A stretch of 61,842 bases of DNA, filler included. It is 6 parts of 6 records of this genome, joined end to end, with 100 filler letters (N's around TTAATTAATTAA, not from the genome) between each part and the next. Parts side by side here need not be neighbours in the genome. Positions count along the whole stretch, not along the records: positions 12,134 to 19,399 come from SRR22947727_2904; 5 more parts are not named here. The stretch is one strand, 5' to 3'. Positions 1 through 61,842 of this stretch are shown here, in pieces (position 1 is the stretch's first letter; every line of letters starts with the position of its first letter). The notes beneath the pieces are model-generated. The model saw only the letters and a program-made list of their open reading frames with translations, was not told the origin of the DNA and made no database searches. The position numbers and the translations under genes are program-made.

Positions 1-817
1 AATTATCGTAGTTCCATAATTTTTTACCAGAAACAATTTTAGTCATTTTTTTAAAATCTATTTTTTTATCAATTTCAGCTACTTTTAATTTTCTTTTTAA
101 CCAAGCAACATCAAGATCGGTCATTTCTGCTTCAACAGCATCAGCACCCAAAGATTTAATATTTCCACCTACAAAAATTGTTCCATCATATAGGGAATCT
201 GCAAGGTTAGGACCAACGTCACCACAAATAATAATTCTTCCTCTTTGCATCATAAAACCGGTGAATGCTCCAGCATCACCTCCAATGATAATAGTACCAC
301 CTTTCATATCTATTCCTGAACGAGCACCGACGCTTCCCTTACAAATTAAGTCTCCTCCACGAATGGCTGCTCCAAAACAAGATCCAGCATTTTTTTCAAT
401 TACAACTTTTCCTGACATCATGTTTTCAGCACACGACCAACCAACTCGACCTGAAATTCTAACAACAGGGCCATCAATTGAGCCAACACCAAAATATCCA
501 AGACTACCTTCAACTATGAGATTTAATTTTTGAAGTATTCCAACTCCAAGACTGTGCTTAGCCCCTGGATTTTTTAATACAATTGTTCCATATCCTTTTT
601 TCATTAGCTCTTTTATTTTTTTATTTAATTCTAAACATTGAAGTTTCTCAGCATCGATTGTTGCTCTTTTATTAAAATCTACGTCAAAAGCGTCATTATA
701 AAAAAAATTTTCATCTTCTTCAGAATTGAAAAAAGTTTGTTGAGTCCTTCCAGTTAAAACTTCATCATGAAGACCCATACCATAAGATTTATGTTCATTT
801 TTAGTTATGCTTGCCAT
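1..817 (-). CDS. GXGXG-domain protein (glutamate synthase C-terminal/FwdC-like; N-methylglutamate synthase MgsB/GlxC-like), 3' end runs off the window
   Basis: Not in the ORF track. Manual translation from ATG at 817 (overlapping the upstream stop): MASITKNEHKSYGMGLHD...NPGAKHSLGVGIL...EGSLGYFG...SGKKLWNYDN, with repeated Gly-rich GXGXG-type segments; follows the GATase gene. Confidence 0.85.
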   Translation of the reverse strand, partial: MASITKNEHKSYGMGLHDEVLTGRTQQTFFNSEEDENFFYNDAFDVDFNKRATIDAEKLQCLELNKKIKELMKKGYGTIVLKNPGAKHSLGVGILQKLNLIVEGSLGYFGVGSIDGPVVRISGRVGWSCAENMMSGKVVIEKNAGSCFGAAIRGGDLICKGSVGARSGIDMKGGTIIIGGDAGAFTGFMMQRGRIIICGDVGPNLADSLYDGTIFVGGNIKSLGADAVEAEMTDLDVAWLKRKLKVAEIDKKIDFKKMTKIVSGKKLWNYDN

Positions 818-1746
818 ACTTTAACCTCTCCCTCATACGGATCATACGTATCAATTTCATGAGGAAGCAAACTTCTGATTGCCACCTCTTCTGATGCTAA
901 TGCAACTAATTCATCACTTTCATATAAAACCATAGGTTTTGCAGCCATATGATCTTTAGCCATTCCTAACTTATCTTTTGTAGCTACCATGTAAGTAAAA
1001 ACACCATCTAAATCTATTAGTGATGATCGCATGGCATCTTCTAACTCTTTACCATCTCTTATTTTATTAGCTAAATAAACTGCGATTAACTCTGAATCAC
1101 ATGAAGACATAAAGCGCATTCCTTTACGTTCAAGAGCCCGTCTATTATTCCAATAATTTGTTAATTGACCATTATGAACAACTGATACATCACTAAAAGG
1201 ATACGCCCAGTAAGGATGTGCAGATCTAATATCTACTCCTGACTCAGTTGCCATTCTTGTATGTCCAATTCCATGAGTCCCATTAAAGTTGTTTAAGCTA
1301 TATTGATCAGCTACAACAGATGCATCACCAAGATCCTTAATTAGCTCCAAAGATTGACCCAAAGATAAAATCTCAGTCATCTCAACAGTTTCTATTTTTT
1401 TTGCTAAGTCTAAAAGATCATCATCACACTTAATTATATAACGAAAAGAGTATGGGGTGATTTGTTCTTCTTTAAGTATTTTACCTCCAGCTTCTTCTAT
1501 CTTTATATTAACCTGAGTTTTTCTTAAATCATATAAAGAAGCATCTTCCATAACAGCAGAACTGCCTTCACCAACATTTTCACCAACCTTAAACCTTAAG
1601 ATAAAATCTTTAGATTTACCAGACCCATAAAGAGCATAGCCTGTAGAGTCAGGTCCACGATGTTTAAGTGATTGCAGCATTTTTTGCATTTCACCACCCA
1701 CATTTGTTGACTTACCCCTATGTATTATTCCAGCAATTCCGCACAT
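805..1746 (-). CDS. Class II (Ntn) glutamine amidotransferase, MgsA/GlxB-like
   Basis: N-terminal MCGIAG nucleophile, HRGPDSTG, GHTRMATES, AHPY, VVHNGQLTN, DSE motifs. Confidence 0.88.
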   Translation of the reverse strand: MCGIAGIIHRGKSTNVGGEMQKMLQSLKHRGPDSTGYALYGSGKSKDFILRFKVGENVGEGSSAVMEDASLYDLRKTQVNIKIEEAGGKILKEEQITPYSFRYIIKCDDDLLDLAKKIETVEMTEILSLGQSLELIKDLGDASVVADQYSLNNFNGTHGIGHTRMATESGVDIRSAHPYWAYPFSDVSVVHNGQLTNYWNNRRALERKGMRFMSSCDSELIAVYLANKIRDGKELEDAMRSSLIDLDGVFTYMVATKDKLGMAKDHMAAKPMVLYESDELVALASEEVAIRSLLPHEIDTYDPYEGEVKVWQA

Positions 1747-1766
1747 ATAATATCCCTTCTTTATTT

Positions 1767-3239
1767 TTATGGAAGTATATCCAAATAAGTATCAACATCC
1801 CATTGTGTGACAGCAGACAAAAACTTTTCCCACTCATCCTTTTTGTAATGCATAAATACTCTCAGCATATCTTCAGGAAGAGCAGCTTTGATTACATCAT
1901 CACTATTCAACCTCTCAATAGCCTCGCCAAGCGTCATCGGAAGTTTTTCAACTTCTTTTCCACCTTCCATTGCATCATAAATATTTTTTTTCTCTGGTTC
2001 CCCAGGATCAATTTTATTATCTAAACCATCAGCGAATGCTTTTAAAATTCCGGCTCCCATCAAATAAGGATTATGTGATGAGTCAACTGATCGGTACTCA
2101 ACACGACCAGGTGCTGATACTCTAACACTACAAGTTCTATTTTGATAACCCCAATCTGCATAAACAGGGGCCCAAAACCCAGTATCCCATAAGCGTCTAT
2201 ATGAATTTACTGTAGGTGATCCAAGACACGTTAATGCTGGTAAATGTTTAAGGAGTCCTCCAATGCTGTTGAGACCAACAGGACCTGGTTTAACAGCATC
2301 AATTTTTGGGTCAGGCATGAACATATTTTCCCCACCGTTTATATGTGTAAAAACTTGATCCATGCCTGGTAAGATTTTATTTCCAATTGGTGTAGATTTT
2401 AATTCACCACCTTTCCACAAAGATACATTAGTATGACATCCGTTTGCAGAAACACCCATAAACGGTTTACTCATGAAACATGCAATCAAATTAAATTCCC
2501 TTGCTACTTGAGCACAAATTTGACGATATGTAGTTAATCTATCTGCGTTTCGTAAAACATCGTCATACATAAAGTTTAATTCTAGCTGACCTGGCGCATC
2601 TTCATGATCACCTTGAATGACGTCAAGACCCATAGCTCGGCAGTAATCAATAACCTTCATATAAACAGGTCTTAAAGACTCAAACTGATCAATATGATAA
2701 CAATATGGTCTAGAGAAACCATCTCCAGTTGGTTCACCATTATCTTTTTTTGTTAACCACATCATTTCAGGCTCAGTTCCCGCACGCATATTCATTCCAT
2801 ATTTAGTTTGAAACTCATCTTGAATAATTTTTAAATTTCCTCGACAATCAGAAGTTAAATGCCCACCTGGATTTTCTTCTTCTTCTCTATTTCTAAAACA
2901 AGTACACCATACTCTCGCAACTCTTTTATCCCAAGGTAGTTGTACAAATGTATCAGGCTCTGGAATTCCTACAAGCTCTGAAGATTCTGGCCCGTAACCA
3001 ATATAGTCACCGTGTCTATCTACAAACAAATTTGCGGTCGCGCCATAAACTAACTGAAAACCTTTTTCAGCCATTGACTCCCAGTGATCTGCCGGAACAC
3101 CCTTACCAACAATTCTACCTGTAACAGAAACAAATTGATAATATATGTATGTTATTCCAAGCTCATCAATTTTTTTTCTTACGTCTTTAACTAATTTATC
3201 TCTACCTGATTGATTTACAAAATTTTCTAAATCTGTCAT
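1767..3239 (-). CDS. Glutamine synthetase-like gamma-glutamyl-amine ligase (GmaS/GlnT-like, divergent)
   Basis: GS catalytic motifs GTEPE, DHEDAPGQLELN, FMSKPF...NGCHTNVSL, NSYRRL, NRT..RV, RVEYRSVD..NPYL; operon with GATase and GXGXG genes. Confidence 0.85.
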   Translation of the reverse strand: MTDLENFVNQSGRDKLVKDVRKKIDELGITYIYYQFVSVTGRIVGKGVPADHWESMAEKGFQLVYGATANLFVDRHGDYIGYGPESSELVGIPEPDTFVQLPWDKRVARVWCTCFRNREEEENPGGHLTSDCRGNLKIIQDEFQTKYGMNMRAGTEPEMMWLTKKDNGEPTGDGFSRPYCYHIDQFESLRPVYMKVIDYCRAMGLDVIQGDHEDAPGQLELNFMYDDVLRNADRLTTYRQICAQVAREFNLIACFMSKPFMGVSANGCHTNVSLWKGGELKSTPIGNKILPGMDQVFTHINGGENMFMPDPKIDAVKPGPVGLNSIGGLLKHLPALTCLGSPTVNSYRRLWDTGFWAPVYADWGYQNRTCSVRVSAPGRVEYRSVDSSHNPYLMGAGILKAFADGLDNKIDPGEPEKKNIYDAMEGGKEVEKLPMTLGEAIERLNSDDVIKAALPEDMLRVFMHYKKDEWEKFLSAVTQWDVDTYLDILP

Positions 3240-3281
3240 TTTTACCCCCCCTTTAAAATATTAGTAACATTCAACAACAAA

Positions 3282-4628
3282 TTAACTCCACGGAAAAGGA
3301 CTATTTGAAGTTGGATGTAATTTACCTTGTTCATATCTTGAAAAACGAAAAGGCTCCAATAAAGAAGATTTCTCTCCTAAAACCTCATCTGCTACGAGCT
3401 TACCAACTCCAATCATTTTGTATCCATGATTTGAGTCAGCTATCATGTAAACATTTTCTCTAAATTGATCAAAAACAGGGAATGAGTCAGGTGTAAAACA
3501 ACCTAATCCTCCTGTTGCTCCTTTTTTAAACAAATGAGATTTTCCCTCAAATCTTTTATGGCAAAATGCTAATGCTGAAGTCCACATATCTCCGAACTCA
3601 TCACTAATTACAAAGTCAGCAGATTTAGGTCCATATGGATCAACGTTAATTCCTTCACCACCTGGTTGACCTACTTTATAAGGAGAGGCGCCACCTTGAA
3701 TGCCATTAAAATGAAAATCTGGTTTATAATAAATTCCCCATAACTTATCTGTGATTAAACTTTTATCTGTATCTGAATAAAGAGGCGCATCAGTATCCAC
3801 ATGAATAACTGGTGGCATATCACCACTATCAGTTTTAAGAAAATCTGGATCTACTCTTAACACCCCTTCAGTTAGCATCCAATAATGCCACATAGGTACG
3901 TTGGTATTCAATTTACCATCAGATCCTTTTATAGATATTTGATTAGGTAATTCTAACATATCCCAAAAAGACTTTGCCCAAGGTCCTGCTCCCACAATTA
4001 CGTGATCACATTTAATTAAACCTTTATCAGTTTCTACTCCCGTAACTGCACTTGAATTAGATCCATATTGAAAGCCTTTAACAGTTGTTCCAGTTAAGAT
4101 TCTTACTCCCTCTGCCTCGGCTTTATTTGCTAAGCCATATATAGCAGATGTATTGTTGGCATACCCACCTCGTTTCTCATGCAAAACACTCGTGATACCT
4201 TTAGCCTGCCAATCACCAAACATTTTTTTCATATAATTAGCAGAGTCTTTTTCGCCTTGAATGAATACTGAGTCATATCCAATATTTTTTTGCTGCGCAT
4301 ATATTTCAGCAACATCTTCTTCCATACATTCAGGACTAATTTGCATATACCCAACATCATGATAGTGGAAATTTTTTGCATCACTCTCCCATACATCTAC
4401 ACACAAAGCCATTAACTCTCTCATCGCAGGTTGATAATAATTATTTCTTACAACTCCGCAGGCTATACCACTTGCTCCAGCAGCAATACTATCTTTATCT
4501 ATCACAACAATTTTAGAGCCATCTCCTTTGCCTTTAGCTTTCAATTTAGCAGCAAGATGCCATGCAGTGCTTAGGCCATGAATACCAGCACCTATGATAA
4601 CGTAATCAACTTTTTCTGGAAAAGCCAT
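3282..4628 (-). CDS. FAD-dependent amine oxidoreductase (DAO/sarcosine oxidase beta/MgdA-like family)
   Basis: IIGAGIHGLSTAWHLA FAD-binding motif, GAGPW, FTPDSFPV, HGYKM, C-terminal PFRFSRY. Confidence 0.85.
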   Translation of the reverse strand: MAFPEKVDYVIIGAGIHGLSTAWHLAAKLKAKGKGDGSKIVVIDKDSIAAGASGIACGVVRNNYYQPAMRELMALCVDVWESDAKNFHYHDVGYMQISPECMEEDVAEIYAQQKNIGYDSVFIQGEKDSANYMKKMFGDWQAKGITSVLHEKRGGYANNTSAIYGLANKAEAEGVRILTGTTVKGFQYGSNSSAVTGVETDKGLIKCDHVIVGAGPWAKSFWDMLELPNQISIKGSDGKLNTNVPMWHYWMLTEGVLRVDPDFLKTDSGDMPPVIHVDTDAPLYSDTDKSLITDKLWGIYYKPDFHFNGIQGGASPYKVGQPGGEGINVDPYGPKSADFVISDEFGDMWTSALAFCHKRFEGKSHLFKKGATGGLGCFTPDSFPVFDQFRENVYMIADSNHGYKMIGVGKLVADEVLGEKSSLLEPFRFSRYEQGKLHPTSNSPFPWS

Positions 4629-4693
4629 AGAATATTCCTTTGCAAAATTTTTTCTTAATGGTTTATTTTAAAGTAATATTTCCTTAAAGTAAC

Positions 4694-4712
4694 TGTTTCA
4701 GCAGTTGAAACA
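4694..4712. promoter_or_regulatory. Palindromic operator candidate TGTTTCA-N5-TGAAACA
   Basis: Perfect 7-bp inverted repeat upstream of the 4628 operon start; related copies at 10291 and 6448. Confidence 0.55.
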
Positions 4713-4714
4713 TC

Positions 4715-5476
4715 TTAACTTTCTTGAAGTTTTTTTGAAATCATTTTAGCTGTATTAGTAACTCTATTAGCTAATTCAGGAACAGTTTTAACATTAATAC
4801 TTCCTTTAGTTCCTGAAATTGCAATTCCTGCGATTGCTCTATTTTGCATATCCATTATTGGTGCGCCGATTCCATATACATAATCAAATGTTTCAGCCTC
4901 ATTAAGACTATATCCATTTTTTCTAATTCTATCTAAATTTGCATATAACTTATCAAGAGAAGTTATTGTATTGGATGTATGTTTGTGAAGAGAGTAACTT
5001 TTATAAATCTCTCTTAACTCATCTCGTGATTTAAAAGCAAGAATTGCTTTTCCTAAAGCACAACTATGCGCATCTAGTCTCATTCTAAAAGCTCTTGGTG
5101 CATTTTCCCCTAAAGGATCAACTTTATCACAATAAACAATATGAGGACCTTCTAAGACAGCTAAATAAGTTATGTGATTAGTGTCATAAGATAGGTTTTT
5201 AATGTGCTCAAAACATAAAGTTGTAAGTGTTTTAAGAAAATCTGACTTGTCACCGAACTCAAATATTTTATGCCCTAACGTATATAAATTATTTGAAGTA
5301 TCTTTAAACACGTAACCAAGACTTGTAAGATAAGTTAAAATTCTAAAAGCTGTTGCCCTATCTAATTTTGTTATGGATGCCACTTGGCTTGCTTTAAGAG
5401 GTTTTGGTGATTTACCAACACATTCTATTATTGCCAGAGCTTTTTTTATTGATCCACTAAGATAATTACGAGTCAT
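4715..5476 (-). CDS. IclR-family transcriptional regulator
   Basis: N-terminal HTH (SIKKALAIIE...LDRATAFRILTYL..LGYV); C-terminal effector domain with HSCALGKAILA, GYSLN.E, GIGAPI, AIAISG. Confidence 0.93.
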   Translation of the reverse strand: MTRNYLSGSIKKALAIIECVGKSPKPLKASQVASITKLDRATAFRILTYLTSLGYVFKDTSNNLYTLGHKIFEFGDKSDFLKTLTTLCFEHIKNLSYDTNHITYLAVLEGPHIVYCDKVDPLGENAPRAFRMRLDAHSCALGKAILAFKSRDELREIYKSYSLHKHTSNTITSLDKLYANLDRIRKNGYSLNEAETFDYVYGIGAPIMDMQNRAIAGIAISGTKGSINVKTVPELANRVTNTAKMISKKLQES

Positions 5477-5547
5477 ATTTTTTTATGAAGAATATATATA
5501 TTTATTAGAGAATTGTTTGAAATAAAATATGATATATTGAATAATGT

Positions 5548-6417
5548 ATGGATAAAAATATTATCAAAAAAATATCTAATGTTAAATTTTGGAAAAATGA
5601 AATTAACATCTCCCCAGTTACCGGAGGTATTACAAATAAAAATTTTCTTGTAAATGATGGTAATCAAAAATTTTTTGTTAGAATTGGAAATGATATTCCA
5701 GAACATTTAATTTATAGATCAAATGAAGTGGAGGCTAGTAAAGCTGCATCTAAAATTAACATTTGTCCAAAGTTATTATATCATAACAATTCTTTACAAA
5801 TCTTTAAATTTATTGAAGGCAAAACATTTAACTCAAATGATATAAAAAAAAATTTAGAAGAAATTACTAAACTCATAAAAAAAGTTCATATAAAAATTCC
5901 AAATGAACTTAAGGGGCAATCAGTAATTTTTTGGGTTTTTCATGTAATAAAAAATTACAGCAATTTTTTAGAAAGTAATCAAAGCTCATATATAAAAATT
6001 CTTCCAGAGCTTTTAAAAAAATCTAGTAATTTAGAAAATGTATCATCACCCTTTGACATTGTTTTTAGTCACAATGATTTGCTTCCAGCAAACTTTATTA
6101 AGGACAAAGATCAGATATGGTTAATTGATTGGGAATACGCAGGTTTCAATACTCCTTTATTTGATTTAGGTGGACTTGCCTCTAATAATGATTTTTCAGA
6201 GAATGAAGAAAAAAATCTATTAGAAATGTATTTTGAAAGAAAATTATCATCAGAGTTACTTATTAAATTTAAAGCAATTAAATGCGCATCATTATTACGA
6301 GAAGCAATGTGGAGTATGGTATCTGAAATAACTTCCGATATTGAATTTGATTATGAGAGCTATACTTCTGAAAATTTATCAAAATTTAATCAAGCATTTA
6401 ATGAAGAATTTAAATAA
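5548..6417 (+). CDS. Choline/ethanolamine kinase-like phosphotransferase (APH/ChoK family)
   Basis: GGITNKNF, Brenner motif FSHNDLLPANF, LIDWEYAG, FDLG. Confidence 0.88.
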   Translation: MDKNIIKKISNVKFWKNEINISPVTGGITNKNFLVNDGNQKFFVRIGNDIPEHLIYRSNEVEASKAASKINICPKLLYHNNSLQIFKFIEGKTFNSNDIKKNLEEITKLIKKVHIKIPNELKGQSVIFWVFHVIKNYSNFLESNQSSYIKILPELLKKSSNLENVSSPFDIVFSHNDLLPANFIKDKDQIWLIDWEYAGFNTPLFDLGGLASNNDFSENEEKNLLEMYFERKLSSELLIKFKAIKCASLLREAMWSMVSEITSDIEFDYESYTSENLSKFNQAFNEEFK

Positions 6418-6447
6418 TTTGAGTTTTTGCATAGATATATTAGAATA

Positions 6448-6466
6448 ATTTTCACTATTTAAAACA
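6448..6466. promoter_or_regulatory. Degenerate copy of the TGTTTCA-N5-TGAAACA operator upstream of tdm
   Basis: ATTTTCA-CTATT-TAAAACA, 11/14 match, 40 nt before the tdm ATG. Confidence 0.35.
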
Positions 6467-6506
6467 AACAATAGATTAAGTAATAAAAAATAGAGAAGAT
6501 AGTTTT

Positions 6507-8864
6507 ATGAATATCGACATTAGCAAGTATCCTGTTCGAAGATCTAATCCTATTATCCATGGATCTTATGGACTTCCGACTGATACAGAGAGATATATAG
6601 TCAAAGGACAGGGATTAATTGGTATCGATTTAGATAAAGGGGATAATTTATATTTTAAAAATTTAGAAGGTAATCAAGTTTGTGAAATAACTATTTTTGA
6701 TCAACAGGGAAATAATAATCAAAACGTAATTGGAGAAAAAAAGAAAATAGAAGATTCTTTTCTTAAACAAGTTTTAAAAAAAAGCTCAGATAAATTTTAT
6801 TTGATTCAAAAATTAAAGAACAAAAAAATCAATCTTAATAATTTTTCATCATCTCTACTTTTTAATGAAAGCTCAAAAAGAAATGATAGTGCAGAAATAT
6901 CAATTTCTGAAAATTGTTTTGTGGTCCTTGCATGTCCTGGAGAGAATATGATTGTTGGTAATCAAAATCCTCCTACTGATATTGAAGTTTTAGTTAAAAA
7001 AATAAATCCAAAAAATAATAAGTTAGAGAGAATCTTACCAGAACCTTTAGCAACTCCTAAAGATGAAATATTAATAAAAGATAGTTCTGCAAGCGCTTAT
7101 GAAGTAAAAAAGGGAGACTATATCCAAATCATAGATTTGTATGGCAGACAATGTTCAGATTTTATGGCCTTTGATAGTAAGGGCCTTCAACATGGTGAGG
7201 AATTATCGATTGATACCACGGCAAGTAGAGCGATTGTGGGGGGAGCATACGCAATGCCTGGCCTACATTCAAAATATTTTGATAAAAATTTAGAACCACT
7301 TGTGGAAGTGGTACAAGATACAATTGGTCGTCATGATACTTTTGGTACGGCTTGCACAAGAAAATTATATGAAGACCTGGGTTATTTTGGACATATTAAT
7401 TGTTCAGATAATTTTAATTATGCTCTTGATAAATATGGTGTTGGAAAGCGAAATGGTTGGGCAGCTATAAATTTATTTTTTAATACAGGTATAGACGCAA
7501 ACAATGTAATTTACTCCGACATGCCTTGGTCTCGAGCTGGTGACTATGTTCTTTTTCAAGCCCAAAAAGATCTTGTGTGTGTTTCCTCAGGATGTCCTGA
7601 TGATATAGATACTGCAAATGACTGGAACCCTACTGATATATACGTTAGGGTTTATTCAGAAAAAAATAGATTTTCAAAATCTATCGGTTATAGAAAAAAT
7701 GCTGGGAGTGATTTTATGTTAACAAAGGAAACAGGTTTTCACCCAAGAACATCTCAATTAACTAATGATATGATGGACTCATCAGGATTTTGGATTCCAA
7801 ATAAATTTAATAATTATGGGACTATTAAAGAATATACAGAATGCAGAAACAATGTTGTAATGATGGATCTGTCCTCATTAAGAAAGTTTGAAGTTGTAGG
7901 ACCCGATGCAGAAGAATTACTCAATGTTGCCCTTACTAGAAACATCAAAAAATTATCAATTGGTCAAGTAGTATACACAGCGATGTGTTATGAAAATGGA
8001 ACTATGATTGATGACGGCACACTATATAAATTAGGTGATCATAACTTTAGATGGATTTGTGGAAGTGATTATTCAGGAGAGTGGTTAACTAAGTTAAGTG
8101 ATGAATTAAAACTTCACGTAAATATAAAATCTTCTACAGACCATCTTCATAATATTTCAGTTCAAGGACCAAATAGTAGAAAAGTCATATCTAAAATAAT
8201 ATGGACACCTCCTGCTCAACCTAATGTCAATAATTTAGATTGGTTTCATTTTACAATTAGTCGGATTGGTGATCATACTGGAATTCCTATTATGCTATCT
8301 AGAACAGGTTACACTGGAGAACTTGGCTATGAAATTTACTGTCATCCTAATGATGCACCAGACGTCTGGGATGCTGTATGGGAAGCTGGTCAAGAATTTA
8401 ATATATCTCCTATGGGATTTGAGGCTCTTGATATGCTTAGAATTGAGGCAGGGTTAATTTTAGGAGGTCATGAGTTTAGTGATGAAACTGATCCTTTCGA
8501 AGCCGGAATAAGTTTTACAGTCCCTCTTAAATCTAAAGAACAAAATTTTATTGGTAAGGAAGCATTGATAGAAAGAAAAGCTCATCCTCATAAAAAATTA
8601 GTTGGTCTAGAGATAGAAGGTAATGAAAAAGTTAATCATGGAGATTGTGTACACTTAGGTAGAGCTCAAGTTGGGATTATAACTAGTGGAACAATTTCCC
8701 CAACTCTAAACAAAAATATAGCCTTATGTCGAATAGATATTCGCTCATCAGAGTTAGGTACTGCGCTTGAAATTGGTAAACTGGATGGACATCAAAAAAG
8801 AATACCAGCAAAAGTTGTCAGCTTTCCATTTTATGACCCTACTAAAAGCAGAGTCAGGACTTAA
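6507..8864 (+). CDS. tdm: Trimethylamine N-oxide demethylase (DUF1989 + GcvT aminomethyltransferase)
   Basis: N-terminal DUF1989-type region with GRQCSDF, GRHDTFGTAC, NCSDN, CPDDID; C-terminal GCV_T motifs (DLSSLRKFEVVGPDA, SRTGYTGELGYE, LRIEAGL); adjacent to tmm and tmoX. Confidence 0.9.
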   Translation: MNIDISKYPVRRSNPIIHGSYGLPTDTERYIVKGQGLIGIDLDKGDNLYFKNLEGNQVCEITIFDQQGNNNQNVIGEKKKIEDSFLKQVLKKSSDKFYLIQKLKNKKINLNNFSSSLLFNESSKRNDSAEISISENCFVVLACPGENMIVGNQNPPTDIEVLVKKINPKNNKLERILPEPLATPKDEILIKDSSASAYEVKKGDYIQIIDLYGRQCSDFMAFDSKGLQHGEELSIDTTASRAIVGGAYAMPGLHSKYFDKNLEPLVEVVQDTIGRHDTFGTACTRKLYEDLGYFGHINCSDNFNYALDKYGVGKRNGWAAINLFFNTGIDANNVIYSDMPWSRAGDYVLFQAQKDLVCVSSGCPDDIDTANDWNPTDIYVRVYSEKNRFSKSIGYRKNAGSDFMLTKETGFHPRTSQLTNDMMDSSGFWIPNKFNNYGTIKEYTECRNNVVMMDLSSLRKFEVVGPDAEELLNVALTRNIKKLSIGQVVYTAMCYENGTMIDDGTLYKLGDHNFRWICGSDYSGEWLTKLSDELKLHVNIKSSTDHLHNISVQGPNSRKVISKIIWTPPAQPNVNNLDWFHFTISRIGDHTGIPIMLSRTGYTGELGYEIYCHPNDAPDVWDAVWEAGQEFNISPMGFEALDMLRIEAGLILGGHEFSDETDPFEAGISFTVPLKSKEQNFIGKEALIERKAHPHKKLVGLEIEGNEKVNHGDCVHLGRAQVGIITSGTISPTLNKNIALCRIDIRSSELGTALEIGKLDGHQKRIPAKVVSFPFYDPTKSRVRT

Positions 8865-8896
8865 AAAGTCTCTCGTTTAAACAAAGTAAATTCTAA

Positions 8897-10231
8897 TTAT
8901 TTAGATTTCATAAAAGTTTCCATCGAATCATCCATAGCTTCTGCCCATGATGTGTGATGAATAGGTGCAACTGTCCCTGTTACTGCTGATGAAAAAGAAT
9001 TATTTCTATAAGTCATAATATCTTCTTCTTTATGATGTTCCCACACCTTGAAATTTTTTCTAATTAATTCAAAATCAATTGCTGGATAATCAGATAAGGA
9101 ATGTAAATCTTTTGTGTACTCTGTTTGAAAATCTATCATTTGAATTGGATCCCTTAACGCCTCTTCTTCTGATACCCATTTATTGATATCAATATTGATA
9201 TCTTCATCTTTAGGCATTTTCATTTTATCCATAATAACATCTCTTGCGAACCATGCTTGACAATCAAACATATTAAAAGTGTGAAACTGATCTTGCATAC
9301 CTAAATACATCAATTTATGATTATCTTGCCATACAACACCTTTATATAACTTAGGTGGATATAATCTATTAACCGTTTTAAGCCTCAAGGACTCATCAAG
9401 AAAAGGAAAATGATGCAAATAGCCACTGCATAAAATTATAGCATCAGCATTTTGTTCATGACCATCTTTGAAGATTGCTTTATTTCCTTCTAACCTATCT
9501 AAGTGATGAACTTCTTTCATACCATCTGGCCATTTAAATCCCATGGGGTTGTGACGATATCCAATGGTGACAGATTTTGCACCATACTTATAACATTGAA
9601 GTGCTATATCCTCAGCAGAGTAGCTACTACCCAAAACTACAACATCTTTATTTCTAAACTCTTCTGCATCTCTAAAATCATGACCATGTAAAATTCTGCC
9701 AGGGAAAGATTTCATTCCTTCATATTCAGGTGTGTATGGTACAGAAAAATGACCCGACGCAACAATAAGATAATCATAATTATTTGATGTAATAGTGTTA
9801 TTTTTTTTATTTAAGGCAGAAACTTCAAATTGATTTCCATTATATTTTACCTCTTTAACTGTAGTATTAAATTGTATATATTTTTTTATGTTAGCTTTTT
9901 TTGCTCTTCCTAAAATATAATCATATAAAACTTCTCTTGGTGGAAATGAAGGTATAGGTTGTTTAAAATGTTCATCAAAAGAATAGTCTGCAAACTCTAA
10001 ACATTCTTTTGGTCCATTAGACCACAAGTAACGATACATACTATTTGGAATAGTGTCACCATATTGATCAGAGCCTGTTCTCCAACTATAATTCCATAGC
10101 CCTCCCCAATCTTCTTGTTTCTCATAGCAAACTATTTCAGGAATTTTTTGACCCTTTTCCTCGGCTTGTTGAAATGCTCTTAACAATGATAATCCACAGG
10201 GACCTGAGCCTATAATTGCAACTTTTGTCAT
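8897..10231 (-). CDS. tmm: Trimethylamine monooxygenase (bacterial FMO)
   Basis: GSGPCG, WGGLWNY, SMYRYLWSNGPKECLEF, FMO fingerprint FPGRILHGHDF, GSSYSAED. Confidence 0.95.
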   Translation of the reverse strand: MTKVAIIGSGPCGLSLLRAFQQAEEKGQKIPEIVCYEKQEDWGGLWNYSWRTGSDQYGDTIPNSMYRYLWSNGPKECLEFADYSFDEHFKQPIPSFPPREVLYDYILGRAKKANIKKYIQFNTTVKEVKYNGNQFEVSALNKKNNTITSNNYDYLIVASGHFSVPYTPEYEGMKSFPGRILHGHDFRDAEEFRNKDVVVLGSSYSAEDIALQCYKYGAKSVTIGYRHNPMGFKWPDGMKEVHHLDRLEGNKAIFKDGHEQNADAIILCSGYLHHFPFLDESLRLKTVNRLYPPKLYKGVVWQDNHKLMYLGMQDQFHTFNMFDCQAWFARDVIMDKMKMPKDEDINIDINKWVSEEEALRDPIQMIDFQTEYTKDLHSLSDYPAIDFELIRKNFKVWEHHKEEDIMTYRNNSFSSAVTGTVAPIHHTSWAEAMDDSMETFMKSK

Positions 10232-10290
10232 TTTTCCTCCAAAACTAATTCAAATTTATCCTATTAAAAATAAGTACGAATGGAAAAACT

Positions 10291-10309
10291 TGTTTCAAGA
10301 TATGAAATA
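10291..10309. promoter_or_regulatory. Palindromic operator candidate in the divergent tmm/tmoX promoter
   Basis: TGTTTCA-AGATA-TGAAATA, 13/14 match to the 4694 palindrome. Confidence 0.55.
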
Positions 10310-10379
10310 TTACACTGAAAAGTGTTAAGATGAGAATAACGTATCTCAAGATTTAAATCAAAACCTATCGGGAGGTAAT

Positions 10380-11330
10380 ATGGTAAAATTATTTAAAGGA
10401 TTAGTTTTAGCGGCAGTGGTTGTTTCTTTCACAGTTTTTGGAAGTATTGCTAAAGCAGCAGATCCTATTAGAATACCAGTGCTTAACTGGACGAGCCAAA
10501 TTGTAATGGCAAATGTTATGGCACAAATTTTTGAAGAACAAGGATTTACGGCTGAATTAGTTCCAGCTGAATCAGCTTCAAGATATGAAGCTGTTAGAAT
10601 TGGAGACTTACATGTAGCTCATGAAACTTGGGAGTCTACTATGGCTCTTCCATTTTATGAAGCAATGGACAAGGGCGGTCTTATTGATGCAGGAAGTCAT
10701 GATCTTATAACTTTTGAGGAAATGGGGATTCCTAACTGGGTAATCGACGAAGGTCTATGTCCAGGTCTTCCTAATTGGGAAGCTCTTTTATCACCAGAAT
10801 GTGCAGCTAATTTTGCTACTGCTGACTCTGGAGGAAAAGGTAGATGGTTAGAAGGACCTTACGAGTGGCATACTGATGTTATGCCTAATAGACTAAAAGG
10901 TCTGGGTCTTGATGAAATGTGGATGGTTAAGTTCGCTGGTAGTGCTGATGCATTATGGGCAGAACTTGATGCTGCTAAAAAAGAAGGAAGAGGAACAGTA
11001 ATATTTAACTGGTCTCCAAACTTTACGGATGCTGCAGGGTTTACTTTTATCGATTTCCCTCCTTACTTTGAAGGTTGCAGAATGGAAAATGGTGGAACTT
11101 TAGAAACTACTGGTTGTGGCTCACCAAAAGGGTGGCTCAAAAAAGCAGCTCACATTAAGTTTCCTATAACTCATCCAGCTGCGTATAAGTTTTATACAAA
11201 AATGTCATTTACTGCTCCACAAATTGGTCTAATGGCGGATCTAGTTGATAATCAAGGCATGAGTCATGCTGATGCTGCAACTACATTCATTGCTGAACAT
11301 AGAGACCTTATGGATCGATGGATGAATTAA
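10380..11330 (+). CDS. tmoX: TMAO/betaine-type ABC transporter substrate-binding protein
   Basis: Signal peptide, NWTSQIVM, CPGLPNWEAL..CAANFAT, IFNWSPNF; GGAGG RBS; next to tmm/tdm. Confidence 0.8.
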   Translation: MVKLFKGLVLAAVVVSFTVFGSIAKAADPIRIPVLNWTSQIVMANVMAQIFEEQGFTAELVPAESASRYEAVRIGDLHVAHETWESTMALPFYEAMDKGGLIDAGSHDLITFEEMGIPNWVIDEGLCPGLPNWEALLSPECAANFATADSGGKGRWLEGPYEWHTDVMPNRLKGLGLDEMWMVKFAGSADALWAELDAAKKEGRGTVIFNWSPNFTDAAGFTFIDFPPYFEGCRMENGGTLETTGCGSPKGWLKKAAHIKFPITHPAAYKFYTKMSFTAPQIGLMADLVDNQGMSHADAATTFIAEHRDLMDRWMN

Positions 11331-11350
11331 TAGTAAATTAATACTTTATC

Positions 11351-11385
11351 AAAATCCCCTCTTTAATAAGTGGGGATTTTTTTTT
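11351..11385 (+). terminator. Intrinsic terminator/stabilising hairpin after tmoX
   Basis: AAAATCCCC-tctttaataagt-GGGGATTTT followed by a T-run. Confidence 0.75.
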
Positions 11386-11439
11386 AATAATTTTAATATT
11401 TTTTTTAATTAAACAACTTTAGAGTGTTATAAGATTATC

Positions 11440-12033
11440 ATGAATGACTCATTATCAATAAATCAAAAACCTGTGATAAGATGTGAGTCTGTTTATAAAA
11501 TTTTTGGAACAAATGCTAATAAACTTTTAGAAAAAGCCAGTGGTCCAATTTCTGCAGAAGAATTCCAAAAAGCTGGATGTATAATTGGAGTAAATGACGC
11601 TTCTTTTGAAATTCATAAAGGTGAAATGTTGGTTGTAATGGGGCTATCAGGTTCTGGAAAGTCAACACTTCTTAGATGTATTTCAAGATTAACTGATCCT
11701 ACTTCTGGAAAAATATTTATTGATGGTGAAAATTTACTTGAAATGAATAGCAAACAATTAATTGAGTTAAGAAGAAATAAAATGGGAATGGTTTTTCAGA
11801 GCTTTGCTCTTTTACCTCACAAAACTGTTCTAGAAAATATTGCCTTCCCCCTTATTATTAAAGGATTACCAACAGAAGAAAGTATAAAAAAAGCAATGGA
11901 GATGGTTGAGCTTGTTGGTTTAAAAGGAAGAGAGAATTATTTTCCAAGAGAGTTATCAGGAGGCCAACAACAACGAGTTGGTATTGCACGCTCACTTGCT
12001 GTTGAGCCTGATATTTGGTTTTTAGATGAACCT
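11440..12033 (+). CDS. tmoW: Betaine/TMAO ABC transporter ATP-binding subunit (ProV/TmoW-like), truncated by contig end
   Basis: Walker A GLSGSGKST, MVFQSFALLPH, LSGGQQQRVGIARSL, FLDEP. Confidence 0.8.
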
Positions 12034-12133
12034 NNNNNNNNNNNNNNNNNNNNNNNNNNNNNNNNNNNNNNNNNNNNTTAATTAATTAANNNNNNNNNNN
12101 NNNNNNNNNNNNNNNNNNNNNNNNNNNNNNNNN
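12034..12133. other. Artificial contig spacer
   Basis: N-run + TTAATTAATTAA (stops in all six frames) + N-run; composition changes across it. Confidence 0.98.
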
Positions 12134-12203
12134 AAGCGGGTAGTGACGTGGGCGCCCGCGCTCTACAGTAATAAACTCGGTAGCACTTCGGCTCCACGTA
12201 TTT

Positions 12204-12915
12204 TCAGGGGCGGTTCCACTGGAAGCACTCCATCAAGTGACGGTATCTGTGGATTTTCAGGCTCTACACCGCTCTCAACGCACCCGAAATGTCACTTCCG
12301 GGCGGGTCCTGACAACCAACGCATCGGGCATCCAAGAAAAACCACCCCTGACTCGGGTTGAATTCTTTGTGACACCCGTATTCCGTGTTCGTATAGTGGA
12401 CCCACTAGACGCGGCCACTGCGGAAAAGTGGCTAGGAAGACCCCACCTTGCATTCGCAAACGGGATAGGCAGAGTCCGGTAGTGTTGGAATCTGCCGAAG
12501 GCGTCAGTCAGGACCAGTTTTGACGCAGCGGTCAGTGATGACCGGGTCCATCTTCAAACCGTCGCGGTGTTGCAAGTCCGGGTACCGCACCTTCCAAGCT
12601 CTCCCGCTGGTTACGGGGATCTGTTCCATAAGCGCTGTTAATGGCAGGGCACTCGTGCCCTGGCTATTCGACAGTTTCTTCAACCCGGCAAACGCCCTGG
12701 CGGTCAGTGCGTTCTGCTTTTTTCGAAAAAGGAGGTAAATCCACTCCAGCCTCAGGCTGGATAACCGTTGGTTGGCACGGGCCAGTTTTCATCTGGAAAC
12801 ACACGGTGCTGTCTATGGCCAGACACATTCAGGTCAACCGGGATTGGTGTCCCGTGATCGTACCGCACAGCGGACCTGCGCAGCTTCTGTTGCCAGGTGA
12901 TCAGAAACACTCACC
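12204..12915 (+). ncRNA. Candidate large structured RNA (or folded ssDNA element) upstream of a tyrosine-recombinase gene
   Basis: About 20 hairpins and nested long-range stems seen by eye, e.g. 12204-12215/12340-12351, AAGTGAC/GTCACTT, CGGTCA-GTGA-TGACCG, CAGGGCA-CTCG-TGCCCTG, TCCAGCC-TCA-GGCTGGA; only mutually overlapping non-protein-like short ORFs. Confidence 0.55.
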
Positions 12916-12930
12916 GAAGGAAACCACACT

Positions 12931-13179
12931 ATGCGAGACCTGAACTACCAACTGAAAATGCTGTGCAAGCACAGCCATGAAGGCAGCTTCGAAACCCGGG
13001 TGGGCCGGGAGCGACAACTCAGCGCCATCGCCAATCAGTTACACGACCTGGGCTTCCGGCAGATGAAGGCCACGTCACTCAAACAGAAGCATGTCCAGGC
13101 CCTGGTGGACCACTGGCTGGACCAGAATCTTTCTCCCGGGACTATCAAGAACCGGATGAGCTGTCTGCGCTGGTGGGCC
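12931..13179 (+). pseudogene. N-terminal SAM-like domain of a phage-integrase-type tyrosine recombinase (Phage_int_SAM_2/Integrase_1-type), catalytic domain missing
   Basis: MRDLNYQLKMLCKHSHEGSFETRVGRERQLSAIANQLHDLGFRQMKATSLKQKHVQALVDHWLDQNLSPGTIKNRMSCLRWWA resembles this family's N-terminus; AAGGA RBS at 12917; resemblance stops after RWWA. Confidence 0.8.
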
Positions 13180-13404
13180 GCCTTTGAGCATATCGAGGCG
13201 CGCAACCGCGCCGACAACGTGAGCCCATTTGATGCGCTCCTTAATCAGGGGGTTGAACCCGTGGCGCTCACCGATGCCGAAAAACAGGCCTGGCTGGCCA
13301 TGCAGCAGCCCGGTGAGGCGATGATGCAGAGCGAGGGCGGCTTATCCACGGCGGCGCTAGAGCGGATCAAGGCACTGGTCAGGGATTTCCGCCAGCAACA
13401 ATGA
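13180..13404 (+). pseudogene. dctP: C-terminal remnant of a TRAP substrate-binding protein (DctP), fused in frame to the integrase fragment
   Basis: AFEHIEARNRADNVSPFDALLNQGVEPVALTDAEKQAW resembles DctP C-termini; stop overlaps the dctQ start (ATGA), the normal dctPQM arrangement. Confidence 0.7.
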
Positions 13405-13889
13405 CTCTCCTGGCGCGGATCAATCGGCTTATTAGCTGGCTGGAAGACAGCCTGCTGATTGGATTGGTCGTGGGCCTGCTGCTGGTGGCGGTGGCTCAAA
13501 TTGTGTTGCGTAACGTTGCGGGCGAGGGGCTGTTTTGGGCCGAGCCCGCCATGCGTATTGCCGTTTTATGGATCGCCATGATTGGCGGCATGGTGGCCTG
13601 CCGCGAGGGCGGGCATATCAAAATTAATCTGTTTGATCTGTATGCGCAGGGCAGGGCGAGACGAGCACTGGCCGCTTTGGCGCATTTGGGCGCCTGTGGT
13701 ACCTGCGCGGCGCTGGCCTATGCAAGCTGGCTGTTTGTGGGTTACGAACGCATGGACGGCATGACTACGTTTTTGAACCTCCCCGCTTGGTGGTTTGAGA
13801 GTATTTTGCCGGTGGGCTTTGCCGTGATGACCCTGCGCTTTTTGCGCGATGCGGTGGCCATGCGCCCCCACGCCGACGAGGCGCCATAA
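13401..13889 (+). CDS. dctQ: TRAP transporter small permease
   Basis: Four TM segments, QIVLRN, WAEPAMR, GHIKINL motif, precedes dctM. Confidence 0.9.
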   Translation: MTLLARINRLISWLEDSLLIGLVVGLLLVAVAQIVLRNVAGEGLFWAEPAMRIAVLWIAMIGGMVACREGGHIKINLFDLYAQGRARRALAALAHLGACGTCAALAYASWLFVGYERMDGMTTFLNLPAWWFESILPVGFAVMTLRFLRDAVAMRPHADEAP

Positions 13890-13890
13890 G

Positions 13891-15173
13891 GTGCTCCTCA
13901 CCCTCGCCATTACGGCAGCACTCATTTTTCTTGCGCTCAGCGGCATGCCCATCTTTGCGGTGATAGCCGCCACCGCTTTGATTGGTTTTTACCTCTCGGA
14001 TATCGAGATCACGGTAGTGGCGATCGAGCTCTATCGCATTGTGGATACCCCCATGCTGGTGGCCTTGCCGCTCTTCACCCTGGCCGGTTATCTGCTGGCC
14101 GAGAGCAATGCATCACATCGCCTGGTGCGCACTGCACAGGCCGCCATTGGCTGGCTGCCCGGTGGGCTCGGCATTATTGCCCTCGTAACCTGCGCGTTTT
14201 TTACCGCATTTACCGGCGCATCGGGGGTGACCATCGTGGCGGTGGGTGCGCTTTTGTACCCGGCCCTGGTCAAGGTGGGGTTCTCCGACAAGTTCAGCCT
14301 CGGCCTGGTCACCAGCTCAGGGAGTCTGGGCCTGTTGTTAGCGCCATCTTTGCCGCTCATCTTGTATGGCATCGTGGCGCAGCAAACGGGCTTGGGCGAG
14401 CCGTTTTCGATTCAGGATTTGTTCATTGCCGGCTTGCTGCCTGCCGGCCTTATGGTGCTGCTGCTCTCACTGTGGGCCGTGTGGCAGCAGCGCGATCAGT
14501 GGCACCAACGGCAGCGTTTTACGGCGGCGGAACTCGGCGCTGCCCTGTGGGAGGCGCGCTGGGAGCTACCCCTGCCCTTTGTCGTCTTTGGCGGCATTTA
14601 CGCCGGGTGGTTGGCGGTGTCTGAAACCGCCGCGGTGGTGGCCCTGTACGTACTGATCGTTGAGGTGCTGCTCTATAAGGACATCACAGTGCGCGCGCTG
14701 CCCGATGTGTTTCGTAAGGGCATGATCATGGCCGGGAGCATTATTTTGATCTTGGGCGTGGCGCTGGCACTCACCAATATCATTGTTGATGCCGAGATCC
14801 CTGCGCGGCTGTTTGAGTTTGTGCAGCGGCACGTCGACAGCAAGTACACCTTTTTGATCCTGCTCAATATCTTCCTGCTGCTGTTAGGCGCGGTGCTCGA
14901 TATTTTCTCAGCGCTGGTGATTATGGTGCCGCTCATTTTGCCGCTGGCGGTGGGGTACGGCATCCATCCCGTGCATCTGGGCATTATCTTTTTGGCCAAC
15001 ATGCAGATCGGCTACATGACGCCACCTGTGGGCATGAACCTCTTTATTGCCAGCTACCGCTTTAAAAAGCCCATCACCGAGCTCTACAGCGCATCGCTCC
15101 CGTTATGATGATTCTGCTGATTGCCTTACTGCTCATTACCTATTGGCCCTGGTTGTCGTTGGGGTTCCTGTAG
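13891..15173 (+). CDS. dctM: TRAP transporter large permease, 1-nt frameshift near the 3' end (about 15103)
   Basis: GTG start at 13891; ALPLFTLAG, FTGASG, GSLGLLLAPS, IHPVHLGIIF, IGYMTPPVGMNLF; the final TM helix MMILLIALLLITYWPWLSLGFL* continues in another frame to TAG at 15171-15173. Confidence 0.85.
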
Positions 15174-15585
15174 AGCGAGTTGATGTCGCATATATATGTC
15201 AAATCTAGGCTAACTCAGTTTCCAACTGGCTTTTGGTTCCGTGTACCCCCAACGTTGAGAGCCATTGTTTAAAAAACACCAGATCTTTCCTGCGCTCGAT
15301 GTCTGTTTACTCTGGTTTCGCTCCAGCAATGGTTTTTTATTGATTGTCGCCTCATCTTTGCGCCCTAGCATTTTGAGGGCTTCCCAAGTTGCCCCGAAAG
15401 GGCCAGAAGTCGACAGTAAACCCGCCGCTCGACTTCAAAACCGCATGACCGATGTTCCTTGAATCATTGACTTAGCCTCTTGACTTCGAACGCTTGTTGT
15501 AAATATTGTTCGGCGAGCTTGTCCAAAAACAGTCAGCAGGCGGGCATCGCCGGCTGATGCAAATAAACAACAGGAGCCCCCACCA

Positions 15586-18126
15586 ATGCCTTCAAAACTT
15601 ACGAATCAGTTGAAAGCCCTCAGGAGCCCTTTGGCCTCGGCTACGGGCGCGGTTGTTCTGGCTGCCACCCAACTACCTGTGGCGCACGCACAAGTCACGC
15701 TGGAAGAGGTTGTTGTTACGGCGCGCCAACGTGCGGAGAGCATTTTGGATGTACCTGCATCGGTTACCGCATACTCTGAGTCAGAAATAACAGCCGCAAA
15801 TATTGACCGACCGTCAGATTTCATTATGAGGACGCCGGGCCTGTCTCAGGTGCAGACGGTGGAAGTTGGAGATATGCAGGTTAACGTCCGGGGTATCAAT
15901 TCCGGCCGCGACACTGAAAGTAGCGTAGCGCTTGTCGTGGACGGAGTGCTCCTTACCAACCCCAACGCACTTAATCAGGAGATGGACAACATTTCACAGA
16001 TCGAGGTGCTCAAGGGGCCTCAGGGCGCCATTTACGGTAGAAACGCGCTCGCGGGAGCCATCATCATCAGTACACAAAAGCCTCCGGAAGAATTTGAGGC
16101 CAACATCGAAGCCACCGCCGGGAATTTTGGCTTGGTGAAAGGCGCGGTTGGTATTGGTGGGCCGCTCTCAGACAACGCAGAGGGATTGTTGAGAATCTAT
16201 CATCGTGAGGACGACGGATCCTTTGATAACAGCTTTAAGGGATGTGATGATTGCGTGAATTTCCTCGAGGAAACTGGCGTCACAGGCCGGATTGTCTACA
16301 GGCCGACCGATAATATAGAGCTGGATTTCAAGGCGCGGTGGTCTGAAGTTAAAGCTGGTGGTGTTTCATTTAATGCCTCACTCGCACTAGCCGACGCCGC
16401 TGCGGCGGGCTTCGGCGATTTGTTCTACGAAGATGCAAATGATCATGAGTTCTACTACATCAATCTGAATGATCCCGATAACCAGCAGGAGACACTCAAT
16501 CTCTCCCTGCGTGGTGTTATTGATCTTGATTCAGGCGGTTCCGTGACCTTCTCCGCGTCATATAACGATGCTGAAAATTACTTTATGTCCGCGGGTACCA
16601 GTAACGCCTTCGGCATTTACAATGCAAACGAAGTTTGTCAGGAACAATATTACGCGGCGATCGATACGATTCCCGTACCGGCTCCATTTTTTTACACTCC
16701 TGACATCAGCGGCAGTTTCCTGCCCCCATATCCCCCAATAACTTGCGGTGGCTACCAGTATCAGCAGAGAGACCAGGAGGATATGGCCCTGGAGATCAGG
16801 TACGAGTCAAGCCAGGACCAAGACCTGAGATGGATGATGGGAGGCTACGTCGCCGACATTGATCGACGCTTGGTTGTTGCGTACGGCGGAGACCTCGGCC
16901 TCGGGCAGGACACTTTTCAGCTTGGCTTTGTGCCCGCAAGCGGACCTAATCCAACAGACCTTTTATACGATGACGATCTTCTGAGTACGGTTTACGCAGT
17001 ATTTGGCAGTGTTGACTTTGATATTACTGAGAAGCTGGAGCTAGGACTCGCTCTGCGCTACGACATAGAAGAGCGAGAAGTAAATAACAATGTTCCCAAA
17101 ATCGGCCCGCAAACACCGGGATTCGGAGCCTTTGGATTTCCGGTTTGTCCAAATGGGCCTGACGGCTGCTCTTACTACATCAATCCGTTTTATAACGCGA
17201 ATCAAGACGTAGCCTCTATCCCTTCCCGTGAGGAAGATTTTAGCCAATTACAACCCAAGGTGACGTTAAAGTGGCAAGCAAGTGACGCAGTGATGGCTTT
17301 TGCCTCCTACGGCGTTGGTTTCAGGAGTGGGGGATTCAACTCGTCTGGAACCTCGGCAACGCTCCAACAATTTTTTGGATCGCTGGCGCTAGCGGACGGC
17401 ACTAAGAATTTGAATGACCTTAGCGATGACTTTGATAAAGAGACATCAGAGGCTTTTGAGGTTGGTTTCAAGTCACGGTGGTTGGATGGCCGGCTACAAC
17501 TGAACGGTGCCCTCTACTACACTGAAATGGAGAATGCACAAGACTTCAGCTTCTTCGCAGGACCTTTTGGCTCCCTTCGAGTGGTCACGAATATTGATGA
17601 GGCAGAAATATTCGGGTTCGAGATTGATGGCAAATGGCTCATTAATGAGAATATCAGTGTTCATGGTGGTTACGGATCTACCGACACAGAGATCATTGCT
17701 TACAGCACGCGACCATACACTGCTGGAAACGACATGCCATATATTCCGGAGTACACGGGAAATATCGGTGCGGATCTGAACTTTCCCCTGAGTACTGGCT
17801 GGAATATCAGCGCTCGATGGGACTCGATGTTTGTGGGAGACACATGGTTCTCTCCGGTGCAGGATGACTACGTACCTAACTTTTTTACTGCCTTCGGTTT
17901 TGGGGGCGGTGAATTCACAAAGCAGAGGCGTGACAGTTTTGTTCGCCATGACGCAACGGTCAGTTTGAGCAAGGACAATTGGTCATTCCAGTTATGGGGA
18001 CGCAACATCACTGATGAGGAATATCTGGAGGAGGTGATTCCCGCGCCAGAATTCGGCGGATCCTTTATTCATGATACCTATGGCAGGACATACGGCATTA
18101 CCGTCCGATGGAACTATGGTGGTTGA
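15586..18126 (+). CDS. TonB-dependent outer-membrane receptor
   Basis: Signal peptide, TonB box LEEVVVTARQR, plug motifs VRGI and IEVLKGPQGAIYGRNALAGAI, GFRSGGFN, C-terminal GRTYGITVRWNY. Confidence 0.95.
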   Translation: MPSKLTNQLKALRSPLASATGAVVLAATQLPVAHAQVTLEEVVVTARQRAESILDVPASVTAYSESEITAANIDRPSDFIMRTPGLSQVQTVEVGDMQVNVRGINSGRDTESSVALVVDGVLLTNPNALNQEMDNISQIEVLKGPQGAIYGRNALAGAIIISTQKPPEEFEANIEATAGNFGLVKGAVGIGGPLSDNAEGLLRIYHREDDGSFDNSFKGCDDCVNFLEETGVTGRIVYRPTDNIELDFKARWSEVKAGGVSFNASLALADAAAAGFGDLFYEDANDHEFYYINLNDPDNQQETLNLSLRGVIDLDSGGSVTFSASYNDAENYFMSAGTSNAFGIYNANEVCQEQYYAAIDTIPVPAPFFYTPDISGSFLPPYPPITCGGYQYQQRDQEDMALEIRYESSQDQDLRWMMGGYVADIDRRLVVAYGGDLGLGQDTFQLGFVPASGPNPTDLLYDDDLLSTVYAVFGSVDFDITEKLELGLALRYDIEEREVNNNVPKIGPQTPGFGAFGFPVCPNGPDGCSYYINPFYNANQDVASIPSREEDFSQLQPKVTLKWQASDAVMAFASYGVGFRSGGFNSSGTSATLQQFFGSLALADGTKNLNDLSDDFDKETSEAFEVGFKSRWLDGRLQLNGALYYTEMENAQDFSFFAGPFGSLRVVTNIDEAEIFGFEIDGKWLINENISVHGGYGSTDTEIIAYSTRPYTAGNDMPYIPEYTGNIGADLNFPLSTGWNISARWDSMFVGDTWFSPVQDDYVPNFFTAFGFGGGEFTKQRRDSFVRHDATVSLSKDNWSFQLWGRNITDEEYLEEVIPAPEFGGSFIHDTYGRTYGITVRWNYGG

Positions 18127-18135
18127 CGCCAAAGC

Positions 18136-18166
18136 TTCCCGCCGGATTGCTTTAATCCGGTGGGAG
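18136..18166 (+). terminator. Strong hairpin after the TBDR gene (terminator or mRNA stabiliser)
   Basis: TTCCCGCCGGATT-gcttt-AATCCGGTGGGAG, about 13 bp with G-U pairs; weak U-tract. Confidence 0.55.
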
Positions 18167-18218
18167 CCTTATTGACAGCGTCTGATCTGTTTGCATTTGT
18201 TGGTTTGGAGATTGCGCC

Positions 18219-18905
18219 GTGAACCCTGCAGCCACTACAAAACCCTACACTAGAGCTGGCAAGCAGCCTCGGGCCGATGGTGAGAAAACGAAGGAGAGCA
18301 TTCTTGACGCGGCCGAATACCTGTTTTCGTATGGCGGCTTAGATGGCGTTTCGATTCGGCAGATAACGAAAAGAGCAAGCACTGACCTAGGATCCATAAA
18401 TTATTACTTTGGCTCAAAAATTGGACTTTTCAGGGCTGTGCTTATACGACGTGTAGCAGGCATGACAGAGCAGAGGCTGGAGTCGCTGTCGAAATTGCGG
18501 GCCGGATCAAATAAAAAAAATGCGATTCGAGAAATATTGGCTGCGTTTATTGCTCCTTTGTTCGGCGATAGCCCGGATCAGTGTGATCAATTGGCTAACT
18601 ATAGAAGGCTTGTAGCTTTGGTGGCCAATTCTAAAGCTTGGCAAGAAGAGGTGTTCAGGCAACACTATGATCAGGCGGCCGACCACTACATTGGTGCATT
18701 GTCCAAGCAGATGCCGGAGGTCAGTGTTGCGCAAGTGTGTTGGTACTTTAATTTTTTTCTTGGTGCGCTGACTAACTCCATTGCAGAGACAGGAAGGGTT
18801 GACAGGTTGTCCGGCGGCTTGTGCGAATCTGCCGACTTGGAAGATATGCAAAATAACTTGTTGAACGCAACTGTGCCTGCATTTATGGCATTACTGAGAA
18901 CATGA
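18219..18905 (+). CDS. TetR/AcrR-family regulator (PsrA-like)
   Basis: TKESILDAAEYLF...VSIRQIT..A..DLGSINYYFGSK HTH signature. Confidence 0.92.
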   Translation: MNPAATTKPYTRAGKQPRADGEKTKESILDAAEYLFSYGGLDGVSIRQITKRASTDLGSINYYFGSKIGLFRAVLIRRVAGMTEQRLESLSKLRAGSNKKNAIREILAAFIAPLFGDSPDQCDQLANYRRLVALVANSKAWQEEVFRQHYDQAADHYIGALSKQMPEVSVAQVCWYFNFFLGALTNSIAETGRVDRLSGGLCESADLEDMQNNLLNATVPAFMALLRT

Positions 18906-18944
18906 ACGGGCACTTTGGCTTTGGTGAGAAATGGAGGGGCAGTC

Positions 18945-19399
18945 GTGGCCAATCGAGACAATAATTTAGACATCGTAATCATTGGCGCGGGGTTTTCGGG
19001 CCTGTATATGCTCTATAAGTTGCGAAAAAGTGGCTACAGAGCACGAATATATGAGAAAGGCCATGGTGTCGGCGGTACCTGGTACTGGAATCGTTACCCT
19101 GGTGCAGGCAGTGATATCGAGAGCCTTGAATACTCTTACGGTTTTGATGATGCACTGCAGCAAGAGTGGGAATGGAAAGAGCGTTATGCCTCTCAGCCGG
19201 AACTCGAGAAATATCTGGAGCACGTTGCGGAACGATTTGACCTAAATAAGGATATTGTTTTTGGTCAGACCGTCGCCGGCTTGCAGTGGGACAAAGTCGC
19301 AGCTCAGTGGAGATGCGAGTTCGCTGATGGTGACGTAGTGGAGGCTCCTTATGTGGTCATGGCGACAGGGTTGCTTTCTGCTCCTAAGGCACCAGACTT
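18945..19399 (+). CDS. Baeyer-Villiger monooxygenase (cyclohexanone-monooxygenase family), truncated by contig end
   Basis: GTG start after GGAGG; IIGAGFSG, GGTWYWNRYPGA, DIES..YSY, ATGLLS. Confidence 0.9.
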
Positions 19400-19499
19400 N
19401 NNNNNNNNNNNNNNNNNNNNNNNNNNNNNNNNNNNNNNNNNNNTTAATTAATTAANNNNNNNNNNNNNNNNNNNNNNNNNNNNNNNNNNNNNNNNNNNN
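19400..19499. other. Artificial contig spacer
   Basis: N-run + TTAATTAATTAA + N-run. Confidence 0.98.
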
Positions 19500-21336
19500 A
19501 TTTTTTAATTAAGTCCCTCATTCCTGTTGATTCTAATTGAAAAACTGCCATAGTTTTACCTGAAGAAAGCAGATCAAATACCTTTTGATCATTCATAGAT
19601 ATATTGTCTAAATCTATTTTATTCTGATCTTTTAATGATGCGTTTATAGATTTTACTGCCCTATCAATTACAGTAAGTGTTCTTAAACCAAGAAAATCAA
19701 ATTTAACTAAACCTATTTTTTCTACATCATCTTTATCATATTGGGTCATGACTGAAGAAGATTGTCTATCATTATAAATAGGACAAAAATCTGAAAGGCT
19801 TCCTGGAGCTATAACAACCCCACCGGCATGTTTTCCAACATTTCTAGTAATACCTTCAAGCTTGTATGCTAAATCAACAACCTCTCTAACTTCAGGATCA
19901 TTTTTAGCAGCCTGAGCAAATACTGGTTGCTCATCTTTTGCTCTATCCAGCGTCATTCCTGGCGCAAATGGAATCATCTTCGAAATTCTATCTCCAAGAG
20001 CGTAAGGTTTTCCCATTGCTCTTGCAACATCTCTGACAACTGCTCTTGCAGCCATTGTGCCAAAAGTTGCTATCTGAGAAACAGCATCAGCCCCATACTT
20101 TTTACTAACATAATCTATTACGCTGTCTCTTTTTTCCATACAGAAATCAATATCAAAATCTGGCATTGATATTCTCTCCGGATTTAAAAAGCGCTCAAAC
20201 AAAAGACCGTGATCAATAGGATCAAGAGTTGTTATTCCAAGTGAATATGCAACTAGTGAACCTGCTCCTGAACCCCTTCCAGGCCCAACAGGAACATCGT
20301 TATCTTTTGACCATTGAATAAAATCATAAACAATCAAAAAGTAACTTGAAAAGCCCATTTTCTTAATCTGATTTAATTCGTATTCAAGTCTTTGCGCATA
20401 TATCTTCTGTTTTGTTTCTTCAAAATCAGTGATTAGCTTTGAAAGTCTTTTTTTAGCAAGATCTTCCAAAAAGGAATCAAAGCTATGTTCTTCTGGGACT
20501 GGGTATTCTGGAAGAAAGTAACCCTTAGTGTGGAGAGAAACATTACATTTTTTTGCTACTTCATTTGTATTAACAATAAGCTCTTCAAAACCCTTAAATA
20601 ATTTTTGCATCTCATCAGAGGTTTTAAAATACTGCTCATCTGAGAATGGCTTTTCTCTGTTTGGATCATTGAGAGTCTTGCCCGTATTGATACAAACTTT
20701 TGTTTCATGTATTTCATAATCATCCTTTGAAGAAAACAAAACATCATTTGTAGCTATCAAAGGAATACCTTTTTTATTTGATAAAGGAAGAATATTTGAA
20801 AAAAATTCAATTTCATCAGATCTATTTGTTTTTTGTACTTCAATAAAAAAGTCATTCTTGAAAACTGTTAAAAAATCATCAATTTTTTTTTCGATCTCAT
20901 TAATTTTATTTTGTTTTGACAGTTCAAAAATATGACTATCTTTTCCTCCAGAAACAACGATTATATTGTCCTTAAAGTTCTTTAAATCTTTGAAATTAAT
21001 TATTGGAGTTTGATAAGTATAATTATTATGAGCAGAAGAAATTGCTTGCATTAAATTTCTGTGCCCATCATTGTTTTTTGCCAAGCATAATAGTTCATGA
21101 GAAGAATCATCTCCATCAAATATAACCCTTATTGATGTACCTGATATTGGTTTAATTCCAGACGCTTCACACTTATTAAAAAACTTTACCATTGCAAACA
21201 TATTTGATTTATCTGTTAAAGCTACAGATGGAATAGTATGTTTTTTAGCACTTTCTATAATTTGATCGATGGTTAGAAGGCCTTGAGATATACTATATTC
21301 TGAAGAAACTCTTAGATGTGAAAAAATATTTTTCAT
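19500..21336 (-). CDS. dnaE: DNA polymerase III alpha subunit, 3'-truncated
   Basis: PHP domain, GPGRGSGAGSL, FERFLNPERISMPDFDIDF, GKHAGG, KFDFLGLRTL, VFQLES. Confidence 0.97.
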
Positions 21337-21340
21337 ACTT

Positions 21341-21886
21341 CTAATTAAGAACTCCTTTAAAAGTTAACCTATGAATAGGAGTTGGTCCATAATTTAAAAT
21401 TGCTTCTTTATGTACTTTTGTTCCATAGCCTTTGTGTTGTGAAAATCCATATTCTGGGTATTTTTTATCGATCTCTATCATCAAATTATCTCTATACACT
21501 TTTGCAATTATTGAAGCGGCGCTAATCTCTTCAACTAAAGAATCTCCACCAATAATAGTTTGGGTATCTATATCTAAATCAGGTTTATGAATACCATCAA
21601 TTAGAACTTTTTCTGGTTTAGTAGAAAGGTTAAGTATAGCTCTTTTCATTGCCAATAAAGAAGCTTGAAGAATATTAATTTCATCTATTTCTTGTTCTGA
21701 TGCTATTCCAAAAGAAAAGTAAGAATTTTGCATTATTAATTCTGATAATTTATTTCTTTTTAATGGGGTTAATTTTTTTGAGTCCTTTAAACCAGGAATA
21801 TTATTCCTAAGAATAACTGCTGATGCAATAACAGGGCCTGCCAAACAACCTCTACCAACTTCATCTACTCCGGCAATAATTTTCAA
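21341..21886 (-). CDS. rnhB: Ribonuclease HII
   Basis: AGVDEVGRGCLAGPV, DSKKL, ISAASIIAKVYRD, HKGYGT. Confidence 0.96.
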   Translation of the reverse strand: MKIIAGVDEVGRGCLAGPVIASAVILRNNIPGLKDSKKLTPLKRNKLSELIMQNSYFSFGIASEQEIDEINILQASLLAMKRAILNLSTKPEKVLIDGIHKPDLDIDTQTIIGGDSLVEEISAASIIAKVYRDNLMIEIDKKYPEYGFSQHKGYGTKVHKEAILNYGPTPIHRLTFKGVLN

Positions 21887-22998
21887 AGCGAAAGAATTTT
21901 TTGTGCTGACTCTTCTGGACTCAGTCCAATTAATAAATTTCTAAGTGTGATTGAAATGTTTTCGCCCTCATTATTATTTTTTATTGATTCTGCTGCTTCT
22001 AGTATAGATTTTGCATTGCATGATCGCTGAATGAGTTCAGGAAAATTTCTTTTACCTAATAAAAGATTTGGGAGTCCAACATCATCGATCTTAAGCATTC
22101 TTGAAATAATAAAATAGTTTATTGGGTTGGTCTTGTAACAAATAATAGGACTTGTTCCTAGTACAGCTGACTCTAGGGTGGCTGTACCAGAAGTGACCAC
22201 TGAAAAATCAGAAATTGATAAAAAATCTTTGGTGCAATTTATGCCAACTAATACTGGAAGATCTGAGGGTATATCCTTTTTTATCATTTCTAAAGATTGA
22301 TTGTCAGATGCAGGAATTAGGTATTCATAATGACTATACTTGCTTGAATGCAATTTTATAAATTCGATATAGGTTGGTAATAAATTTTTAATTTCTGATT
22401 TACGGCTTCCTGGAAGAATAGATACAAATTTTTTTGATGGATCTAAATTAAAATTCTTGATCACGATTTCTTTATTTTCAGGAAATAGTTTGCAGAAAGG
22501 ATGTCCTATATGAATACTTGGTAAGTTTTTTTTCTTATAAAAATTATCTTCAAAATTAAACAAACAAGCTGTCAAGTCTATGTATTTTTTTATTTCTTCT
22601 ATTCTATTTTCTCTCCAAACCCAAACTGAAGGACTTACAACTTGAATATTTTTACAAGTATTTTTAAGTTTAAGCGCTTTATGAATACTTATATTAAAGT
22701 CAGGAGAATCAACACCTATAAAATAATCAATCTCTTTTTCAATAAATAATTTAATTAGTAGTTTTCTAAACTTAATTAACTCTCTCAGATTTAAAAGTGG
22801 TTCTATAAGACCCATAACATGTAGTTTCTTAAAATCAAATAGAGGTTTTAAGCCTTGTTTAATTAATTTTGGTCCACCCACCCCATAAAGTTCAATGTTG
22901 TGAGTCTTTGCTAGGCTTTTGATAATTTTTGTTCCAAGCCTGTCACCTGAATACTCTCCGGCAACAATTCCAACTTTTAAGATTGGTTTTGAATTCAC
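21883..22998 (-). CDS. lpxB: Lipid-A-disaccharide synthase
   Basis: AGEYSGD, DSPDFN, SPSVWVWR, LPGSRKSE, SGTATLE, LPNLL. Confidence 0.95.
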   Translation of the reverse strand: MNSKPILKVGIVAGEYSGDRLGTKIIKSLAKTHNIELYGVGGPKLIKQGLKPLFDFKKLHVMGLIEPLLNLRELIKFRKLLIKLFIEKEIDYFIGVDSPDFNISIHKALKLKNTCKNIQVVSPSVWVWRENRIEEIKKYIDLTACLFNFEDNFYKKKNLPSIHIGHPFCKLFPENKEIVIKNFNLDPSKKFVSILPGSRKSEIKNLLPTYIEFIKLHSSKYSHYEYLIPASDNQSLEMIKKDIPSDLPVLVGINCTKDFLSISDFSVVTSGTATLESAVLGTSPIICYKTNPINYFIISRMLKIDDVGLPNLLLGKRNFPELIQRSCNAKSILEAAESIKNNNEGENISITLRNLLIGLSPEESAQKILSL

Positions 22999-23778
22999 TT
23001 ATCTTAAAATACCGCGAGAAGAAGTTTTTATTGATTTAATGAATGTTTCCAAATAAATATCACTTGTGTCAGATAATATTAGATCAAGTTCTTTTATGGC
23101 CTCATTCAATTTAAGTTCTTTTTTATAGACTAGTTTAAAAGCTTTTTTAAGGGTTGCTATTGAATTAGCAGGAATATCATTTCTAGTCATACCAACTGAG
23201 TTTAAGCCGACTATTCTTCCTGGATTTGAAGCAGCTTTTAAAAATGCAGGAATATCCATGGTAACTGAGGTATTCATACCTAAAAAAGAATGGTCGCCTA
23301 AACAACAAAATTGATGAACTGCTGAGTATCCACCAATGACTACGAAGTTTCCAATTGTTACATGACCAGCAAGACCGGCATTATTTGCAAAAATATTATT
23401 GTTACCAATGACGCAATCGTGTGCAACATGAGTATATGCCATAAATAAATTATCACTCCCAATTTCCGTAACACCCTTGTCTTGAACCGTGCCTCTGTGG
23501 ACTGTAACTCCTTCTCTAAAAATATTATTATCGCCAATAATTAATTTAGTATCTTCTCCATCATATTTCTTGTCAGGAGTATCTTCTCCAATAGAAGAAA
23601 ATTGATAAATAACATTATTTTTTCCTATTTTGGTAGGTCCTTTTATAATTACATGACTTAAAACAGAGGTACCTTCACCCAACTCAACTGCATCGCCTAT
23701 AATACAAAATGGACCAATATGAACAGATGGATGAATTTTAGCAGAACTGCTAATTATTGATGATGCATCTATACCCAT
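22999..23778 (-). CDS. lpxA: UDP-N-acetylglucosamine acyltransferase
   Basis: Hexapeptide repeats, REGVTVHRGT, HVAHDC, LAGHV, VHQF, RGILR end. Confidence 0.96.
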   Translation of the reverse strand: MGIDASSIISSSAKIHPSVHIGPFCIIGDAVELGEGTSVLSHVIIKGPTKIGKNNVIYQFSSIGEDTPDKKYDGEDTKLIIGDNNIFREGVTVHRGTVQDKGVTEIGSDNLFMAYTHVAHDCVIGNNNIFANNAGLAGHVTIGNFVVIGGYSAVHQFCCLGDHSFLGMNTSVTMDIPAFLKAASNPGRIVGLNSVGMTRNDIPANSIATLKKAFKLVYKKELKLNEAIKELDLILSDTSDIYLETFIKSIKTSSRGILR

Positions 23779-24218
23779 TAAGCTTTCCTATCAGCACAAA
23801 GTATTGTTGCTGAACATACCAGTCTATCATCAACAAAAGCTTTAGTTTCAAACTTCCAAATACCCTTCTTTTCATTTACGATTTCACTATGAAGATGGAG
23901 AATGTCTTCAGGACCTACTCGAGACCTAAACCTAGCCTTATCAACACCAGCAAAAACATAAATAGAACCTTCTTGGGGTGTTTTATTCATAGTTTTGAAG
24001 CCTAAGATGCCTGATGCCTGAGCCAAAGCTTCCAAAATAATAACTCCTGGCATAACTGGGTTATTTGGAAAATGACCTCTAAAATAATCTTCATTTGAGG
24101 AATTTCTTTTAATGCAATGTATTTTTTTTCCAAGTTCGATATAAACTATTTCATCAATAAACAAAAATGGTTCTCTATGAGGCAGAAATTTACTAATTTC
24201 TTCAGCATGATTTGACAT
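23778..24218 (-). CDS. fabZ: 3-hydroxyacyl-ACP dehydratase
   Basis: LPHREPFLFID, GHFPNNPVMPGVIILEALAQ. Confidence 0.96.
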   Translation of the reverse strand: MSNHAEEISKFLPHREPFLFIDEIVYIELGKKIHCIKRNSSNEDYFRGHFPNNPVMPGVIILEALAQASGILGFKTMNKTPQEGSIYVFAGVDKARFRSRVGPEDILHLHSEIVNEKKGIWKFETKAFVDDRLVCSATILCADRKA

Positions 24219-24220
24219 AA

Positions 24221-25156
24221 TTAGATTCTTTTTTTTATAAAAATTGACGACTTAGCCCAATCTTTTTGATTTTGAGCTGGCATTATACCAATATAATTGC
24301 CTGATTTATTTATGCTTTTTGTAATTAATGTATGAGCACCTACAGTTACATCATCGCATACAGATAAGTGCCCTAAGACTCCAGAAAGTCCTCCCATTTG
24401 AAAATTTTTACCAATTATAGTTGATCCCGCTATAGCACAAGAAGCAGCAATTGCTGAATTTTCTCCCAAGACTACATTGTGAGCAATTTGAATTTGGTTA
24501 TCTAATTTGACTCCGTCATGAATTTCAGTGTTATCTAGAGCTCCTCTATCAATAGTACAAGAGGCTCCAATTTCAACGTCTTTTCCAATAACTAATTTAC
24601 CAAGTTGCTCTATTTTGATATAACCATCTTTAAAAGGTGCATATCCAAAACCATCCGAACCAAGGACCGAGCCATTATGAATTACAGAATATTCTCCAAT
24701 TACAACATCTTGAACTATAGAGCAATTTGCTTTGATGATTACATGATTTCCAATAATACAATCAGGTCCAATAACAACATTGGCACCTATAGATACATCG
24801 TTTCCAATTTGAGATCTATTTGATATAACTGCTGAAGGATGTATTGTTGGATTGTCAAATTCAAAAATTGGTTTTTTAAATAAAGTAGTTAGCTTTGCAT
24901 ATGCCAAATATGGATCTTCAGAGACAAGATAATTTTTTTGATTATCTATTTTAAAATTGGTTGCAACAATGACGGCATTAGCTGAAGTTGTCTTTATGTA
25001 CTTTTGGTATTTTTTATTCGTCAGAAATGATATGGATTCTTTAGTAGCATTCTGAAGAGTGGCAATATTGTTGACAACAGATGATTTATTGCCAACAATT
25101 TTAGAGCCTGTGAATTCTGCTATTTCAGATAGTGTGTATTCTTTAGTTTGAGACAC
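24221..25156 (-). CDS. lpxD: UDP-3-O-acyl-glucosamine N-acyltransferase
   Basis: GSDGFGY, EIGASCTIDRG, KLDNQIQIAHNV. Confidence 0.95.
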   Translation of the reverse strand: MSQTKEYTLSEIAEFTGSKIVGNKSSVVNNIATLQNATKESISFLTNKKYQKYIKTTSANAVIVATNFKIDNQKNYLVSEDPYLAYAKLTTLFKKPIFEFDNPTIHPSAVISNRSQIGNDVSIGANVVIGPDCIIGNHVIIKANCSIVQDVVIGEYSVIHNGSVLGSDGFGYAPFKDGYIKIEQLGKLVIGKDVEIGASCTIDRGALDNTEIHDGVKLDNQIQIAHNVVLGENSAIAASCAIAGSTIIGKNFQMGGLSGVLGHLSVCDDVTVGAHTLITKSINKSGNYIGIMPAQNQKDWAKSSIFIKKRI

Positions 25157-25692
25157 TACTCGGACTGAGTATTAGTCCCAGAAGCAGCAACATCCAACAT
25201 AGATGTAACATCATCAGTTAGATCAAGAGCTGGATCACTAAATAAAATACTCTCATTTTTCTGAAATAAAACTTTTATTTGTTTTGCTTGTATAAGCTCC
25301 CCAATTATCTTCTGCATTGAGGCCCCGTTATCTGCAAAAACTTTTTGAGCAGTTTCTTCTTGAGCTTGTTGAATTTTACCAGCAAGAAATTCTATATCTT
25401 TACCTTTTGCTTGAATATCTTTTTGCATTTTTGCAATATCTTCTTGAGATAATGTTTCAAGTTCTTTTTGAAGTTTTTCTGCAATAGTCTGTCTTTCTGC
25501 CTGAAGAGACTGAGCTTTTTCTAGATTTGCTGAATAATCAGCATCTTCTTCCAAAGCCTTGAATGCATCATTGGCAGCTTGGGTTGATAAAACAGCAGTT
25601 CTCATATCTATCACAGCAATGCCTTCAGCTGCAAATGTAGGCATGCATAAAAGCAAAACCGCTAGTAAATTTATTTTAAACATATTTTTCAT
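25156..25692 (-). CDS. skp: Periplasmic chaperone Skp/OmpH
   Basis: Signal peptide, IAVIDM, coiled coil, DLTDDV; position between bamA and lpxD. Confidence 0.9.
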   Translation of the reverse strand: MKNMFKINLLAVLLLCMPTFAAEGIAVIDMRTAVLSTQAANDAFKALEEDADYSANLEKAQSLQAERQTIAEKLQKELETLSQEDIAKMQKDIQAKGKDIEFLAGKIQQAQEETAQKVFADNGASMQKIIGELIQAKQIKVLFQKNESILFSDPALDLTDDVTSMLDVAASGTNTQSE

Positions 25693-25728
25693 AATTACCC
25701 CTTAAATGGTGATGGTATTTTATATTAA

Positions 25729-27321
25729 TTAGAAAACATTTCCTACTGTGAATTGGAATTCCTTTGTTCGTTCAAATTCACCAGCATTTTGTGGGCTTGC
25801 TATTGCAAAACTCATAGGCCCAAAACCAGTAATCCAAGTTACACCTACTCCATAGGAATATCTTAAATCCTCAACGGATGGTTTGTAACAATTTAATTGG
25901 TAATCTTTGCAATTATCAGAAAAAACATTTCCAAAATCAAAAAAGAAAGCAGATCGCAGTGAACGCTGATCTTCAATAAATGGCAATCTAAAAATTAGTT
26001 GGAGACTTCCTTCAACCTTAATATTGCCTCCTATTGAGGCACGATTTTGATAATTAGCATTTGCATAGGGATTATAATATGGGGTATCTAAAATATTATC
26101 TCCATCAGTATCAAGAAGATTAGGGCATGTGCCTTCAGAATAATTAAATTGATAACATGGGGGTTGAGTGCTTCTAGGCCCTAATGTATTTGATTCAAAA
26201 CCACGAAGAGATCTGGGCCCACCTGCATAGAAATTTCTAAAAAATGGCGTTTCTTTTGTGTCTCCAAAAGCTTTTGTATATCCTAGATCAATATTAAATC
26301 CAAAAATAAAATTTCTTGATAAAGGTTTATAGTATTTATGAATAAAATTTAATCGTGAATAGTCTATATCTCCTACAGGAAGTGTGGAAGAAAAACTAAA
26401 AACAGTTGATGAGCCATTAGTTGGAAATAGCCCTCTATTAAGGGTAACCCTTTGCCATGAAAGTTGAGCGGTTATTGTCTCAAAAATACTGCCTTCAGAG
26501 TCAACAAAATCCCATATTTCTCTTGCTGGTTGTGTTCCAATATCTATATCAGTTTTATCATAGGTAAGTCCTAAATTTAATCTCTGTGTATCAGATATAG
26601 GATAACCAAATTGTGTTCCAAAGCCTTGGGAGTTGCTTAAATAATTTGCAACGTTGAATTCACCATAATCAGTTTCTCTAAAATAAATATTGTAGCCACG
26701 GCTAACTCCATCTTTGGTAGCATATGGGTCTTGGAAAGAAAAATTATAACTTTCTGAATAAATATTTTTACTAATACCAATTCCAACTGTATTTCCTGTG
26801 CCAAGAAAGTTTTGTTCCTGAAGATTAAAGCCCAACATTAAGCCAAAGTCACTATAACCAATATTGCCGCCAATAGAGCCTGTGTTTTCCTCTTCAACAG
26901 TGTATAAGATATCTACTTGATCATCTGTTAAAGGAACAGGGATCGTCTCTACTTCAACCTCTTTAAAGTAGCCTAATCTTTCTAACCTAACCTTACTATT
27001 CTCAATTTGTTTGTCTGATGTCCAAGCTCCTTCAAATTGCCTCATTTCTCTTCTTAAAACATGATCTTGAGTTGTATTATTTCCTGCAAATAATATTTTC
27101 CTGGTGTAAGTTCTATTACCAGGCAAAATATTAAAAATAATTTTTACTTCTTTTGTATCATCATTTATGTCTGTGCTTGGATTTACTTCAGCAAAGGCAT
27201 AACCCTGATTCCCTAAGATGTTAATAAAAAAATCTTCTATACCTGAGATTTGGGACTGCGAATATGTCGTTCCAGTTAATGCTGATGTAACGTTTGCGTA
27301 GGCAGATATTGCAACAGGAAT
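25729..27321 (-). CDS. bamA: Outer-membrane assembly factor BamA, 5'-truncated (POTRA 4/5 + barrel)
   Basis: GNNTTQDHVLRREMRQFEG, RLGYF, NFLGTG, FYAGG..SLRGF, FQFTVGNVF C-terminus; frame open to the contig edge. Confidence 0.95.
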   Translation of the reverse strand: MPVAISAYANVTSALTGTTYSQSQISGIEDFFINILGNQGYAFAEVNPSTDINDDTKEVKIIFNILPGNRTYTRKILFAGNNTTQDHVLRREMRQFEGAWTSDKQIENSKVRLERLGYFKEVEVETIPVPLTDDQVDILYTVEEENTGSIGGNIGYSDFGLMLGFNLQEQNFLGTGNTVGIGISKNIYSESYNFSFQDPYATKDGVSRGYNIYFRETDYGEFNVANYLSNSQGFGTQFGYPISDTQRLNLGLTYDKTDIDIGTQPAREIWDFVDSEGSIFETITAQLSWQRVTLNRGLFPTNGSSTVFSFSSTLPVGDIDYSRLNFIHKYYKPLSRNFIFGFNIDLGYTKAFGDTKETPFFRNFYAGGPRSLRGFESNTLGPRSTQPPCYQFNYSEGTCPNLLDTDGDNILDTPYYNPYANANYQNRASIGGNIKVEGSLQLIFRLPFIEDQRSLRSAFFFDFGNVFSDNCKDYQLNCYKPSVEDLRYSYGVGVTWITGFGPMSFAIASPQNAGEFERTKEFQFTVGNVF

Positions 27322-27421
27322 NNNNNNNNNNNNNNNNNNNNNNNNNNNNNNNNNNNNNNNNNNNNTTAATTAATTAANNNNNNNNNNNNNNNNNNNNNNN
27401 NNNNNNNNNNNNNNNNNNNNN
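27322..27421. other. Artificial contig spacer
   Basis: N-run + TTAATTAATTAA + N-run. Confidence 0.98.
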
Positions 27422-27934
27422 TGCAATTTCAGTTGTACCACCACCAATATCTATAACCATATTTCCAACTGGTTCAAAAACTTGTAATCCAGCACCTATT
27501 GAGGCTGCCATTGGCTCTTCTATAGTGAAGACTTCAGATGCACCTGTGGCATGAGCTGCTGTTTCAATTGATCTTTGCTCAACACTAGTTACACCATTTG
27601 GAACGCATATGACTATTCTTGGTTTTGAATATGCTCTACCTATTGCCCTAGTTAACAAGGTTTTGACTAATTCCTCAGCCATTTCAATCTCTGAGATTAC
27701 TCCATCTCGCAAGGGTTTTACTAGTTCAATTGAGTCTGGAACGCGTCCAATAAGCTTTTTGGCTTCATTTCCAACAGCTAAAATACTTCCATCACCTTTG
27801 TTTATTGCAAGTATTGTAGGTTCATCAACGACTACGCCTACACCTTTTACATAAATAAGGGTATTTGCGGTTCCAAGATCTATTGCAATATCATTACCGC
27901 CAAATAAAGTTCTTCTAAGATTTAATCCTGCCAT
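27422..27934 (-). CDS. mreB: Rod shape-determining protein MreB, 3'-truncated
   Basis: IAIDLGTANTL, PLRDGVI, IEEPMAASIGAG, DIGGGTTE. Confidence 0.95.
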
Positions 27935-27981
27935 GTATATTCAGAATAATAGACTAAATATTCAAGTGAAATAGAATTTTT

Positions 27982-28377
27982 TTAGTTAAAAAATAGTCCC
28001 AACTCTCTTGTGGCACTCTCTTCAGAGTCAGAGCCGTGGACTACATTTTCCTCAAGCTTAGAGGCCAAATCTCCTCTAATTGTTCCAGGTTCAGCATCTG
28101 CGGGGTTTGTTGCTCCCATGAGTTCTCTAACGGCGAGAACAGCATTATCTCCTTCAACTTGCATTGCAACAACTGGACCGCTGGTTATAAAAGTAACCAA
28201 ATCACCAAAAAAGGGTTTTTCTGAGTGCTCTGCATAGTGCATTTCTGCTAGTTCCGTAGAAATTTGCATCATTTTCATCTTTGTAATTACAAAGTCTTCT
28301 TTTTCTACTCTATTGACAACATCGCCAATTATGTTTCTTTTAACTCCGTCGGGTTTAATCATAAAAAATGTTTTCAT
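27982..28377 (-). CDS. ndk: Nucleoside diphosphate kinase
   Basis: [21 protein letters not shown]. Confidence 0.97.
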
Positions 28378-29588
28378 TTGTATTCCTTTATATACTCTCC
28401 AATTAAATATAAACTACCTAACAAAATAGATGGCTTGTTAGACAAATGAAATTCTTTTAATGTACTTTTTTGGATATCTTTATTATTAGCTATAAAAAAA
28501 TTTTCCAACGTATAAGTATTTTGTTGTTTAAAAAAACTACCGTCTTCAAGAACCTTAATATTCAGATAATTCTTTAACCATATTGTTTTTAGCATTTCCC
28601 TATAATCCTTATTTTTATTGAAGCCGACATAACAATCAAAATTTTTAACATCATCTATATTGTAGGAATATTCAAGTAGATCAAAAAAAGCCTTAATTCC
28701 TGAAGGATTGTGCGCGCCATCGATAATTTTTAGACTAGGGAGATTTTGGATTATCTGAAACCTACCTTCTGTTTTCATTTTGTGAATATTTTTAAGATAA
28801 AACGGATCATTGTCAAAATTATCAGTTTTATTTAGATTACTAAGAATAACTTTCGATACTTTAATTGCATTACTTTGATTAGATTCCAAATAATTTGTTT
28901 TAACAATACTCGAAGAATTAGCATATTCATCAGCTATAAAACCTAAATAGTAGTCTTCATTTTTTACTTTTAGAGAATCTTTGATGAGATGTTCATACTT
29001 TGTATGTATTTCCATGCTTCCGTTTATGAATTTTTTTACATTTCTTGATACCAATATTTTTTCATGTAAAATTTCTTCTATAGTCGTCCCTAGCAGTTCA
29101 GTATGATCTAAACCAATATTGGTTAAACACACTATCTGGCTATTTAATATTGAAGTTGTATCTAGCCGTCCTCCAATACCAGCCTCAACAATAAAGATAT
29201 CTAAATTATTGTTTAAAAAATAAGTTGCAGCAATCAAAAAAATCGACTCAAAATATCCAAGAGTAATTTTATTTGTATCTTCAAATACTCTTATCTTCTT
29301 CATTCCCCTATCAAGATCAATATCTTTTATAATTTCTTTTTTAATTTGAATCCTTTCATTCACATTGACTAAGTGAGGGGATGTAAAAAGTAGCGTACTT
29401 AAACCATTTCTAGATAACAATTCATTTAGAACAGTAGCCGTTGAAGTCTTACCATTTGTACCAACTATTGATACTGATCTCTGGCTTAATAGTTGTTTCT
29501 CTTCTTGGGAAAAAAAGTTTGATAATATTTCTAAGTTCTTGTTTGAGTTAGATGACGCTTTTTGTAATAGGTAATGAAGGTTATCCAT
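28374..29588 (-). CDS. folC: Folylpolyglutamate synthase/dihydrofolate synthase (divergent)
   Basis: [48 protein letters not shown]; valS-folC-ndk-mreB order. Confidence 0.9.
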
Positions 29589-32175
29589 TAAGAGTATTTA
29601 AAGTTTCATTAATAGTGTCAATTTCTAATGTAACATTAGCGAGGTTTTTCTTTTCTTGTTGAATCAATTCAGGTTTTGCATTTTCTACAAACTTTTTATT
29701 ATCTAAACGCGATTTTGAGACATCTAGAGTTTTACTGAGTTCAGCTAATTTTTTGTTCAATTTTTTCTTTTCGACTTCAATATCAATATACTCTCCAGGA
29801 ACTAGTCCAAACTTAAAGTTCTGATGCTGAAAAACTACTAAATTCTTCTCTCTAGAAAAGATATCACTATCTTTATGAACGGTACACTTTGTTAGTACCT
29901 CTAGCTGCATTATGAACCAGTCTTCAAAATTCGTTGAACTATGTAGTTCAATGGATTGTGAATTTTTAAGTCCATACGTAACTTTAAAGTTTCGTATCTG
30001 ACTAATTATATTTTTCAGTGCTTCTACTTCTTGTGTATCATTTTGATTGATTTTATATTTATCAGGCCATACATTGTCAATTAGTAAAGTTTCATCAAAT
30101 GAACTCCATATTTCCTCTGTGATGTGCGGCATTGCTGGATTTAAAATCTTTAATGATTTTAAAAATACAGATCTCAGGACATAGCTAGTTTCTTCTTTAT
30201 TAATATTGTTTGTAATAAGATTTTTAGATAATTCAAAATACCAATCAAACAGATCTGACCATAGAAAATTATAAAATACTTTATAGGCATCAGATACTTT
30301 ATAGTCATTGAATAAGAGTTCGAATTCATTTAATACTTGGTTAAATCTTGTGAGTATCCATATATTTTCCTTACTTATAATCTCATCATTTTTTAGATCA
30401 TCAGAGTCGTCTGTGTAAAGATGTACAAATTTTGCAGCATTCCAGATCTTGTTACCAAATTTTTTGGCTGCTACGGTCCACTCTTCATCGAATGGGACAT
30501 CTTGACCTGGTGATGCCTTTTCTATTAAAGAAAACCTTAGTGCATCCGCCCCATGATTTACAGATAACTCTAGAGGGTCAATTGTATTACCTAAACTTTT
30601 AGACATTTTACGACCTTTTGAATCTCTTACTAAACCATGAATTAATATATCTTGAAAAGGTACCTCTTTCTGAACATGTAAACCCATCATTATCATCCTG
30701 GCTACCCAAAAAAATATAATATCAAATCCTGTAACTAGTAATGAAGTTGGGTAATATTGTTTTAATTTATCAGTATCCTCTGGCCAACCAAGGGTTGAAA
30801 ATGGCCACAATGCTGACGAGAACCATGTATCGAGGACATCTTCATCTTGAATAAGAGCTATCTCGTTCGATAGATTATTTTTACTTCTCACATCTTCTTC
30901 TGATAAACCCACATATATGTTGCCATTATCGTCATACCAAGCTGGAATTCTATGTCCCCACCATATTTGTCTTGATATACACCAGTCTTGAATGTTGTAC
31001 ATCCATTCAAAATAAGTCTTTTCCCAGTTTTTTGGGATAAACTTAATTTCATCGGTCTCGACAGCTTTAATTGCATCCTTAGCAATATCTTTAGTTTTAA
31101 CAAACCATTGTTCTGTAATCATGGGTTCAAGTATGCTTTTTGACCTATCTCCTATTGGTATTTGATTTGTATAATCATCGATCTTTTCAACTTGATCAAG
31201 CTTTTGTAATTCTTGAATAATTATTTTTCTTGCTTCGAACCTATCAAGCCCCCTTAGATTTTTGGGGATAAACTCGTCATTTGAAATTGAACCATCAAGA
31301 TTCATACAACTAATTAATTCTAGTGAATGCTTAATGCCAATCTCGTAATCATTAAAATCATGTGCTGGTGTAATTTTTACACAGCCTGATCCAAATTCGA
31401 TATCAACATATTCATCTGCAATTATTGGAACTTCTCTATTAACTAAAGGGATGATTGCTTTTTTGCCGATTAAGTTTTTATACCGTTCATCATTAGGATT
31501 AACAGCAATTGCTGAATCTCCTAATAATGTTTCTGGACGTGTTGTTGCGATTACTAAATGCTCATCTCCTACTTTGTATCTGAGATTCCATAGTTTTCCC
31601 TGCTTAGAAGTCATGTTTACTTCCAGATCAGAGACTGCAGACATGAGTGTTGTGTCCCAGTTAACCATCCGAGTTCCTTTGTATATCAGATCTTTTTCGT
31701 ACAAATCAACGAATACCTGCTGAACAGCATCGGAAAGACCTTCATCCATAGTAAATCTTTCCATACTCCAATCACAGCTCATACCAAGTGTTTTCATTTG
31801 ATTTGAAATATTCTCACCAGATGTCTCTTTCCACTTCCATACTTCATCAATAAATTTGTCTCTGCCAAGTAACTCTTTACTTGTGCCTTGAGAAGATAGT
31901 TCTTTTTCGACAAGTAATTGGGTAATAATTCCAGCATGATCTGTTCCGGGAACCCATAATGCTTCAAACCCATTTAGCCTTTTATATCTAACTAGAACGT
32001 CAATAATAGAGTGCTCCAAGGCATGCCCCATATGTAGAGATCCCGTTACGTTTGGTGGAGGGATAACTATAGAAAATTGCTTATCTGAAGGTTTAGGCTT
32101 AAATTTATTTTGGTCTTCCCAGACTTGTTGCCATTTTTTTTCTATTTTTAGTGGCTCGTATTGTTCATCTCGCAT
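29581..32175 (-). CDS. valS: Valine--tRNA ligase
   Basis: PPPNVTGSLHMGH, DWCISRQIWWGHRIP, DTWFSS, KMSKS, C-terminal coiled coil. Confidence 0.98.
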   Translation of the reverse strand: MRDEQYEPLKIEKKWQQVWEDQNKFKPKPSDKQFSIVIPPPNVTGSLHMGHALEHSIIDVLVRYKRLNGFEALWVPGTDHAGIITQLLVEKELSSQGTSKELLGRDKFIDEVWKWKETSGENISNQMKTLGMSCDWSMERFTMDEGLSDAVQQVFVDLYEKDLIYKGTRMVNWDTTLMSAVSDLEVNMTSKQGKLWNLRYKVGDEHLVIATTRPETLLGDSAIAVNPNDERYKNLIGKKAIIPLVNREVPIIADEYVDIEFGSGCVKITPAHDFNDYEIGIKHSLELISCMNLDGSISNDEFIPKNLRGLDRFEARKIIIQELQKLDQVEKIDDYTNQIPIGDRSKSILEPMITEQWFVKTKDIAKDAIKAVETDEIKFIPKNWEKTYFEWMYNIQDWCISRQIWWGHRIPAWYDDNGNIYVGLSEEDVRSKNNLSNEIALIQDEDVLDTWFSSALWPFSTLGWPEDTDKLKQYYPTSLLVTGFDIIFFWVARMIMMGLHVQKEVPFQDILIHGLVRDSKGRKMSKSLGNTIDPLELSVNHGADALRFSLIEKASPGQDVPFDEEWTVAAKKFGNKIWNAAKFVHLYTDDSDDLKNDEIISKENIWILTRFNQVLNEFELLFNDYKVSDAYKVFYNFLWSDLFDWYFELSKNLITNNINKEETSYVLRSVFLKSLKILNPAMPHITEEIWSSFDETLLIDNVWPDKYKINQNDTQEVEALKNIISQIRNFKVTYGLKNSQSIELHSSTNFEDWFIMQLEVLTKCTVHKDSDIFSREKNLVVFQHQNFKFGLVPGEYIDIEVEKKKLNKKLAELSKTLDVSKSRLDNKKFVENAKPELIQQEKKNLANVTLEIDTINETLNTLNG

Positions 32176-32179
32176 GTAA

Positions 32180-33448
32180 CTATGCAGGTTTTGAATTTTT
32201 AGAATCTTTGTTTGGATTTAAAACTAGCTTGGGCTGGATACCATCAAGAACATTTTCTTTATCTAAGATAATCTGATCTATATCTTTTCTTGATGGAGAT
32301 TCATACATTTCATTTAATAGTATTTTTTCGAGTATTGACCTTAAACCTCTTGCTCCTGTATTTCTTTCCAGTGCTAAGTCAGCAAGAGCATCAAGTGAGT
32401 CATCTGTAAATATTAAATCAATATCATCTAACGCAAACATTTTTTTAAATTGTTTAGTAATTGCATTCTTTGGCTCTGTCAAAATTTTAATAAGTGACTC
32501 TTTTTCCAATTCATTTACATTCGTGACAATAGGAAGTCTTCCAATAAACTCTGGAATTAAACCAAACTTTATTAAATCTTTAGTCTCAACATTTTGAAAT
32601 ATTTCATTTTGATTTATTTTGCTAGTTCCATCTAAGGAAGCTGAGAAGCCAATTGAATTCTCGCCTAATCTCTTAGTAATAATTTCTTCAAGCCCATCAA
32701 ATGCACCACCAACAATAAATAAGATGTTGGTCGTATCTATTTGGAGATACTCTTGTTGAGGATGTTTTCTACCACCTTGGGGTGGAACCTGGGCTACAGT
32801 ACCTTCTAATATTTTTAACAGTGCTTGCTGGACTCCTTCACCGGATACATCTCGTGTTATTGAAGGATTATCAGATTTTCTGGTAATCTTGTCTATTTCA
32901 TCAATGTAAATTATGCCTTTTTCTGCTTTTTGGATATCGAAATCTGCAGCATTTATTAGTGAAAGTAATATGTTTTCAACATCTTCACCAACATAACCCG
33001 CTTCAGTAAGCGTAGTAGCATCTGCTATAGCGAATGGTACATTTAATATCTTTGCAAGCGTTTGCGCCAATAGGGTTTTACCGCTTCCTGTTGGTCCTAA
33101 AATTAAAACGTTAGATTTTTGTATTTCGAGATCATCTTTAATTGTGTCGTCTTTATAAATTCTTTTGTAGTGATTATAAACAGCAACCGCAAGCGTTTTC
33201 TTTGCATCGTTTTGACCTATAACAAATTCATTTAAAGAATGATTAATTTCTTTAGGTAATGGAAGATTTACTTTGTCGGTGTTTTCAATTGAGTCAATTT
33301 TCTCTTCTTCAATGATTTCAGTACAAAGCTCAATACATTCATCACAAATGTAAACACCTGGACCAGCAATTAATTTAATTACTTGTTTCTGAGATTTTCC
33401 ACAGAAACTACATTTTAGAGGTTCGGATGACGATTCTTTATTAGCCAT
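32180..33448 (-). CDS. clpX: ATP-dependent Clp protease ATP-binding subunit
   Basis: CSFCGK zinc finger, [33 protein letters not shown]. Confidence 0.98.
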
Positions 33449-33466
33449 ATTTACTACCCTGTTATT

Positions 33467-34084
33467 TTATTTTTTGTCGACTAACTCCCTTTGAGTTAGT
33501 ACTTCATCTACTATACCGTATTCTAAAGCTTCTTGTGCAGTCATCCAAAAATCCCTATCAGTATCAGCAGTAACTTTCTCTACATCCTGATTGGTAAAAT
33601 CTGCCAATAATTGGTTTAGTTGAGTTCTCATTGAGACAATTAAGTCAAAATTCCTCTCCATATCAGCTACAGTTCCTTCCATGCCTCCAGATGGTTGATG
33701 GAGCATAATCCTTGCATTCGGAAGACTATATCTTTTACCTTTAGTTCCACCAGCTAAAATTACTGATGCAGCCGAGGCTGCAAGCCCCATACAGACTGTT
33801 GAAATATCTGGTCTGATATAGTTCATTGTGTCAAAAATTGTAAACAATGAAGTAATAGAGCCACCTGGTGAGTTGATATACATAAAGATATCTTTTTCAG
33901 GATCTTCTGATTCTAGATGTAATAACTGAGCCATGATTGAATTAGCTACACCGTCATCGATCGGCGTACCAAGAAAAATAATTCTATCTTTCAATAGCCT
34001 TGAATATATATCAAAAGCTCTTTCTCCCCTACTGGTATTTTCAATAACTGTAGGTATTACATAATTTGAAGGTATTTTTTCCAT
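33467..34084 (-). CDS. clpP: Clp protease proteolytic subunit
   Basis: [39 protein letters not shown]. Confidence 0.97.
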
Positions 34085-34085
34085 T

Positions 34086-35405
34086 TTATTCTTCCTCTCC
34101 TAAATCTGTATCTCTATTGTATACATCCTGTAGGTATACTTTTTCACCGTCCTTATCAACTGAGATACCTTGTTGTAATATGTGAAGCATCGCTTTGTTA
34201 CGAAGAGATTCAGCTTCTAAATTCATCCTGTGGCTACTTTGATCAGAATCTTCCGCATCATCTTTGTGGGTAACCATGTGTTCGTCAACCAATGCGATAT
34301 CTTTCTCATCAAGCTTCATGTCTAAATCTGCGATAACTTTATCAAGTATTAGTACCATTGTTAAATTTCTTGAAGCTTGTTTATTAAGGTCATCTCTGAG
34401 TGTTTCTTCAGTTAATCCAGTTATTTTAAAATAATCTTCTAATTGAATATTGCTTTGCTTTAATTCATTTAGAAAATTTTGTAGAATACTATCCATTTCT
34501 GCAATTACTAATTGTTCAGGAAGTTTCATGTCTACCTCTTCAATTAGCTTATTTGTAAGTTGACCTTGATACTGAGATGCTATCTGTTGTTTTTTAACAT
34601 TCTCAATATTTACTAACAGTTCTTTTTTTAGAGAATCAACATTCTCGAACTCAGTAGTATCAGAAACCCATTCATCAGTTAATTCAGGTAGTATCTTTTC
34701 TCTAACTTCCTTTAATAAAACAGTCACCTCAACATTCTCTTCATTGAGTTGTGGGATAGAATCATTAAATTTTATAATAGCCCCAGGTGTAACTCCTTCG
34801 AGTTTGGAGTCTAAAGATGGAGTAAGAGCACCAGTTCCGACTTCATAAAGGTAGTCATTATATATAAAATCTTTTACTTCAACACCATTTTTTGTTGCTG
34901 ATAAATTCATCATCGCAAAGTCTCCAGAATTGAGTGGCCTCTCAACTTTAGAGACCTCTGCAAATTGTGATTTTATTCTCTCTATCTGATCTGCGATTTC
35001 GTCATCTGTAGGTGCAATTGAATCAACCTCAACTGTTTGACTGAGTTTTGGTAGTTTTGAAAGCGTAGGCCAGAGAGTAATCAAAACATTTACATCAAAA
35101 TGACTTTTTTCTTTTTTAATTTCTTTAATAGCGGGTCTAGTTGCTGGTGATATTTCTTCATCATTGAGAATAGAAAATAATGTTTGTGGTAAAAATAGTT
35201 CTATGGCTTCTTCGTTTATATAATCTTCTCCAACTTCCCTTTTTACAATATTGGCAGGAATTTTTCCAGTCCTGAATCCGTCCACTTTTATTTGTTTACC
35301 AATTTTTTTTATGGCTTCATCTCTATGATCATCTAAGTCTTCAAGTTCGACCTTGATTTCAAGATTCTTTTCAAATTCTGATTCTTTTTTAATCTTATAT
35401 TTCAA
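34086..35405 (-). CDS. tig: Trigger factor
   Basis: GFRTGKIP ribosome-binding signature; tig-clpP-clpX order; TTG start with AGGAG RBS. Confidence 0.93.
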
Positions 35406-35427
35406 TTTTCTCCTTAATTAATAAAAT

Positions 35428-35505
35428 TGGGGTGATCGACGGGATTCGAACCCGCGACATCCTGGACCACAACCAGGTGCTCTAACCAACTGAGCTACGA
35501 CCACC
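35428..35505 (-). tRNA. tRNA-His(GTG), G-1 and CCA encoded
   Basis: GGTGGTCGTAGCTCAG...CCTGG-TTGTGGT-CCAGG...GTTCGAATC...CACCCCA. Confidence 0.96.
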
Positions 35506-35510
35506 ACGCG

Positions 35511-35584
35511 CGCTCTCGATAGGACTCGAACCTATAACCTACAGATTAGAAGTCTGTTGCTCTATCCATTTGAGCTACGAGAGC
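35511..35584 (-). tRNA. tRNA-Arg(TCT)
   Basis: GCTCTCG acceptor, ACAGA-CTTCTAA-TCTGT anticodon arm, GTTCGAGTC T-loop. Confidence 0.96.
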
Positions 35585-35588
35585 CTCG

Positions 35589-35659
35589 AGCGGGTGAAGG
35601 GGATCGAACCCTCATAGCCAGCTTGGAAGGCTGGAGCTTTGCCATTAAGCTACACCCGC
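35589..35659 (-). tRNA. tRNA-Gly(TCC)
   Basis: GCGGGTG acceptor, CCAGC-CTTCCAA-GCTGG, GTTCGATC T-loop. Confidence 0.96.
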
Positions 35660-35673
35660 AATAATGCGATTCG

Positions 35674-35748
35674 TCGGGCTGGTGAGATTCGAACTCACGA
35701 CCTCCTGCTCCCAAAGCAGGCGCTCTAGCCAAGCTGAGCCACAGCCCG
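35674..35748 (-). tRNA. tRNA-Pro(TGG)
   Basis: CGGGCTG acceptor, CCTGC-TTTGGGA-GCAGG, GTTCGAATC. Confidence 0.96.
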
Positions 35749-35843
35749 TACGTCTAATTATTGTTCCATGATACTGGTTTTATGGAAACAATTAATTAAA
35801 AAATAATAGTTAAGTAATCTTACTTCGGTTAATCTGTATAAAA

Positions 35844-35916
35844 GGGTCGCTAGCTCAACTGGCAGAGCATCGGACTCTTAATCCGCAGGTTCGGGGTTCA
35901 AGTCCCCGGCGACCCA
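35844..35916 (+). tRNA. tRNA-Lys(CTT)
   Basis: GGGTCGC acceptor, CGGA-CTCTTAA-TCCG, GTTCAAGTC. Confidence 0.95.
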
Positions 35917-35928
35917 CGCGACATTTTA

Positions 35929-36011
35929 GCGGATGTGGCGGAACTGGTAGACGCGCTGGATTTAGGATCCAGTGAGCTTTGCTCGTGGAGGTTCGAGTCC
36001 TCTCATCCGCA
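35929..36011 (+). tRNA. tRNA-Leu(TAG)
   Basis: GCGGATG acceptor, CTGGA-TTTAGGA-TCCAG, long variable arm GAGC-TTT-GCTC, GTTCGAGTC. Confidence 0.96.
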
Positions 36012-36028
36012 CAAATTTTTTAGTTGAA

Positions 36029-36514
36029 TTAAACTTCAACCACAAGTTCAGTGGAACTAGCTGTGGCATACACTTTTCCATCTTTATCAGCCAGTGACCC
36101 TTTAACAAAAATTACTTTTCTACCTACTTTTTCGATAATCGCAGCAGCAGTTACCTCGCCAGTTTTTATAGTCATTGGTCTTAAATAATTTACTCTGATA
36201 TCCGTTGTCATTGTAAGAAATCCTTTATCAACCTGACAGTTCGCTGAAATACTATTGCAAGAATCTAACAAGGTAGCAGCTAGTCCTCCGTGTACTGTGC
36301 CTAGAGGATTGTAATGAAATTCTTGAGGTGTAATAGTAAAGGTTACATGCCCTTTGTCGTCAATATCTATCTCAGAAAATCCCATTAATGCACCTATCGG
36401 AACATTTTCCATAGGTAAATCTCTAAAAAATTCGATTCTTTGGTAACGATCGAGACTTATTAATTTTTGAACAGCATCTTGGGGTAAATTCCAGCTAAAT
36501 GTTCTTTCACTCAT
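36029..36514 (-). CDS. PaaI-family (hotdog fold) thioesterase
   Basis: HYNPLGTVHGGLAATLLDS, VNYLRP, GRKVIF. Confidence 0.9.
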   Translation of the reverse strand: MSERTFSWNLPQDAVQKLISLDRYQRIEFFRDLPMENVPIGALMGFSEIDIDDKGHVTFTITPQEFHYNPLGTVHGGLAATLLDSCNSISANCQVDKGFLTMTTDIRVNYLRPMTIKTGEVTAAAIIEKVGRKVIFVKGSLADKDGKVYATASSTELVVEV

Positions 36515-38453
36515 CGTCGGAATCTATCGCCCTCGATTGTAGCTCAGAGACTATGTCAGCATTAGCCAATGTAGTAACATCGCCAAGTTTTCTCTCCTCT
36601 GAAATGTCTTTGAGAAGCCTACGCATAATTTTACCACTTCGAGTTTTTGGTAAGTCTGCGGTTATCACGATACTTTTTGGTTTAGCTATCGGTCCAATTT
36701 TATCACTTACATGTTGCCTTAATTCTGAGATTAAATTCTCATCACCTTGATCAGTTCCTATTAAAGAAACAAATGCTGCAATCGCTTCGCCTGATATCTC
36801 ATCAGATCTTCCAATTACAGCAGCCTCAGCTACTGCTTCATGTGAGACTAAAGCACTCTCAACCTCAGCTGTTGAAATTCTATGTCCTGAAATATTCATA
36901 ACGTCGTCTACTCTTCCTAAAAGCCATACATAGCCTTCATCATCATATTTCGCTCCATCGCCAGCAAAATATAGACCTTCATGTTGTGACCAATAAGTAT
37001 CAATATATCTCTGATCATCCCCATACACTGTTCTTAACATTGATGGCCATGGTGTTTTAATAGCCAAATAACCACCTTCTCCTTTACCAACTTCGTTTCC
37101 TTTTTCGTCTATGATGGCAGACTCTATTCCTGGAAGAGGTCCACATGCAGACCCAGGCTTAGTATCGGTTATTCCTGGTAATGGTGAAATCATAATGGAA
37201 CCCGTTTCCGTTTGCCACCAGGTATCAACAATTGCGCATTGCTCGTTACCTATATTTTGGTGATACCACATCCATGCCTCAGGATTAATTGGCTCACCAA
37301 CTGTACCTAAAAGTCTCAGTGATGATAGGTCATGAGCTTGCGGATGTTCTACTCCCCATTTCATAAATGCCCTAATAGCGGTTGGTGCTGTATAGAAAAT
37401 ATTTACCTTATACTTTTCAATTATATTCCATAGTCTTTTCTCATCTGGAGCATTAGGAGCTCCCTCGTACATCACACTTGTAGTTTTGTTTGCAAGAGGT
37501 CCATAAACAATATAACTATGGCCAGTAACCCAACCACAATCAGCAGCACACCAATAAATATCGTCATCTTTGATGTCAAAAACTTCATGGTGAGTCGTTG
37601 TAACTCCAGTTAGATATCCTGCCTGGGTGTGAACTATTCCTTTCGGTTTCGCTGTAGTACCGGATGTGTAAAGAATGTAAAGCATATCTTCAGCATTCAT
37701 TACTTCAGGTTCACATTCTGAAGATTCATTTTTTGTAATGTCTTCGTACCAGTGATCTCTACCTTCAACCATTGAGATTTCTTGATTGGTTCTTTTAACT
37801 ACAATTACATTTTCTATGTATTCAGTCAATGAAAGAGATCCGTCAACATTTTCTTTTAGAGGTACGATATCTCCCCTTCTCCAGGCACCATCAGCAGTAA
37901 TGACTAATTTAGCTTGTGCGTCGTTAATTCTATCAGCTAAAGCTTCTGACGAAAAGCCTCCGAAAACAACTGAATGAACCGCTCCAATTCTTGCACAAGC
38001 TAGCATTGATACAACTATTTCAGGAGTCATGCCGAGGTAGATTGCTACCCTATCACCCTTTCCAACATTTAATTTTTTTAGTGCGTTTGAAAGCCTACAA
38101 ACTCTTTCATACAGATCTTGATAAGTAATTTCCTGAGTATCTCCAGGCTCCCCTTCCCAGTAAAATGCTACTCTGTCAGCATCAGTTTCAAGATGTCTGT
38201 CCAAACAGTTATATGAAAGGTTCAGCTCTCCATCTTTGAACCATTTGTAAAAAGGTGCATTTGAATCATCTAAAACTTCTGTCGGTTCTTTGTACCACGT
38301 AATACGTTCAAGGGCTTGTTTTTTCCAAAACTCTATACGGTCTTCATTTGCTTCTGTAAACCAATCACTTGATGCATTTGCATTGTTAACAAGATTTTCA
38401 GATGGGCTAAATTTTCTATTTTCTTCTAATAGGTTTTCTATTTTTTCATTCAT
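36507..38453 (-). CDS. acs: Acetyl-CoA synthetase
   Basis: YTSGTTAKPKG, VGEPINPEAW, DTWWQTETG, GRVDDV, LPKTRSGKIMRR. Confidence 0.97.
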   Translation of the reverse strand: MNEKIENLLEENRKFSPSENLVNNANASSDWFTEANEDRIEFWKKQALERITWYKEPTEVLDDSNAPFYKWFKDGELNLSYNCLDRHLETDADRVAFYWEGEPGDTQEITYQDLYERVCRLSNALKKLNVGKGDRVAIYLGMTPEIVVSMLACARIGAVHSVVFGGFSSEALADRINDAQAKLVITADGAWRRGDIVPLKENVDGSLSLTEYIENVIVVKRTNQEISMVEGRDHWYEDITKNESSECEPEVMNAEDMLYILYTSGTTAKPKGIVHTQAGYLTGVTTTHHEVFDIKDDDIYWCAADCGWVTGHSYIVYGPLANKTTSVMYEGAPNAPDEKRLWNIIEKYKVNIFYTAPTAIRAFMKWGVEHPQAHDLSSLRLLGTVGEPINPEAWMWYHQNIGNEQCAIVDTWWQTETGSIMISPLPGITDTKPGSACGPLPGIESAIIDEKGNEVGKGEGGYLAIKTPWPSMLRTVYGDDQRYIDTYWSQHEGLYFAGDGAKYDDEGYVWLLGRVDDVMNISGHRISTAEVESALVSHEAVAEAAVIGRSDEISGEAIAAFVSLIGTDQGDENLISELRQHVSDKIGPIAKPKSIVITADLPKTRSGKIMRRLLKDISEERKLGDVTTLANADIVSELQSRAIDSDDE

Positions 38454-38504
38454 AGGAATACTCCTTTTTTATAAGTATAAATAAAAAAATTAGAAAATAT
38501 CTAA

Positions 38505-40061
38505 TTAGCTTGTCATAAAATAATAATTAAATCCATCACAAAGTGCATTCCATGAGGCATTGATAATATTTTCATGGACACCTATAGTACTCCAGTTTTT
38601 AGTTGTATCTGTAAATTCAATTAAGACCCTTGTTTTTGCTTCGGTACCATCAGAAGAATCAATAATTCTTACTTTGTAATCAACTAATTTGATGGTTGTA
38701 ACATTTGGGTAATCAGCCTCTAATGCTGCTACAAGGGCCTTACTTAAAGCGTCTACAGGGCCGACCCCCTCACCAGTTGTGACGTATCTATTCTCATTGA
38801 CAATTAATTTTGTTACAGCTTCTGAGATAACATTTTCCGAATTGCGCCTTTCTGAAAATACACGAAAACTCTCAAAACTAAAAAACTCTGGAACTACATT
38901 TTTTACTTTATTCATAAGTAAAAATAAAGATGCATCTGCAGCCTCAAATTGATATCCAGCATGTTCTAAATTCTGTACATGATTAATTAATTCTTTCGCA
39001 TCATCATTTGAAAACTCTAAACCAAACTCATTTGCTTTAGTAATTACACTTGCCCTACCAGCTAGTTCTGAGACCGTAGTTCGTGTATAGTTCCCTACAG
39101 CAGAAGAGTCAATGTGTTCGTATAGTGAGCTGTCTTTAGCCATACCGGAAGCATGTAATCCAGCTTTGTGAGTAAAAGCAGCTGAACCAACATATGGCTG
39201 TCTAGAATCGATAGTGACATTGACTAGTTCAGCAATGTGATTTGCTATAGGTGTTAGCTTTTTTAAAGATTCTAAATTTATTGTTTCATGACCCATTTTT
39301 AAAGATAAGTTTGGTACAAGAGTACAAAGATCCGCATTTCCAGTTCTCTCTCCATAACCGTTCATGGTCCCTTGAACATGGTTCACTCCCAAATTGACTG
39401 CTGCCATGGAATTTGTAACTGCACATCCATTATCATTTTGAAAATGTACACCAAACTTTTGGCCTTCATACCTTGGCAATATTTCGTTTAATATTGCAGT
39501 GACTTCTGACGGTAACGTTCCTCCATTTGTATCACAAAATATGAAGCAATCTACACCAGCAGCCATAACTGCATCCATTATTTCAAGACTTGTTTTGGAG
39601 TCCTCTTTATATCCATCAAAAAAATGCTCAGCATCAAAAAAGACTTTTTTGCCTTTGGAACTAAGATGTTCAATTGTGTCAACAGCCATTTCTATAGCAC
39701 TTTTAACATCAGTTTGAATTGCTTTTGTAATATGTAAATTTGATGATTTTCCTACAATACAGACATACTCTGTTCCAGAGTCAATGAGCGCCTGGACTTG
39801 TGGATCCTCATCAACTTTTGAATTTAGTTTTCTTGTAGATCCAAAACTTACTAGTTTTGCATTTTTAAGTTTAAGTTCAGTTTTAGCCCTATCAAAAAAT
39901 TCTTCTTCTTTGGGTGAAGCACCCGGCCAACCACCCTCTATAAAGGCTACACCTAGTTCATCAAGTAATTCTGCAATAGCAAGCTTGTCCTTCACAGAAG
40001 GTGATATCCCTTCCTGCTGAAAGCCATCTCTCAAAGTTGTATCAAATATATCTATTTTCAT
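38505..40061 (-). CDS. cimA: Citramalate synthase (DRE-TIM, CimA family)
   Basis: DTTLRDGFQQEG, IEGGWPG, FDAEHFFDG, GYGERTGNA, HKAGLH, SELAGR, DYKVRI, WSTIGVHENII.ASW; start at ATG 40061 (the longer ORF-track start lies inside the attenuator). Confidence 0.92.
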   Translation of the reverse strand: MKIDIFDTTLRDGFQQEGISPSVKDKLAIAELLDELGVAFIEGGWPGASPKEEEFFDRAKTELKLKNAKLVSFGSTRKLNSKVDEDPQVQALIDSGTEYVCIVGKSSNLHITKAIQTDVKSAIEMAVDTIEHLSSKGKKVFFDAEHFFDGYKEDSKTSLEIMDAVMAAGVDCFIFCDTNGGTLPSEVTAILNEILPRYEGQKFGVHFQNDNGCAVTNSMAAVNLGVNHVQGTMNGYGERTGNADLCTLVPNLSLKMGHETINLESLKKLTPIANHIAELVNVTIDSRQPYVGSAAFTHKAGLHASGMAKDSSLYEHIDSSAVGNYTRTTVSELAGRASVITKANEFGLEFSNDDAKELINHVQNLEHAGYQFEAADASLFLLMNKVKNVVPEFFSFESFRVFSERRNSENVISEAVTKLIVNENRYVTTGEGVGPVDALSKALVAALEADYPNVTTIKLVDYKVRIIDSSDGTEAKTRVLIEFTDTTKNWSTIGVHENIINASWNALCDGFNYYFMTS

Positions 40062-40065
40062 ATCT

Positions 40066-40112
40066 AAAAAAAAACCCCTGCCATGCAAGGGTAACAACGA
40101 TACGTTCGTTGT
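40066..40112 (-). terminator. Attenuator: upstream hairpin + intrinsic terminator before cimA
   Basis: Minus strand ACAACGA-acgta-TCGTTGT, then ACCCTTGC-atg-GCAGGGGT running into a 9-nt T-run that ends 4 nt before the cimA ATG. Confidence 0.8.
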
Positions 40113-40114
40113 CC

Positions 40115-40141
40115 TTAATTAATAATTATGATATTCATCAT
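40115..40141 (-). CDS. Isoleucine-rich leader peptide MMNIIIIN (cimA attenuator)
   Basis: ATG ATG AAT ATC ATA ATT ATT AAT TAA: four consecutive Ile codons just upstream of a terminator and an Ile-biosynthesis gene. Confidence 0.8.
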   Translation of the reverse strand: MMNIIIIN

Positions 40142-40150
40142 GTATCAATA

Positions 40151-40834
40151 TTACTTATTTCTATTCCGTTGTCTAGCAATTATATAGCCAAGTAGTAAGA
40201 GGGAGAATAATAAACCAACAACATAAACTTGTGTTAACTCTTGTGTGTTTGATGACATCAAGAAGGTTTGCTCAAGTAAACCTGAGTGTTGAAATATTAT
40301 TTTATTATCTACAATATTTTCAATTTTTGGTTCTGTTACTCTTCCCGGAAGCTGAATGCTTAAGCTACCAGAATAAATATTTTCTATTCCTTCTATCTCT
40401 TCATCTGCACCATTGAGTATTTTTGCAAAAGAACCTGAGATACTTCTTTTATTTCCATCAGAAGATATTGAAATATTAGATAAAGGGAGTAGCAACAGTT
40501 CAGTATTCTCATTTTCACGAAGAATTTCTAATTGATTCTCGAACTCTTCAATATTTTGAAAATTATTTCTGATTAAGATACCCAATTTATCATTATCCTC
40601 GTAAATAGTTGAGCCAAAACCATCTGGCATAGCTGTAAGTATGGCATTTAAACCACCAATAGAAGTTTGGCCTGTCTCTACTGCGTATAGCTGTGCTTCT
40701 TGGTCAAGAAGAATAGCTATTCTGTAATCTCCAGAATTATCATCATTAAGTTCTATTTCCATTGTCCAAGTTGCTTCACATGCTGAGAAGAATAAAAATA
40801 ATAATACTATGAGAAGATTCTTAGATTTTTTCAT
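40151..40834 (-). CDS. Putative lipoprotein with C-terminal membrane anchor (LppM/DUF3153-like)
   Basis: Lipobox FSAC after a basic/hydrophobic signal, LNDDNSG, IQLPGRV, C-terminal TM + basic tail. Confidence 0.6.
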   Translation of the reverse strand: MKKSKNLLIVLLFLFFSACEATWTMEIELNDDNSGDYRIAILLDQEAQLYAVETGQTSIGGLNAILTAMPDGFGSTIYEDNDKLGILIRNNFQNIEEFENQLEILRENENTELLLLPLSNISISSDGNKRSISGSFAKILNGADEEIEGIENIYSGSLSIQLPGRVTEPKIENIVDNKIIFQHSGLLEQTFLMSSNTQELTQVYVVGLLFSLLLLGYIIARQRNRNK

Positions 40835-41393
40835 TTAGAATTCCAATCATTTTATTTGTAGCAATCTTGCGGTGACTAATACTATTTTTCTCCTCTGAAG
40901 ATAATTCAGCAAGGGTTTTACCCTTATTTTCAAATATAGAATCATATCCAAATCCATTTGTACCTCTAGGTTTTTTAGTAATGATACCTTCAAGAATTCC
41001 ATCTGTAGAAATTTCAGTTACACCATCGTAGAAATATAAGACTGTTTGAAAGTATGCACTTCTATCCTCTTCTTCGATGAGGTTTGCCAACAGCTTGTCA
41101 ATATTTTGAAGATCGGTTGCATTCTCTCCTGCATACCTTTTTGAATGAAGGCCAGGCATCCCATCGAGTGAATTTACAAATAAACCAGAATCATCAGAAA
41201 TTACAGGAACCTGATAATGATCAAAAATTTCATGTGCTTTTTTTTGAGCATTTTCTAAAATTGTATTTTTATCCTCCACAACATCTAATAAATCTTCTTT
41301 GTAGATAGCTTGATGGAAGTTACCAGTATCTTTTAATATTTTAGAAATTTCTCTATGCTTGTTGATATTTTTAGTTGCAAGAAGTATATTCAT
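40821..41393 (-). CDS. rdgB: dITP/XTP pyrophosphatase (Ham1 family)
   Basis: ATKNINK, ENAQKKA, SDDSGL, PGLHSKRY, GFGYD, KNSISHR. Confidence 0.95.
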   Translation of the reverse strand: MNILLATKNINKHREISKILKDTGNFHQAIYKEDLLDVVEDKNTILENAQKKAHEIFDHYQVPVISDDSGLFVNSLDGMPGLHSKRYAGENATDLQNIDKLLANLIEEEDRSAYFQTVLYFYDGVTEISTDGILEGIITKKPRGTNGFGYDSIFENKGKTLAELSSEEKNSISHRKIATNKMIGILNEKI

Positions 41394-41786
41394 TAGTTTT
41401 TTTGAAGAGTTATAATTTTTTCTATTTCTGGTTTTGTTATTTCAAATAACTTATCAAGATCTTCTTTGGAGAATGGTTTCTTCTCAGCAGTTCCTTGAAT
41501 TTCTAGAATCTCAAAATTATCATTTAATACTATATTTAAATCTACTTGCGCATTTGAATCATTTTTATAATCAAGATCAACTATGTACTCACCTTCAACA
41601 ATTCCCACGGATAAAGCTGCAACATGGTTCATCAAAGGATTTTGATTCATTTTTCCATTTTCAACTAATTTATTAAATGACTCGTTTAATGCTATCCATG
41701 AACCGTTAATTGAAGCTGTTCTCGTTCCGCCATCAGCCTCTAAGACATCACAATCCACTGTTACTGAATATCCATTTAATAATTTC
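41393..41786 (-). CDS. rph: Ribonuclease PH, 5'-truncated
   Basis: DCDVLEADGGTRTASING, DLDY..DS.AQVDLN, EIQGTAE. Confidence 0.95.
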
Positions 41787-41886
41787 NNNNNNNNNNNNNN
41801 NNNNNNNNNNNNNNNNNNNNNNNNNNNNNNTTAATTAATTAANNNNNNNNNNNNNNNNNNNNNNNNNNNNNNNNNNNNNNNNNNNN
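41787..41886. other. Artificial contig spacer
   Basis: N-run + TTAATTAATTAA + N-run. Confidence 0.98.
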
Positions 41887-42374
41887 TATCTTATTTTTTT
41901 TTAGATCATGTTAAAAGTAGAATAGATTCTTTTCTTGGTAATGCTGATACTTATCAGATAGATTTAAGTTTAAGAGCATTCAAATCTGGAGGTATTTTTG
42001 GAAAGGGTCCAGGTCAAGGTGACCTTAAAGAAAAAATACCTGACGCAAATACTGATTTTATTTTTGCAGTTGCTGGTGAGGAATTAGGTCTAATTTTTTG
42101 TTTAATTATTCTAATAATTATTTTATCTATCGTTATAAAAACTCTATTAAAAGTTTTAAAAGTTGATAATCCATATAAAATTATAGCTATTTCAGGATTG
42201 ATATGTTCATTTGGTTTGCAAAGTTTAATAAATATTTTTAGCGCCTTAGGTATGATTCCCACAAAAGGAATGACCCTCCCATTTGTTAGCTATGGGGGTT
42301 CATCAATGCTAGCTACGAGTATATTATTTGGCTTTCTGCTATCATTAACAAACATCAATAATGAAGAAGAATAA
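41887..42374 (+). CDS. ftsW: Peptidoglycan polymerase FtsW, 5'-truncated
   Basis: Manual translation: YQID...SGGIFGKGPGQG...PDANTDFIFAVAGEELG...IPTKGMTLPFVSYGGSS; precedes murG. Confidence 0.93.
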
Positions 42375-43455
42375 AATTTTAATAATTACTGGTGGAACAG
42401 GAGGGCATGTTATTCCAGCTATAAATTTTTTCAATTATATAAAAAATAATTCAAAAAAAGTTTTTTTAGTAACTGATAATAGAGGATATCAATACATAAG
42501 TAATACTGACAAGAAAAATATACTTAAGATTCATTCATCACATTTAACTGGCAATATAGGTTTTAAATTATTAGGTGTAATAAAATTATTAATTGGATTT
42601 TTACAGTCTTTAATAATTTTTATAAGATTACGACCAACAACTATTGTATCTTTTGGAGGTTATGCTTCTTTTGCACCCTTAATATGTTTTGTTTTTTTTA
42701 AGTTTTTTTTTAAAACTAAGTTGTATCTTCACGAACAAAATTCTTTAATTGGACAAACAAATAAATTATTTTCCAAGCAAGCAAATAAAATTTTTGTTAA
42801 TTTTGATAAAGAATATCCAAATTTAAATAAATATAAAAATAAAATATTTGTAGTTGGTTTGCCACAAAAGAAAGTAAATGAAAATTTAAATGATAAGCTC
42901 AGAAAAAATGAAAATAATATTAATTTTTTAATCTTTGCAGGTAGTCAAGGTTCTTTAGATATACTAAATTATTTTTCTAAAATAACTCATGAGATTAAAA
43001 AATTACCTAATTTTAAAAAAATAAATTTTATTGTTCAATGCCCAAAGAAAATGCAAAATCAAATTAAAAATTCACTAACCAATAATAATTTTAATTTTCA
43101 AATTAAATCTTTTTTTAATAATTTTGATAATATACTTAATAAAACTAACATAGCTTTGTGTAGGTCTGGTGCAGGCACAATAAACGATTTGATAAATTAT
43201 AAAATCCCTGCAATTATTTTACCTTTACCTTCATCAAAAAATAATCATCAATTTGAAAATGCGAAAATACTGTCTAAGATTGGTTGTGCTATTATAGCAA
43301 ATAAAGACTCAAAAGAACTAGATAAAATTCTTTTATTCATAAAAAATGTTATTGAGAATAAAAGCTTTAATAAATGTTTATTAGATAAATATAGTAAGAT
43401 AAAAAGATACAATAGTAATTTGCTGATATGGGAACATATACATGATGATCAATAA
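42361..43455 (+). CDS. murG: UDP-GlcNAc:lipid I GlcNAc transferase
   Basis: GGTGGHVIPA, FGGYAS, HEQN, GSQGS, RSGAGT, HQFENA. Confidence 0.95.
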   Translation: MKKNKILIITGGTGGHVIPAINFFNYIKNNSKKVFLVTDNRGYQYISNTDKKNILKIHSSHLTGNIGFKLLGVIKLLIGFLQSLIIFIRLRPTTIVSFGGYASFAPLICFVFFKFFFKTKLYLHEQNSLIGQTNKLFSKQANKIFVNFDKEYPNLNKYKNKIFVVGLPQKKVNENLNDKLRKNENNINFLIFAGSQGSLDILNYFSKITHEIKKLPNFKKINFIVQCPKKMQNQIKNSLTNNNFNFQIKSFFNNFDNILNKTNIALCRSGAGTINDLINYKIPAIILPLPSSKNNHQFENAKILSKIGCAIIANKDSKELDKILLFIKNVIENKSFNKCLLDKYSKIKRYNSNLLIWEHIHDDQ

Positions 43456-44827
43456 TCAAAAAATAAAAATATACTTTGTTGGTATTGGCGGTATTGGCAT
43501 GTCAGGGATAGCTGAACTGATGCATGAAATTGGTTATACTGTTTCTGGTAGTGATAAAATTGAAAGTGAAAATGTTAAGCGATTAAAAAAAATTGGAATT
43601 AATGTTAAAATAGGTCATGATAAGAAAAATTTAAGAAAAGTGAGCGCTGTTGTTTTTTCCTCTGCCATTAGTTCAAAAAATCCTGAAATTCAAGAAGCCA
43701 AAAAAAAAAATATCCCAATAGTAAGTCGAGCCGATATGTTGTCTGAGTTAATGAAAAATAAAAAATGTATTGCTGTTGCTGGCTCACATGGAAAAACTAC
43801 AACAACAAGCTTGGTTGGAAATATTTTAGAGTCAGGTAAATTAGATCCAACTATTATAAATGGAGGTATTATCAATTCTTTATCAAAAAATAATAAATTT
43901 GGTAAAGGTAAATGGATGGTAGTTGAGGCAGATGAGAGTGACGGATCTTTTCTTAAACTTCCTCATGAGATTTCAATAATAACAAATGTAGATATTGAGC
44001 ACCTTGATTATTACAAGACTCCAAAAAAATTATATTCTTCTTTTGAAAAATTTATCATGAATTTACCTTTTTATGGCACATCGATTATAAATGAAGATGA
44101 TAAAAACTTAAAAAAAATAATACTAAAAAATGACACAAGAAGAATAATCACTTTTTCTTTAAAAAATAAAAAAAGTAATTGTTTTGTTGATAATATTCAT
44201 TTTGATAAACAATATAGTCATTTCACATTAAATTTTAATTTCTCAGATAAGAAATTTTCTAAATCTTACTCTTATAAGTTAAATGCAGTAGGCTTACACA
44301 ACATCTATAATGCAGCTGCTAGTATTATTGCTGGTCATTTAGTTGGTGTAAAAAATTCCTTTATTAAAAATGCTCTTACAAATTATATTGGTGTTAAAAG
44401 AAGATTTACTTATTTAGGCAAGGTTAATTTAGCAGATATTTATGATGATTATGCTCATCACCCAACTGAGATTGCCGCAACTTTATTAGGAGCAAAACAA
44501 ATAAATAAAAATATCATAGTGGTGTTTCAACCACATAGATATTCTAGAACAAAAGTGTTGTTTAATGATTTTATAAAAATTCTTTCCAAAATAAATAAAT
44601 TATATTTATTGGATACTTATTCAGCTGGAGAGAAGGTTTTAAAAAATTATGAGACAAAAAATATTTTTATGAAGTTAAATAAAAAAAATAAAAAAGTAAA
44701 ATATTCTTCAAATGAAAATTTAAATAGTATAATTTATAAAGAAACTAAAAAAAATAATATTATAATATTTATGGGTGCTGGATCAGTAAGTAAAATTGCA
44801 CATAATTTTATAAACATTAATGCATAG
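43442..44827 (+). CDS. murC: UDP-MurNAc--L-alanine ligase
   Basis: GIGGIGMSG, AGSHGKTTT, VEADESDGSF, DDYAHHPTEI, FQPHRYSR. Confidence 0.97.
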   Translation: MMINNQKIKIYFVGIGGIGMSGIAELMHEIGYTVSGSDKIESENVKRLKKIGINVKIGHDKKNLRKVSAVVFSSAISSKNPEIQEAKKKNIPIVSRADMLSELMKNKKCIAVAGSHGKTTTTSLVGNILESGKLDPTIINGGIINSLSKNNKFGKGKWMVVEADESDGSFLKLPHEISIITNVDIEHLDYYKTPKKLYSSFEKFIMNLPFYGTSIINEDDKNLKKIILKNDTRRIITFSLKNKKSNCFVDNIHFDKQYSHFTLNFNFSDKKFSKSYSYKLNAVGLHNIYNAAASIIAGHLVGVKNSFIKNALTNYIGVKRRFTYLGKVNLADIYDDYAHHPTEIAATLLGAKQINKNIIVVFQPHRYSRTKVLFNDFIKILSKINKLYLLDTYSAGEKVLKNYETKNIFMKLNKKNKKVKYSSNENLNSIIYKETKKNNIIIFMGAGSVSKIAHNFININA

Positions 44828-45713
44828 TTTAATAAATCAAATTCAATCTAAAATTAAAAGCAATATATTCTTAGATTACGATATGAGTAAATCCACCTGG
44901 TTTCGTGCAGGAGGTAACGCATTAGGTCATGTAATTGTTAACAGCATATCTGATTTAAAAACAATAATTAGTTATTCAGACCAAATTAAATATTACATTG
45001 TTGGTGTAGGTTCTAATTTAATGGTTCGTGATGGAGGCTTTAATGGCCTAATTATTAAATTAGGTAAAAATTTTAATACAATTAAAATTAATAAGGATAC
45101 ATTAAGTGTTGGTGCGGGTGTACTTGATGTAAATCTGGCGAAATTTGCCCTAAAAAACTTAATTAAAGATTTTGAATTTTTTTCAGGTATTCCTGGAACA
45201 ATTGGTGGAGCAATAAAAATGAACGCTGGTTGTTATGGAAGTCAAACCGCAGATAATTTAATAAGAATTTTAACAATAAATAAGTTAGGAAAAATAATAT
45301 ATTTAACAAAAGATGAATTAGAACTTAAATATAGATCATCAAATTTAACTGATGAATTAATTGTATTAAAAGCAGAATTTAGTTGTAAATATTCATCAGA
45401 ATCAGAAATATTAGAAAAAAAAAATATTATTAAATTAAAAAGAGAGAGTTCTCAACCGATCAAAGAAAAAACATCTGGAAGCACCTTTAAAAACCCACCT
45501 GGAGATTATGCAGCAGCTTTAATTGAGAAGGCAGGTTGTAAGGGGATGAAAAACGGAGGTGCTTCAGTAAGCACAATTCACTCAAACTTTATAATTAATA
45601 GCGGAGAAGCAACTGCTTTAGATATTGAAAATTTAGGAAAAAAAATAATTAAACAAGTTCAGTATAAATTTGGTATTACACTAGACTGGGAAATTAAAAT
45701 TATAGGTAGTTAG
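44820..45713 (+). CDS. murB: UDP-N-acetylenolpyruvoylglucosamine reductase
   Basis: GSNL, GIPGTIGGAIKMNAG, SGSTFKNP, HSNF, WEI. Confidence 0.96.
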   Translation: MHSLINQIQSKIKSNIFLDYDMSKSTWFRAGGNALGHVIVNSISDLKTIISYSDQIKYYIVGVGSNLMVRDGGFNGLIIKLGKNFNTIKINKDTLSVGAGVLDVNLAKFALKNLIKDFEFFSGIPGTIGGAIKMNAGCYGSQTADNLIRILTINKLGKIIYLTKDELELKYRSSNLTDELIVLKAEFSCKYSSESEILEKKNIIKLKRESSQPIKEKTSGSTFKNPPGDYAAALIEKAGCKGMKNGGASVSTIHSNFIINSGEATALDIENLGKKIIKQVQYKFGITLDWEIKIIGS

Positions 45714-45714
45714 T

Positions 45715-46659
45715 TTGGCAAAAATTTTAATATTACAAGGAGGATTTAATGAGGAGCATAAAGTTTCGCTAAATACTTCTAAAGAGATAGCAAAAGCTTT
45801 TAAAAAATTAAAAATAAACTTTAAAACTCTTACTGTTAATCCAATTACATTTAAAGATGATATTCTAGAATATTCAAATGATTACGTATGTTTTAATGCT
45901 TTGCATGGAACTTTTGGTGAGGATGGAAAAATTCAAAAAATTTTGAAAAAAAACAATTTCAAAGTTACACATTCCAATCAAAGCTCATCATCAAATTGTT
46001 TTAATAAAATAAAATCTAAGGAAATTATTAGTAAACAAAATATTTTAACACCCAAGTATGATGTAATAAAAATAAAAGATATTGATGAAAAATATTTAAG
46101 GAAAATTAAAATTAAATTTGGAAATTTTATTCTAAAACCTGCAAGTAGTGGCTCAAGTAACGGTCTAGTTATAATTAAATCAAATAGAGATTTATTATCA
46201 TTTTATATAAAACTTGAAAAATTTAAAAATAGTTTTAAAAAAAATGAAATTTTTTTGATAGAAGAATTTATTTCTGGAAAAGAACTAACTGTTTCTGTAA
46301 TCAAGAATCAATTAAATTATAAACCTTTAGAAGTGACTGAGATAGTTTCTCTAAATAAAACATACGATTATCAAGCAAAGTATACAAATGGTTTTTCAAA
46401 GCATTTTATTCCAGCAAGAATTACTAAACAAAAACATAAACAATGTTTAGACTTGTCTTTAAAAATTCATAAAATTTTTAAATGCAATACCCTTTCAAGA
46501 GTTGATTTTATACTTAGTAAAAAAGAAAATAAAATATATTTTTTGGAAATAAATTCTCAGCCAGGTATGACAAAGTTGTCTTTACTACCAGAGCAAGCAA
46601 AATTTAAAAAAATTAGTTTTGCATACATTGTTAAAGAATTAATTAAAAATTCAAAATGA
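45715..46659 (+). CDS. ddl: D-alanine--D-alanine ligase
   Basis: EHKVSL, ALHGTFGEDG, GSS, YDYQAKY, LEINSQPGMT..SLLP. Confidence 0.95.
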   Translation: MAKILILQGGFNEEHKVSLNTSKEIAKAFKKLKINFKTLTVNPITFKDDILEYSNDYVCFNALHGTFGEDGKIQKILKKNNFKVTHSNQSSSSNCFNKIKSKEIISKQNILTPKYDVIKIKDIDEKYLRKIKIKFGNFILKPASSGSSNGLVIIKSNRDLLSFYIKLEKFKNSFKKNEIFLIEEFISGKELTVSVIKNQLNYKPLEVTEIVSLNKTYDYQAKYTNGFSKHFIPARITKQKHKQCLDLSLKIHKIFKCNTLSRVDFILSKKENKIYFLEINSQPGMTKLSLLPEQAKFKKISFAYIVKELIKNSK

Positions 46660-47417
46660 GTTCAAATATTAATAAAAAAAAAATCAGTCTTTTTACAAAT
46701 CAAAATTTCATAAAATATATATTTATTGCTATCTTGTCGTGTTTATTTTTGGTTTATATTTATTATGAGCTGATAAAAAAAAACAAATTGTACTATATCA
46801 TTCAAAACATATCAGAAAAATACAATTATCAATTAAAAAATGTAGAAATTAATTCTTTACAAAGAATTAATAAATTTGAAGTTAATGATATTATTAATCA
46901 ACACTTTAGCCAATCGATTTTTTTATTACCTTTAGAAGATATTTCTAATTCAATTAATCAATTAAGATGGGCCAAAGATGTAAATTTATCTACAAATTTT
47001 ATTGATAAATTAAATGTTGAGATTTTTGAATATAAGCCAATTGGATTATTATTTTACAACAATCAACTTTTTTATTTTTCAAAAGATGGAAAAATCATAG
47101 ATAAATTTAAAGAAGAGATTAATGAAAGTTTAATAATTTTCTCTGGTAAGCAAGCTTCAAAGGAAGCACATAATTTTTTGAATGTTATTAATAAAACAGA
47201 AACAGTCAATATGATAAAAGAAGCTTATTATATTAATGAAAGAAGATGGAACGTAAAATTGCACAATAATATTTTACTCAATTTATCGGAAATAAACATT
47301 GAACAGTCTTTTAAAAATTATATTAAGTTAATAAAAAAATTTAATGATTCTGATATTATTAGAATTAAAAGTATTGATTTACGAGATAGTGAAAAAGCAA
47401 TTATGAGTTTTAAATAA
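46656..47417 (+). CDS. ftsQ: Cell division protein FtsQ
   Basis: Single TM, POTRA-like region, RRWNV, IDLRD; position ddl-ftsQ-ftsA. Confidence 0.88.
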   Translation: MSSNINKKKISLFTNQNFIKYIFIAILSCLFLVYIYYELIKKNKLYYIIQNISEKYNYQLKNVEINSLQRINKFEVNDIINQHFSQSIFLLPLEDISNSINQLRWAKDVNLSTNFIDKLNVEIFEYKPIGLLFYNNQLFYFSKDGKIIDKFKEEINESLIIFSGKQASKEAHNFLNVINKTETVNMIKEAYYINERRWNVKLHNNILLNLSEINIEQSFKNYIKLIKKFNDSDIIRIKSIDLRDSEKAIMSFK

Positions 47418-48638
47418 ATGATTAAAGTGGGTTTTAATTTAGGAAATTCAAAGATATCTTGTGCGGTCTCTGAAATTGAAAAAAATAAAAAAATAAAATT
47501 ATTATCCTTTCAAAGCTTTCAAACAAATATTATAAAAAAAAATATTATTACCAATTTTGAAGAATTATCCAATGATATTAAATCTTTAATTTCTGAATCT
47601 GAAAAAAAATCTCAAACTAAAATAAATTCTATTAATTTAAATATTCCTATGATTGATAGTGTATCTAGATATTATGATTCTGAAATTGAAAATTTAGATC
47701 AGCAAATATCAGATTTAGATATTAAAAAAGTTATTAATAAATCTGGATATTTTAATGTTGATGATGATTATTATCAGATATTCAATAAAATTAATGGTTA
47801 CGTTATAGATGGTAATTTAATTCATAATTCCCCAGTTGGAAATTTTGCAAATAAATTAAAGATTTTATTTTATAAAATATTAATTCCATATACAAATTTT
47901 CAGAGTTATAAAAATGTAATTGAAAGTCAAAATATTTCAATCGAGTCTTATGTGCCATCACCTTTATCTTCAGGACTGGCGACATTAAGTAACGATGAAA
48001 AAAAAATTGGAACTATTTGTATTGATTTTGGCCATTCAAATACCTCTGTATCAATATTCGAAAATAATAAATTTATATACGGAGATAGTTTTTTAGTTGG
48101 CAGTAATAATATAACTAATGATTTAGCAAGGGGTGTTTCAACAACTTTAGAAAGTGCAGAGAGATTAAAAACATTATATAGTTCGCTTATAAGCTCACCT
48201 AGTGATGAGTTTGAAATTATTGAAATCCCAATTATTTCTGGAGAGAGTGGAAAATTTAATCAAATTAATAAATTAAAAATAAATTCTATTGTTAAACCGC
48301 GCGTAGAGGAAACCTTGGAAATTGTGTGGCAAAAAATAAAACAAAATAATCTTCATAAAAAACAAATAAAAAATGTTGTCTTAACTGGTGGGGGCGCACA
48401 GTTAGAGGGAATCTCTCAATATGCGGAATTAATTTTTTCAAGTAATGTCAGAATAGGCTTGCCAAAAGATGATATCTTATCTGAAAAAAATATTCAAAAT
48501 CCTGGATATACAGATGCTATAGGTTGCAGTTTTTTTGATTATCGAGAATTTTCAGATGAGATTAACAAAAAATATGGAAAAAAACAAAAAAATCAAGGTT
48601 TTAAAGGTTTTTTTAGTTGGCTTGACCAATATATTTGA
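47418..48638 (+). CDS. ftsA: Cell division protein FtsA (divergent)
   Basis: ITNDLA, AERLK, PRVEE, VLTGGGAQL, VRIG.P, C-terminal amphipathic helix FFSWLDQYI; position. Confidence 0.92.
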   Translation: MIKVGFNLGNSKISCAVSEIEKNKKIKLLSFQSFQTNIIKKNIITNFEELSNDIKSLISESEKKSQTKINSINLNIPMIDSVSRYYDSEIENLDQQISDLDIKKVINKSGYFNVDDDYYQIFNKINGYVIDGNLIHNSPVGNFANKLKILFYKILIPYTNFQSYKNVIESQNISIESYVPSPLSSGLATLSNDEKKIGTICIDFGHSNTSVSIFENNKFIYGDSFLVGSNNITNDLARGVSTTLESAERLKTLYSSLISSPSDEFEIIEIPIISGESGKFNQINKLKINSIVKPRVEETLEIVWQKIKQNNLHKKQIKNVVLTGGGAQLEGISQYAELIFSSNVRIGLPKDDILSEKNIQNPGYTDAIGCSFFDYREFSDEINKKYGKKQKNQGFKGFFSWLDQYI

Positions 48639-48721
48639 TATACATACAATATATAGATAATATTTGTTGACGATTTCGACAACGAATCGTTAAAAAATAT
48701 AAAAAACGGCGGAGAATCAAA

Positions 48722-50413
48722 ATGACAATTAATATATCACTACAAGATGTAGGAGACAACTTACATCCAAAAATAACAGTTTTAGGTGTTGGCGGATCTG
48801 GTGGAAACGCTGTTAATAATATGATCAATGCAAATCTTGAAGGAGTTGATTTCCTAATTGCAAACACAGATGCTCAAGCACTTCAAATTTCAGAATGTCC
48901 AAACAAAATACAACTAGGTTTAAATAGCACAAGAGGTCTTGGTGCAGGGATGAGACCTGATATAGGTAAGCAAGCAGCTGAAGAAGCAATTCAGGAAATT
49001 ACAGAAAAACTAGATGGTAGCCATATGTTGTTTGTTGCTGCTGGAATGGGAGGTGGTACAGGTACTGGGGCTGCTCCTGTAATAGCAAAGTTGGCCAGAG
49101 AAAGAGGTATTCTTACAGTAGGTGTTGTTACAAAACCATTTCATTTTGAAGGATCTCAAAGAATGAAGCTAGCAGAAAAAGGAATAGAAGAGTTGCAACA
49201 ATATGTAGATACTCTTTTAACAATTCCTAATCAAAATTTATTTAGAATTGCTAATGAAAACACAACTTTTTCAGATGCATTTAAAATGGCCGATGATGTT
49301 TTGTATGCTGGAGTAAGAGGTGTAACAGATCTTATGGTTCAGCCAGGTATGATCAATCTTGACTTTTCAGATATTAAGACTGTTATGTCGGAAATGGGTA
49401 AAGCAATGATGGGTACTGGAGAAGCTTCAGGCGAAGGAAGATCTGTAGCCGCTGCTGAAGCAGCTATTGCAAATCCCTTGATTGATGATGTTTCATTAAA
49501 AGGTGCTAGAGGATTAATAATTAATATAACGGGCGGCAAGGATATTACTCTTTATGAAGTAGATGAAGCAGCTAACAGAATTAAACAAGAAGTTGATGAA
49601 GAGGCTAATATTATATATGGCACAACCTGTGATGATAGATTAGATGGTATTGTAAGAGTAAGTATAGTAGCAACCGGTATTGACTCTAATATAGGTATAA
49701 ATGCAAAACCTCTTGAAACATTTGCACCTATTAACATTAATAATGACGTTTATAAATCAAACCAAATAAGAGAGGAAAATGATTTAGATCATTTAGCTCT
49801 AAAGAAAGACCATGCCGATCAAGGTTTAACTGAAGATGATAAATTAGATCATCTAAAAGAAAGCAGTTCAGAGCTTAACACAATTTTATCTGAAACAACT
49901 GATGAAATGCAAAAAAAAGATTTAATAAGTGAGTCCAATATTCAAATGTCTGAATCTGAGGACAAAGCAGATGAAAATGTTGAAGACAAGGAAGAGGTTT
50001 TACTCTCCAACTCAAATATAAATAATATTGAGGAAGAGGTTTCTTACGATAATTTAGAAACTGAAACTGAGTCTGAAATTGCATCTGTCCATTCTGAAGA
50101 TGACAGTAAAGAACAGTCGGAAGAGGAATTATCAATCAAAGAAGAACCTTCAGTTAGAAGATTAAGCTTGTTTGATAACATCTCTATAAATGAGTCTGAA
50201 AAATCTCTTGATCAGGAAGTAAAGACTGAGCCAGTAATTTCTGAAAACAATCTTGTTGAAGAAAGTGCTGAAAATCTTAACAAAAATGAATCTAGTGAGA
50301 ATATTGAGCCTGAGTTTAACGCCTCAACTGATGAATTAGATGAAGAATTTAATCAAGAAACTCAAGAAGAGCTTTTAGACATTCCTACTTTTCTTAGAAG
50401 GCAGGCTAATTAA
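48722..50413 (+). CDS. ftsZ: Cell division protein FtsZ with long acidic linker
   Basis: [26 protein letters not shown]-terminal [12 protein letters not shown] (alphaproteobacterial type). Confidence 0.98.
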
Positions 50414-50477
50414 GGTTAAGGCTGACTGTAATATTTTGTAATATTCAGTTAATTGCGGATTCTCTAAAAAAATATAA

Positions 50478-50503
50478 AAAAAGTGCTGAATACAGCACTT
50501 TTT
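50478..50503. terminator. Bidirectional terminator-like hairpin between ftsZ and lpxC
   Basis: AAAAAGTGCTG-aata-CAGCACTTTTT. Confidence 0.65.
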
Positions 50504-50506
50504 ATT

Positions 50507-51382
50507 ATGATTGATATTAATCCTAACAAACAAAATCAACAAACTATTAGAGAAACTATTTCAATGTCTGGAATAGGTTTGCATTCAGGTAAGCAAGTTG
50601 AGATGAAGCTTGTACCTGCTGAAGTTGACCAAGGTGTGAAATTTATTAGATCTGACAAAAAAAATAATAATGTAATTGATGCTATATGGTCAAATGTATC
50701 TGAGACTGTTTTAAGCACAACTATTTCTAATATTAGTAAATTAAAAATTTCTACTATTGAGCATTTAATGAGTGCTTTGTCTGGTCTTCATATTGACAAC
50801 CTAACCATTTACATTGATGCTTCTGAAGTTCCAATTATGGATGGTAGCTCAAAACCTTTTGTTGATTTAATTGAGAATGTTGGCATTGAAGTACAAAATA
50901 AAAAACGTAAAATACTTAATGTAAAAAAAGTAATTGAAGTTAAAAATAATCAAAGTTCTGCAAAAATAATTCCTAATAATCAGTTTTCTATTGATTTTGA
51001 AATCGATTTTCCAAGTCATTTAGTTTCAAAGCAATCATGTCAATTACAATTAATAAATGGTAATTATAAAAGTGATATAGCTGCTGCAAGAACTTTTGGT
51101 TTTGAAAAAGACGTAGAGTATTTAAGAGCTAATGGATTAGCTTTAGGTGGCTCACTAGATAACGCAGTTGTAGTTGGTGAGAATAAAATTTTAAATAAAG
51201 ATGGTCTAAGATACACTGATGAATTTGTTAGACATAAAATTCTTGATTCAATAGGTGATCTATACTTAGCTGGATCACCAATTATTGGTTATTTTTATGG
51301 TAATAAATCGGGACATCATCTAAATAATGAACTTTTGAGAAAGCTATTTTCTGATAAATCAAACTATGAATATCTAGTTTAG
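50507..51382 (+). CDS. lpxC: UDP-3-O-acyl-GlcNAc deacetylase
   Basis: GIGLHSG, TIEHLMSAL, PIMDGS, ARTFGF, HKILDSIGDL, GHHLN; ATG 50507 preferred to the GTG inside the hairpin. Confidence 0.96.
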   Translation: MIDINPNKQNQQTIRETISMSGIGLHSGKQVEMKLVPAEVDQGVKFIRSDKKNNNVIDAIWSNVSETVLSTTISNISKLKISTIEHLMSALSGLHIDNLTIYIDASEVPIMDGSSKPFVDLIENVGIEVQNKKRKILNVKKVIEVKNNQSSAKIIPNNQFSIDFEIDFPSHLVSKQSCQLQLINGNYKSDIAAARTFGFEKDVEYLRANGLALGGSLDNAVVVGENKILNKDGLRYTDEFVRHKILDSIGDLYLAGSPIIGYFYGNKSGHHLNNELLRKLFSDKSNYEYLV

Positions 51383-52764
51383 ATCATTTTTTTTGGATCA
51401 ACAATTTTATCAAACTCTTTACCTGTAACTAGTTTTAATTTTAATGCCGCTTCCCTTAATGTAATATTATCATCAAAGGCTTTTTTAGCAATTTTGGCAG
51501 AATTATCATAACCAATATGTTTATTAAGCGCTGTTACAAGCATTAGTGAATTTTGAACATGTTTATTAATGTTATCCTTATTTAATGTTATTCCTTCTAA
51601 ACAATTGGTACAAAAACTTTGTATTCCATCGCTAAGAAGGTTGATTGAATTTATTACATTAAAAATAATTACTGGTTTAAAGGCATTTAATTCAAAATGA
51701 CCTTGAGATCCTGCAAGAGATACTGCTAAATTGTTTCCCATAACTTGAGTACAAATCATACTCAAAGCTTCAATCTGTGTAGGATTTACTTTACCTGGCA
51801 TTATTGATGAGCCTGGTTCGTTAGCTGGAATATTTATTTCCCCTAGACCAGATCTTGGGCCTGAAGATAAAAACCGTAAATCGTTAAGAGTCTTTAATAA
51901 TGATACTGCTAATGTATTTAGTGAGTTTGAAAAGTTAACTAATGAGTCATGGCTAGCAATAGCTTCAAATTTATTTTTTGCAGGTTTGTAGTTATTGATT
52001 GTAAATTTATTTAAAAATTTACAAAAAACTTTATCAAAGTTTTTTGGAGCATTAATACCTGAACCTACAGCCGTGCCTCCTTGTGCTAAATAATTTAATT
52101 CTTTTTTTGATAATTTAATTCTTTCAAAATTATTTTCTATTTGATTTAAGTAAGCAGAAAATTCATCACCCATAGTTAAAGGGGTTGCATCTTGAGTATG
52201 AGTTCTTCCAATCTTAACAATTTTTGAATATGACTTAGTTTTCTTTTTTAATTCGTTGATTAATTTTTTTAAAGCAGGAATTAATTTACTATCTGTTAAT
52301 TCATTCGCAGATATGTGCATAATAGTTGGAAATGTATCATTTGATGATTGTGATAAATTAACATGATCATTAGGGTGGATTGGAAATTTCGATCCTACAT
52401 TTCCTTTTAAAATTTTTATTGCATAGTTACCTATAACTTCATTAGCATTCATGTTAGTTTGAGTGCCTGATCCTGTTTGCCAAACTGAAAGTGGAAACTC
52501 ATCGATCAAACTTAGGTTAATAATTTGATCACATGCTTTGGTAATAGCTTGAGTAAGTTTTGAGTTAATTAAGCCTAAACTATGATTAGCTAAAACACTC
52601 GCTTTTTTTTGCTGTCCTAAAGCTACAATGACTTCATCAGGAATTTTATTATTTCCAATTTTAAAGTTTTCTAAAGAGCGTTGAGTTTGGGCACCCCAAA
52701 GTCTTTCAGAGTCAATTTTTTTGACTCCTAAACTATCAGATTCTGTTCTTTTCTTACTTGGCAT
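51379..52764 (-). CDS. fumC: Class II fumarate hydratase
   Basis: WGAQTQRS, GSGTQTNMN, GRTHTQDA, GSSIMPGKVNP; start MPSKKR at ATG 52764. Confidence 0.97.
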   Translation of the reverse strand: MPSKKRTESDSLGVKKIDSERLWGAQTQRSLENFKIGNNKIPDEVIVALGQQKKASVLANHSLGLINSKLTQAITKACDQIINLSLIDEFPLSVWQTGSGTQTNMNANEVIGNYAIKILKGNVGSKFPIHPNDHVNLSQSSNDTFPTIMHISANELTDSKLIPALKKLINELKKKTKSYSKIVKIGRTHTQDATPLTMGDEFSAYLNQIENNFERIKLSKKELNYLAQGGTAVGSGINAPKNFDKVFCKFLNKFTINNYKPAKNKFEAIASHDSLVNFSNSLNTLAVSLLKTLNDLRFLSSGPRSGLGEINIPANEPGSSIMPGKVNPTQIEALSMICTQVMGNNLAVSLAGSQGHFELNAFKPVIIFNVINSINLLSDGIQSFCTNCLEGITLNKDNINKHVQNSLMLVTALNKHIGYDNSAKIAKKAFDDNITLREAALKLKLVTGKEFDKIVDPKKMI

Positions 52765-52821
52765 TGTTTGATAATAGACTTTTATTCTATAACATAAATA
52801 AAATACCAAAATAAATATATT

Positions 52822-53451
52822 ATGAACAAACTTATTTTACTTAGGCATGGTCAAAGTCAGTGGAATTTAGAAAATAGATTTACTGGATGGAAAAATGTTC
52901 CTTTGACTGAAAAAGGCGAAACAGAAGCAAAAAAAGCAGGAGAATTGATAAAAAAACACAACATAAGTATTGATAGAGTGTTCAGTAGTCTTCTTGAAAG
53001 AGCAAATAGAACAGCTGAAATTGCTATAATACATGCTGCTTTAAATAATTTACTAGAAAATAATAAGTTAATTATGACATGTAGTGAAAAGCTCAATGAA
53101 AGAGACTATGGTGATTTAGTGGGTTTAAACAAACAAGAAACTGCTAATAAATTTGGAAAAGATCAAGTACATATTTGGAGACGCTCCTATGATACTCCAC
53201 CACCAAATGGTGAAAGCTTAAAAGACGTTGTGGAGAGAGTATCGCCGTATTTTAAAGAAAATATCAAACCACTTATTGATAAAGGTGAAAATATTTTAAT
53301 TGCGGCTCATGGAAACTCTTTAAGAGCAATGATGATTGAGCTAGATATATATAAACCTGAAGAAATTTCTAATATAGAGCTTCCAACAGGTTCACCTCTT
53401 TGTATCAATTTAGATCAAGGAAAATTAATAGATTTTAAATATCTCGATTAA
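52822..53451 (+). CDS. gpmA: 2,3-BPG-dependent phosphoglycerate mutase
   Basis: LRHGQSQWN, RFTGW, LNERDYG, WRRSYD, AHGNSLR. Confidence 0.96.
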   Translation: MNKLILLRHGQSQWNLENRFTGWKNVPLTEKGETEAKKAGELIKKHNISIDRVFSSLLERANRTAEIAIIHAALNNLLENNKLIMTCSEKLNERDYGDLVGLNKQETANKFGKDQVHIWRRSYDTPPPNGESLKDVVERVSPYFKENIKPLIDKGENILIAAHGNSLRAMMIELDIYKPEEISNIELPTGSPLCINLDQGKLIDFKYLD

Positions 53452-53897
53452 TTTTTTTTATAATTAGAAAAGTTTATCACATTTGAAGAATTTTTCTTTT
53501 TTACAGATTTTTTTTTCTTAACTAAAGTTTTTTTATTATTGTCAACTATAGTTTTATTAAATTGATAGTTGAGTCCAAAATTAGATGAAGGATCAACAAA
53601 TGAAATTATTGAATCAAAAGATATTGTGAGGTCACATTTTTTATTATTAAAAGAAAGCCCAATATTAAAATTCTTTTTAGTAACTAATAAATGATAATAC
53701 TCATGTTGAATGACAATAGTCATCTCATTAGGATATTTTTGTAATAACCAATTTGGTACTGATGTTTTCGAATTGTTGGTTGCAAAAGTAATATATAGCT
53801 GATTATTTCCATCTAATCCTTTTGCTTCAACCTCTTTTAATATTTCAATGCAAACATTTAATAAATTTTTATTTAAAATTTTTTGATATTCAATCAT
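53448..53897 (-). CDS. sspB: Alphaproteobacterial SspB-like ClpXP adaptor
   Basis: YITF.T, YPNEMTIVIQH, LSFN, FVDPS..FGL, C-terminal NVINFSNYKK. Confidence 0.85.
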   Translation of the reverse strand: MIEYQKILNKNLLNVCIEILKEVEAKGLDGNNQLYITFATNNSKTSVPNWLLQKYPNEMTIVIQHEYYHLLVTKKNFNIGLSFNNKKCDLTISFDSIISFVDPSSNFGLNYQFNKTIVDNNKKTLVKKKKSVKKKNSSNVINFSNYKKN

Positions 53898-54016
53898 TAT
53901 TTATTTTATTATATGGTTTAAAGATATTTACTATTAAATCTTCCGTAAAATATTTGATTATTATAATTAAATATTTTTGATGTAATTTAAATACAATACT
54001 TTATTCTTAATCTTAT

Positions 54017-56467
54017 ATGGAAATTGAAAATAAAATTCCAAAATCATGTAAAGTAGTAGTTATTGGAGGAGGGGTAGCTGGTTGCTCAACTGCCTATCAC
54101 TTGGCTAAATATGGTTGGAAAGACACAGTTCTTCTTGAAAGAGATGTTCTTACATCCGGCACTACTTGGCATGCCGCTGGCTTAATAGGACAATTAGGCT
54201 CTAGCGCAACAATAACTAAGCTTAGAAATTATTCTTTGAATTTATATAAAAGATTAGAGGAAGAAACGGGACTTTCTACAGGCTTAAAACAAAATGGGTC
54301 ACTAACCGTAGCAACCACTTTAGATAGATTAGAGGAACTTAAGAGGCAACTTACATTTGCCCAACGCTTTGATATTGAGGCAAAACAAGTTAGCAACGAA
54401 GAAATAAAAGAAATATACCCGCTTATTAATACTGAAGATTTAGTTGGTGGTGTTTTTATCAATAAAGATGGGCAAGCTGATCCAGTTGGAGTGACAAGTG
54501 TTATGGCAAAAGCAGCAAGACAAAATGGTGCTACAATTATTGAAAAATGCCCAGTAAAAAAAATATTAACAAAAAATAATAAAATTGTTGGAGTTGAAAC
54601 TAATTATGGAAAAATAGAATGTGAATATGTTGTCTTGGCAACAGGTATGTGGTCCAGGCAGATTGCAAAAGAAATAGATGTCAGTATACCTCTTTATCCA
54701 GATGAACATTTTTATATTTTAAGTGAGCCTATTTCAGATATCGATAGATCATTACCTGTTTTAAGAGATTATAATAATTGTCTGTATCTTAAGGAAGATG
54801 CTGGTAAATTATTGGTAGGTGTTTTTGAACCGAATGCTAAACCTGCTTTTACAAATAATTATAGAGTCCCTGATGATTTTTCTTTTGGAGAGTTGCCTGA
54901 AGATTTTGATCACTTTGAACCATATTTGATTAACGCAATGAATCGTGTACCAAGCTTGAAGCAATCTGGAATTAGGAAATTTTTTAATGGGCCTGAGTCA
55001 TTTACTCCTGATACCAACTACTTGTTGGGGGAAACTCCAGAAGTAAAAAACTTGTTTATGTGTGGGGGCTTTAACAGTATCGGAATTGCCAGTTCAGGTG
55101 GCGCAGGGAAGGTTACAGCTGAATGGATGATGAATGGTGAAGTGCAAGAAGATGTATTTTCACTTGATATTTCAAGGTTTGAAAAATTTCACTCCGAATT
55201 AGATTTTATAACTGAAAGGGTGACAGAGACACTTGGTAATCAATATGCAATGCATTGGCCTTTTAAACAGCATACTACTTCAAGAAATCAAAAACTTATG
55301 CCGTATCATGATCATTTGATAAAAAAAGGTGCTTGTTTTGGACAAGCTGCAGCATATGAAAGACCTATGTGGTTCGCAATAAACGGCAATGAACCTAAAT
55401 ATAAGTATAGTTACGGTCATCAAAACTGGTACGAGTCTGCTCAGTATGAAACACTTAACGCCAGAAAAAATGTAGCATTATTTGAATTATCACCTTTTGC
55501 TAAGTTTGAATTATTAGGTCCTAATAGTCATTCTTCTCTGCAATACTTGTGTGCAAATGATATTAAAAATCAAGTTGGAGCAATAACCTACACACAAATG
55601 CTTAATTCCAAAGGAGGAATTGAGTCAGATTTAACTGTCACATGTATTGAAGAAAATAACTTTAGAGTTGTTACAGGATCAGGTGTGCGCACACATGATA
55701 AAAAACATATTTTAAAACACCTAGACGCATCAGTAAGCTTTAGAGATATAACTGATGAATTTGCATGCTTTGGTATTTTTGGACCAAAGAGTAGAGAATT
55801 ATTAATGGAATTATTTGGTGAATATTTTTCAAACGCTGATTTTAAATTTGGTACTGGTAAGAAAATTATAAAAGATAATATCGAGTTGTGGTTTCAGCGA
55901 ATATCTTATGTTGGTGAACTAGGTTGGGAAATATACATACCAACTGAGAATTCAAAAGAGATATATGAATTAATAATTACTTTAGAAAAGAAATTTGGAT
56001 TAGTCCATGCTGGCGCACATGCGATGGACATCATGAGAATGGAAAAAGGTTATTTACATTGGGGACATGATATTTCCCCTGCTGAAAATCCATATGAGGC
56101 TGGGTTAGCTTTTGCCTTAAAATTAAATAAAAAAGAAGATTTTATTGGTAAAGAATTTTTAGTTAATAATAAAAATATTCGTAAAAAGAGATTATTAATG
56201 TTTGAATTAAATGACACTACTCCAGGTAAACCGTTATTACTCCATGATGAGCCAATTTATTATGGAGGAAAAATAGTTGGAGAAACAACATCTGGTAATT
56301 ATTCTTTTATATACAATAAGAATTTAGCTTATGGTTATATTGATGCTAAACTAGATTTTGACTTATCTAATTCAGTTTTTGAAATCGAGGTTGCTAAGAA
56401 AAAATATAAGGCTTTAGTACTAGATAAAGCACTACACGATCCTGAGAATACTTTTATCAGAGATTAA
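54017..56467 (+). CDS. GcvT-family FAD-dependent dehydrogenase (dimethylglycine/sarcosine dehydrogenase-like)
   Basis: IGGGVAG, TSGTTWHAAGL, NGPESFTPD, GFNSIG, ISYVGELGWE, MRMEKGY. Confidence 0.92.
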   Translation: MEIENKIPKSCKVVVIGGGVAGCSTAYHLAKYGWKDTVLLERDVLTSGTTWHAAGLIGQLGSSATITKLRNYSLNLYKRLEEETGLSTGLKQNGSLTVATTLDRLEELKRQLTFAQRFDIEAKQVSNEEIKEIYPLINTEDLVGGVFINKDGQADPVGVTSVMAKAARQNGATIIEKCPVKKILTKNNKIVGVETNYGKIECEYVVLATGMWSRQIAKEIDVSIPLYPDEHFYILSEPISDIDRSLPVLRDYNNCLYLKEDAGKLLVGVFEPNAKPAFTNNYRVPDDFSFGELPEDFDHFEPYLINAMNRVPSLKQSGIRKFFNGPESFTPDTNYLLGETPEVKNLFMCGGFNSIGIASSGGAGKVTAEWMMNGEVQEDVFSLDISRFEKFHSELDFITERVTETLGNQYAMHWPFKQHTTSRNQKLMPYHDHLIKKGACFGQAAAYERPMWFAINGNEPKYKYSYGHQNWYESAQYETLNARKNVALFELSPFAKFELLGPNSHSSLQYLCANDIKNQVGAITYTQMLNSKGGIESDLTVTCIEENNFRVVTGSGVRTHDKKHILKHLDASVSFRDITDEFACFGIFGPKSRELLMELFGEYFSNADFKFGTGKKIIKDNIELWFQRISYVGELGWEIYIPTENSKEIYELIITLEKKFGLVHAGAHAMDIMRMEKGYLHWGHDISPAENPYEAGLAFALKLNKKEDFIGKEFLVNNKNIRKKRLLMFELNDTTPGKPLLLHDEPIYYGGKIVGETTSGNYSFIYNKNLAYGYIDAKLDFDLSNSVFEIEVAKKKYKALVLDKALHDPENTFIRD

Positions 56468-56539
56468 ATTAATACAATTAAAGATTTTTTTATTACAAAA
56501 ATCCTAAATCTTTACTAAATAACTAAAGTTAATTGACAA

Positions 56540-56734
56540 TTATTTTGTAATTTTTTCCCACTCTGCAATACCGCCAGTAATATTCTTAACATTTTTAATT
56601 CCCATATCTTGCATAGTCTTAGTAGACAAAGTTCCCTGCCCACCTACGCCACAAAAAACTACATATTCTTTATCGGGATTTTCTTTAAAAAATTTATTTT
56701 CTAAAGGACTACCCTCTGCTAAATAAAATTCAAG
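56540..56734 (-). CDS. Rhodanese-like domain protein, 5'-truncated
   Basis: Manual translation LEFYLAEGSP...VVFCGVGGQGTLSTKTMQDMGIKNVKNITGGIAEW..*. Confidence 0.8.
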   Translation of the reverse strand, partial: LEFYLAEGSPLENKFFKENPDKEYVVFCGVGGQGTLSTKTMQDMGIKNVKNITGGIAEWEKITK

Positions 56735-56834
56735 NNNNNNNNNNNNNNNNNNNNNNNNNNNNNNNNNNNNNNNNNNNNTTAATTAATTAANNNNNNNNNN
56801 NNNNNNNNNNNNNNNNNNNNNNNNNNNNNNNNNN
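56735..56834. other. Artificial contig spacer
   Basis: N-run + TTAATTAATTAA + N-run. Confidence 0.98.
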
Positions 56835-58419
56835 TGGTGAAGAAATGTGTCCGGCCTTAGGGATTGCCATTCCCGTGGGTAAAGATTCTCTGTCCATGCA
56901 AACAAGGTGGAAGCAGGACGGCAAAGACAAAGCTGTTGTTTCGCCTGTTACGCTCATTGTTTCTGCTTTCGCGCCGGTAGTTGACGTGAATAACACTGTG
57001 ACCCCAGAGCTGGTAGACGATGAGAGCAGTGTGCTTGTGTTGTTAGATCTAGGGCCTAAACAACGTTTGGGCGGCAGTTGCTTAGCTCAGGTTTACTCTC
57101 AGATGGGAGACGTGACGCCCAATATTGATAATGTTGGCAGCTTTAGAGCGCTCCTAGAATTGATTATTCAAGGTAAGCGGTGGGGCGATTTCCTCAGCTT
57201 ACATGACCGCTCCGACGGTGGGCTCTTAGCCAGTTTGTTGGAAATGTCTTTTGCTGGACGCCTAGGCTTAGAGATTAATATTGACGCCAATGAAGCGTTG
57301 CTAGAAACCTTGTTTAATGAAGAGGCAGGGTTTGTTGTACAAGTTTCCAACGCCACCTATGCAATGTTAGAAGCCAGTGCGCCCGGGCGCTGCTTGCCCA
57401 TAGCGAAGATTCGCCAAGATGACAGAGTTGTTATCTCTCACGGCGATGAAGTGGTTGCTGATTATTCTCGAAGCGAACTGCAACAAACTTGGGCGAAGAC
57501 CAGTTATAAAATGCAAAGCATGCGCGACAGCGCCGCCTGCGCGGAGGAAGAGTTTTCTAGCATAGTCGCAAATCGAACTGACGATCCTGGCCTCAACGCC
57601 AAGCTGACCTTTGACCCCAGCGAAATACCCACTGTGCTAACAGGTGCACGCCCTAAAATTGCGGTCCTGCGCGAGCAGGGTGTCAATGGCCAGATTGAAA
57701 TGGCAGCAGCCTTTGATCGCGCAGGCTTCGACAGCGTTGACGTGCACATGTCAGACCTGATCAGTGGACGCTTTTCTTTAGACGAATTCCAAACTTTAGT
57801 GACTTGTGGCGGTTTCTCTTATGGCGACGTTCTAGGCGGCGGCGGTGGCTGGGCTAAGAGTGCGTTGTTCAGCCCTCAGGTCAGAGAACAGTTCGCCAAC
57901 TTCTTCACCAGCGACAAACTTACCCTAGGCGTTTGCAATGGTTGTCAGATGATGGCGCAAATGCAGGAACTTATTCCCGGTGCAGAAAACTGGCCGCGCT
58001 TTGTGCGCAACCGTAGTGAGCAATTTGAAGGCCGCACGGTAATGGTGAAAATTAATGACGTGCAAACGCCTTGGCTCAATGGCATGCAGGGCAGTGTAAT
58101 GCCCGTGGCTGTGGCTCACGGGGAAGGGCGGGCAGAGTTTGCTCACGGTGAACACTTGGCGGCATTGCAAAGTAATAATCAGTTAGCTATGCAATATGTA
58201 GATTCGCGTCACCAAGTAGCCAGCTTATATCCAGATAACCCTAACGGTGCTATTGAGGGCCTAGCTGGGCTAACGGCTGCAGATGGCCGTGTACTGATTA
58301 TGATGCCGCACCCAGAGCGCGTATTTAGGTCGGTGCAAAACGTTCACCGTGACGCCGCTTGGGGCGAAGATGGCCCTTGGATGCGCCTGTTTAGGAACGC
58401 GCTTAAGACGCTTTCTTAA
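56835..58419 (+). CDS. purL: Phosphoribosylformylglycinamidine synthase (large PurL), 5'-truncated
   Basis: IPVGKDSLSM, HDRSDGGL, LREQGVNG, GGFSYGDVLG, GVCNGCQ, MMPHPER. Confidence 0.97.
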
Positions 58420-58480
58420 AAAGAGTCTTTCCTTACCAGAGTTTTGGCTGATGTTTGGGCTAGGAGTATGAACCTGCTTA

Positions 58481-59023
58481 TCAGCTACGCCGCCGAAACA
58501 AAATGTCTTCGTAGTGGGTCGGGTACGTATCGTTCTGGCGATCTGTGAAATAGTATTCCAAGGTCTTATTGATCACCGGAAAAGCCAGTTCATCCCAGGG
58601 GATGTCCGCCTCGCTGAATAACGCGACTTCTAACGATTCAGTACCACTACTGAACTCTAAATCTGCTAAGTCAGCGCGAAAAAACATATACACCTGAGAG
58701 ATGTGCGGCAAACTGAATATCGTATATAGCTGCGAGTTTTCTAGCCTCGCATTAGCCTCTTCCAAGGTCTCGCGAGCCGCGCCTACTTCTACGGTCTCAC
58801 CGTTTTCAAGAAACCCTGCGGGCAGGGTCCAGTAACCTTTCCTGGGTTCAATGGCGCGCTTACACAAAAGTACCTGATCTTTCCAGATCGGCAGGGTGCC
58901 TGCGATAACCCGCGGGTTTACGTAGTGGATGGTTTTGCACACGGTGCAAACTGAGCGAGGGCGCGTATCGCCTTCGGGGATTATTTGTTCAGCGGCTTCG
59001 CCGCATAGGCTGCAAAATTTCAT
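58481..59023 (-). CDS. NUDIX hydrolase with N-terminal zinc ribbon
   Basis: FCSLCG...CTVC..IHY.NP, Nudix box [18 protein letters not shown]. Confidence 0.92.
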
Positions 59024-59205
59024 CAAAGCAGTATACCCATGCTCGGCTCATTCCGGCAGGTAATGGTGAAAACATTTCTTAATTCTTTGGCAAGGTTATT
59101 GATCTGCACGCACGCAAGAACGCCGGGATAAAACATCCACTTCAAATGGAGTATTGGCGTCACCTTCATTAACATGAGCGTTGTTTTTAAATTAGGGGTT
59201 CAAGG

Positions 59206-59751
59206 GTGTTGTATCAATTAGGTGATCTTGAGGTGCGCGCAGAGGGTGACTATTGGGTAGCTGATAATGCTGTGGTGCTGGGTAATGTGTTGCTTAAGCA
59301 AGACGCCAGTGTTTGGTTTAACGCGGTTTTGCGCGGGGATAACGACCTCATCACTGTTGGCAAGGGCGCGAATATTCAGGACGGTTCTGTGCTGCATACA
59401 GACCCAGGGTATCCACTGAATATTGGCGCTCATGTAACTATTGGCCATAAAGTCATGTTGCATGGCTGTGACATTGGCGAGGGTTCGCTAATCGGTATCA
59501 ATGCGGTTGTGTTAAACGGCGCGAAGATTGGCAAAAACTGCATTATTGGCGCCAACGCGTTGATAACCGAGGGCAAAGAAATTCCCGATAACTCCATGGT
59601 TATGGGCTCTCCGGGCAAAGTTGTGAAAACCTTGACCGATGAACAAGCCGCTGGCATTCGAATGGGCGCGGCCCATTACGTAGAAAACGCGCGTCGCTTT
59701 CGCGAGACGCTAAAAGTCCAGCCTCAAGCGGTACCGAGCAGAGAAGCCTAA
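59206..59751 (+). CDS. Gamma-class carbonic anhydrase-like protein (YrdA/PaaY family)
   Basis: [26 protein letters not shown], hexapeptide repeats. Confidence 0.92.
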
Positions 59752-60950
59752 TGACTGAACATTCTGAAGCAATCTCCATAGGCACGCCGTTATCCTCTTC
59801 AGCGACTAAGGTCATGATGCTGGGCAGCGGTGAGCTGGGTAAGGAAGTAGTGATTGAGCTACAGCGATATGGTGTAGAAGTCATTGCAGTTGACCGCTAT
59901 GCCAATGCGCCGGCTATGCAGGTGGCGCACCGAAGTCATGTCATTGATATGCTCGATGGCGATGCTTTGCGCGGCGTTATTGAGTTAGAAAAACCAGATT
60001 TGGTGGTGCCTGAGATAGAAGCCATTGCCACGGCTACACTGGTCGAGCTAGAAGCCCAAGGACTAAATGTTATTCCAACAGCCAAGGCGACTAAGTTGAC
60101 TATGGACCGGGAGGGCATTCGTTGCCTTGCCGCCGAAGAGTTGGGCGTTAGGACTTCTCCGTATAAGTTTGCCGACAGCGAGGCCGATTATCTTCAGGCG
60201 GTTGAAGAGATTGGTTTCCCCTGTGTGGTTAAGCCTGTCATGTCCAGTTCTGGCAAGGGGCAAAGTACTTTACGCGGTCAAGACGATGTTCAAAGTGCCT
60301 GGACCTATGCCAAGGAAGGTGCCCGGGGCACGGGCGGTAAGGTCATTATTGAAGGGTTCGTTGATTTCGATTACGAGATAACCCTACTCACCGTTCGGCA
60401 CAGAGATGGCACCAGTTTTTGTCAGCCAATTGGCCACCGCCAAGAGGGCGGGGACTACAAAGAGTCGTGGCAACCACAGCCCATGAGTTCTAAAGCGTTA
60501 CTTGAGAGTCAACAAATTGCACAGAAAGTCACAGGTGCTTTAGGCGGCTTGGGGCTGTTTGGTGTTGAATTCTTTGTCAAAGATGACTTGGTATATTTTT
60601 CTGAAGTCAGTCCCAGGCCCCACGATACTGGTTTAGTCACGCTCATTAGTCAGGATTTGAGTGAGTTTGCGCTGCATGCCCGAGCCATATTAGGCCTGCC
60701 TATTCCAGCCATTAAGAACCATGGGCCAGCGGCCTCGGCAGTTATTATTGTTGAGGGCAGTTCAAGCGAGGTGTCTTTTGGTAATCTGCATCAAGCGTTG
60801 TCGCAAGAGGATACTCAACTGCGATTGTTTGGTAAGCCTGAGGTAGAGGGCGAGCGGCGCATGGGGGTTGGTTTGGCGCTGGGTGAGAGCACTGACCAGG
60901 CGCGAGAAAAGGCTTTTGCGGTGGCTAGTGCTGTGGAGATCGTTCTTTAG
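59751..60950 (+). CDS. purT: Formate-dependent GAR transformylase
   Basis: [10 protein letters not shown]-type motif, [35 protein letters not shown]. Confidence 0.97.
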
Positions 60951-61043
60951 CTGTGCATTAGCCGCCCGTTAGATGCTTTTATAGCGTTGCCTGTAGGGTC
61001 AGCCTTTGTGGGACGAAGTTGGCGAAAGGGGGTGGCTAGAGGC

Positions 61044-61071
61044 TTGCAAAATTTGTGATTCGATTTATAGT
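61044..61071 (+). promoter_or_regulatory. Sigma70-like promoter for the leuA leader
   Basis: TTGCAA-N16-TATAGT, 6 nt before the leader ATG. Confidence 0.5.
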
Positions 61072-61077
61072 CCTTAA

Positions 61078-61242
61078 ATGACAATCCACTTGCTAGACAC
61101 AATTAACAAAATGTCTAACGCAAAAAGCCCCCGCGCTTCTGTGTCCTTTGTCGCTGCCTGCAATTTGCTGCTCGGCAACCTTCTTTCTAGCCTCCTCCTA
61201 AATGTTTTGGAACTGCTGCCGGTTACTCGGCGAAAATTCTAA
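61078..61242 (+). CDS. Leucine-rich leader peptide upstream of leuA (54 aa; alternative ATG 61111)
   Basis: MTIHLLDTINKMSNAKSPRASVSFVAACNLLLGNLLSSLLLNVLELLPVTRRKF*; 11 Leu in 18 codons (61165-61218). Confidence 0.65.
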   Translation: MTIHLLDTINKMSNAKSPRASVSFVAACNLLLGNLLSSLLLNVLELLPVTRRKF

Positions 61243-61411
61243 ACCCCAGGGCTAAAGTCCCACCCAAAAAAAATCTCATCAAATCCGACAGCGAGGCCGT
61301 TGTTGGGTAATATACTGAGGCTTTTACAGCGTAAGAGTTACTTGCCCGAGCTTATGGTCGGCAAAAGTGTAAAAGTCGAAAGAAAATGGAACGAGTTCTT
61401 AGGACAAAATC

Positions 61412-61842
61412 ATGAGTCATCAACCTCAAAGCGGACGCGCCGTAGGCGTTATGCCATTTAGCAAATACTCAGCTTTTAAGCCGATCGATTTACCTGATCG
61501 TCAATGGCCGAGCAAAATCATTCAGCAAGCACCCCGTTGGTGCAGTGTGGATCTCAGAGACGGTAATCAAGCTCTGATAGATCCAATGAACGTAGATGAA
61601 AAGTTGCGCCTTTGGGACATGCTCTTAGAAATCGGCTTCGCGGAAATAGAAGTGGGCTTTCCAGCAGCTTCACAACCAGACTTTGACTTTATTCGCCGGA
61701 TTATTGATGAAGACAGAATTCCTGAAGGTGTGAGTATCCAAATCCTTTGTCAGGCGCGTGAAGAATTAATTAAGAAGTCCGTTGAGGCGCTTGAGGGTGC
61801 GCCGAGTGTCATTTTCCACCGTACTTGGCAGATTAATGATCA
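61412..61842 (+). CDS. leuA: 2-isopropylmalate synthase (yeast/actinobacterial-type LeuA), truncated by window end
   Basis: Manual translation: KY..F.PIDLPDRQWPSK.I..APRWCSVDLRDGNQALIDPM...GF.EIEVGFPAASQPDFDF; AGGA RBS. Confidence 0.95.
   Translation, partial: MSHQPQSGRAVGVMPFSKYSAFKPIDLPDRQWPSKIIQQAPRWCSVDLRDGNQALIDPMNVDEKLRLWDMLLEIGFAEIEVGFPAASQPDFDFIRRIIDEDRIPEGVSIQILCQAREELIKKSVEALEGAPSVIFHRTWQIND

Follow-up and report, generated by a model that had tools for sequence, protein, structure and literature searches.

What occupies the stretch between the start of this contig and its tyrosine recombinase gene, and what does it do for that gene? The original prediction, made on the window (the whole stretch of DNA analysed, 61,842 nucleotides long with filler), was of a hairpin-dense noncoding element of ~710 nt that begins at 12204 and is coupled to a recombinase gene with its ATG at 12931. 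The setting was described correctly: the contig does begin directly 5′ of the region, at 12134 after the N linker, and the open reading frame from 12931 matches the N-terminal domain of Phage_int_SAM_2 (residues 1-81, E 2.2e-18, Pfam). Nor is there a credible coding sequence upstream, as a Pfam search of five ORFs within 12143-12940 returned 0 families and close copies of the leader region differ by frame-shifting indels, some of them inside hairpin loops. The locus is ordered as inverted repeat, variable spacer, promoter, structured leader and recombinase gene (Table 1).

The copy in the window appears to be a remnant, in which the RNA is intact and the recombinase is cut after codon 83. Full-length relatives have Phage_int_SAM_2 and Integrase_1 domains (Pfam), and the catalytic R, K, H-x-x-R, H and Y, which lie beyond residue 140, are all retained in 12 of 12 aligned proteins; searched by sequence against the PDB, the full-length recombinase had 0 matches. 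Similarity to 79 of 80 related loci stops at 13178-13180 and the junction 13179/13180 was found in none of the 80, so that the breakpoint may reflect a deletion, an insertion or a chimeric assembly.

Table 1. Features of the locus, in window coordinates.
Feature	Position	Strand	Remarks
Contig start after N linker	12134		Within inverted repeat
Inverted repeat, inner half	12134-12153		Spacer half AAGCGG and right arm GGTAGTGACGTGGG at 12139-12152
Variable spacer	12154-12368		Between repeat and promoter; identity to window 37-58% vs 70-95% downstream
Sigma-70-like promoter	12369-12397	+	GTGACA-17 nt-TATAGT; 10/12 matches; predicted start near 12404
Structured leader RNA	12404-12930	+	~527 nt; 5′ end predicted, 3′ limit set at recombinase ATG
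5′ pseudoknot	12410-12432	+	Stem CGC 12410-12/GCG 12420-22; loop GCCACT 12414-19 pairs with AGTGGC 12427-32
Domain I	12436-12555	+	GAAGA 12436-40/TCTTC 12551-55 closes four-hairpin junction; helices 2-9 in A1
Domain I hairpins	12441-65, 12468-96, 12501-26, 12530-43	+	
Domain I pseudoknot	GGACC 12511-15/GGTCC 12545-49	+	Helix 8, 98.4% paired, 2 pairs changed on both sides
Middle domain	12564-12717	+	Hairpins 12564-88, 12602-19, 12688-12717; 12634-38/12671-75 around 12645-62
Single-stranded conserved AAGGAGGT	12729-12736	+	Shine-Dalgarno-like; no conserved start codon after it
Hairpin CCAGCC-TCA-GGCTGG	12746-12760	+	Helix 16, 97.4% paired in A1
3′ domain (model R1)	12761-12921	+	41 pairs, 95.7% paired in A2
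3′ domain helices, first half	12775-80/12804-09, 12785-90/12795-800, 12810-14/12821-25, 12839-44/12849-54	+	
3′ domain helices, second half	12856-59/12899-902, 12863-66/12870-73, 12874-78/12894-98, 12880-84/12889-93	+	
Conserved CAGAAACACTCACC	Within 12761-12921	+	Within 3′ domain
Recombinase Shine-Dalgarno GAAGGA	12916-21	+	Inside 3′ domain
Recombinase, codons 1-83	12931-13179	+	Integrase_1-type tyrosine recombinase; N-terminal domain only, catalytic residues all absent
Unrelated in-frame tail	13180-13404	+	74 aa; runs into DctQ and DctM genes

A conserved structured RNA upstream of the recombinase

The case for structure is carried by covariation. An alignment of 54 non-redundant copies (A1) contains 126 base pairs in 23 helices, two pseudoknots among them, of which 95.5% are paired, as opposed to 33-42% when the partners are slid; 35 of the 126 pairs show changes on both sides, and none of 500 shuffles attained any of the five measures. 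A second alignment (A2), which takes in divergent copies and covers the 3′ domain, has 15 of its 41 pairs changed on both sides (0/500 shuffles). Taking the two alignments together, 30-44% of slid partners pair, against 95.5-95.7% of the true ones. Moreover, compensatory changes are found in divergent lineages whose recombinases are 62-67% identical in amino acids and which retain the repeat, the −10 box, the 5′ pseudoknot and the 3′ domain, and the structure is conserved at 55-67% recombinase protein identity. The 3′ 170 nt are near-invariant (90-95% identity), exceeding the adjacent coding sequence. Folding energy, which had been proposed as a check, is weak evidence by itself, with a z-score for 12404-12930 of −2.07 on the + strand and −1.76 on the − strand (100 shuffles). 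Clade signal swamped both a naive helix scan and APC-corrected mutual information, and we excluded the two as evidence. We conclude that positions ~12404-12930 encode a conserved, multi-domain structured RNA on the + strand.

The predicted element therefore exists, with a different extent: it spans 12404-12930, ~527 nt. Positions 12134-12403 lie outside the RNA; they begin with one arm of a conserved inverted repeat, followed by the variable spacer and then by the promoter. On the + strand, 12135-12403 shows no excess of folding over shuffles (z +0.71; 74/100 shuffles fold equally well), and neither of the two long-range stems drawn there is generally conserved: in 12 related copies, 12204-15/12340-51 retains 6-10 of 12 pairs and 12235-41/12291-97 just 2-6 of 7. 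Further downstream there is comparative support for the predicted hairpins at 12413-33, 12564-88, 12688-717, 12745-61 and 12810-25, for CAGGGCA-CTCG-TGCCCTG, and for the GAAGA/TCTTC stem around four hairpins. Two outer stems had to be redrawn, as the CAGGGCA hairpin is enclosed by GCTGT 12634-38/ACAGT 12671-75 rather than from CTGTT 12621, and ACCTG 12874-78 pairs with CAGGT 12894-98 instead of CAGGT 12830. The preference for the + strand, deduced from G-T pairs, was borne out: read on the + strand 95.5% of the A1 pairs are canonical vs 88.5% on the − strand, and there are 545 G-U cells vs 85 A-C cells. Among 52 rows, GNRA tetraloops occur at two loops (34/52 and 29/52) and C(UUCG)G in 9/52. 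Because G-U cells far outnumber A-C cells and GNRA and UUCG loops are common, we take the molecule to be a + strand RNA.

This RNA is outside every Rfam family, in keeping with the original prediction, which recognised in it no tRNA, rRNA, tmRNA, RNase P, CRISPR or group II intron. A permissive cmscan of 12135-13500 against Rfam 15 reached the gathering score of no family, STAXI, isrK, C4, tmRNA, RNase P and group II introns included, and returned only isrK (17.7 bits vs a gathering score of 50; E 0.45, 12833-12890) and TCV_Pr (16.2 vs 40). We found no description of the RNA or of the inverted repeat in the literature searched; a listing in a supplementary file is possible.

Architecture of the RNA

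In the 5′ pseudoknot, helix 1 is 99.7% paired in A1, and every one of 52 distinct rows has canonical bases at the three pairs of the CGC/GCG stem, the inner pair alternating between C-G (41) and U-A (11). Divergent lineages have the variants CCACA/TGTGG and CCACG/CGTGG. Domain I forms a five-way junction of the closing stem and four hairpins. Helices 10-15 of the middle domain are 84-97% paired in A1 and include 17 pairs with changes on both sides. The single-stranded stretch AAGGAGGT has an invariant GAG in A1, and AAGGAGGTG is found in divergent lineages. Within the 3′ domain, which in Halieaceae stops 10 nt short of the ATG, GATC 12856-59 has two indistinguishable partners, GGTCA 12832-36 and GATC 12899-902; both-side changes occur for the latter only. 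Two further pairings were examined by eye and dropped. The long-range pairing between CCUUC and the conserved GGAGG, predicted by RNAalifold, showed no compensation where CCUUC varies, and a loop/Shine-Dalgarno pairing (UUGGUG/CACCGA) is lost in two copies (L092 and L084). For the leader we could demonstrate neither a ligand nor a switch, nor sequestration of the ribosome-binding site.

The predicted promoter and the upstream inverted repeat

The RNA has the position of a leader, with a predicted promoter upstream, on the strand of the gene, and no + strand terminator found before the ATG at 12931 in a consensus scan. Within 12135-13420 the scan identified no promoter-like site other than the one at 12369-12397. 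This site is conserved in A1, and divergent lineages have TATACT or TAAACT at the equivalent place. We also looked for assembled contigs from four RNA-library runs, in which DNA carry-over is possible. One such contig, subject to that same caveat of assembly and carry-over, covers 12797-12995 and crosses the boundary between leader and coding sequence; two start at 12322, upstream of the predicted start at ~12404; and contigs in two runs cover internal parts only (12526-12750 and 12636-12868). No RNA-library contig in any of the four runs covers 12135-12309.

Allowing 1 mismatch over its 14 nt, the right arm of the inverted repeat, GGTAGTGACGTGGG, was recovered from 51 distinct contexts in 80 related loci (L001-L080), ~640-800 nt upstream of the ATG. 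Its partner is the left arm CCCACGTCACT, and the sequence to the left of that arm is different at every locus. The repeat core, GTCACTACC..GGTAGTGAC, also lies 500-870 nt upstream of recombinase homologues in Neorhizobium, Acinetobacter, Shewanella and Halioglobus plasmids. Core sites of tyrosine recombinases usually have a spacer of 6-8 bp and, in the lox/dif type, arms of ~11-13 bp. The Neorhizobium repeat has 13-bp arms and an 8-bp spacer and that of Acinetobacter a spacer of 5-7 nt, while the Halieaceae repeat, with 10-16 nt, is above the usual range. A complete chromosome with one copy of the recombinase has one good repeat site only. From these sequence comparisons, we regard the inverted repeat as the candidate core recombination site of the recombinase. 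Across 44 variants of the spacer between repeat and promoter we found no general pairing partner (mean best pairing 8.1 vs 7.5 when shuffled).

Distribution and association with the recombinase

A ~520-nt RNA precedes the recombinase gene in mobile islands of marine bacteria. All 80 loci retrieved through the recombinase share similarity upstream as well. Model R1 matches 10 of 151 sampled genomes of the order, scoring 18-191 bits upstream of homologous recombinases; these recombinases are of the Integrase_1 type and 55-88% identical. We inspected the gene directly after the RNA in 21 loci, namely 20 R1 match loci and L089: it was a full-length Integrase_1 recombinase in 12, partial in 3 and missing in 6. 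We read on downstream at seven loci without a full-length gene (these six and L113), and L089, L103 and L113 hold a visibly decayed one. Copies of the RNA that score 87-127 bits also occur where the neighbouring recombinase gene is missing (L109, L117) or broken (L089, L103). Conversely, L024, L070 and L078 retain just the last ~70 nt before the gene, and the RNA body is thus dispensable for the presence of the gene.

In Halieaceae the module sits at the tRNA-proximal end of genomic islands, followed by a small excisionase-like ORF and a second integrase of the P4 type next to tRNA-Met, tRNA-Lys or tRNA-Arg. No direct repeat of the tRNA end of at least 12 nt was found within 10 loci, and the island ends were not located that way. 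The module marks a boundary at which islands that are nearly identical elsewhere carry different cargo, a point of relevance to island assembly. Carriers in culture include Haliea (H. salexigens DSM 19537), Pseudohalioglobus (P. lutimaris HF004) and Chromatocurvus (C. halotolerans DSM 23344), among others.

Beyond the islands, homologues of the recombinase occur on small plasmids, and the order of repeat, long leader and recombinase extends to distant plasmids. The motif AA(A/C)ACU-N-A(C/G)C before the ATG is retained in Neorhizobium and Gallibacterium, and R1 gave no convincing match in plasmids of Gallibacterium, Acinetobacter and Shewanella (best 7.6 bits). A DNA search with 12135-13179 yielded one 101-nt coding match among plasmids and none among phages. 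One IMG/VR contig contains a 41-nt conserved stretch.

Possible roles of the RNA

The RNA is the middle piece of a conserved three-part module, made up of an inverted-repeat DNA site, a promoter with a ~450-550 nt leader, and the gene of an Integrase_1/Phage_int_SAM_2 tyrosine recombinase. Our best reading, which we hold with moderate confidence, is that we are dealing with a new leader RNA that belongs to the recombinase mRNA and acts in cis. It would form the 5′ part of a message started at the sigma-70-like promoter, setting the amount of recombinase by folding around the region before the Shine-Dalgarno and ATG, and it may respond to a bound factor, for which the recombinase itself is one candidate. 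The enzyme would most likely act on the upstream inverted repeat; given one site per module, this would be a system for resolution or module exchange and not the tRNA integrase of the island. Nevertheless, known cis-regulatory leaders are far smaller and simpler than a 527-nt RNA with two pseudoknots. Structured bacterial RNAs above 400 nt are rare, and those solved have proved to be ribozymes or RNA-protein machines. Given its size, its complexity and its near-invariant 3′ 170 nt, an RNA-protein particle or a ribozyme fits at least as well.

A possible, if unlikely, alternative is that the RNA, attached to the mRNA or cut out of it, binds the Integrase_1 recombinase as a cofactor or scaffold that recombination at the repeat requires or that controls it, for example its assembly, direction or timing. 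Besides a size and complexity typical of RNA-protein particles, there are near-invariant single-stranded motifs and a 3′ domain conserved above the adjacent coding sequence, RNA and recombinase are linked down to 55% amino acid identity, and distant plasmids keep the spacing of 500-870 nt between site and gene as well as, in Neorhizobium and Gallibacterium, the motif before the ATG. However, the DNA site of the family looks conventional, the body of the RNA is missing at three loci, and no tyrosine recombinase is known to need an RNA. Nor does any RNA column follow the tRNA target: tRNA class (Met 14, Lys 13 and Arg 12 loci) is predicted by no column of A1, the maximum being 0.50 of 1.58 bits. 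For this reason we rejected a role as guide to the tRNA integration site, one of the functions first suggested; the broader proposal, a large structured + strand RNA partnered with the recombinase, agrees with the covariation, the G-U bias, the tetraloops and the constant position. In its strongest form, which we judge improbable, the RNA would be an obligatory partner, a ~520-nt fold made in cis from the leader of the gene, which forms a complex with the enzyme and either permits recombination at the repeat or directs it. This would be the first tyrosine recombinase working as an RNA-protein particle, from marine gammaproteobacterial islands to small plasmids. A recombinase that needs RNA would change the understanding of tyrosine recombinases; an RNA that merely tunes its synthesis would be an unusually elaborate leader. 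The role is directly testable, since the protein partner is defined, a candidate DNA site and carriers in culture exist, and the sequences are diverse enough for structure modelling.

It is also doubtful that we are dealing with a stable regulatory RNA that is freed from the leader, acts in trans or on its own transcript in the manner of c4/CI, and controls island genes besides, or instead of, the recombinase. RNA copies persisting beside absent or decayed recombinase genes, the contigs restricted to internal parts in two runs and the near-match to isrK would fit such an RNA, but the isrK score is far below gathering, neither a terminator or processing signal nor a complementary target within the leader was found, and the loop/Shine-Dalgarno pairing is lost in divergent copies.

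The other possibility raised at the outset was an element that folds as single-stranded DNA and serves as a transfer origin, a single-strand origin or an attachment substrate; we consider it very improbable. The element does lie in mobile DNA next to a recombinase, covariation cannot discriminate RNA from single-stranded DNA, and the same question was raised for STAXI in the part of Weinberg et al. (2010; PMC2864571) that treats it. Against it stand the frequent GNRA and C(UUCG)G tetraloops, a promoter at the right place and on the right strand, two pseudoknots with a five-way junction, the separate candidate DNA site that the recombinase family owns 500-870 nt upstream of the ATG and, weakly, the RNA-library contigs over the region. 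Finally, chance hairpins or a decayed protein gene, suggested by z-scores of just about −2 on both strands and a 100-aa ORF overlapping 12641-12943, have next to no likelihood left, being refuted by the covariation controls in A1 and A2, by compensatory changes and conservation at 55-67% protein identity, by the lack of a Pfam match and by frame-shifting indels within hairpin loops.

Comparison with known systems

Cre-loxP, ResD-rfsF and XerCD-dif/cer are resolution systems in which a tyrosine recombinase acts with an inverted-repeat core site. Our module resembles them in its single inverted repeat, a candidate core site, near the recombinase gene and in its homologues on small plasmids; it differs in the spacer of 10-16 nt of the Halieaceae repeat and in the long structured leader that separates gene and site, which none of them is known to have. 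Regulatory RNAs of ~80 nt derived from leaders include isrK of Gifsy-1 and the c4/CI antisense RNAs of phages P1 and P4. They share with our RNA the embedding in the operon leader of a mobile element, and isrK was a weak Rfam near-match, although far under gathering; complementary target repeats were not found here. GOLLD, ROOL, HEARO, OLE and raiA are large noncoding RNAs of more than 400 nt with many helices, often tied to mobile DNA. The RNA described here matches them in size class, number of helices and association with mobile DNA, but it matches none of them in Rfam and directly adjoins the start codon of one particular protein gene.

STAXI (RF01728) is a pseudoknotted structure found in mobile islands close to genes for DNA handling, a XerDC-type integrase among them, and RNA was favoured over single-stranded DNA because of its UUCG loops (Weinberg et al., 2010; PMC2864571). 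Both are pseudoknotted noncoding structures by integrase genes in mobile islands. STAXI is a small pseudoknot in 2-3 repeats in Enterobacterales, whereas ours is one fold of ~527 nt with several domains, in a constant position as the leader of a single recombinase family; STAXI was absent from the cmscan matches, which extended to E 10. Bridge RNAs of IS110/IS621 are likewise structured noncoding RNAs just upstream of a mobile-element recombinase gene (bioRxiv 10.64898/2026.10.21.760802). In contrast, the partner here is a tyrosine recombinase (Pfam) and not a DEDD/IS110 enzyme, the RNA, about three times longer, has no column that follows the tRNA target, and the system has an inverted-repeat site of the protein type.

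A conserved RNA structure precedes the recombinase gene

Relatives of the recombinase were sought with its 83-residue N-terminus, taking one genome per species; 101 were found and the best 80 (loci L001-L080) were kept. Some 600 nt 5′ of the ATG are conserved to the same degree as the coding sequence, and the last 170 nt more so (90-95%). We aligned 54 non-redundant copies of the leader, leaving out 11 loci with too little upstream DNA and five with an interrupted upstream region. RNAalifold gave a consensus of 104 pairs, with compensatory changes in 21, and the curated structure has 23 helices and 126 pairs, with one helix drawn as a pseudoknot. In this structure 95.5% of the cells form pairs, a share that falls to 33-42% once the 3′ partners are shifted by one to three columns; 35 pairs (126 cells) carry changes on both sides, and none of 500 shuffles matched the alignment on any of five measures. 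Covariation thus bears out the hairpins that the original prediction had drawn within 12404-12930. Adding seven divergent copies in a separate alignment of the 3′ domain gave 41 pairs, 95.7% paired, 15 of which show both-sided changes. Folding energy relative to shuffles is by itself unimpressive, with z about −2 on the + and − strands of the leader alike. None of the five ORFs of the leader region matches a Pfam family and close copies differ by one-base indels within hairpin loops; because of both, the region, judged from its sequence, is non-coding, as had been claimed.

On the − strand, just 88.5% of the cells of the 54-copy alignment would be pairable, and it has 545 G-U cells against 85 A-C cells. 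Among hairpin loops, GNRA is frequent (34/52 and 29/52 rows), and C(UUCG)G occurs in 9/52. The G-U excess and the loop types both favour a + strand RNA. The sole promoter-like site within 12135-13420 is GTGACA-17-TATAGT (12369-12397), and no + strand terminator was found 5′ of the ATG. The predicted start of the element at 12204 has to be moved, as the structured RNA begins near 12404. The two long-range stems proposed upstream of that point are not generally kept in related copies, and 12135-12403, a variable spacer with the inner arm of an inverted repeat at the contig's very start, shows no excess of + strand folding (z +0.71). Within the leader, a conserved AAGGAGGT(G) at 12729-12736 is fully complementary to the 3′ end of 16S rRNA and stands about 195 nt 5′ of the true start codon. 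It is kept at the same place in the more divergent loci L081, L084, L088, L090-L092, and L094, no conserved start codon follows it, and it might serve as a standby site for ribosomes or as a decoy.

Part of the stretch is present in 17 runs recorded as RNA. Four of these, from four studies, were examined; all are assembled contigs, and such libraries may contain DNA. Two of the contigs begin 5′ of the predicted transcription start. Taken together, the contigs of the four runs are at best weakly suggestive of transcription of the leader.

Coordinates of features and of matching RNA-library contigs
Feature	Location	Remark
Inverted repeat, inner part	window 12134-12153	left edge of conserved module
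RNA-library contig	window 12322-12893	from a relative
RNA-library contig	window 12421-12695	
RNA-library contig	window 12526-12750	identical to window
RNA-library contig	window 12636-12868	one difference from window
RNA-library contig	window 12699-12919	
RNA-library contig	window 12797-12995	spans leader/CDS boundary
IS91-family transposase gene, example	L004 3030-4037	− strand
Shortened leaders	L024 1066-1323; L070, L078 ~4930-5000	
Unannotated upstream stretches	L095 1-1640; L097 1331-2992; L119 391-2501	

Distribution of the leader

In a sample of 400 genomes of the class, blastn with the leader matched five more, with only its 3′ 90-125 nt covered; four of the five loci adjoin recombinases of 58-65% identity, and at the fifth (L089) the gene is broken. 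A covariance model of the 3′ domain (162 positions) matched 10 genomes out of 151 sampled in the order. At the 21 loci checked, a full-length recombinase directly follows the RNA match in 12, a partial one in three, and none in six. We inspected the downstream DNA at seven loci without a full-length gene: the recombinase has decayed at L089 (where an IS3-type ORF is inserted), L103, and L113, no gene is present at L109 and L117, and L106 and L111 are weak matches to the model. Model scores were 18-34 bits at 55% recombinase identity and 18.1 bits for the Halioglobus pacificus plasmid copy; Neorhizobium retains just the motif nearest the ATG. The 5′ end of the leader was detected by nhmmer in divergent loci (E 2e-14 to 6e-5 in four); these lineages also retain the −10 box and, with compensatory changes, the 5′ pseudoknot.

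L024, L070, and L078 retain just the final ~70 nt of the leader, beginning at GG(A/G)CCTGCGCAGC, with unrelated sequence 5′ of them; the tandem duplicate in L024, which contains an N, is probably an assembly artefact. On small plasmids of Gallibacterium, Shewanella, and Neorhizobium, the 1.6-2.1 kb lying 5′ of a recombinase homologue carry no annotated gene, and these stretches may hold divergent versions of the RNA.

The recombinase and its islands

Judged by record title, nearly all of the best 80 of the 101 relatives belong to Halieaceae. Multiple copies occur in several genomes, and some of the copies sit at the end of a contig. Full-length relatives have 288 aa with Phage_int_SAM_2 and Integrase_1 domains, and the catalytic residues (R of AFGLRREE, K of WxKGG, HGLRH, H of LGH, and Y of VYLG) are invariant in all 12 aligned homologues. 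In Halieaceae the gene is followed by an ORF of 115-119 aa with a match to phrog_13517 and a weak one to an excisionase/regulator family, then by a Phage_integrase-family gene of 377-387 aa and a tRNA gene on the opposite strand. A tRNA lies within 3.5 kb at 39 of 53 non-redundant loci (Met 14, Lys 13, Arg 12). L033 (1-7380) and 12 further loci (L025, L027, L028, L034, L037, L038, L042, L044, L045, L051, L052, and L053) share 99.7-100% identity over at least 3.5 kb, and at least 7.2 kb where the locus is long enough. These islands end in tRNA-Arg(ACG) and their cargo includes RND efflux pump and thioesterase-like genes. Since the genomes are labelled as different genera, such identity points to very recent horizontal spread.

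In the window, residues 1-81 of the ORF at 12931 form a Phage_int_SAM_2 domain (Pfam, E 2.2e-18). Similarity to 79 of the best 80 of 101 relatives ends at 13178-13180; therefore, the window gene is cut after codon 83, from which it continues in frame as an unrelated 74-aa tail without a Pfam match; genes for the transporter components DctQ and DctM lie downstream. The junction 13179/13180 occurs in none of the related loci (best 80 of 101) and reflects either a genuine rearrangement or a chimeric assembly. The window consists of contigs linked by runs of N, most of them with ~20-38% G+C. The value is 49-60% at 12134-19000, with about 50-60% for the element's own contig, and near 50% between 57000 and 61000. 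These G+C-rich contigs look like binning contaminants from Halieaceae-like bacteria, and the element's own is probably foreign to the bin.

An inverted repeat as candidate DNA site

The repeat CCCACGTCACT - 14-16 nt - AGTGACGTGGG lies ~640-800 nt 5′ of the recombinase ATG in 51 distinct contexts among L001-L080. Its inner arm and the adjoining half of its spacer hardly change between loci; changes in the outer arm are uncompensated. Beyond the outer arm, on its left, each locus has a different sequence and the cargo differs too, and the contig start at 12134 is presumably an assembly break at the point where left flanks diverge. An IS91-family transposase gene (Zn_Tnp_IS91 and Y2_Tnp) lies left of the repeat at 12 of the best 80 of 101 loci, eight of which share the IS-side sequence abutting the outer arm. 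L068 has a second copy of the repeat at an IS91 end, without the RNA module. These arrangements point to exchange at the repeat, or else to mobilisation of the one-ended rolling-circle type.

Divergent lineages carry a symmetric variant, CCCTCGTCACT...AGTGACGAGGG, and the core GTCACTACC..GGTAGTGAC is found 500-870 nt 5′ of plasmid homologues of 44-60% aa identity, in Neorhizobium (13-bp arms, 8-bp spacer), Acinetobacter ursingii, Shewanella putrefaciens, and H. pacificus. One complete chromosome, which has a single copy of the recombinase, also has a single good match to the repeat. We infer that the repeat is a candidate lox-like core DNA site of this uncharacterised recombinase family.

Function and comparison with known systems

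We lean, with roughly even confidence, toward the RNA being a cis-acting leader of the recombinase mRNA. A partnership between the RNA and a protein is a less likely but serious alternative, and a processed regulatory RNA is a slightly less likely one again. We rejected a role as guide for integration at the tRNA because no column of the 54-copy alignment tracks tRNA class.

No description of the leader RNA was found in the literature searched, which covered articles outside their supplementary files. In spirit the nearest catalogued likeness is STAXI, a pseudoknot repeat near XerDC integrases, to which the element has no Rfam match.

Follow-up and report, generated by a model that had tools for sequence, protein, structure and literature searches.

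Transcription attenuation by leader peptides, as well as the translation of leader peptides from leaderless transcripts, is already well known in Actinomycetota. In the enterobacterial ilvGMEDA, ilvBN, thr, and leu leaders, runs of end-product codons precede an intrinsic terminator, as they do in the cimA leader described here; unlike its probably leaderless transcript, these mRNAs are leadered, carry a ribosome-binding site, and fold through four segments that overlap, segments 2 and 3 forming a strong antiterminator and segment 1 holding the control codons. The four-segment arrangement with a protector hairpin is that of the textbook trp, his, and leu leaders.

Several actinobacterial systems come closer. 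According to the available part of the report on the Mycobacterium tuberculosis ilvB1NC leader (Nat Microbiol 2026; PMC13236596), this RNA contains an upstream open reading frame (uORF) with LVVI, an antiterminator, and an intrinsic terminator, and gives rise to a leader transcript that is short and terminated; the antiterminator is hidden by a ribosome at the stop codon but free to fold when the ribosome stalls on the sensor codons. It is 166 nt long, senses several branched-chain amino acids, controls ilvB, and operates through mutually exclusive structures. In the three-hairpin model of Corynebacterium glutamicum ilvBNC, as given in the accessible portion of PMC11857589, the hairpin of the antiterminator sits base to base with that of the terminator, with a mutation-tested three-base boundary overlap, a third hairpin acts as an anti-antiterminator, and the control codons represent multiple amino acids. 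The leader frames of Streptomyces lividans (ilvL, leuL1/2, trpL1/2, thrL, alaL, and metL) are short and of the leaderless type, with a -10 element about 6 nt upstream; they start at the first base of the transcript and in some cases are followed by a hairpin and a U-run, and none of the eight leader peptides listed in the available text precedes cimA or consists of an Ile-only run (PMC8079986). Mycobacterial polycysteine leaderless ORFs likewise use consecutive end-product codons as a sensor, but, as far as the available portion of the preprint describes them, they act on translation by freeing a Shine-Dalgarno sequence and involve no intrinsic terminator (bioRxiv 10.1101/834739).

Here, we examine the region upstream of a citramalate synthase gene (cimA) in a stretch of 61,842 nucleotides (the window; six parts of six records of one genome joined with filler, ~30% G+C), which belongs to the genus Candidatus Actinomarina of the class Acidimicrobiia. 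It contains a short frame rich in codons for the pathway's final product and, ahead of the structural gene, an intrinsic terminator, and it is probably a transcription attenuator of the ribosome-mediated, leader-peptide kind, through which the availability of charged tRNA-Ile governs the transcription of cimA. Compared with the M. tuberculosis leader as described in the available text, it has an Ile-only sensor, precedes cimA, occupies 89 nt, and shows no exclusive pairing that we could find; compared with the C. glutamicum model as described in part in PMC11857589, its hairpins overlap at the boundary by 0-2 bases, with a negligible thermodynamic effect in 20 of 21 leaders from the order. Its unusual traits are extreme compaction, non-overlapping hairpins, and a conserved distance between sensor and hairpin. 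Within the mostly open literature covered, supplementary tables aside, we found no paper or RNA family dealing with an isoleucine leader of cimA and no experiment on any cimA leader. The available parts of Seliverstov 2005 (PMC1262725) and Shell 2015 (PMC4633059) contain neither citramalate nor isoleucine leaders of cimA, and cimA is absent from the text of PMC3223726. Neither a T-box nor any further cis-regulatory RNA catalogued in Rfam 15 was matched: positions 39500-40700 gave nothing near a gathering score at a permissive threshold (best E-value 0.09, for an unrelated lncRNA model), the whole window gave tRNAs only, and 16 homologous loci gave one tRNA only.

Anatomy of the cimA leader

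The cimA gene (38505..40061, minus strand; 518 aa) has no Shine-Dalgarno sequence in this strain. Its product scores 610.3 bits against the citramalate synthase profile TIGR00977 (cut-off 450), while all LeuA models stay far under their cut-offs (best 271.8 bits against 517), which bears out the earlier assignment of the gene to CimA and not LeuA. In the nearest genome, whose CimA is 99% identical, a separate LeuA-like paralogue is encoded elsewhere. Upstream, on the same strand, lies an ORF of 227 aa without a family match (40151..40834), the 3′ end of which holds the putative leader promoter. By eye, this ORF has hydrophobic stretches at both its N- and C-termini. The two genes are separated by 89 nt, and the whole device is contained in this gap.

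A consensus scan recovered a -35-like hexamer, TAGACA (40170..40175, minus strand), within the final codons of the upstream ORF, followed after 16 nt by the -10-like hexamer TAATAT (40148..40153, minus strand), with 9 of 12 consensus matches in total; the first three bases of TAATAT are the TAA stop codon of the ORF. Promoter-like sites as such were not in excess in the scanned region (15, compared with 13.9 in shuffled sequences). AGACA is unvarying across 17 sequences of the genus, an ambiguous observation because the same bases encode a conserved Arg-Gln pair. TAATAT is separated by 6 nt (TGATAC; 6-7 nt in relatives) from the ATG of the leader frame (40115..40141, minus strand), which reads ATG ATG AAT ATC ATA ATT ATT AAT TAA and encodes MMNIIIIN*, i.e., eight codons and a stop. 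Four of the eight codons specify Ile, the end product of the regulated pathway, and these are successive (ATC ATA ATT ATT; 40121..40132, minus strand) and form the presumed sensor. No Shine-Dalgarno sequence precedes the frame.

Hairpin 1 (40093..40113, minus strand) has 8 bp and a 5-nt loop, with the arms ACAACGA (40112-40106) and TCGTTGT (40100-40094), and begins 4 nt past the first base of the stop codon. It is directly followed, with no spacer, by the terminator stem-loop (40074..40092, minus strand; 8 bp, 3-nt loop, -11.6 kcal/mol), whose arms are ACCCTTGC (40092-40085) and GCAGGGGT (40081-40074) around the loop ATG. A U-tract of nine T (40066..40074, minus strand), read from the sequence, and the four bases AGAT lead to the cimA ATG at 40061, so that the cimA AUG is 13 nt from the terminator stem. 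All elements named in the original prediction (TAATAT, the leader frame, the hairpin, the terminator, the nine-T run, and the short motifs AAGG at 40116-13 and CCTT at 40090-87) were thereby confirmed on the minus strand, base for base. Folding of the 96-nt stretch yields -25 kcal/mol, compared with -13.9 +/- 2.7 kcal/mol for 200 shuffles, one of which equalled it (z -4.15), and its terminator is the sole terminator-like site within the 3.2 kb between 38300 and 41500.

Conservation and the case against chance

Within the window, runs of at least four Ile codons number 13 (4.2 +/- 2.2 expected from first-order resamples), and short ATG frames with such a run number 2 (0.07 expected from 100 first-order resamples). 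The second of these frames (ending at 9787, plus strand) was rejected as a chance occurrence: it lies antisense inside a flavin monooxygenase-like ORF of 444 aa and lacks hairpins. Inside this AT-rich window alone, the cimA leader frame is only moderately unusual. Since Ile-run frames arise so easily here, the case against chance rests on conservation.

Each of the 19 full-length loci of the genus has a frame of eight codons, 4-5 of them for Ile, together with the hairpin, the terminator, and the T-run. At the level of the order Actinomarinales, CimA scores over its cut-off in 49 of 65 genomes, the 16 without it being 60-90% complete (rounded figures). The survey of leaders covered 50 genomes with upstream DNA, the window included; an Ile-run frame of 7-9 codons, both hairpins, and a U-tract are present in every one of them, although these genomes are related and not independent samples. 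A strict pattern (frame, hairpin 1, terminator, at least seven T, ATG) was matched in 49 of the 50, the remaining one deviating at one terminator base, and the T-run is exactly nine in all 49 matches. The leader peptides vary outside the Ile run (MKKIIIII in 20, MINFIIII in 12, MMNIIIIN in 6, and nine further forms). In five of five genomes, a single copy of the hairpin-terminator motif is present and lies at cimA, and the reversed pattern used as a control gave none. Across 17 distinct genus sequences, 98.5% of the cells in the hairpin arms are paired, compared with 34-56% when the partner is slid; one pair of hairpin 1 shows an A-U/U-A/U-G exchange, and the terminator is conserved, with one-sided changes.

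Beyond the order, 5 of 15 genomes of the same class with CimA have an Ile-run frame (for example, MSASIIIIA*, ..TIIIID*, ..SIAIIIIC*, and ..VPFIIIP*), a GC-rich hairpin immediately 3′ of it, and a terminator, with stem sequences unrelated to those of the order. In another nine, cimA directly follows an ORF ending in ..WLEYV*, a class IV aminotransferase as confirmed in one case and judged by eye in the remainder, and one genome has neither. In a scan of 80 cimA loci from public genomes across Actinomycetota, 300 nt upstream were searched for short frames with residue triples: on the sense strand, 16 of 80 loci had III, as against 0 of 80 on the antisense strand, whereas the next triple, LLL, gave 6 sense and 4 antisense, and all other residues gave at most 3 on the sense strand. 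A 17th III frame lies at -302, and all 17 leaders have two hairpins and a U-rich tail. Among the carriers are Pseudonocardiaceae, Amycolatopsis, Lentzea, Kutzneria, Actinophytocola, Kribbella, Ornithinibacter, and Nostocoides, together with a Nocardioidaceae MAG, a Micrococcales MAG, and several Acidimicrobiia. For 13 leaders of the Actinomycetes group, RNAalifold returned the two hairpins alone, separated by a single unpaired column, with compensatory double changes in 6 of 17 pairs. With carriers ranging from Actinomarina to Amycolatopsis and Kribbella, the leader could become an RNA family and be tested in culturable strains.

These comparisons argue that the cimA leader frame is not a product of chance. 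They also bear on the notion that the element is an ordinary terminator or hairpin pair ending the upstream gene, accompanied by an accidental short frame. The element does begin at the stop codon of the upstream ORF, Ile-codon runs come readily in AT-rich DNA, and contigs from two RNA runs (X4 and X9) span the upstream gene, the leader, and cimA, though contigs cannot show single transcripts. Nevertheless, we regard this explanation as extremely improbable: Ile-run frames followed by the same architecture also stand ahead of cimA in high-GC genomes where another gene, or none, lies upstream, the enrichment is specific to both strand and residue, the -10 hexamer and the hairpin spacing are conserved, and a terminator ending 4 nt before the ATG leaves no room for a separate cimA promoter downstream of it. 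The earlier view of a poly-Ile leader frame and terminator controlling cimA, including its expectation that Ile-codon uORFs would be conserved upstream of cimA in relatives, is thus upheld both in the order and in other actinobacterial classes.

The conserved position of the -10 element also touches on the proposed leaderless start. In 12 of 13 leaders of the Actinomycetes group, a TG-n-CANNNT-like -10 was seen by eye 6-7 nt ahead of the start codon, a spacing that fits the mean hexamer-to-start distance of 6.3 nt given for Streptomyces in the available part of PMC8079986. Judged by its sequence, the leader here is probably leaderless, as predicted. Assembled contigs from four RNA runs were compared (17 rows contain the stretch; X4, X5, and X8 come from the same study): X5 and X8 break inside 40066-40102, while X4 and X9 bridge the leader, and contigs of this kind cannot show transcript starts or ends. 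The breaks fall on an inverted repeat and a homopolymer.

Ribosome position, hairpin 1, and the terminator

The spacing between sensor and hairpin was determined for 51 distinct leaders, counting from where the last Ile codon begins to where pairing in hairpin 1 begins. This distance is 7-9 nt in 38 of them; of the 21 leaders from outside Actinomarinales, 19 have a distance of 7-9 nt and 14 one of exactly 8. Relative to the point where hairpin 1 starts, the stop codon is placed freely, anywhere between 5 nt ahead and 25 nt beyond. The leaders are related, which inflates the weight of these counts; even so, this combination of a fixed Ile-to-hairpin distance with a free stop position is seen in three groups with unrelated stem sequences. 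The first Ile codon lies 12-23 nt ahead of the hairpin. A helix lying downstream is unwound by the ribosome some 11 nt from where the P site begins; with the last Ile codon in the A site, hairpin 1 would then have its base at the mRNA entrance. By this geometry, hairpin 1 would stay intact through the whole Ile run and begin to melt one step later. In partition-function models, hairpin 1 has a probability of 0.89-0.92 with the ribosome edge at or before leader nt 29 (on the Ile codons) and is abolished with the edge at or beyond nt 32 (at the stop codon), so the position of the ribosome on the frame does alter which structure can form. The logic of the original prediction thereby survives, in that the 5′ arm of hairpin 1 would be covered by a ribosome at the stop codon but not by one on the Ile codons.

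We infer the following course of events. RNA synthesis would start from the promoter whose -10 element overlaps the upstream stop codon, at or beside the A of the leader AUG, and a 70S ribosome would translate the eight-codon frame. When Ile-tRNA is plentiful, the ribosome would clear the four Ile codons, reach UAA, and occupy and unwind the 5′ arm of hairpin 1; with this hairpin unwound, the terminator would form and RNA polymerase would stop in U9, 4 nt short of the cimA AUG. When Ile-tRNA is scarce, the ribosome would be held on the Ile codons, and hairpin 1, which begins 7-10 nt past the first base of the last Ile codon and thus, by the same ribosome geometry, at the mRNA entrance, would remain folded. 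Abutting the terminator, the folded hairpin would lower termination, cimA would be transcribed, and the citramalate route would refill 2-oxobutanoate and isoleucine. On this model, the leader most likely switches on isoleucine synthesis when charged isoleucine tRNA is low. What the sequence comparisons establish is the layout of the leader, its conservation, its specificity for Ile, the spacing, and the gene as cimA; the transcription start, the translation of the frame, and the direction of the response are conditional steps in this scheme, and above all so is the manner in which hairpin 1 would counter the terminator.

The original prediction had assigned this last step to a classical, mutually exclusive antiterminator, in which AAGG, overlapping the leader stop codon, extends the first hairpin by pairing with CCTT in the 5′ arm of the terminator. 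The required bases are present, and in the window sequence the extended hairpin is the minimum-energy fold when the 3′ arm of the terminator is omitted. The first two of the four pairs form in all 17 distinct genus sequences and the third in 13, so that three of the four are available in most of the genus; but the fourth forms in only 5, and no compensatory change accompanies the losses. The extension is worth about 1 kcal/mol (-9.7 kcal/mol for the extended hairpin and -8.7 for the hairpin alone), to be set against 11.6 kcal/mol for the terminator, and hairpin and terminator together reach -20.3 kcal/mol. In 9 of the 10 leaders folded as truncated RNA, the terminator arm was not sequestered by the extension, and high-GC homologues have no equivalent pairing.

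In favour of such pairing, a three-base boundary competition is what the C. glutamicum ilvBNC model proposes, as far as the accessible portion of PMC11857589 describes it, and in strains with a TAG stop the G of the stop codon could, by eye, pair with the first C of the terminator. Among 21 distinct leaders from the order, 20 keep the bottom G-C pair of the terminator at a probability of at least 0.92; in the exception (L017), the boundary C pairs upstream at a probability of 0.34, which is real competition. For the leader in the window, no alternative pairing displaces the terminator, whose probability is 0.985 for all positions of the ribosome edge between nt 0 and nt 40 of the leader. The AAGG:CCTT antiterminator, with its small energy gain and poor conservation, is therefore not supported in its predicted form, and we consider a classical exclusive pairing of this type distinctly unlikely.

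A different assignment follows the four-segment model, in which hairpin 1 is the protector (1:2), and a stalled ribosome melts it and frees its 3′ arm to pair with a terminator arm. Its arrangement is the textbook one, and the 26-nt occlusion given in the available part of PMC13236596, if assumed here, would push a ribosome on the last Ile codon a few bases into hairpin 1. Two observations make it very unlikely here. The 3′ arm of hairpin 1 has no usable complementarity to either arm of the terminator, both by inspection and in a partition function with the 5′ arm masked, where the terminator again has a probability of 0.985; and the Ile codons precede the 5′ arm of the hairpin and do not lie inside it, the first being 12 nt or more upstream.

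Hairpin 1 abuts the terminator without overlap, and no antiterminator exclusive with the terminator emerged from ribosome masks, truncated RNAs lacking the 3′ arm of the terminator, or boundary-pair probabilities; the consensus fold has two compatible hairpins only. In the high-GC leaders, an inspection by eye of the arms and loop of hairpin 1 against the terminator arms, pseudoknots included, gave only short and inconsistent matches. Because the terminator is about 98% formed under all masks, secondary-structure thermodynamics taken by itself predicts termination in both ribosome states. This is also what would be expected if the terminator were constitutive and leaky and the Ile frame acted post-transcriptionally, with a stalled ribosome stabilising the read-through mRNA or altering cimA translation. 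The absence of a Shine-Dalgarno sequence for cimA in this strain and the 13-nt distance of its AUG from the terminator stem are in keeping with such control, and translational control by a leaderless poly-Cys frame is described for mycobacteria in the available portion of bioRxiv 10.1101/834739. Still, post-transcriptional action would need neither the conserved spacing to hairpin 1 nor the abutment of hairpin and terminator, and in the high-GC homologues cimA starts ~20 to 210 nt past the terminator, so the leader is not linked to the ribosome-binding site; we judge it decidedly improbable.

If, as we think probable, the element acts by attenuation of transcription, the sole structural difference between the two ribosome states is the folding of hairpin 1, and a shortage of isoleucine can raise cimA expression only if the folded hairpin opposes termination, which is the logic given for the M. 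tuberculosis ilvB1 leader in PMC13236596. As a working hypothesis, a rigid helix flush with the 5′ base of the terminator may hinder the closing of its lowest pairs in the exit channel of the polymerase. Among documented systems, C. glutamicum ilvBNC (PMC11857589) comes nearest. Every one of the 30 distinct leaders from the order has a spacer of 0-1 nt between its two hairpins, and in 11 of 13 leaders of the Actinomycetes group it is 0, but eight other Acidimicrobiia-like leaders have 1-5 nt, and these longer spacers, notably those of 3-5 nt, weaken a purely steric account. That an antiterminator sharing no base with the terminator, held folded only while a ribosome stands on the Ile codons before it, blocks the terminator by geometry, in the exit channel or through the nearby ribosome, is a tentative and rather unlikely proposal. 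If true, it would represent a distinct physical principle of attenuation, which compact attenuators with two hairpins may share throughout Actinomycetota, the ilvB leader of this organism among them. Leaders with non-overlapping hairpins would in any case offer a clean system for defining the minimal requirements of antitermination.

Physiological setting

In the route to isoleucine that bypasses threonine, CimA catalyzes the committed step, and the genomes considered here are marine and of about 1 Mb. Neither of two ilvA models for threonine deaminase (TIGR01127 and TIGR01124) matches in five of five genus genomes (87-90% complete), whereas both match in 14 of 14 control genomes; therefore, CimA is probably the only entry to isoleucine, via 2-oxobutanoate, in this genus. 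The leader can also serve as an aid to annotation, as it tells CimA from LeuA and marks a candidate promoter and a small frame missed by gene callers.

In the nearest genome, a second attenuator of the same build precedes ilvB. Its Leu/Val/Ile-rich frame reads MKKLYVLITLLVLVLM*, and its hairpin opens at the G of the stop codon and abuts a terminator of the form CCUCCC-A7-GGGAGG-U9. The organism thus appears to combine a mixed branched-chain sensor for the shared pathway with an Ile-only sensor for the Ile-specific entry step. Such a pairing of sensors at ilvB and cimA would show how control can be split in a streamlined genome, separating one branched-chain amino acid from the other two with about 90 nt of RNA. 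Downstream, acs, encoding acetate-CoA ligase (36507..38453, minus strand), begins 51 nt past cimA, and the two genes are possibly co-transcribed.

Start codon of cimA and the leader spacer

The cimA reading frame (window 38505-40097) is open on its 5′ side as far as a TTG at 40097, which lies within hairpin 1 of the attenuator, and automatic gene callers could consequently include the terminator in the coding sequence. Translation from this TTG would give a protein of 530 aa, versus 518 aa from the ATG at 40061. The ATG is the start favored when the protein is aligned with the citramalate synthase model TIGR00977 and with relatives. In the spacer between the -10-like hexamer and the leader frame, a variant is present at window position 40145, and the same variant occurs in the nearest genome; the spacer is fixed in length and variable in sequence.

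Leu codons and a probable attenuator before ilvB

An attenuator with the architecture of the cimA leader is also located upstream of ilvB in the nearest genome (L160, the ilvB locus, 1376-1480; ilvB start at 1486). Its leader frame, which is near-leaderless, reads MKKLYVLITLLVLVLM and terminates at a TAG stop codon whose G opens the hairpin, 8 nt after the last Leu codon. The terminator (CCTCCC-A7-GGGAGG followed by T9) abuts this hairpin, and the ilvB ATG is positioned 10 nt past the terminator and its T9 tract. Among the 80 cimA loci from across Actinomycetota, short frames containing three consecutive Leu codons within the 300 nt upstream of cimA were found at 6 loci in sense, compared with 4 in antisense.

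Neighboring genes

Downstream of cimA, beyond a gap of 51 nt, lies acs, which encodes acetate-CoA ligase (window 36507-38505, including the gap). A consensus scan of this gap revealed no terminator-like site, and a promoter-like TAGATA-18-TATACT is present at 38503-38474. Since acetyl-CoA is a co-substrate of CimA, co-regulation of cimA and acs is conceivable. Further along, six tRNA genes form a divergently arranged cluster (35431-36011), in which the minus strand carries four of them and the plus strand two.

A block of high G+C content

Window positions 12100-19500 have approximately 48% G+C, compared with approximately 30% for the genome, and a search of the four nearest genomes found this block in none of them; the two alternatives for its origin are a strain-specific island and an assembly chimera. 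Its genes include an N-terminal phage-integrase fragment, the TRAP transporter DctQ/DctM, a TetR regulator, a truncated oxidoreductase, and a TonB-dependent receptor of 846 aa, an outer-membrane protein type unexpected in an actinobacterium. A truncated DNA polymerase III alpha ORF adjoins the block.
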